This document shows, piece after piece, positions 1 through 12,399 of a stretch of 12,399 nt of DNA. The notes beneath the pieces are model-generated. The model saw only the letters and a program-made list of their open reading frames with translations. It had not been told where the DNA came from and did not search any database. A program made the translations under genes and the position numbers. How positions within the stretch are numbered: position 1 is the stretch's first letter; every line of letters begins with the position of its first letter. The stretch lies in contig JBQTGV010000061.1 of assembly GCA_052390515.1 (NCBI GenBank), forward strand, positions 1-12,399, in the 5' to 3' direction. Origin of the DNA: Candidatus Eiseniibacteriota bacterium (GTDB lineage Bacteria > ARS69).

Positions 1-6
1 CTCGCT

Positions 7-56
7 TCGTGGCCGCCGGCCTCCGCCGTCCGTGGCTCCGGACACGGCGGCTACGA
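7..56. repeat. GC-rich imperfect inverted repeat / hairpin downstream of the HTH-TPR gene (REP-like element or terminator stem)
   Basis: TCGTGGCCGCCG (7-18) and CGGCGGCTACGA (45-56) are complementary at 11 of 12 positions. An alternative inner stem pairs CCGCCGT (23-29) with ACGGCGG (44-50). There is no clear U-tract and the element is close to the window edge. Confidence 0.3.
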
Positions 57-93
57 CGCTCGGCCATCTGATCATTTCTTTCGAGACGGAACA

Positions 94-858
94 CTAGCGA
101 ATCCCCAGATCCCGCCGCAGCCTCTCCGCCCACGGGCTCGAGGGATCCTGCTGCAGGTACCGGTTGGCGTGCAGCCGCGCGTCGCCGTAGCGGCCGCTGG
201 CTGCGTAGGCCTCCGCCAGGTTGTAGTGCGGATCGGCCCAGCCCGGCGCGAGCAGCAGGGCGCGCTCCGCCGCGCGGATCGCCTCGTCCCATCGCCCCGC
301 GTCGGCGTAGGCCCCGCCGAGGTTGTTCCAGGCCTCGACGTACTCCGCGTCGATCTCGACGGCCATCTCGAAGCGGTCGATGGCCTCGTCCAGCCGGCCC
401 AGCGCGTACAGCGCGTTGCCCAGGTTGAAGGCGATCTCCGCGTCCGGCCCGAAGTCCAGCAGCGCCTGCTCGTAGGCGAGCACGGCACCCTCCAGATCGT
501 CCTCCTCCTCCAGCTCGACGGCGCGCTCGAAGGCGTCGGCCACGGGAACGACGGGCCGGTCGCGGAAGCCTTCGATGACGCGCAGCGCCGGCCGCGCGGG
601 CGCCGCGGCGGCCGCAGCCGGCCGCGCGCCGAGATCGAGGCGAAGCTGCCCGGTCCGCTCGGCGAGGCCCGTCTCGGTGAGCTCATGGAGCTTTTTGAGC
701 TCCGCCATCTGCCGGAAGTCGAAGTACTCCAGGCGGCGCTCGATACGCGCCGGGCGGATCAGCCCGCGGCGGACCCAGCCGCGGATCCGTGGAACCGGAA
801 TCTTGAGGATGCGGCCCAGCTGCGCAACAGTATAGAAACGCTCCACGTTCGGATCCAC
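94..858 (-). CDS. MerR-like helix-turn-helix + tetratricopeptide repeat protein (254 aa), third gene of the ku-ligase unit
   Basis: The N-terminus FYTVAQLGRILKIPVPRIRGWVRRGLIRP...YFDFRQMAELKKL fits a MerR-type winged HTH. An Ala/Pro linker follows, then about 4 TPRs (AFNLGNALYALGRLDEAIDRFEMAVEIDAEY; AWNNLGGAYADAGRWDEAIRAAERALLLAPGW; PHYNLAEAYAASGRYGDARLHANRYLQQDP). GTG start preceded by purine-rich GGAAGGGG, 30 nt after the ligase stop. Confidence 0.88.
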   Translation of the reverse strand: MDPNVERFYTVAQLGRILKIPVPRIRGWVRRGLIRPARIERRLEYFDFRQMAELKKLHELTETGLAERTGQLRLDLGARPAAAAAAPARPALRVIEGFRDRPVVPVADAFERAVELEEEDDLEGAVLAYEQALLDFGPDAEIAFNLGNALYALGRLDEAIDRFEMAVEIDAEYVEAWNNLGGAYADAGRWDEAIRAAERALLLAPGWADPHYNLAEAYAASGRYGDARLHANRYLQQDPSSPWAERLRRDLGIR

Positions 859-888
859 ACCCGCCCCCTTCCCGACGACGCCGTCATT

Positions 889-1791
889 CTACTCCTCGAT
901 GAGCTCCACGAAAACAGGCGCGCGCAGTTCCCCGGCCTCGGTCCGCTCCAGGAACTCGACGGTGCAGTAGAGGCCCGGCTCCACCCACGTGGCCTCGACC
1001 GGGGCGGGGAGGAACGGCTCCGCCCGCAGGTGACGCCGCAGCACCGTGTGCACCTCAGCGCGCTTCGCGTCGTTCCAGCCGCTGCCGACGCGCCCGGCGT
1101 AGTGCAGCGTCCCTCCGTCCTCGGCGGCGATGACCAGGCTGCGCAGATCCCCGCCTTCCGCGATGAACCCGAGCACCGCGCAGTACATGCGCTGGGTCCG
1201 CTTGATCTTGACCCAGGCGTCGGTCCGCTTGCCGGGGAGATAGGGGCTGGTGAGGCGCTTGGCCACGACGCCCTCGAGCTCCCGCTTCACCGCCTCCTCG
1301 AAGAAGGTCGCTCCGTCGCCGACCACGCCGTCGGAGCGGATCAGCCGCGGATCCGGGTGCGGGGCGAGCAGCTCGTGGAGCGCCTCCCGCCGCTCCGAGA
1401 GTGGCCGGCGCATCATCGACTTGCCGTCCCGCATCAGCAGGTCGAACGCGACGTACGCCGCCGGGAGCTGTTTCATGAGCGCCTGCACCCGGCGCGGCTC
1501 CTGGGCCTGCTCGCGCTGCAGCATGGCGGCGAAGGTGGGGCGCCCCTTCTCGAGAATGACGATCTCACCGTCCAGCACGGTGCCGCCGGGCAGGCCGGCC
1601 AGGAACTCGAGCTCGGGATAGGCGTCCTTCCGGGAGCGGCGCTTTCTGTTCAGCAGGCGGTAGCTGCCGTCCTCCACGAACGCCAGCGCCCTCGTCCCGT
1701 CCCACTTGATCTCGAAGACGTGCTCGTCGGATGCGAAGGGCTTGCCGATCTTCGCCAGCATCGGTTCGATGAAGGCCGGCAGCTTGGCCAT
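889..1791 (-). CDS. Stand-alone ATP-dependent DNA ligase of the LigD-ligase/LigC type (nucleotidyltransferase + OB domain, 300 aa)
   Basis: Motif I EIKWDG (adenylated Lys29 at 1705-1707), III LDGEIV, IIIa YVAFDLL, IV LEGVVAKR, V WVKIK. OB-domain signatures YAGRVGSG, WVEP and VEFLERT..GELRAPVF. GGGAGG upstream at 1804-1809. Confidence 0.93.
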   Translation of the reverse strand: MAKLPAFIEPMLAKIGKPFASDEHVFEIKWDGTRALAFVEDGSYRLLNRKRRSRKDAYPELEFLAGLPGGTVLDGEIVILEKGRPTFAAMLQREQAQEPRRVQALMKQLPAAYVAFDLLMRDGKSMMRRPLSERREALHELLAPHPDPRLIRSDGVVGDGATFFEEAVKRELEGVVAKRLTSPYLPGKRTDAWVKIKRTQRMYCAVLGFIAEGGDLRSLVIAAEDGGTLHYAGRVGSGWNDAKRAEVHTVLRRHLRAEPFLPAPVEATWVEPGLYCTVEFLERTEAGELRAPVFVELIEE

Positions 1792-1870
1792 GGCTCAGCC
1801 CGCCCTCCCGCGATGCCCGGTCTCGCTGCCAAGGCAGGGTGGCTGCGACTGGAACCGGCTCGCGAAGCGG

Positions 1871-2761
1871 CTACCCGGCCTTCCGCTTGCGCTTCGCTGC
1901 CGCGTCGGTGCTCGGCGCGAGCTTGGCCTTCGCCGTCTTCTTCTTGTCCGGCTTCGCCGCCGAGGCCGCCGGCACTCCGCTCCGCGCCGACTCGACGCTC
2001 GCCTTGAGCGCTTCCATCAGGTTGATGATCTTCGGCTCCTCGGGCTCGGGTGCCGCGATGATCTCCTCGCCCTCGATCTTCGCCTCGATGAGCTTGTGCA
2101 TCTGCTCGACGTAGTTGTCGGAGAACTGCGAGAAGTCCAGCTCGGTGATCCGCGACGCGTCGATCAGCGTCTTGGTGAGCGCGACTTCCTCCTTGGTCAC
2201 CTTCGTCTCCTTGACCTCGTCGGCGAAGTCCGCGGCGCGGCGCACCTTCTCGTGATAGGTGAGCACGGTCATGGCCAGCGTGTCCTCCACCGGGCGGACG
2301 ACCACCATGTGCTCTCGGGAGGAGAGGATGGCGGAGGCCAGCGCGTAGAGACCCTCGGCGCGCATCGCGTCACGCAGGAGCTGGTAGGGCTTGTTTCCTG
2401 CGGGTCCGTCGGGCACGAAGTAATACGTGCTTCCGGAGAAGTAGATGGGGTCGAGGGCGTCCTGCCGGATGAAGCCCTTGATCTCCACCGTCTTGTCGCT
2501 CTCCTTGCGGAGCTTTTGCACTTCCTCCGGCTCGACGAGCACGTACTGGTCCTTGGTGTACTCGTAGCCCTTGACGATGTCCTCACCGGCGACCTCGCCG
2601 TGCTCCGGACAGACCTTCTGGTACTTGATGCGCTGGTTGCAGTCCTTGTGGAGCTGATTCAGCCGGATCTCCTGCGACGAGATCGAGGCGGTGTAGCCGC
2701 GGACGGGCACCGACACGAGGCTCAGTCGGAGGAATCCCTTGAACGTCGGTCGCGGGGCCAT
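1871..2761 (-). CDS. ku: Prokaryotic Ku DNA end-binding protein (NHEJ), 296 aa
   Basis: Typical Ku core: FKGFLRLSLVSVPV, IRLNQLHKDCNQRIKYQKVCPEH, IVKGYEYTKDQYVLV, DPIYFSGSTYYFVP, YQLLRDAM. Conserved C-terminal helix KIINLMEALKAS and a Lys/Ala-rich basic tail. Shine-Dalgarno GGGAGG 6 nt before the ATG (2768-2773). Confidence 0.96.
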   Translation of the reverse strand: MAPRPTFKGFLRLSLVSVPVRGYTASISSQEIRLNQLHKDCNQRIKYQKVCPEHGEVAGEDIVKGYEYTKDQYVLVEPEEVQKLRKESDKTVEIKGFIRQDALDPIYFSGSTYYFVPDGPAGNKPYQLLRDAMRAEGLYALASAILSSREHMVVVRPVEDTLAMTVLTYHEKVRRAADFADEVKETKVTKEEVALTKTLIDASRITELDFSQFSDNYVEQMHKLIEAKIEGEEIIAAPEPEEPKIINLMEALKASVESARSGVPAASAAKPDKKKTAKAKLAPSTDAAAKRKRKAG

Positions 2762-2825
2762 ACCGATCCTCCCGAGAAGCGCGAGCGCGGACGGAACGCG
2801 AGTATCGTATCATACCCACTTCGCC
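2762..2825. promoter_or_regulatory. 64-bp divergent intergenic region between ku and ligD with overlapping -10-like hexamers
   Basis: The AT-rich patch GTATCGTATCATAC (2802-2815) reads TATCAT (2808-2813) on + and TATGAT (2814-2809) on -. The ku RBS is at 2768-2773. No convincing -35 elements were seen. Confidence 0.45.
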
Positions 2826-4865
2826 ATGACCGAGAAGGACTGGTCCCTCGAAACCTACCGCGCGAAGCGGGACTTCCGGAAGACGCCGGAGCCGGCTCCG
2901 AGCCGCCCGAAGGCGCCCGCGCCGGCGCGCGCCACCGAGGGTCCGTTCGTGATCCACCGTCACGAGGCTCGCAACCTCCACTACGACCTTCGCCTGGAAA
3001 TGGAGGGAGTGCTCAAGTCCTGGGCCGTCCCCAAGGGATTCTCCTGGGTGCCGGAGCACAAGCACCTCGCCGTCAGGACGGAGGACCACCCGATCGAGTA
3101 TCTCGAGTTCGACGGCGTGATCCCGAAGGGCCAGTACGGCGCGGGCACGATGACGATCTGGGACCGCGGGATCTTCCGGATCATGGGCGAGGGCGACGGG
3201 CTCGAAGGGCTGGAGAGCGGCAAGCTCGAGGTGGAGCTCTCCGGCGGGCGGCTGCGCGGCCAGTGGCACATGATCCGCCTGGCCAAGAGCGACAAGGACT
3301 GGCTGCTCTTCAAGTACCGGGACCGCTACGCGCGCGCCGAGGGCGAGGCGGAGTTCCCGCTCGATCTGTCGCGGGCGGCGCCGTCGACACTCCCGGCGCG
3401 GGCGAAGGCCATGCGCCCGGCCGCCACCCGCGAGCCCTTCTCCGATGCCACCTGGGCGTTCGAGCTGGACTTCGCCGGAGCGCGGCTGCTCGCGACGGTC
3501 GACGACGACACCGTGCGGTTCGCGGGAGCGGACGGGGCGAAGTTCGAGCTGCCGCTTCCCGAGATCGAGCTGGCACTGCGCAGCCTCCGTGCGCGACGGG
3601 CCCTGCTCGACGGCGTGCTCGTGGCCGCGGGCGAGAGCGACCGGCCGGACGCAGAGCTGCTCCGCGCGAAGCTCGCCGCGGGGGAGACCGCCGAGCTGCG
3701 CTACTACGCGTTCGATCTGCTGCATTACGAGGACTGGTCGCTCACCGCGTTCCCCTTCGAGGAGCGCAAAGCCGCGCTCGCCGCCGTCCTTCCGCCGAGC
3801 GCCAGCGTGCTCTTCGTCGATCACGTCGTGGAGCGCGGCACGGAGCTGGCCCAGGTCGTGGCTCAGGGCGGGCTCGGCGGGATCATCGCCAAGCGTCGCG
3901 GATCGCCTTACGTTGCCGGGCCGTCCGCTGACTGGGTGCGCGTGCCGGTCGAGGCCGGAGCGGCGTCGGGCGCGCCGCCCGTCGTGCGCTCCAAGGTCAA
4001 GTTCTCGAACCGGGACAAGATCTACTGGCCGAAGGAGGGGATCACCAAGGGTCAGCTCCTCGACTGGTACGACCGCATGGCCGACGTGATCGTGCCCTAT
4101 CTCCGCGATCGCCCCGTGCACATGCTGCGTTATCCCGACGGCATCGAGGGGAAGTCGTTCTATCACAAGAACGTGACCGGTCGGATCCCGGACTGGGTGC
4201 AGACCGTGCTCATCAAGGAGGAGGGGGGCGAAGAGGTTCGCTACGTCGTCTGCAACGACCGCGACACCCTGCTCCAGCTCGTGAACCTCGGCAGCATCGA
4301 CCTGCACCCGTGGATGTCGCGCACGGACGCTCCCGAGATGCCGGACTACGCCATCATCGACCTGGATCCGTCGGACGACGACTTCTCGAAGCCGGTGCGC
4401 ATCGCGCGGACGATCGGCAAGATCCTCGGCGGATGCGGATTGCGCGCGCGGCTGAAGACGTCGGGGAAGTCCGGCCTGCACATCTACATCCCGCTGGTGC
4501 GGCGCTACACGTACGAGCAGGCCCGCATGTTCTGCGAGGTGGTGGCGCGGATGTCCGTCGTCGAGCACAAGAAGATCGCCACGGTGGAGCGCGTTCCCGC
4601 CAAACGCGGCGACAAGGTGTACGTGGACTTCGGGCAGAACCGCCGCGAGCAGACCGTCGTGCCACCGTACGTCGTCCGCCCCGTGGAGCGCGCCCAGGTC
4701 TCCACGCCCCTCGACTGGGACGAACTGTCGCAGTCCATCCACCCCCGGGACTTCCACATGGGCAACGTCCCCGACCGGCTGGAGCGCCTGGGGGACCTCT
4801 TCCGTGGCGTCCTCTCCGATCTGCAGGAGCTCGAGCCGGCCATCGAGGCGCTGGAGCGCCGCTGA
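2826..4865 (+). CDS. ligD: LigD-like NHEJ protein: 3'-phosphoesterase + degenerate ligase NTase domain + AEP polymerase (679 aa from ATG 2826)
   Basis: PE domain: LETYRAKRDFRKTPEP, FVIHRHEARNLHYDLRLE, LKSWAVPKG, EDHPIEY, GQYGAG, IWDRG. Ligase-like middle domain: FELDFAGAR, LDGVLV, YYAFDLL, GGIIAKR, SPY. Polymerase: FSNRDKIYWP, RYPDGI, LHPW, IIDLDP (4359-4367), KTSGKSGLHIYIP, VYVDFGQN. The ORF track start at 2739 overlaps ku. ATG 2826 matches the usual LigD N-terminus. Confidence 0.93.
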   Translation: MTEKDWSLETYRAKRDFRKTPEPAPSRPKAPAPARATEGPFVIHRHEARNLHYDLRLEMEGVLKSWAVPKGFSWVPEHKHLAVRTEDHPIEYLEFDGVIPKGQYGAGTMTIWDRGIFRIMGEGDGLEGLESGKLEVELSGGRLRGQWHMIRLAKSDKDWLLFKYRDRYARAEGEAEFPLDLSRAAPSTLPARAKAMRPAATREPFSDATWAFELDFAGARLLATVDDDTVRFAGADGAKFELPLPEIELALRSLRARRALLDGVLVAAGESDRPDAELLRAKLAAGETAELRYYAFDLLHYEDWSLTAFPFEERKAALAAVLPPSASVLFVDHVVERGTELAQVVAQGGLGGIIAKRRGSPYVAGPSADWVRVPVEAGAASGAPPVVRSKVKFSNRDKIYWPKEGITKGQLLDWYDRMADVIVPYLRDRPVHMLRYPDGIEGKSFYHKNVTGRIPDWVQTVLIKEEGGEEVRYVVCNDRDTLLQLVNLGSIDLHPWMSRTDAPEMPDYAIIDLDPSDDDFSKPVRIARTIGKILGGCGLRARLKTSGKSGLHIYIPLVRRYTYEQARMFCEVVARMSVVEHKKIATVERVPAKRGDKVYVDFGQNRREQTVVPPYVVRPVERAQVSTPLDWDELSQSIHPRDFHMGNVPDRLERLGDLFRGVLSDLQELEPAIEALERR

Positions 4866-4925
4866 CCGCCAGCCGCCGCCCCACGGAGGCAATGTCCTGG
4901 GACGCTACCCCCGCCGGGCGGCCGC

Positions 4926-4955
4926 TTGAAGCCGGGGGTGAGAATCCTCTACTCT
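4926..4955 (+). promoter_or_regulatory. Putative sigma70-type promoter for the secreted-protein genes
   Basis: TTGAAG (4926-4931), an 18-nt spacer and TACTCT (4950-4955), ending 26 nt upstream of the proposed TTG start at 4982. It overlaps a 7-bp inverted repeat, ACCCCCG (4907-4913) / CGGGGGT (4933-4939). Confidence 0.35.
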
Positions 4956-4981
4956 CGGTCGGTTCCCGTCCGGGGGTCCGG

Positions 4982-5644
4982 TTGAAAGCCGCCGTCATTC
5001 TGATCTCTCTCCTCGCCGCGGCCCGAGCCGAAGCCGCCGCAGTGTCCGCCGTCGTCCTCGACGTGACCCCCTGGCGGTCGGCCCTCCGCTCCACGCTTCG
5101 CCTGGAGGCGAGCGGCCGCGTCGAGCGCTGGGACTTCGCCGCGGGTCACGTGCGCAGCGTGGGAGTGGCCGTGCTGGCCGAGGAGGAGACCCGCCGGCTC
5201 TTCGCTCTGGCGAAGGACGTGCCGCTCGCAGCCGAGACCGGCGACCGCGACGGCGACGTGCTGCTGCTCGCCCGGAACGGCGACGTCGCCGTGTACCGTG
5301 AGCCGGAGGCTCCTGCCGCGCTCGAAACCTTGAGGAGCGAGCTGTCCGCCGCCACCGCGAATGCCGCGGCACCGCTCGAAGGTGGCAGCTGGGTGCGCGT
5401 GGAGCCGGTCGCGGCGGAGCGGGAGCAGGCGCTTCGAGCCGCCGGCATCGAGGCCATCCCGCTGGACACCTTCGCGCCGGAAGGCCGTGAGGCTCTCGAG
5501 AGCGCGGCCGTGGAGCCGTGGTCCTTCGTTCCGCTCACGGATCCCGCGCTCGGCGATGTGGTCGAGCACACCGACTGCGACGAGTTCTACGTCGTCCTGG
5601 CGGATTCCCGTTGGACCCAGGCCACCCTGTGGGATTCACCTTGA
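4982..5644 (+). CDS. Hypothetical secreted protein (~220 aa)
   Basis: This is the 3' part of track ORF 4310..5644, whose 5' part is an off-frame overlap with ligD. From TTG 4982, MKAAVILISLLAAARAEAAA reads as a Sec signal peptide with an AxA site, followed by globular-looking sequence with GC-rich third positions. An alternative in-frame ATG lies at 4892. Confidence 0.65.
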   Translation: MKAAVILISLLAAARAEAAAVSAVVLDVTPWRSALRSTLRLEASGRVERWDFAAGHVRSVGVAVLAEEETRRLFALAKDVPLAAETGDRDGDVLLLARNGDVAVYREPEAPAALETLRSELSAATANAAAPLEGGSWVRVEPVAAEREQALRAAGIEAIPLDTFAPEGREALESAAVEPWSFVPLTDPALGDVVEHTDCDEFYVVLADSRWTQATLWDSP

Positions 5645-5689
5645 TCTCCTGATCCGAGCCCGACACCCCGTTCCCCCGCGAGGCGTCTC

Positions 5690-8600
5690 ATGTTCGACCT
5701 GCGTCCGAAGCTCCCCGCCGTGTTTCTCTTCGCGTGCGCGCTCTGCGCGCCCGCCGCTCCGGTGTCGGCCGGAACCGGCCGCGTGCGTGCCACGAGTCCG
5801 TCGACGTTCATCCTCGACTTCTGCGTCTCGGTGCAGTTCCAGGCGAACGCCGCCGAGCTCGTGAACATCCAGCGCGCCATCACCGACGCCTCCGCCGTGC
5901 TGGCCGACGCCACCGACGGCCAGTACGCGTTCGGGAACGTCGACATCGTGAACGACTCGGGCGCGGGGGCCGACGCGGAAGTCTGGATCAAGAGCCAGGC
6001 AGGAAGCGCATACGGGACCCCGGGGCTCTACGGCAGCCCGGGCGAGCACATCACGCTGTACTACCCGACGAACTGCACGGGGACGCCGGCGCTCAACGGG
6101 GACGCCTACACGCTCGCGCACGAGTTCGGTCACCACTTGTGGGGGCTGAAGGACGAGTACGCCGGACCGATCGGCGCGGCGGAGTGCGAGCCCGCTCCCG
6201 GCAGCCCCTCGGCGAGCTTCTCGCTGATGGACAACTTCTTCGCCCGCGGCGGCAACGATGGTGCCGGCACCGGCACCTACACGCTGAACGAGTTCTGCGT
6301 CGCGGCGAACCACGATCCCGACTTCGACACGGCACAGCAGGCGAAGTGGGGCGTGTCCTGCTGGGGGAGGATCTCCGCGCACCCGACCCGGCCGGCCGTG
6401 CACCCCGTGGGGCTCCCCGCCGGGCCGCCCCCCGTGGTGACCGCACCCGTGTTCCGCTTCCCCGTGGGGGAGCGGCGCTTCGTGCTGCTGATCGACCGCT
6501 CCGGCGACCGTCCTTCGCAGCCGATGCAGCTGCCGTCCTCGCAGCAGGCCGCCCGGCTCTTCGTCGATCTGGTCGATCCGGGAGACGCCATCGCCGTCGT
6601 GTCGTTCGCGGGGACGGCCACGGTGGACTTCCCGCTGACCGTGATCCAGGGACCGGCGGAGCGTGCCGCGGCGAAGGCCGCGATCGACGCGCTGACGGTC
6701 GGCGGCGCCACCTCGCTCGGCAACGGACTGATCGCGGCGCGGGACGAGATCCTCGCGCAGTCGCAGGCGTCGTGCACGCAGCAGATCCTCCTGCTGAGCG
6801 ACGGCATCGCGAACCTCGGGCCGCCGGAGCTCTCCGTCGTGCCGAGCCTCGTCGGCGCCGGCATCGCCGTGTTCCCGTTCGCGCTGGCGCAGCCGCCGAA
6901 ACCGGAGAACCTCGCCGTGCTGGCCGCGCAGACAGGCGGATCGTTCGCCAGCGTCTCGGTGCTGGACGAGCTGCCCGGGTTCCTCGCCGGGACCTTCGCC
7001 GACACGTACGGATCGGGAGTGGCCACCGAAACCGGCGGCACGGTGACCCAGGGTGGGACGTTCACCGCCCCCGCCTTCATCGAGCAGGGCGCGACGCGCG
7101 TGCAGTTCGTGCTCTTCTGGGCGGACCTGGACGACCTGATCGATCTCACCATCGAGGCTCCGGACGGCACGGTCTACTCCGCGGCCGACACCACGAACCC
7201 GGATGTCGAGTTCGTCTCCAGCCCGGGAGTACAGGTGCTCTCCCTCGGGGGCGCCGCGGTCGATCCCGCCGGAGGCGAGTACAAGATGATTCCGGGTGGA
7301 ACGCAGCTCGACACGGACGGCGGCTCGTTCTGCCTGTCCGCGCTTCCGGCGAACGGCGCGGTCTCCATGGCGATGGACGTGGGACAGCCCACGTTCTCGG
7401 CCGGGCAGCCGATCGCGGTCAGCGCCACTCCACGCTTCCGCGGCAACGCGGTCGTCGGCTCGTCGCTGAGCGGCGAAGTCGTCCTGCCGAGCGGGGTCAC
7501 CATGCCGATCGTGCTGTTCGACGACGGCAACCCGGCGAACGGCGACGACCTCGCCGGCGACGGCGTGTACGGAGCGCGCGTGTCCTCGGTGGGCGCCGGG
7601 CTCTACTCGTTCCACGTGGACGCGGAGGCCATCGCCGACGTGACCTTCGGCGGCGAAGCCCTGTACCAGACCGTCGGTGCACCGATCTTCTCGGAGACCG
7701 CTCCCGACTTCACTCGCTTCGCCAACGCCTCGGCAGTGGTGACCGACAGCGTGGCGACCGGCGATCCGACCATGACCTGTCCGCCGCCGGTCACCGCCGA
7801 GGCGACGTCCGCGTCCGGTGCATCGGTGACGCTCTCGACCGACGTCGCCGACGGCGGCGGGCAGGCGCTCACCGTCACGTGGATCGTGGACGGAACGCTG
7901 GCGCAGACCGACCTGGTCCCGGCGGGTCCTGGTGCCACCGTGACCCTCACCCGGGCGTACTCGTTCGGCGCGCATCCCGTGCAGATCACCGTGTCCGACG
8001 GGTTCAGCTCCCTGTCGTGCGCCACGGCGGTCTCCGTCGTGGACACGACCGCGCCGACGCTCTCCGTGACGCTGAACCGCACGGTGCTCTTCCCGCCGAA
8101 CCGCGCCCTGATGAGAGTGACCGCGACGATCGGGGTCTCCGACGCGACCGATCCCGCGCCGACGTTCGTGCTGTCCTCCATCACCAGCGACGAGCCGGAC
8201 AGCGGCATCGGCTCCGGCGACGTTCCCAACGACATTGTGCGCGCGGCGGTCGGAACGCCCGACACGACGTTCGAGCTGCGCGCCGAGCGTGACCCCGCCG
8301 GCGACGGCCGCGTCTACTCCATCGTTTACACGGCGACGGACGTGCACGGCAATTCGGCGAGCCACACCTCGCTCGTCACCTGTGCCGCGGGACACCTGCC
8401 CGGATCGGCACTCTCCGCCACGGGGTTCGCGGCGGACGGAACCGGCATCCTTCCCGGGGCTCTGAGCGTCCACGTCGTCATCCCGTCGGTGCCAGGCCTC
8501 GTCGATGCGTTCGCCGTGGATCCCTCGCTCGTCGTGCTCGGGAACGAGGTGGACGTCGTCGCGCCGCTCTCGACGCGCTTCGCCGACGTGACCGGGGACG

Positions 8601-9067
8601 CGCTCACCGACCTGATCGCGGAGTACCCCGCGGGCGTGACCGACGCGCTGCGCGCTGCGTCGCAGCCGGCTCCCGTCGCGCTGTACTTCGAGACGGACGC
8701 GGCGGCGTACCTGGTCACCGACGTGTTCGCGCTGGGTCCGCCGGTTCCGATCGTTTCGACGGATGCGACGGCGCAGGCCGGATCCATCGACCTGTACCGT
8801 CCGACGCCGAACCCGTTCACCGGCACGAGCCGCGTGGCGTTCGCCGTGCCCGGCTCGACGCCGGCCGCGGTGACGTTCACGGTGTTCGACGTGGCGGGCC
8901 GGGTGGTGCGGCGCATCGTCGAGCACCAGACCTTCGCCCCGGGACGGCACGACCTGAGCTGGGACGGCCGGGACGGTTCCGGCCGCGAGGTCCTGTCGGG
9001 CGTCTACCTCCTGCGGCTCGAGGTCGGGGCGGAGGAGCGGACGCTGCGAGTCGTGCGCCTCCGGTAG
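5690..9067 (+). CDS. Secreted CLCA-like zinc metalloprotease / vWA protein with Ig-like (HYR/PKD-like) modules and a C-terminal FlgD-Ig/T9SS-like domain (1125 aa)
   Basis: Signal peptide MFDLRPKLPAVFLFACALCAPAAPVSA. HEFGHHLWGLKDEY (6119-6160) followed by a Cys-containing segment (SLMD, EFC, SCW). vWA motifs VLLIDRSG, IAVVSF, GGATSLGNGL and ILLLSDG. LFDDG..GDDLAGDGVY (7514-7570). Ig-like modules: PTMTCP, VSVVDTTAPTL, LFPPN, LRAER..GRVYSIVYTATD. C-terminal PNPF...VFDVAGRVVR...WDGRDGSGREVLSGVYLLRL. GAGG RBS at 5680-5683. Confidence 0.88.
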   Translation: MFDLRPKLPAVFLFACALCAPAAPVSAGTGRVRATSPSTFILDFCVSVQFQANAAELVNIQRAITDASAVLADATDGQYAFGNVDIVNDSGAGADAEVWIKSQAGSAYGTPGLYGSPGEHITLYYPTNCTGTPALNGDAYTLAHEFGHHLWGLKDEYAGPIGAAECEPAPGSPSASFSLMDNFFARGGNDGAGTGTYTLNEFCVAANHDPDFDTAQQAKWGVSCWGRISAHPTRPAVHPVGLPAGPPPVVTAPVFRFPVGERRFVLLIDRSGDRPSQPMQLPSSQQAARLFVDLVDPGDAIAVVSFAGTATVDFPLTVIQGPAERAAAKAAIDALTVGGATSLGNGLIAARDEILAQSQASCTQQILLLSDGIANLGPPELSVVPSLVGAGIAVFPFALAQPPKPENLAVLAAQTGGSFASVSVLDELPGFLAGTFADTYGSGVATETGGTVTQGGTFTAPAFIEQGATRVQFVLFWADLDDLIDLTIEAPDGTVYSAADTTNPDVEFVSSPGVQVLSLGGAAVDPAGGEYKMIPGGTQLDTDGGSFCLSALPANGAVSMAMDVGQPTFSAGQPIAVSATPRFRGNAVVGSSLSGEVVLPSGVTMPIVLFDDGNPANGDDLAGDGVYGARVSSVGAGLYSFHVDAEAIADVTFGGEALYQTVGAPIFSETAPDFTRFANASAVVTDSVATGDPTMTCPPPVTAEATSASGASVTLSTDVADGGGQALTVTWIVDGTLAQTDLVPAGPGATVTLTRAYSFGAHPVQITVSDGFSSLSCATAVSVVDTTAPTLSVTLNRTVLFPPNRALMRVTATIGVSDATDPAPTFVLSSITSDEPDSGIGSGDVPNDIVRAAVGTPDTTFELRAERDPAGDGRVYSIVYTATDVHGNSASHTSLVTCAAGHLPGSALSATGFAADGTGILPGALSVHVVIPSVPGLVDAFAVDPSLVVLGNEVDVVAPLSTRFADVTGDALTDLIAEYPAGVTDALRAASQPAPVALYFETDAAAYLVTDVFALGPPVPIVSTDATAQAGSIDLYRPTPNPFTGTSRVAFAVPGSTPAAVTFTVFDVAGRVVRRIVEHQTFAPGRHDLSWDGRDGSGREVLSGVYLLRLEVGAEERTLRVVRLR

Positions 9068-9068
9068 G

Positions 9069-9083
9069 TGGTATCGTCGGAGG
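9069..9083 (+). promoter_or_regulatory. Possible extended -10 element positioned for a leaderless kinase transcript
   Basis: TG-G-TATCGT (9069-9077) ends 6 nt before ATG 9084. GGAGG (9079-9083) abuts the ATG directly, too close to act as a normal Shine-Dalgarno. Confidence 0.3.
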
Positions 9084-12000
9084 ATGAAGTCCCCCGGCGT
9101 CCCCCCGCTTCCGGAGCGCATCGGTCCGTATCGGGTCCTCGGCGAGCTCGGCCGGGGCGGCATGGGTGTCGTCTATTCCGCCGAGGATCCACGGCTGCGC
9201 CGCCGCGTGGCCATCAAGACGCTGCCCGAAGGCCTCTCCCGGGATCCGGCCCGGCGCGCGCGCTTCGAGCGGGAGGCGCAGCTTCTCGCGGCGATGAATC
9301 ACCCCAACATCGCCACGATCCACTCCCTGGAGGAGGCCGACGGCGTCCACTTCCTCACGATGGAACTCGTGGAGGGAGAGACCCTGGGCACGCGGATCGG
9401 GGGGCGCCCGGTGCCGCTGGACGAGCTCCTCTCCATCGCCCGGCAGATCGCGCACGCCCTCGAGGCGGCGCACCGCAAGGGCGTCGTCCACCGAGACCTG
9501 AAGCCCGGCAACGTGAAGCTCACCACCAGCGGCGAGGTGAAGATCCTCGACTTCGGAATCGCCAAGGCGGTGTTCGGCGAAACCGAGAGCGCGCCACACC
9601 GGGCGCGGCCCATCGCCCTGCCCGAGAGCCACGAAGGCGAGACCATCGCGGCCGTGGGTGGCCCGCACGCGTCGGTTGGCGGGACGGACACGACGCTCCC
9701 GGGAGACATCCTGGGCACGCCGGGGTACATGAGCCCGGAGCAGGTCCACGGTGCGGACGTGGATCATCGCGCCGACGTCTGGGCGTTCGGCTGCGTGCTC
9801 TACGAGTGCGTGACCGGCTCGCGCCCTTTCCGCGCGAAGAACGTGACCGAGGTTCTCCGCGCGACGCTCGCCGCGGAGCCGCCGCTGGAGGTCCTGCCCG
9901 CGGACACCCCCGAGCGGCTGCGCAGCCTGATCGAGCGGTGCCTCTGCAAGGACCCGGATGCGCGGCTCGCGTCGATGGCGATGGCGCGCCAGGAGATCGA
10001 GGAGGAGATCGCGCAGCGGGCGCTTCCGGGTGCCTCGGGCGGCCGCCGGCGCGCCGCCACCGGACCGAACAACCTGCCTGCGCGCCTCACCAGCTTCGTG
10101 GGCCGCACCGCGCCGCTCGAGGCGGTGCAAGCGCTTCTCCGGGAGAAGCGTCTGGTCACGGTCACCGGGACGGGCGGCAGCGGCAAGACGCGCCTGGCGC
10201 TGGAGGCCTGCTGGAACGCGCTGCCGCGCTTCGGGGACGGCGTGTGGAGCGTGGAGCTGGCGCCGCTCTCCGACGGCGAGCTCGTCGCGGAGACCGTGTC
10301 GGCAGTGCTCTCCGTGCGGGAGTCCCCGGGCCGGCCGGCGGTCGAGTCCCTGCTCGATCACCTCGCCGCGAAGGACGTCCTGCTGCTGGTCGACAACTGC
10401 GAGCACGTGCTCGACGGATGCCGCGCTCTCCTCGAGCGGATCCTGGCGTCGTGCCCCGGCGTCCGCGTCGTGGCGACGAGCCGTCAGGCGCTCGGTCTGC
10501 CCGAGGAGGCGGCGTACCACCTGCCGTTGCTGGAGGTGCCCGCCAGTGACGACGGCAACACCGTGCAGGGATTGCTAGGGCTCGAGTCCGTCCGGCTCTT
10601 CGTGGAGCGGGCGCGGGCGGCGCGTGCCGACTTCGCCCTGACCGAGCAGACCGCCGGGGAAGTGGCGAGGATCTGCCGCCGGCTGGACGGGATCCCGCTG
10701 GCCCTGGAGCTCGCGGCGGCGCGCGTCAAGGTGATGGGAGTGCACGAGATCGCCAGCCGCCTGGCCGACCGCTTCCGCCTGCTGGGGAGCCGCGACCAAG
10801 CGCTCCCGCACCACCAGACGCTGCGCGCGCTCATCGACTGGAGCTGGGACCATCTCGCGCTTCCGGAGCAGGCGCTGTTCCGCCGGCTCGCCGCGTTCTC
10901 CGGCGGCTGGACGCTCGACGCCACGGAGGCGGTCTGCGCCGGCGGAGACGTCGAGGAATGGGAGATCCTGGATCTCTTGACCGAGCTGGTGGACCGGTCG
11001 CTGGTCGAGTCGGACACGGAGCGAAGCCAGGGGACGGACCGTGCGCGCTTCCGCATGCTGGAGACGGTGCGCGAGTACGCGCTGGGCCGGCTCGGCGAGC
11101 ACGGCGAGGAGCGCTCCGTGCGCGAGCGGCACCGCGTGCACTTCCTGTCGCTGGCCGAGCAGGCCGAGCCTGGCCTCACCGGAGCGGAGCAGACCACGTG
11201 GCTGCTTCGCCTCGCCGCCGATCACGACAACCTGCGCGAGGCCATGACCGCCGAGCCGGACGGCGCGGGCGAGGAGGCGCTGCGCCTGGCTGGCGCGCTC
11301 GGGCGCTACTGGGCGGTGCGCGGGCACTGGAGCGAAGGCCGGCGCGTCACCGCGGCGCTGCTCGAGCGCACGAAGGACCAGCCGCCGTCGGCCGCACGGG
11401 CGAAGGTGCTGCACTGGGCCGGCAACCTGGCCTACCGTCAGGGCGACTACGCGAAGGCGCGCGCGCTGCACGAGCAGGCGCTGGCCGCGCGCCGGGAGGT
11501 CGGCGACCGCACCGGCGAGGCGGCCTCCCTGGAGAGCCTCGGCGTCGTGGCGCACGACCAGGGTAGTTTCGAGGAATCACTGGGGTTCCTCGAGCGGAGC
11601 CTCGCGCTTCGCCGGGAGCTGGGCGACGAGTGGGCCGTTGCGCTCTCGCTCAACAATCTGGGCGTCGCCGTCGAGGCCGCCGGCGACTACGCGCGCGCCG
11701 TCCGCTTCCACGAGGAGAGCCTGGCGCTTCGCCGCAAGCTGGCCGACGCGTCCGGCATCAGCGGCTCCCTGAACAACCTGGGCTGCGCGCTGGAGTGCCT
11801 CGGCGAGTACGCGCGCGCCCGCGCGCTGCACGAGGAAGCGCTGGCGGTCCGCCGGAACCTCGGTGACCGCTGGGGGATCGGGCTCTCGCTCAAGAACCTG
11901 GGCGCGGCGGCCTTCGCCCTCGGTGACCTCGACGACGCGCGCGCCTTCTTCCGCGAGAGCGTCGACACGTTCCGCGGCATCGAGGAGCGCTACGAGATGT

Positions 12001-12399
12001 GCCACGGGCTCGCCGGCCTCGCGCGGGTTGCCCGGGCTTCGGGCGAAGCGGAGGAGGCGCGATCCCTGGCGAAGGAGTGTCTGGAGGTTCGGCGCGCGCT
12101 GGGCGAGCCGCGGGGCATGGCCAATTCTCTGGAGTGCTTCGCCGGGCTGGCCGTGGACGCGGGCGAAGGCGCGCGGGCTGCGCGTCTGCTCGGCGCGGCC
12201 GAGGCGCTCCGCGAGAGGATCAAGGCGCCGCTCCCGCCGCCGGAACTGGCTCAGGTGGAGCGGGACGCGGCCGCGGCGCGAGACATTGCGAAGGAGTCGT
12301 GGGGCGCCGCGCGGGGGGCCCGCCGGGGGGGGGCGGGCGGCGACGCGGGGGGCGGGGCCCAGGGGGGGGCGCAGGGGGGGCGCCGCGGGGGGGCGGGCC
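9084..12399 (+). CDS. Hanks-type Ser/Thr protein kinase - STAND (NB-ARC-like) ATPase - TPR protein; 3'-truncated, over 1070 aa, not listed in the ORF track
   Basis: Manual translation from ATG 9084 gives IGPYRVLGELGRGGMGVVY, VAIK, RFEREA, HPNI, HRDLKPGN, DFG (9549), GTPGYMSPE and DVWAFG. Then NNLPARLTSFVGR, Walker A GTGGSGKT (10167-10190), Walker B LLLVDNCEH, ATSR, LDGIPLALELAAAR, TLRALIDWS and FRMLETVREYA, followed by 40-aa TPRs. No stop codon was found before the window end. Confidence 0.93.
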   Translation, partial: MKSPGVPPLPERIGPYRVLGELGRGGMGVVYSAEDPRLRRRVAIKTLPEGLSRDPARRARFEREAQLLAAMNHPNIATIHSLEEADGVHFLTMELVEGETLGTRIGGRPVPLDELLSIARQIAHALEAAHRKGVVHRDLKPGNVKLTTSGEVKILDFGIAKAVFGETESAPHRARPIALPESHEGETIAAVGGPHASVGGTDTTLPGDILGTPGYMSPEQVHGADVDHRADVWAFGCVLYECVTGSRPFRAKNVTEVLRATLAAEPPLEVLPADTPERLRSLIERCLCKDPDARLASMAMARQEIEEEIAQRALPGASGGRRRAATGPNNLPARLTSFVGRTAPLEAVQALLREKRLVTVTGTGGSGKTRLALEACWNALPRFGDGVWSVELAPLSDGELVAETVSAVLSVRESPGRPAVESLLDHLAAKDVLLLVDNCEHVLDGCRALLERILASCPGVRVVATSRQALGLPEEAAYHLPLLEVPASDDGNTVQGLLGLESVRLFVERARAARADFALTEQTAGEVARICRRLDGIPLALELAAARVKVMGVHEIASRLADRFRLLGSRDQALPHHQTLRALIDWSWDHLALPEQALFRRLAAFSGGWTLDATEAVCAGGDVEEWEILDLLTELVDRSLVESDTERSQGTDRARFRMLETVREYALGRLGEHGEERSVRERHRVHFLSLAEQAEPGLTGAEQTTWLLRLAADHDNLREAMTAEPDGAGEEALRLAGALGRYWAVRGHWSEGRRVTAALLERTKDQPPSAARAKVLHWAGNLAYRQGDYAKARALHEQALAARREVGDRTGEAASLESLGVVAHDQGSFEESLGFLERSLALRRELGDEWAVALSLNNLGVAVEAAGDYARAVRFHEESLALRRKLADASGISGSLNNLGCALECLGEYARARALHEEALAVRRNLGDRWGIGLSLKNLGAAAFALGDLDDARAFFRESVDTFRGIEERYEMCHGLAGLARVARASGEAEEARSLAKECLEVRRALGEPRGMANSLECFAGLAVDAGEGARAARLLGAAEALRERIKAPLPPPELAQVERDAAAARDIAKESWGAARGARRGGAGGDAGGGAQGGAQGGRRGGAG
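11400..12239 (+). repeat. About seven tandem 120-bp (40-aa) TPR-coding repeats in the kinase C-terminal sensor region
   Basis: Units start near 11400, 11520, 11640, 11760, 11880, 12000 and 12120, e.g. ALSLNNLGVAVEAAGDYARAVRFHEESLALRRKLADASGI and SGSLNNLGCALECLGEYARARALHEEALAVRRNLGDRWGI. Confidence 0.85.

Follow-up and report, generated by a model that had tools for sequence, protein, structure and literature searches.

Which protein seals the break in an end-joining locus whose LigD-like protein carries a ligase part stripped of its catalytic residues? The question is raised by positions 1 to 12,399 of contig JBQTGV010000061.1 (assembly GCA_052390515.1, Candidatus Eiseniibacteriota bacterium), a stretch of 12,399 nt referred to here as the window, which contains the following features:

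94–858, minus strand: HTH-TPR gene (hereafter the fourth gene), 254 aa, GTG start, with AAGGGGG just 5' of the start
889–1791, minus strand: stand-alone ligase, 300 aa, a LigD-type ATP-dependent DNA ligase with NTase and OB parts
1871–2761, minus strand: ku, 296 aa, bacterial Ku with a Lys-rich C-terminal tail
2762–2825, 64 bp: divergent intergenic region between ku and the LigD-like gene, read directly from the sequence
2826–4865, plus strand: LigD-like gene, 679 aa from ATG, with PE, pseudo-ligase and POL parts
2847–3323, plus strand: PE (3'-phosphoesterase) domain, residues 8–166, LigD_N/TIGR02777 at 192.4 bits (cut-off 144)
3381–3953, plus strand: pseudo-ligase, NTase fold only, residues 186–376, with the catalytic Lys/Asp/Glu/Lys and the OB domain missing
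3987–4805, plus strand: POL (primase-polymerase, AEP), residues 388–660, LigD_Prim-Pol/TIGR02778 at 225.1 bits (cut-off 214.7) and PF21686 at 272.5 bits

We consider it probable, with some reserve, that this locus encodes a bacterial module for non-homologous end-joining (NHEJ) in which a PE/POL LigD-like protein is unable to seal, the stand-alone ligase seals and the fourth protein acts as an adaptor.

Layout and occurrence of the four-gene module

As the initial annotation described, ku, the ligase gene and the fourth gene are co-directional and the LigD-like gene stands head-to-head with ku; the ORF coordinates agree with its gaps of 79 nt (ku–ligase), 30 nt (ligase–fourth gene) and 64 nt (ku/LigD-like). 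The open frame of the LigD-like gene starts at 2739, with the ATG at 2826. A terminator scan found no terminator-like site on the minus strand between the three co-directional genes. Within the 64-bp region, -10-like elements can be read back-to-back (TATGAT on the ku strand and TATCAT on the ligD strand) and are putative promoters, and a consensus promoter scan of the same region called no promoter. The Ku protein matches TIGR02772 at 258.5 bits (cut-off 150), and PF02735 was found once in the genome of the window (G000), making this the sole Ku detected there.

Recurrence of the four genes in other genomes had been set beforehand as a test, and its outcome was favourable: they occur together in 5/5 assessable relatives from the small phylum of the window, a count that, like the others given per phylum below, overstates independent support because the genomes within each phylum are kin. 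The module was also found in many loci of metagenome-assembled genomes (MAGs) labelled Planctomycetota and Spirochaetota. The source organisms of all loci are uncultured MAGs, and the phylum names are the submitters' labels.

The pseudo-ligase domain and the stand-alone ligase

End processing (PE + POL) and sealing had been assigned to separate polypeptides, and the profile searches bear this out, with PE and POL scoring over their cut-offs on the LigD-like protein and intact ligase motifs occurring only on the 300-aa protein. The middle part of the LigD-like protein gives a weak DNA_ligase_A_M match (37.8 bits), no DNA_ligase_A_C match and a TIGR02779 match covering profile positions 3–182 of 302. 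Aligned with the ligase domain of Mycobacterium tuberculosis LigD (1vs0), it reads FELDFAG versus FEGKWDG in the motif I region, GGIIAK versus EGVIAK in the motif IV region and WVRVP versus WVKDK in the motif V region. The region has a good predicted fold (AF2 pLDDT ~90), and in structure it comes closest to the NTase half of M. tuberculosis LigD (6nhx; Z 23.3, rmsd 2.0, 184 residues aligned), with the alignment ending at 6nhx residue 639. The claim that a pseudo-ligase domain is retained is thus upheld, with motifs lost and the fold predicted to be intact; in addition to what had been noted, the OB-fold half is wholly missing.

The same loss recurs among 105 distinct NTase sequences from the loci fetched, which comprise 42 pseudo-domains and 63 K-type ligase domains. 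The motif I Lys is found in at most one of the 42 pseudo-domains versus 63/63 K-type domains, the single candidate (L055) having K at this position but reading KFLG, and the residues that replace it vary (E, D, A, R, S, T). The motif I Asp is present in 5/42 versus 63/63, the Glu residues of motifs III and IV each in 0/42 versus 63/63, and the first motif V Lys in 0/42 versus 62/63; both motif V Lys residues are gone from the pseudo-domains. Residues of the fold are retained, namely the Asp of motif III (42/42), the Asp of motif IIIa (42/42, with the Phe-Asp pair kept), the Lys of motif IV (40/42) and the Trp of motif V (41/42).

The stand-alone ligase scores 230.7 bits against TIGR02779 (cut-off 227.75), matches Pfam DNA_ligase_A_M and DNA_ligase_A_C, aligns to 1vs0 over residues 9–291 and has intact motifs I (KWDG), III (LDGE), IV (EGVVAK) and V (WVKIK). 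Its identification as LigC was rejected, given a PRK08224 score of 131.6 bits versus a cut-off of 296. The short LigD occurs in seven of 151 Planctomycetota genomes, and in 7/7 of these ku and the fourth gene flank a KWDG ligase. Within the window's phylum, each assessable locus likewise pairs the short LigD with an active-motif stand-alone ligase. Loci without the stand-alone ligase have, in the sample examined, a canonical LigD with intact motifs. The canonical ligase domains checked in Planctomycetota have motifs I and IV intact and the OB region covered in 14/14 cases and both motif V lysines in 13/14 (the exception, G047, reads WLKVRC); these 14 include six of the eight genomes with the fourth gene directly after ku, G063 and G087 being unchecked. 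The expected co-occurrence of the dead-ligase LigD and the stand-alone ligase is therefore seen, their complementarity being perfect in the sample examined. In a FastTree tree, all 42 pseudo-domains group in a single clade (support 100), as do all 45 stand-alone ligases in another (support 99), which suggests a single origin for each.

The motif IV Lys, the motif IIIa Phe-Asp and the motif V Trp that persist may mean that the nucleotide pocket survives and, with the Lys of L055, are the observations in favour of a LigD-like protein that still ligates, either by a non-canonical nucleophile or by borrowing the stand-alone ligase's OB fold in trans. We judge this very improbable: the transferring residues of motifs I, III, IV and V are lost, with varying replacements at the Lys position, and the short LigD has an active-motif ligase at its side throughout the Planctomycetota genomes and assessable loci described above. 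We infer instead that sealing most likely falls to the stand-alone ligase encoded beside ku, and the division of labour between it and the LigD-like protein is well supported.

Among the folded parts of the LigD-like protein, the pseudo-domain shows the lowest conservation, with a mean pairwise identity of 0.55, compared with 0.74 for PE (seven orthologues) and 0.80 for POL. In the closest pair (G007/G010), dN/dS is 0.31 for the pseudo-domain, 0.10 for PE and 0.045 for POL, and the pseudo-domain thus evolves ~3 to 7 times faster by this measure than the flanking domains; its values span 0.31–0.66. Selection on the pseudo-domain is relaxed, yet dN/dS is still below 1, one of the signs that the domain is maintained. 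The low identity and raised dN/dS are what would be expected if the pseudo-domain were a functionless relic, tolerated as a spacer that separates PE from POL, and the shortened fourth gene of the window were nearing loss. This we consider unlikely, since a domain serving as nothing but a spacer should have shortened or been disrupted, whereas the pseudo-domain has stayed open, constant in length and foldable in 42/42 sequences from three labelled phyla since its single origin. Its faster evolution is compatible with a docking role and equally with a simple linker.

The fourth gene and its family

The fourth gene is, by its sequence, a member of a wider family, which adds to the initial annotation. 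The family layout comprises a BRCT domain of the RFC1/LigA type, a MerR-type winged HTH, a hairpin, a peptide resembling a clamp motif, a disordered linker and four TPRs. The BRCT assignment comes from a profile of 30 N-terminal extensions, which matches the BRCT of RFC1 (2ebu, E 1.3e-9) and LigA (2owo, E 2e-8), and a BRCT-bearing orthologue (G007) gives an AF2 model with pLDDT 87. The hairpin is followed by an invariant GQ and then by a Q-L-x-[LF]-D-F peptide resembling the beta-clamp-binding motif. The GQ hexapeptide occupies one fixed place in 81/81 family sequences; QLxLx[LF] is fitted by 26/81, the window copy reading QLRLDL, and the strict pentapeptide QL[SD]LF occurs in 0/81, the consensus used for scoring being that given in the motif descriptions of PMC4564189 and PMC9690074.

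In 80 homologue loci, the genes directly upstream on the same strand are ku and the ligase (38), ku (12) or the ligase (7). Of 71 loci that could be assessed, 19 are devoid of NHEJ genes in the vicinity, and their neighbours are unrelated (amidohydrolase, M28 peptidase, methyltransferase, HD). Sixteen of the 22 Ku-positive Planctomycetota genomes carry the fourth gene, in 15 of them on the same strand and at most 4 kb downstream of ku; because the other six lack it, it is dispensable for Ku/LigD systems generally. Conversely, 6/22 Planctomycetota genomes with the fourth gene lack Ku, and the family is therefore not tied to NHEJ alone. The idea that the HTH-TPR gene is specific to the dead-ligase variant has to be given up: it follows ku equally beside canonical active LigD, in addition to its occurrence at NHEJ-less loci.

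These off-NHEJ loci and Ku-less genomes look as if the protein had other targets, as would a transcription factor of the MerR type that controls the operon, senses a signal through its TPRs and BRCT and stays outside the repair reaction itself. The MerR_1 HTH, a hallmark of transcription factors, is above its cut-off in the window copy and in 8/8 homologues scanned, and promoter-like TGnTAnnnT elements occur in ku upstream regions. However, inspection of 49 ku upstream regions by eye revealed no common palindrome or operator-like repeat; TGCTAGCA repeats occur in L058 and L073 alone. MerR-target promoters typically have long spacers, and the promoter-like sites read in the Spirochaetota regions have 17-bp spacers instead. 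The fourth gene lies at the operon's 3' end and is not divergent. In the predicted model, the TPRs, BRCT and disordered linker appear to replace the long coiled-coil dimerisation helix and the effector-binding C-terminal domain of MerR-family regulators, leaving the N-terminal winged HTH as the likeness. The protein bears a BRCT of the RFC1/LigA type as well as the clamp-motif-like peptide, neither of which is known from bacterial regulators. BRCT domains do occur in eukaryotic NHEJ factors, and the RFC1/LigA class binds 5'-phosphate ends; the family, which is genetically linked to Ku, differs from these proteins in that a small bacterial polypeptide unites the BRCT with TPRs and a MerR-type HTH. 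We regard a mere regulator as doubtful and an adaptor as about evenly poised.

The copy in the window is shortened. It matches MerR_1 at 37.5 bits (cut-off 21.6) and Pfam TPR profiles, and retains the following parts:

residues 9–65: MerR-type HTH core
residues ~71–76: QLRLDL, followed by a Pro/Ala linker
residues ~110–250: about four TPRs

Unlike the RFC1/LigA-type proteins and its own family, it lacks the N-terminal BRCT, together with ~45 residues comprising the helices after the HTH and the first hairpin strand (alignments A2 and A4), and a search in its own genome covers family model positions 100–162 and 205–384 only. Neither deletion is seen in any of the 31 other sequences of alignment A4, and the two, with the six Ku-positive Planctomycetota genomes that lack the gene, suit a gene nearing loss. 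On the other side, the frame is open, QLRLDL is kept and the TPRs are conserved, and a contig of ~92% identity that another study produced, and that spans both deletion sites, carries the same shortened form, which has therefore persisted through some divergence. The window's copy may be decaying.

Relation to known systems and proposed working

The canonical PE-LIG-POL LigD found with Ku (Pseudomonas-type; NF004628/TIGR02776) shares its domain order with the window protein, whose PE and POL are over their cut-offs, whose gene adjoins ku and whose middle domain has a LigD ligase domain as its best structural match. That middle domain differs in having neither the catalytic residues nor the OB fold, so that sealing must come from another gene, and the protein stays below both full-length cut-offs (516.9 versus 895 and 332.6 versus 373.2 bits).

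According to the passages on LigC in PMC5124664 and PMC8068969, mycobacterial LigC can take over sealing in a Ku-dependent pathway if the ligase domain of LigD is impaired, a likeness in that a single-domain ATP ligase stands in for a ligase-defective LigD. In those mycobacterial accounts, however, LigD was made defective by mutation in the laboratory, and LigC is unlinked and of another ligase family. The window shows an ancient, fixed defect, and its ligase, which belongs to the LigD type (TIGR02779 rather than PRK08224), is encoded within the ku operon. The Streptomyces sets outlined in PMC5124664 (kuA-polK, ligC-polR and a stand-alone ligD) likewise place ligase, polymerase and nuclease functions on separate polypeptides, but there the split is complete, the genes lie scattered and that outline reports no pseudo-ligase remnant; in the window, PE and POL are fused around a dead shell and the genes are clustered. 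Thus, of the statement that this arrangement had not been described, the part on NHEJ functions divided among proteins and on a back-up ligase falls, both being known from these sources, and the part on the pseudo-domain LigD and the fourth gene stands, no description of either being found in the literature searched.

Since PMC8068969, in its treatment of mycobacterial LigC/PrimC, links them to base excision repair, and since a clamp-motif-like peptide and an RFC1/LigA-type BRCT would suit nick or gap repair too, the cluster might serve another pathway, such as gap or base-excision-type repair, with Ku secondary. We find this improbable, as ku is the most constantly linked gene, the ligase scores as an NHEJ-type LigD ligase and PE and POL are canonical NHEJ end-processing domains.

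In the NHEJ module that we favour, Ku would bind DNA ends, and the LigD-like protein would heal and fill them through PE and POL without sealing, because its NTase shell is devoid of the AMP-accepting lysine, the other transfer residues and the OB fold. Sealing would fall to the 300-aa ligase encoded after ku. The pseudo-domain may be kept as a structural piece, either a PE–POL spacer or a docking surface, and any physical contacts among the components, as in the scaffolded complex of the initial annotation, would be hypothetical. The fourth protein would be a DNA-end or clamp-linked adaptor in Ku-dependent repair, in the window's genome apparently reduced to HTH core, QLRLDL and TPRs; a scaffold role is plausible. 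We propose that the module is a distinct architecture that has spread horizontally.

Cluster layout, Ku and the stand-alone ligase

The window is one entire 12.4-kb contig of a 4.27-Mb MAG with ~70% G+C. The initial annotation described a four-gene NHEJ cluster with intergenic distances of 79, 30 and 64 nt; the cluster was confirmed by its open reading frames and by family models, and the distances were identical on remeasuring. The genes are as follows.

94-858, minus strand: HTH-TPR gene (the fourth gene), 254 aa, start codon GTG, preceded by AAGGGGG
889-1791, minus strand: stand-alone ATP-dependent ligase, 300 aa
1871-2761, minus strand: ku, 296 aa
2826 (ATG)-4865, plus strand: LigD-like gene, 679 aa, 64 bp from ku

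A terminator scan returned no minus-strand site between the three co-directional genes and purine-rich stretches precede both internal starts (ligase and fourth gene), so that ku, the ligase and the fourth gene likely form one transcription unit. No promoter was found by a consensus scan of window positions 1-5200. The ligase and the HTH-TPR gene share a reading frame, with the ligase TAG stop and 10 codons between them (889-891 and 856-888), and a related strain carries 9 additional in-frame bases at this junction.

Taking a Ku beta-barrel core above the curated cut-off as the mark of membership, the window protein is a bacterial Ku (TIGR02772, 258.5 bits vs a cut-off of 150; PF02735, 165 vs 25), and it is the only Ku in the genome. 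The stand-alone ligase passes the NHEJ ligase-domain model TIGR02779 (230.7 bits vs 227.75) and contains both Pfam domains, adenylation (NTase) and C-terminal (OB). Its motifs KWDG, LDGE, EGVVAK and WVKIK are intact, and residues 9-291 align to 1vs0, a structure of the Mycobacterium tuberculosis LigD ligase domain, with KWDG, EGVVAK and WVKIK in register. It is not a LigC (PRK08224, 131.6 bits vs 296). The sole further ATP-dependent ligase of the genome is a 639-aa three-domain protein of LigB type on another contig (C58, 3442-5361, minus strand, locus L022; PRK03180, 737.9 bits vs 641).

The remainder of the window holds two long plus-strand genes. The first (5690-9067), which is unrelated to the repair cluster, encodes a 1125-aa predicted secreted protein with VWA, PKD and C-terminal FlgD-Ig-like domains and a weak M64 peptidase-like stretch containing HEFGHH. 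The second (9084-12398, running past the contig end) encodes more than 1105 aa comprising a Ser/Thr protein kinase, a STAND-type NTPase and many TPRs. No family was assigned to the frames at 4866-5689, between ligD and the VWA gene; the frame at 4310-5644, which had no Pfam hit, is a candidate only, and its later part resembles a signal or membrane segment.

The pseudo-ligase of the LigD-like protein

The LigD-like protein falls below the cut-offs for a full-length LigD (TIGR02776, 332.6 vs 373.2 bits; NF004628, 516.9 vs 895). A PE domain is present (TIGR02777, 192.4 bits vs 144), with HxH...HYDLR and EDHP..Y stretches that we take to be the PE motifs, as is a POL (AEP primase-polymerase) domain (TIGR02778, 225.1 bits vs 214.7; PF21686, 272.5 bits). 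The segment between them lacks the lysine of the motif I KxDG and departs from motifs III, IV and V, reading FELDFAG, LDGV, GGIIAK and WVRVP; in the alignment with 1vs0, FELDFAG stands against FEGKWDG, GGIIAK against EGVIAK and WVRVP against WVKDK. The OB fold is also missing, because the match to TIGR02779 (profile positions 3-182 of 302) ends at 182 and POL begins ~15 residues further on; DNA_ligase_A_C gave no hit. The initial annotation had not made this last point, which is an addition to it. In an AlphaFold2 model of the protein built from an 8-row alignment, residues ~185-375 fold with a pLDDT near 90 (the remaining model was poor, and no claim on PE or POL is drawn from it), and this pseudo-ligase superposes on the NTase half of 6nhx, another M. 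tuberculosis LigD ligase-domain structure, with a Z of 23.3 and an rmsd of 2.0 Å over 184 residues (chain 453-639).

Motifs were compared between 42 distinct pseudo-domains and 63 Lys-bearing ligase domains, taken from all loci fetched by then. None of the 42 pseudo-domains retains the motif III Glu, the motif IV Glu or either motif V Lys; in the active domains, the first motif V Lys is present in 62/63, the second in 58/63 and the remaining catalytic residues in 63/63. The motif I Asp persists in 5/42 pseudo-domains, and the motif I Lys position is occupied by Lys in only one, at locus L055, which reads KFLG. Residues that determine the fold are retained in the pseudo-domains, namely D-G of motif III, F-D of IIIa, K of IV and W of V. 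Of two sequences that a pattern had flagged as 'dead', one was a LigB and the other a stand-alone ligase with KGDG.

Seven orthologues from the window's phylum share a mean pairwise identity of 0.80 in POL and 0.74 in PE, against 0.55 in the pseudo-domain. Since dN/dS in the closest pair (dS ~0.3-0.4) is 0.31 for the pseudo-domain, compared with 0.10 for PE and 0.045 for POL, evolution of the pseudo-domain is relaxed yet still constrained. Its frame is open and its length constant in all homologues seen.

ATP-dependent ligases form no enzyme-AMP intermediate without the motif I lysine, and for this reason we infer that the Ku-linked LigD-like protein would not seal breaks and that the stand-alone ligase would do so. 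More tentatively, the remnant might serve as a spacer or dock. Sealing by a separate ligase is consistent with the situation in mycobacteria, where a defect in the ligase domain of LigD can be covered by another ligase, as described in parts of PMC5124664 and PMC8068969; passages in the same two papers indicate that split NHEJ enzymes and back-up ligases are already known.

Recurrence and history of the cluster

The window's phylum was sampled through 12 species-level genomes from a single family. A full-length LigD-like orthologue (64-66% identity) was found in six other genomes, and in a seventh it is divided over two contigs; the motif I Lys is missing in all eight LigD-like orthologues. 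The gene order HTH-TPR / ligase / Ku, with the LigD-like gene nearby, is the same in all five genomes where it could be checked (G001, G004, G006, G007 and G010); the contig stops within the cluster in G009 and G011, which are outside this count. Genome G005, of the same family and 73% complete, carries a canonical Ku and full LigD locus (L020) and a second locus (L021), at which a dead-type LigD is broken up over several frames next to Ku and part of a TPR gene. The search for a stand-alone ligase at L021 gave no hit, and this locus could represent either a decaying module or assembly indels.

The alignment of fourth-protein homologues was also run as a pattern against 185,579 species genomes. 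This yielded 541 confirmed relatives, from which the best 80 loci were kept. By the submitters' labels, these best 80 of 541 come mostly from MAGs assigned to Planctomycetota and Spirochaetota, with a few from Gemmatimonadota, Eisenbacteria or simply 'bacterium'.

Genes directly upstream of the fourth gene on the same strand, in the best 80 of 541 loci and in the 71 of these with at least 2.5 kb of upstream sequence
ku and ligase: 38/80; 37/71
ku only: 12/80; 10/71
ligase only: 7/80; 5/71
neither ku nor ligase: 23/80; 19/71

A full-length LigD-like gene is also present at 29 of the kept loci, and its motif I Lys is missing in 28 of these 29. There is no fifth conserved gene, the biggest non-module cluster spanning 8/44 loci. 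The fourth gene also occurs at loci without NHEJ genes, and therefore its role is not confined to NHEJ; no repair genes were found among the neighbours of these NHEJ-free homologues.

A survey without the fourth gene as anchor covered 151 Planctomycetota genomes sampled evenly across the phylum, in which full-length fourth-gene hits had E values of 1e-45 or lower and TPR-only hits 6e-33 or worse. Ku was found in 22/151 genomes and the full-length fourth gene also in 22/151. The two occur together in 16 genomes, in 15 of which the fourth gene shares the strand of ku and sits no more than 4 kb downstream of it; six genomes have Ku without the fourth gene, and six lack Ku but carry a fourth gene that is more divergent. 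A short, single-piece LigD-like gene was detected in 7/151 genomes; in all seven, ku and the fourth gene flank a KWDG ligase. The initial annotation had proposed a survey of co-occurrence as a check on its reading, and the outcome supports it, with the order kept in the phylum relatives and the short LigD accompanied by ligase and fourth gene in 7/7 Planctomycetota.

Canonical LigD ligase domains from this survey, 14 of which were checked, lie in open frames of 649-975 aa with motifs I and IV intact and the OB region covered in 14/14; both motif V Lys are present in 13/14, the exception being G047 with WLKVRC. In 8 of the 15 cases in which ku and the fourth gene are adjacent, there is no room for a ligase gene between them (G043, G044, G063, G087, G126, G137, G151 and G172). 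Motifs were read in six of these eight (G043, G044, G126, G137, G151 and G172), and the canonical LigD has motifs I, IV and V intact in each; of the other two, G063 has an 854-aa LigD frame and G087 gave a fragment only.

In a FastTree phylogeny of 105 distinct NTase domains, all 42 pseudo-domains fall on one side of a branch with support 100, and all 45 stand-alone ligases form one clade with support 99. The simplest history suggested by this tree would be a single inactivation event and a separate ligase of LigD type recruited once, after which the cluster spread.

The BRCT-HTH-TPR family and its possible part in end joining

In most homologues of the fourth protein, the frame runs 100-120 residues upstream of the HTH. 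The Pfam BRCT model is weak on this extension, giving 22.0 bits in one, 17-20 bits in three and no match in three of seven extension-bearing homologues scanned. A profile built from 30 N-terminal extensions matches the BRCT domain of RFC1 (2ebu and 2k6g, E 1.3e-9) and of NAD+ ligase (2owo, E 2e-8; 1l7b, E 6e-8), followed by TopBP1 and ligase IV. Designer PPR proteins in the top rows of this search were rejected as repeat artefacts, with no significant single stretch. An AlphaFold2 model of the G007 orthologue, from the window's phylum (38 rows; pLDDT 87, pTM 0.64), shows an N-terminal beta-alpha-beta-alpha-beta-alpha domain; after it come a winged HTH, a pair of helices with a hairpin, a disordered segment and nine TPR helices. 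A fold search with the whole model matched TPR proteins only and bears on the TPR part, not on the BRCT and hairpin regions.

The window copy is a shortened member of this family. It has no BRCT domain, because the ligase stop closes the frame 30 nt upstream of the start codon, and it lacks ~45 residues that each of the other 31 aligned sequences has, equivalent to the pair of helices behind the HTH core and the hairpin's first strand. Accordingly, positions 100-162 and 205-384 of the family model are matched and positions 1-99 are not. Apart from the ~45-residue gap, the family features are in place, that is, the HTH, the GQ/Q-L-x-[LF]-D-F peptide and the C-terminal TPRs (FNLGN / EAWNNL), so that the short form retains the HTH core, a QLRLDL peptide, the linker and the TPRs. 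No second copy was found in the window's genome. A contig from a different study's sequencing run (run X3, record 18; 891 nt) covers window positions 219-1097 with 72 differences, its only indels being insertions of 9 nt after 888 and of 3 nt after 547. As it carries the same short form, the deletions are not an assembly slip of one MAG alone. The run contigs relied on were this one and record 2 of run X1; X2 and X4 gave short pieces of relatives, and many run 'joints' with sides of ~20-30 letters, which resemble other organisms, were set aside. The BRCT extension is also missing in a separate sub-group (L091, L095, L097-L102, L061 and L084; mostly labelled Planctomycetota, L099 and L102 having no phylum label), which indicates that BRCT was lost more than once in the family.

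Just past the hairpin, an invariant GQ opens a hexapeptide Q-L-x-[L/F]-D-F in 81/81 sequences, position 4 being L, F, M or I in 81/81 and position 6 being F in 75/81. The pattern QLxLx[LF] is fitted by 26/81 family members and QL[SD]LF by 0/81. The window peptide QLRLDL fits QLxLxL, which a part of PMC4564189 gives as the hexameric beta-clamp-binding pattern; a section of PMC9690074 gives the motif as QL(S/D)LF and calls it variable. The family hexapeptide is thus conserved and clamp-motif-like, and binding to DnaN is putative.

The N-terminal winged HTH is common to the fourth protein and to MerR regulators. MerR_1 (PF13411) matches the window protein with 37.5 bits vs 21.6 over profile positions 1-57 of 69 and is complete in homologues. 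MerR regulators are further marked by a long dimerisation helix, a C-terminal effector-binding domain and an operator in a long-spacer promoter; where the helix and the effector domain would stand, the G007 model has a helix of 14 residues, then a hairpin, a disordered linker and the TPRs. In a protein atlas, this unnamed family falls into clusters of 362, 184, 91 and 84 members, among others, which carry only automatic names such as 'tetratricopeptide repeat protein' and 'MerR family transcriptional regulator' and one cluster named BRCT/MerR/TPR. Another cluster near the protein of locus L027 (60 members, ~488 aa, MerR_1 and TPR) is auto-named 'DNA polymerase III subunit epsilon family protein', which may reflect exonuclease fusions or mere annotation transfer.

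A winged HTH shared with MerR proteins would suit a regulator of the operon, which we regard as less likely; the class of the BRCT domain, the TPRs, the placing of a clamp-like peptide within a disordered linker and the 3' position in the ku operon speak instead for an adaptor acting at DNA ends, and no operator shared among 49 ku upstream regions was recognized by eye. On these grounds we favour the adaptor, to which we give about an even chance. At two Pirellulales-labelled loci in which ku is followed by the fourth gene (L058 and L073), 2-3 copies of the palindrome TGCTAGCA lie just upstream of ku and look like a candidate operator of some regulator; the palindrome was not seen in the other 47 ku upstream regions. 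A complex prediction that paired a Ku dimer with the fourth protein from HTH to TPR (a Planctomycetota pair, alignments A6 and A4; score 0.01, mark 0.32) gave no answer and has no bearing either way.

The interpretation in the initial annotation is partly supported: it holds for the split between processing and sealing and for the retained pseudo-ligase, and a scaffold role of the fourth protein is plausible. It is conceivable, as a tentative model, that end joining in these lineages is carried out by a four-part machine, in which the adaptor would tie Ku-bound ends to the clamp and the enzymes and the dead shell would dock the healed end for the separate ligase. If true, this would be a functional parallel to BRCT- and scaffold-dependent eukaryotic NHEJ, and the window lineage would have a minimal adaptor consisting of the HTH core, the clamp peptide and the TPRs.

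In the openly accessible main-text literature (supplements and subscription journals lie outside it), we found no description of a natural LigD with a pseudo-ligase or of a BRCT/MerR/TPR gene linked to ku, and a structural review of LigD is silent on accessory factors, on stand-alone forms and on any inactive ligase domain. Part of the survey PMC7719229 shows genomes classed by domain presence only. Surveys of domain hits that score 'LigD present' would credit the genomes described here with a conventional, active LigD.

Bacterial NHEJ is taught, and used for genome editing, as a two-protein system. Across three labelled phyla, a whole clade of loci carries another solution in fixed form, combining an end-processing LigD, a conserved pseudo-ligase and a ligase in the ku operon, and the conserved extra gene of these loci brings a BRCT domain and a clamp-motif-like peptide. 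For the field of NHEJ this is of real interest, although the reduced fourth gene of the window genome tempers it. The cluster offers a natural separation of functions with which to ask what the ligase domain of LigD contributes beyond sealing, and the fourth protein is a candidate for the first accessory factor of bacterial Ku.
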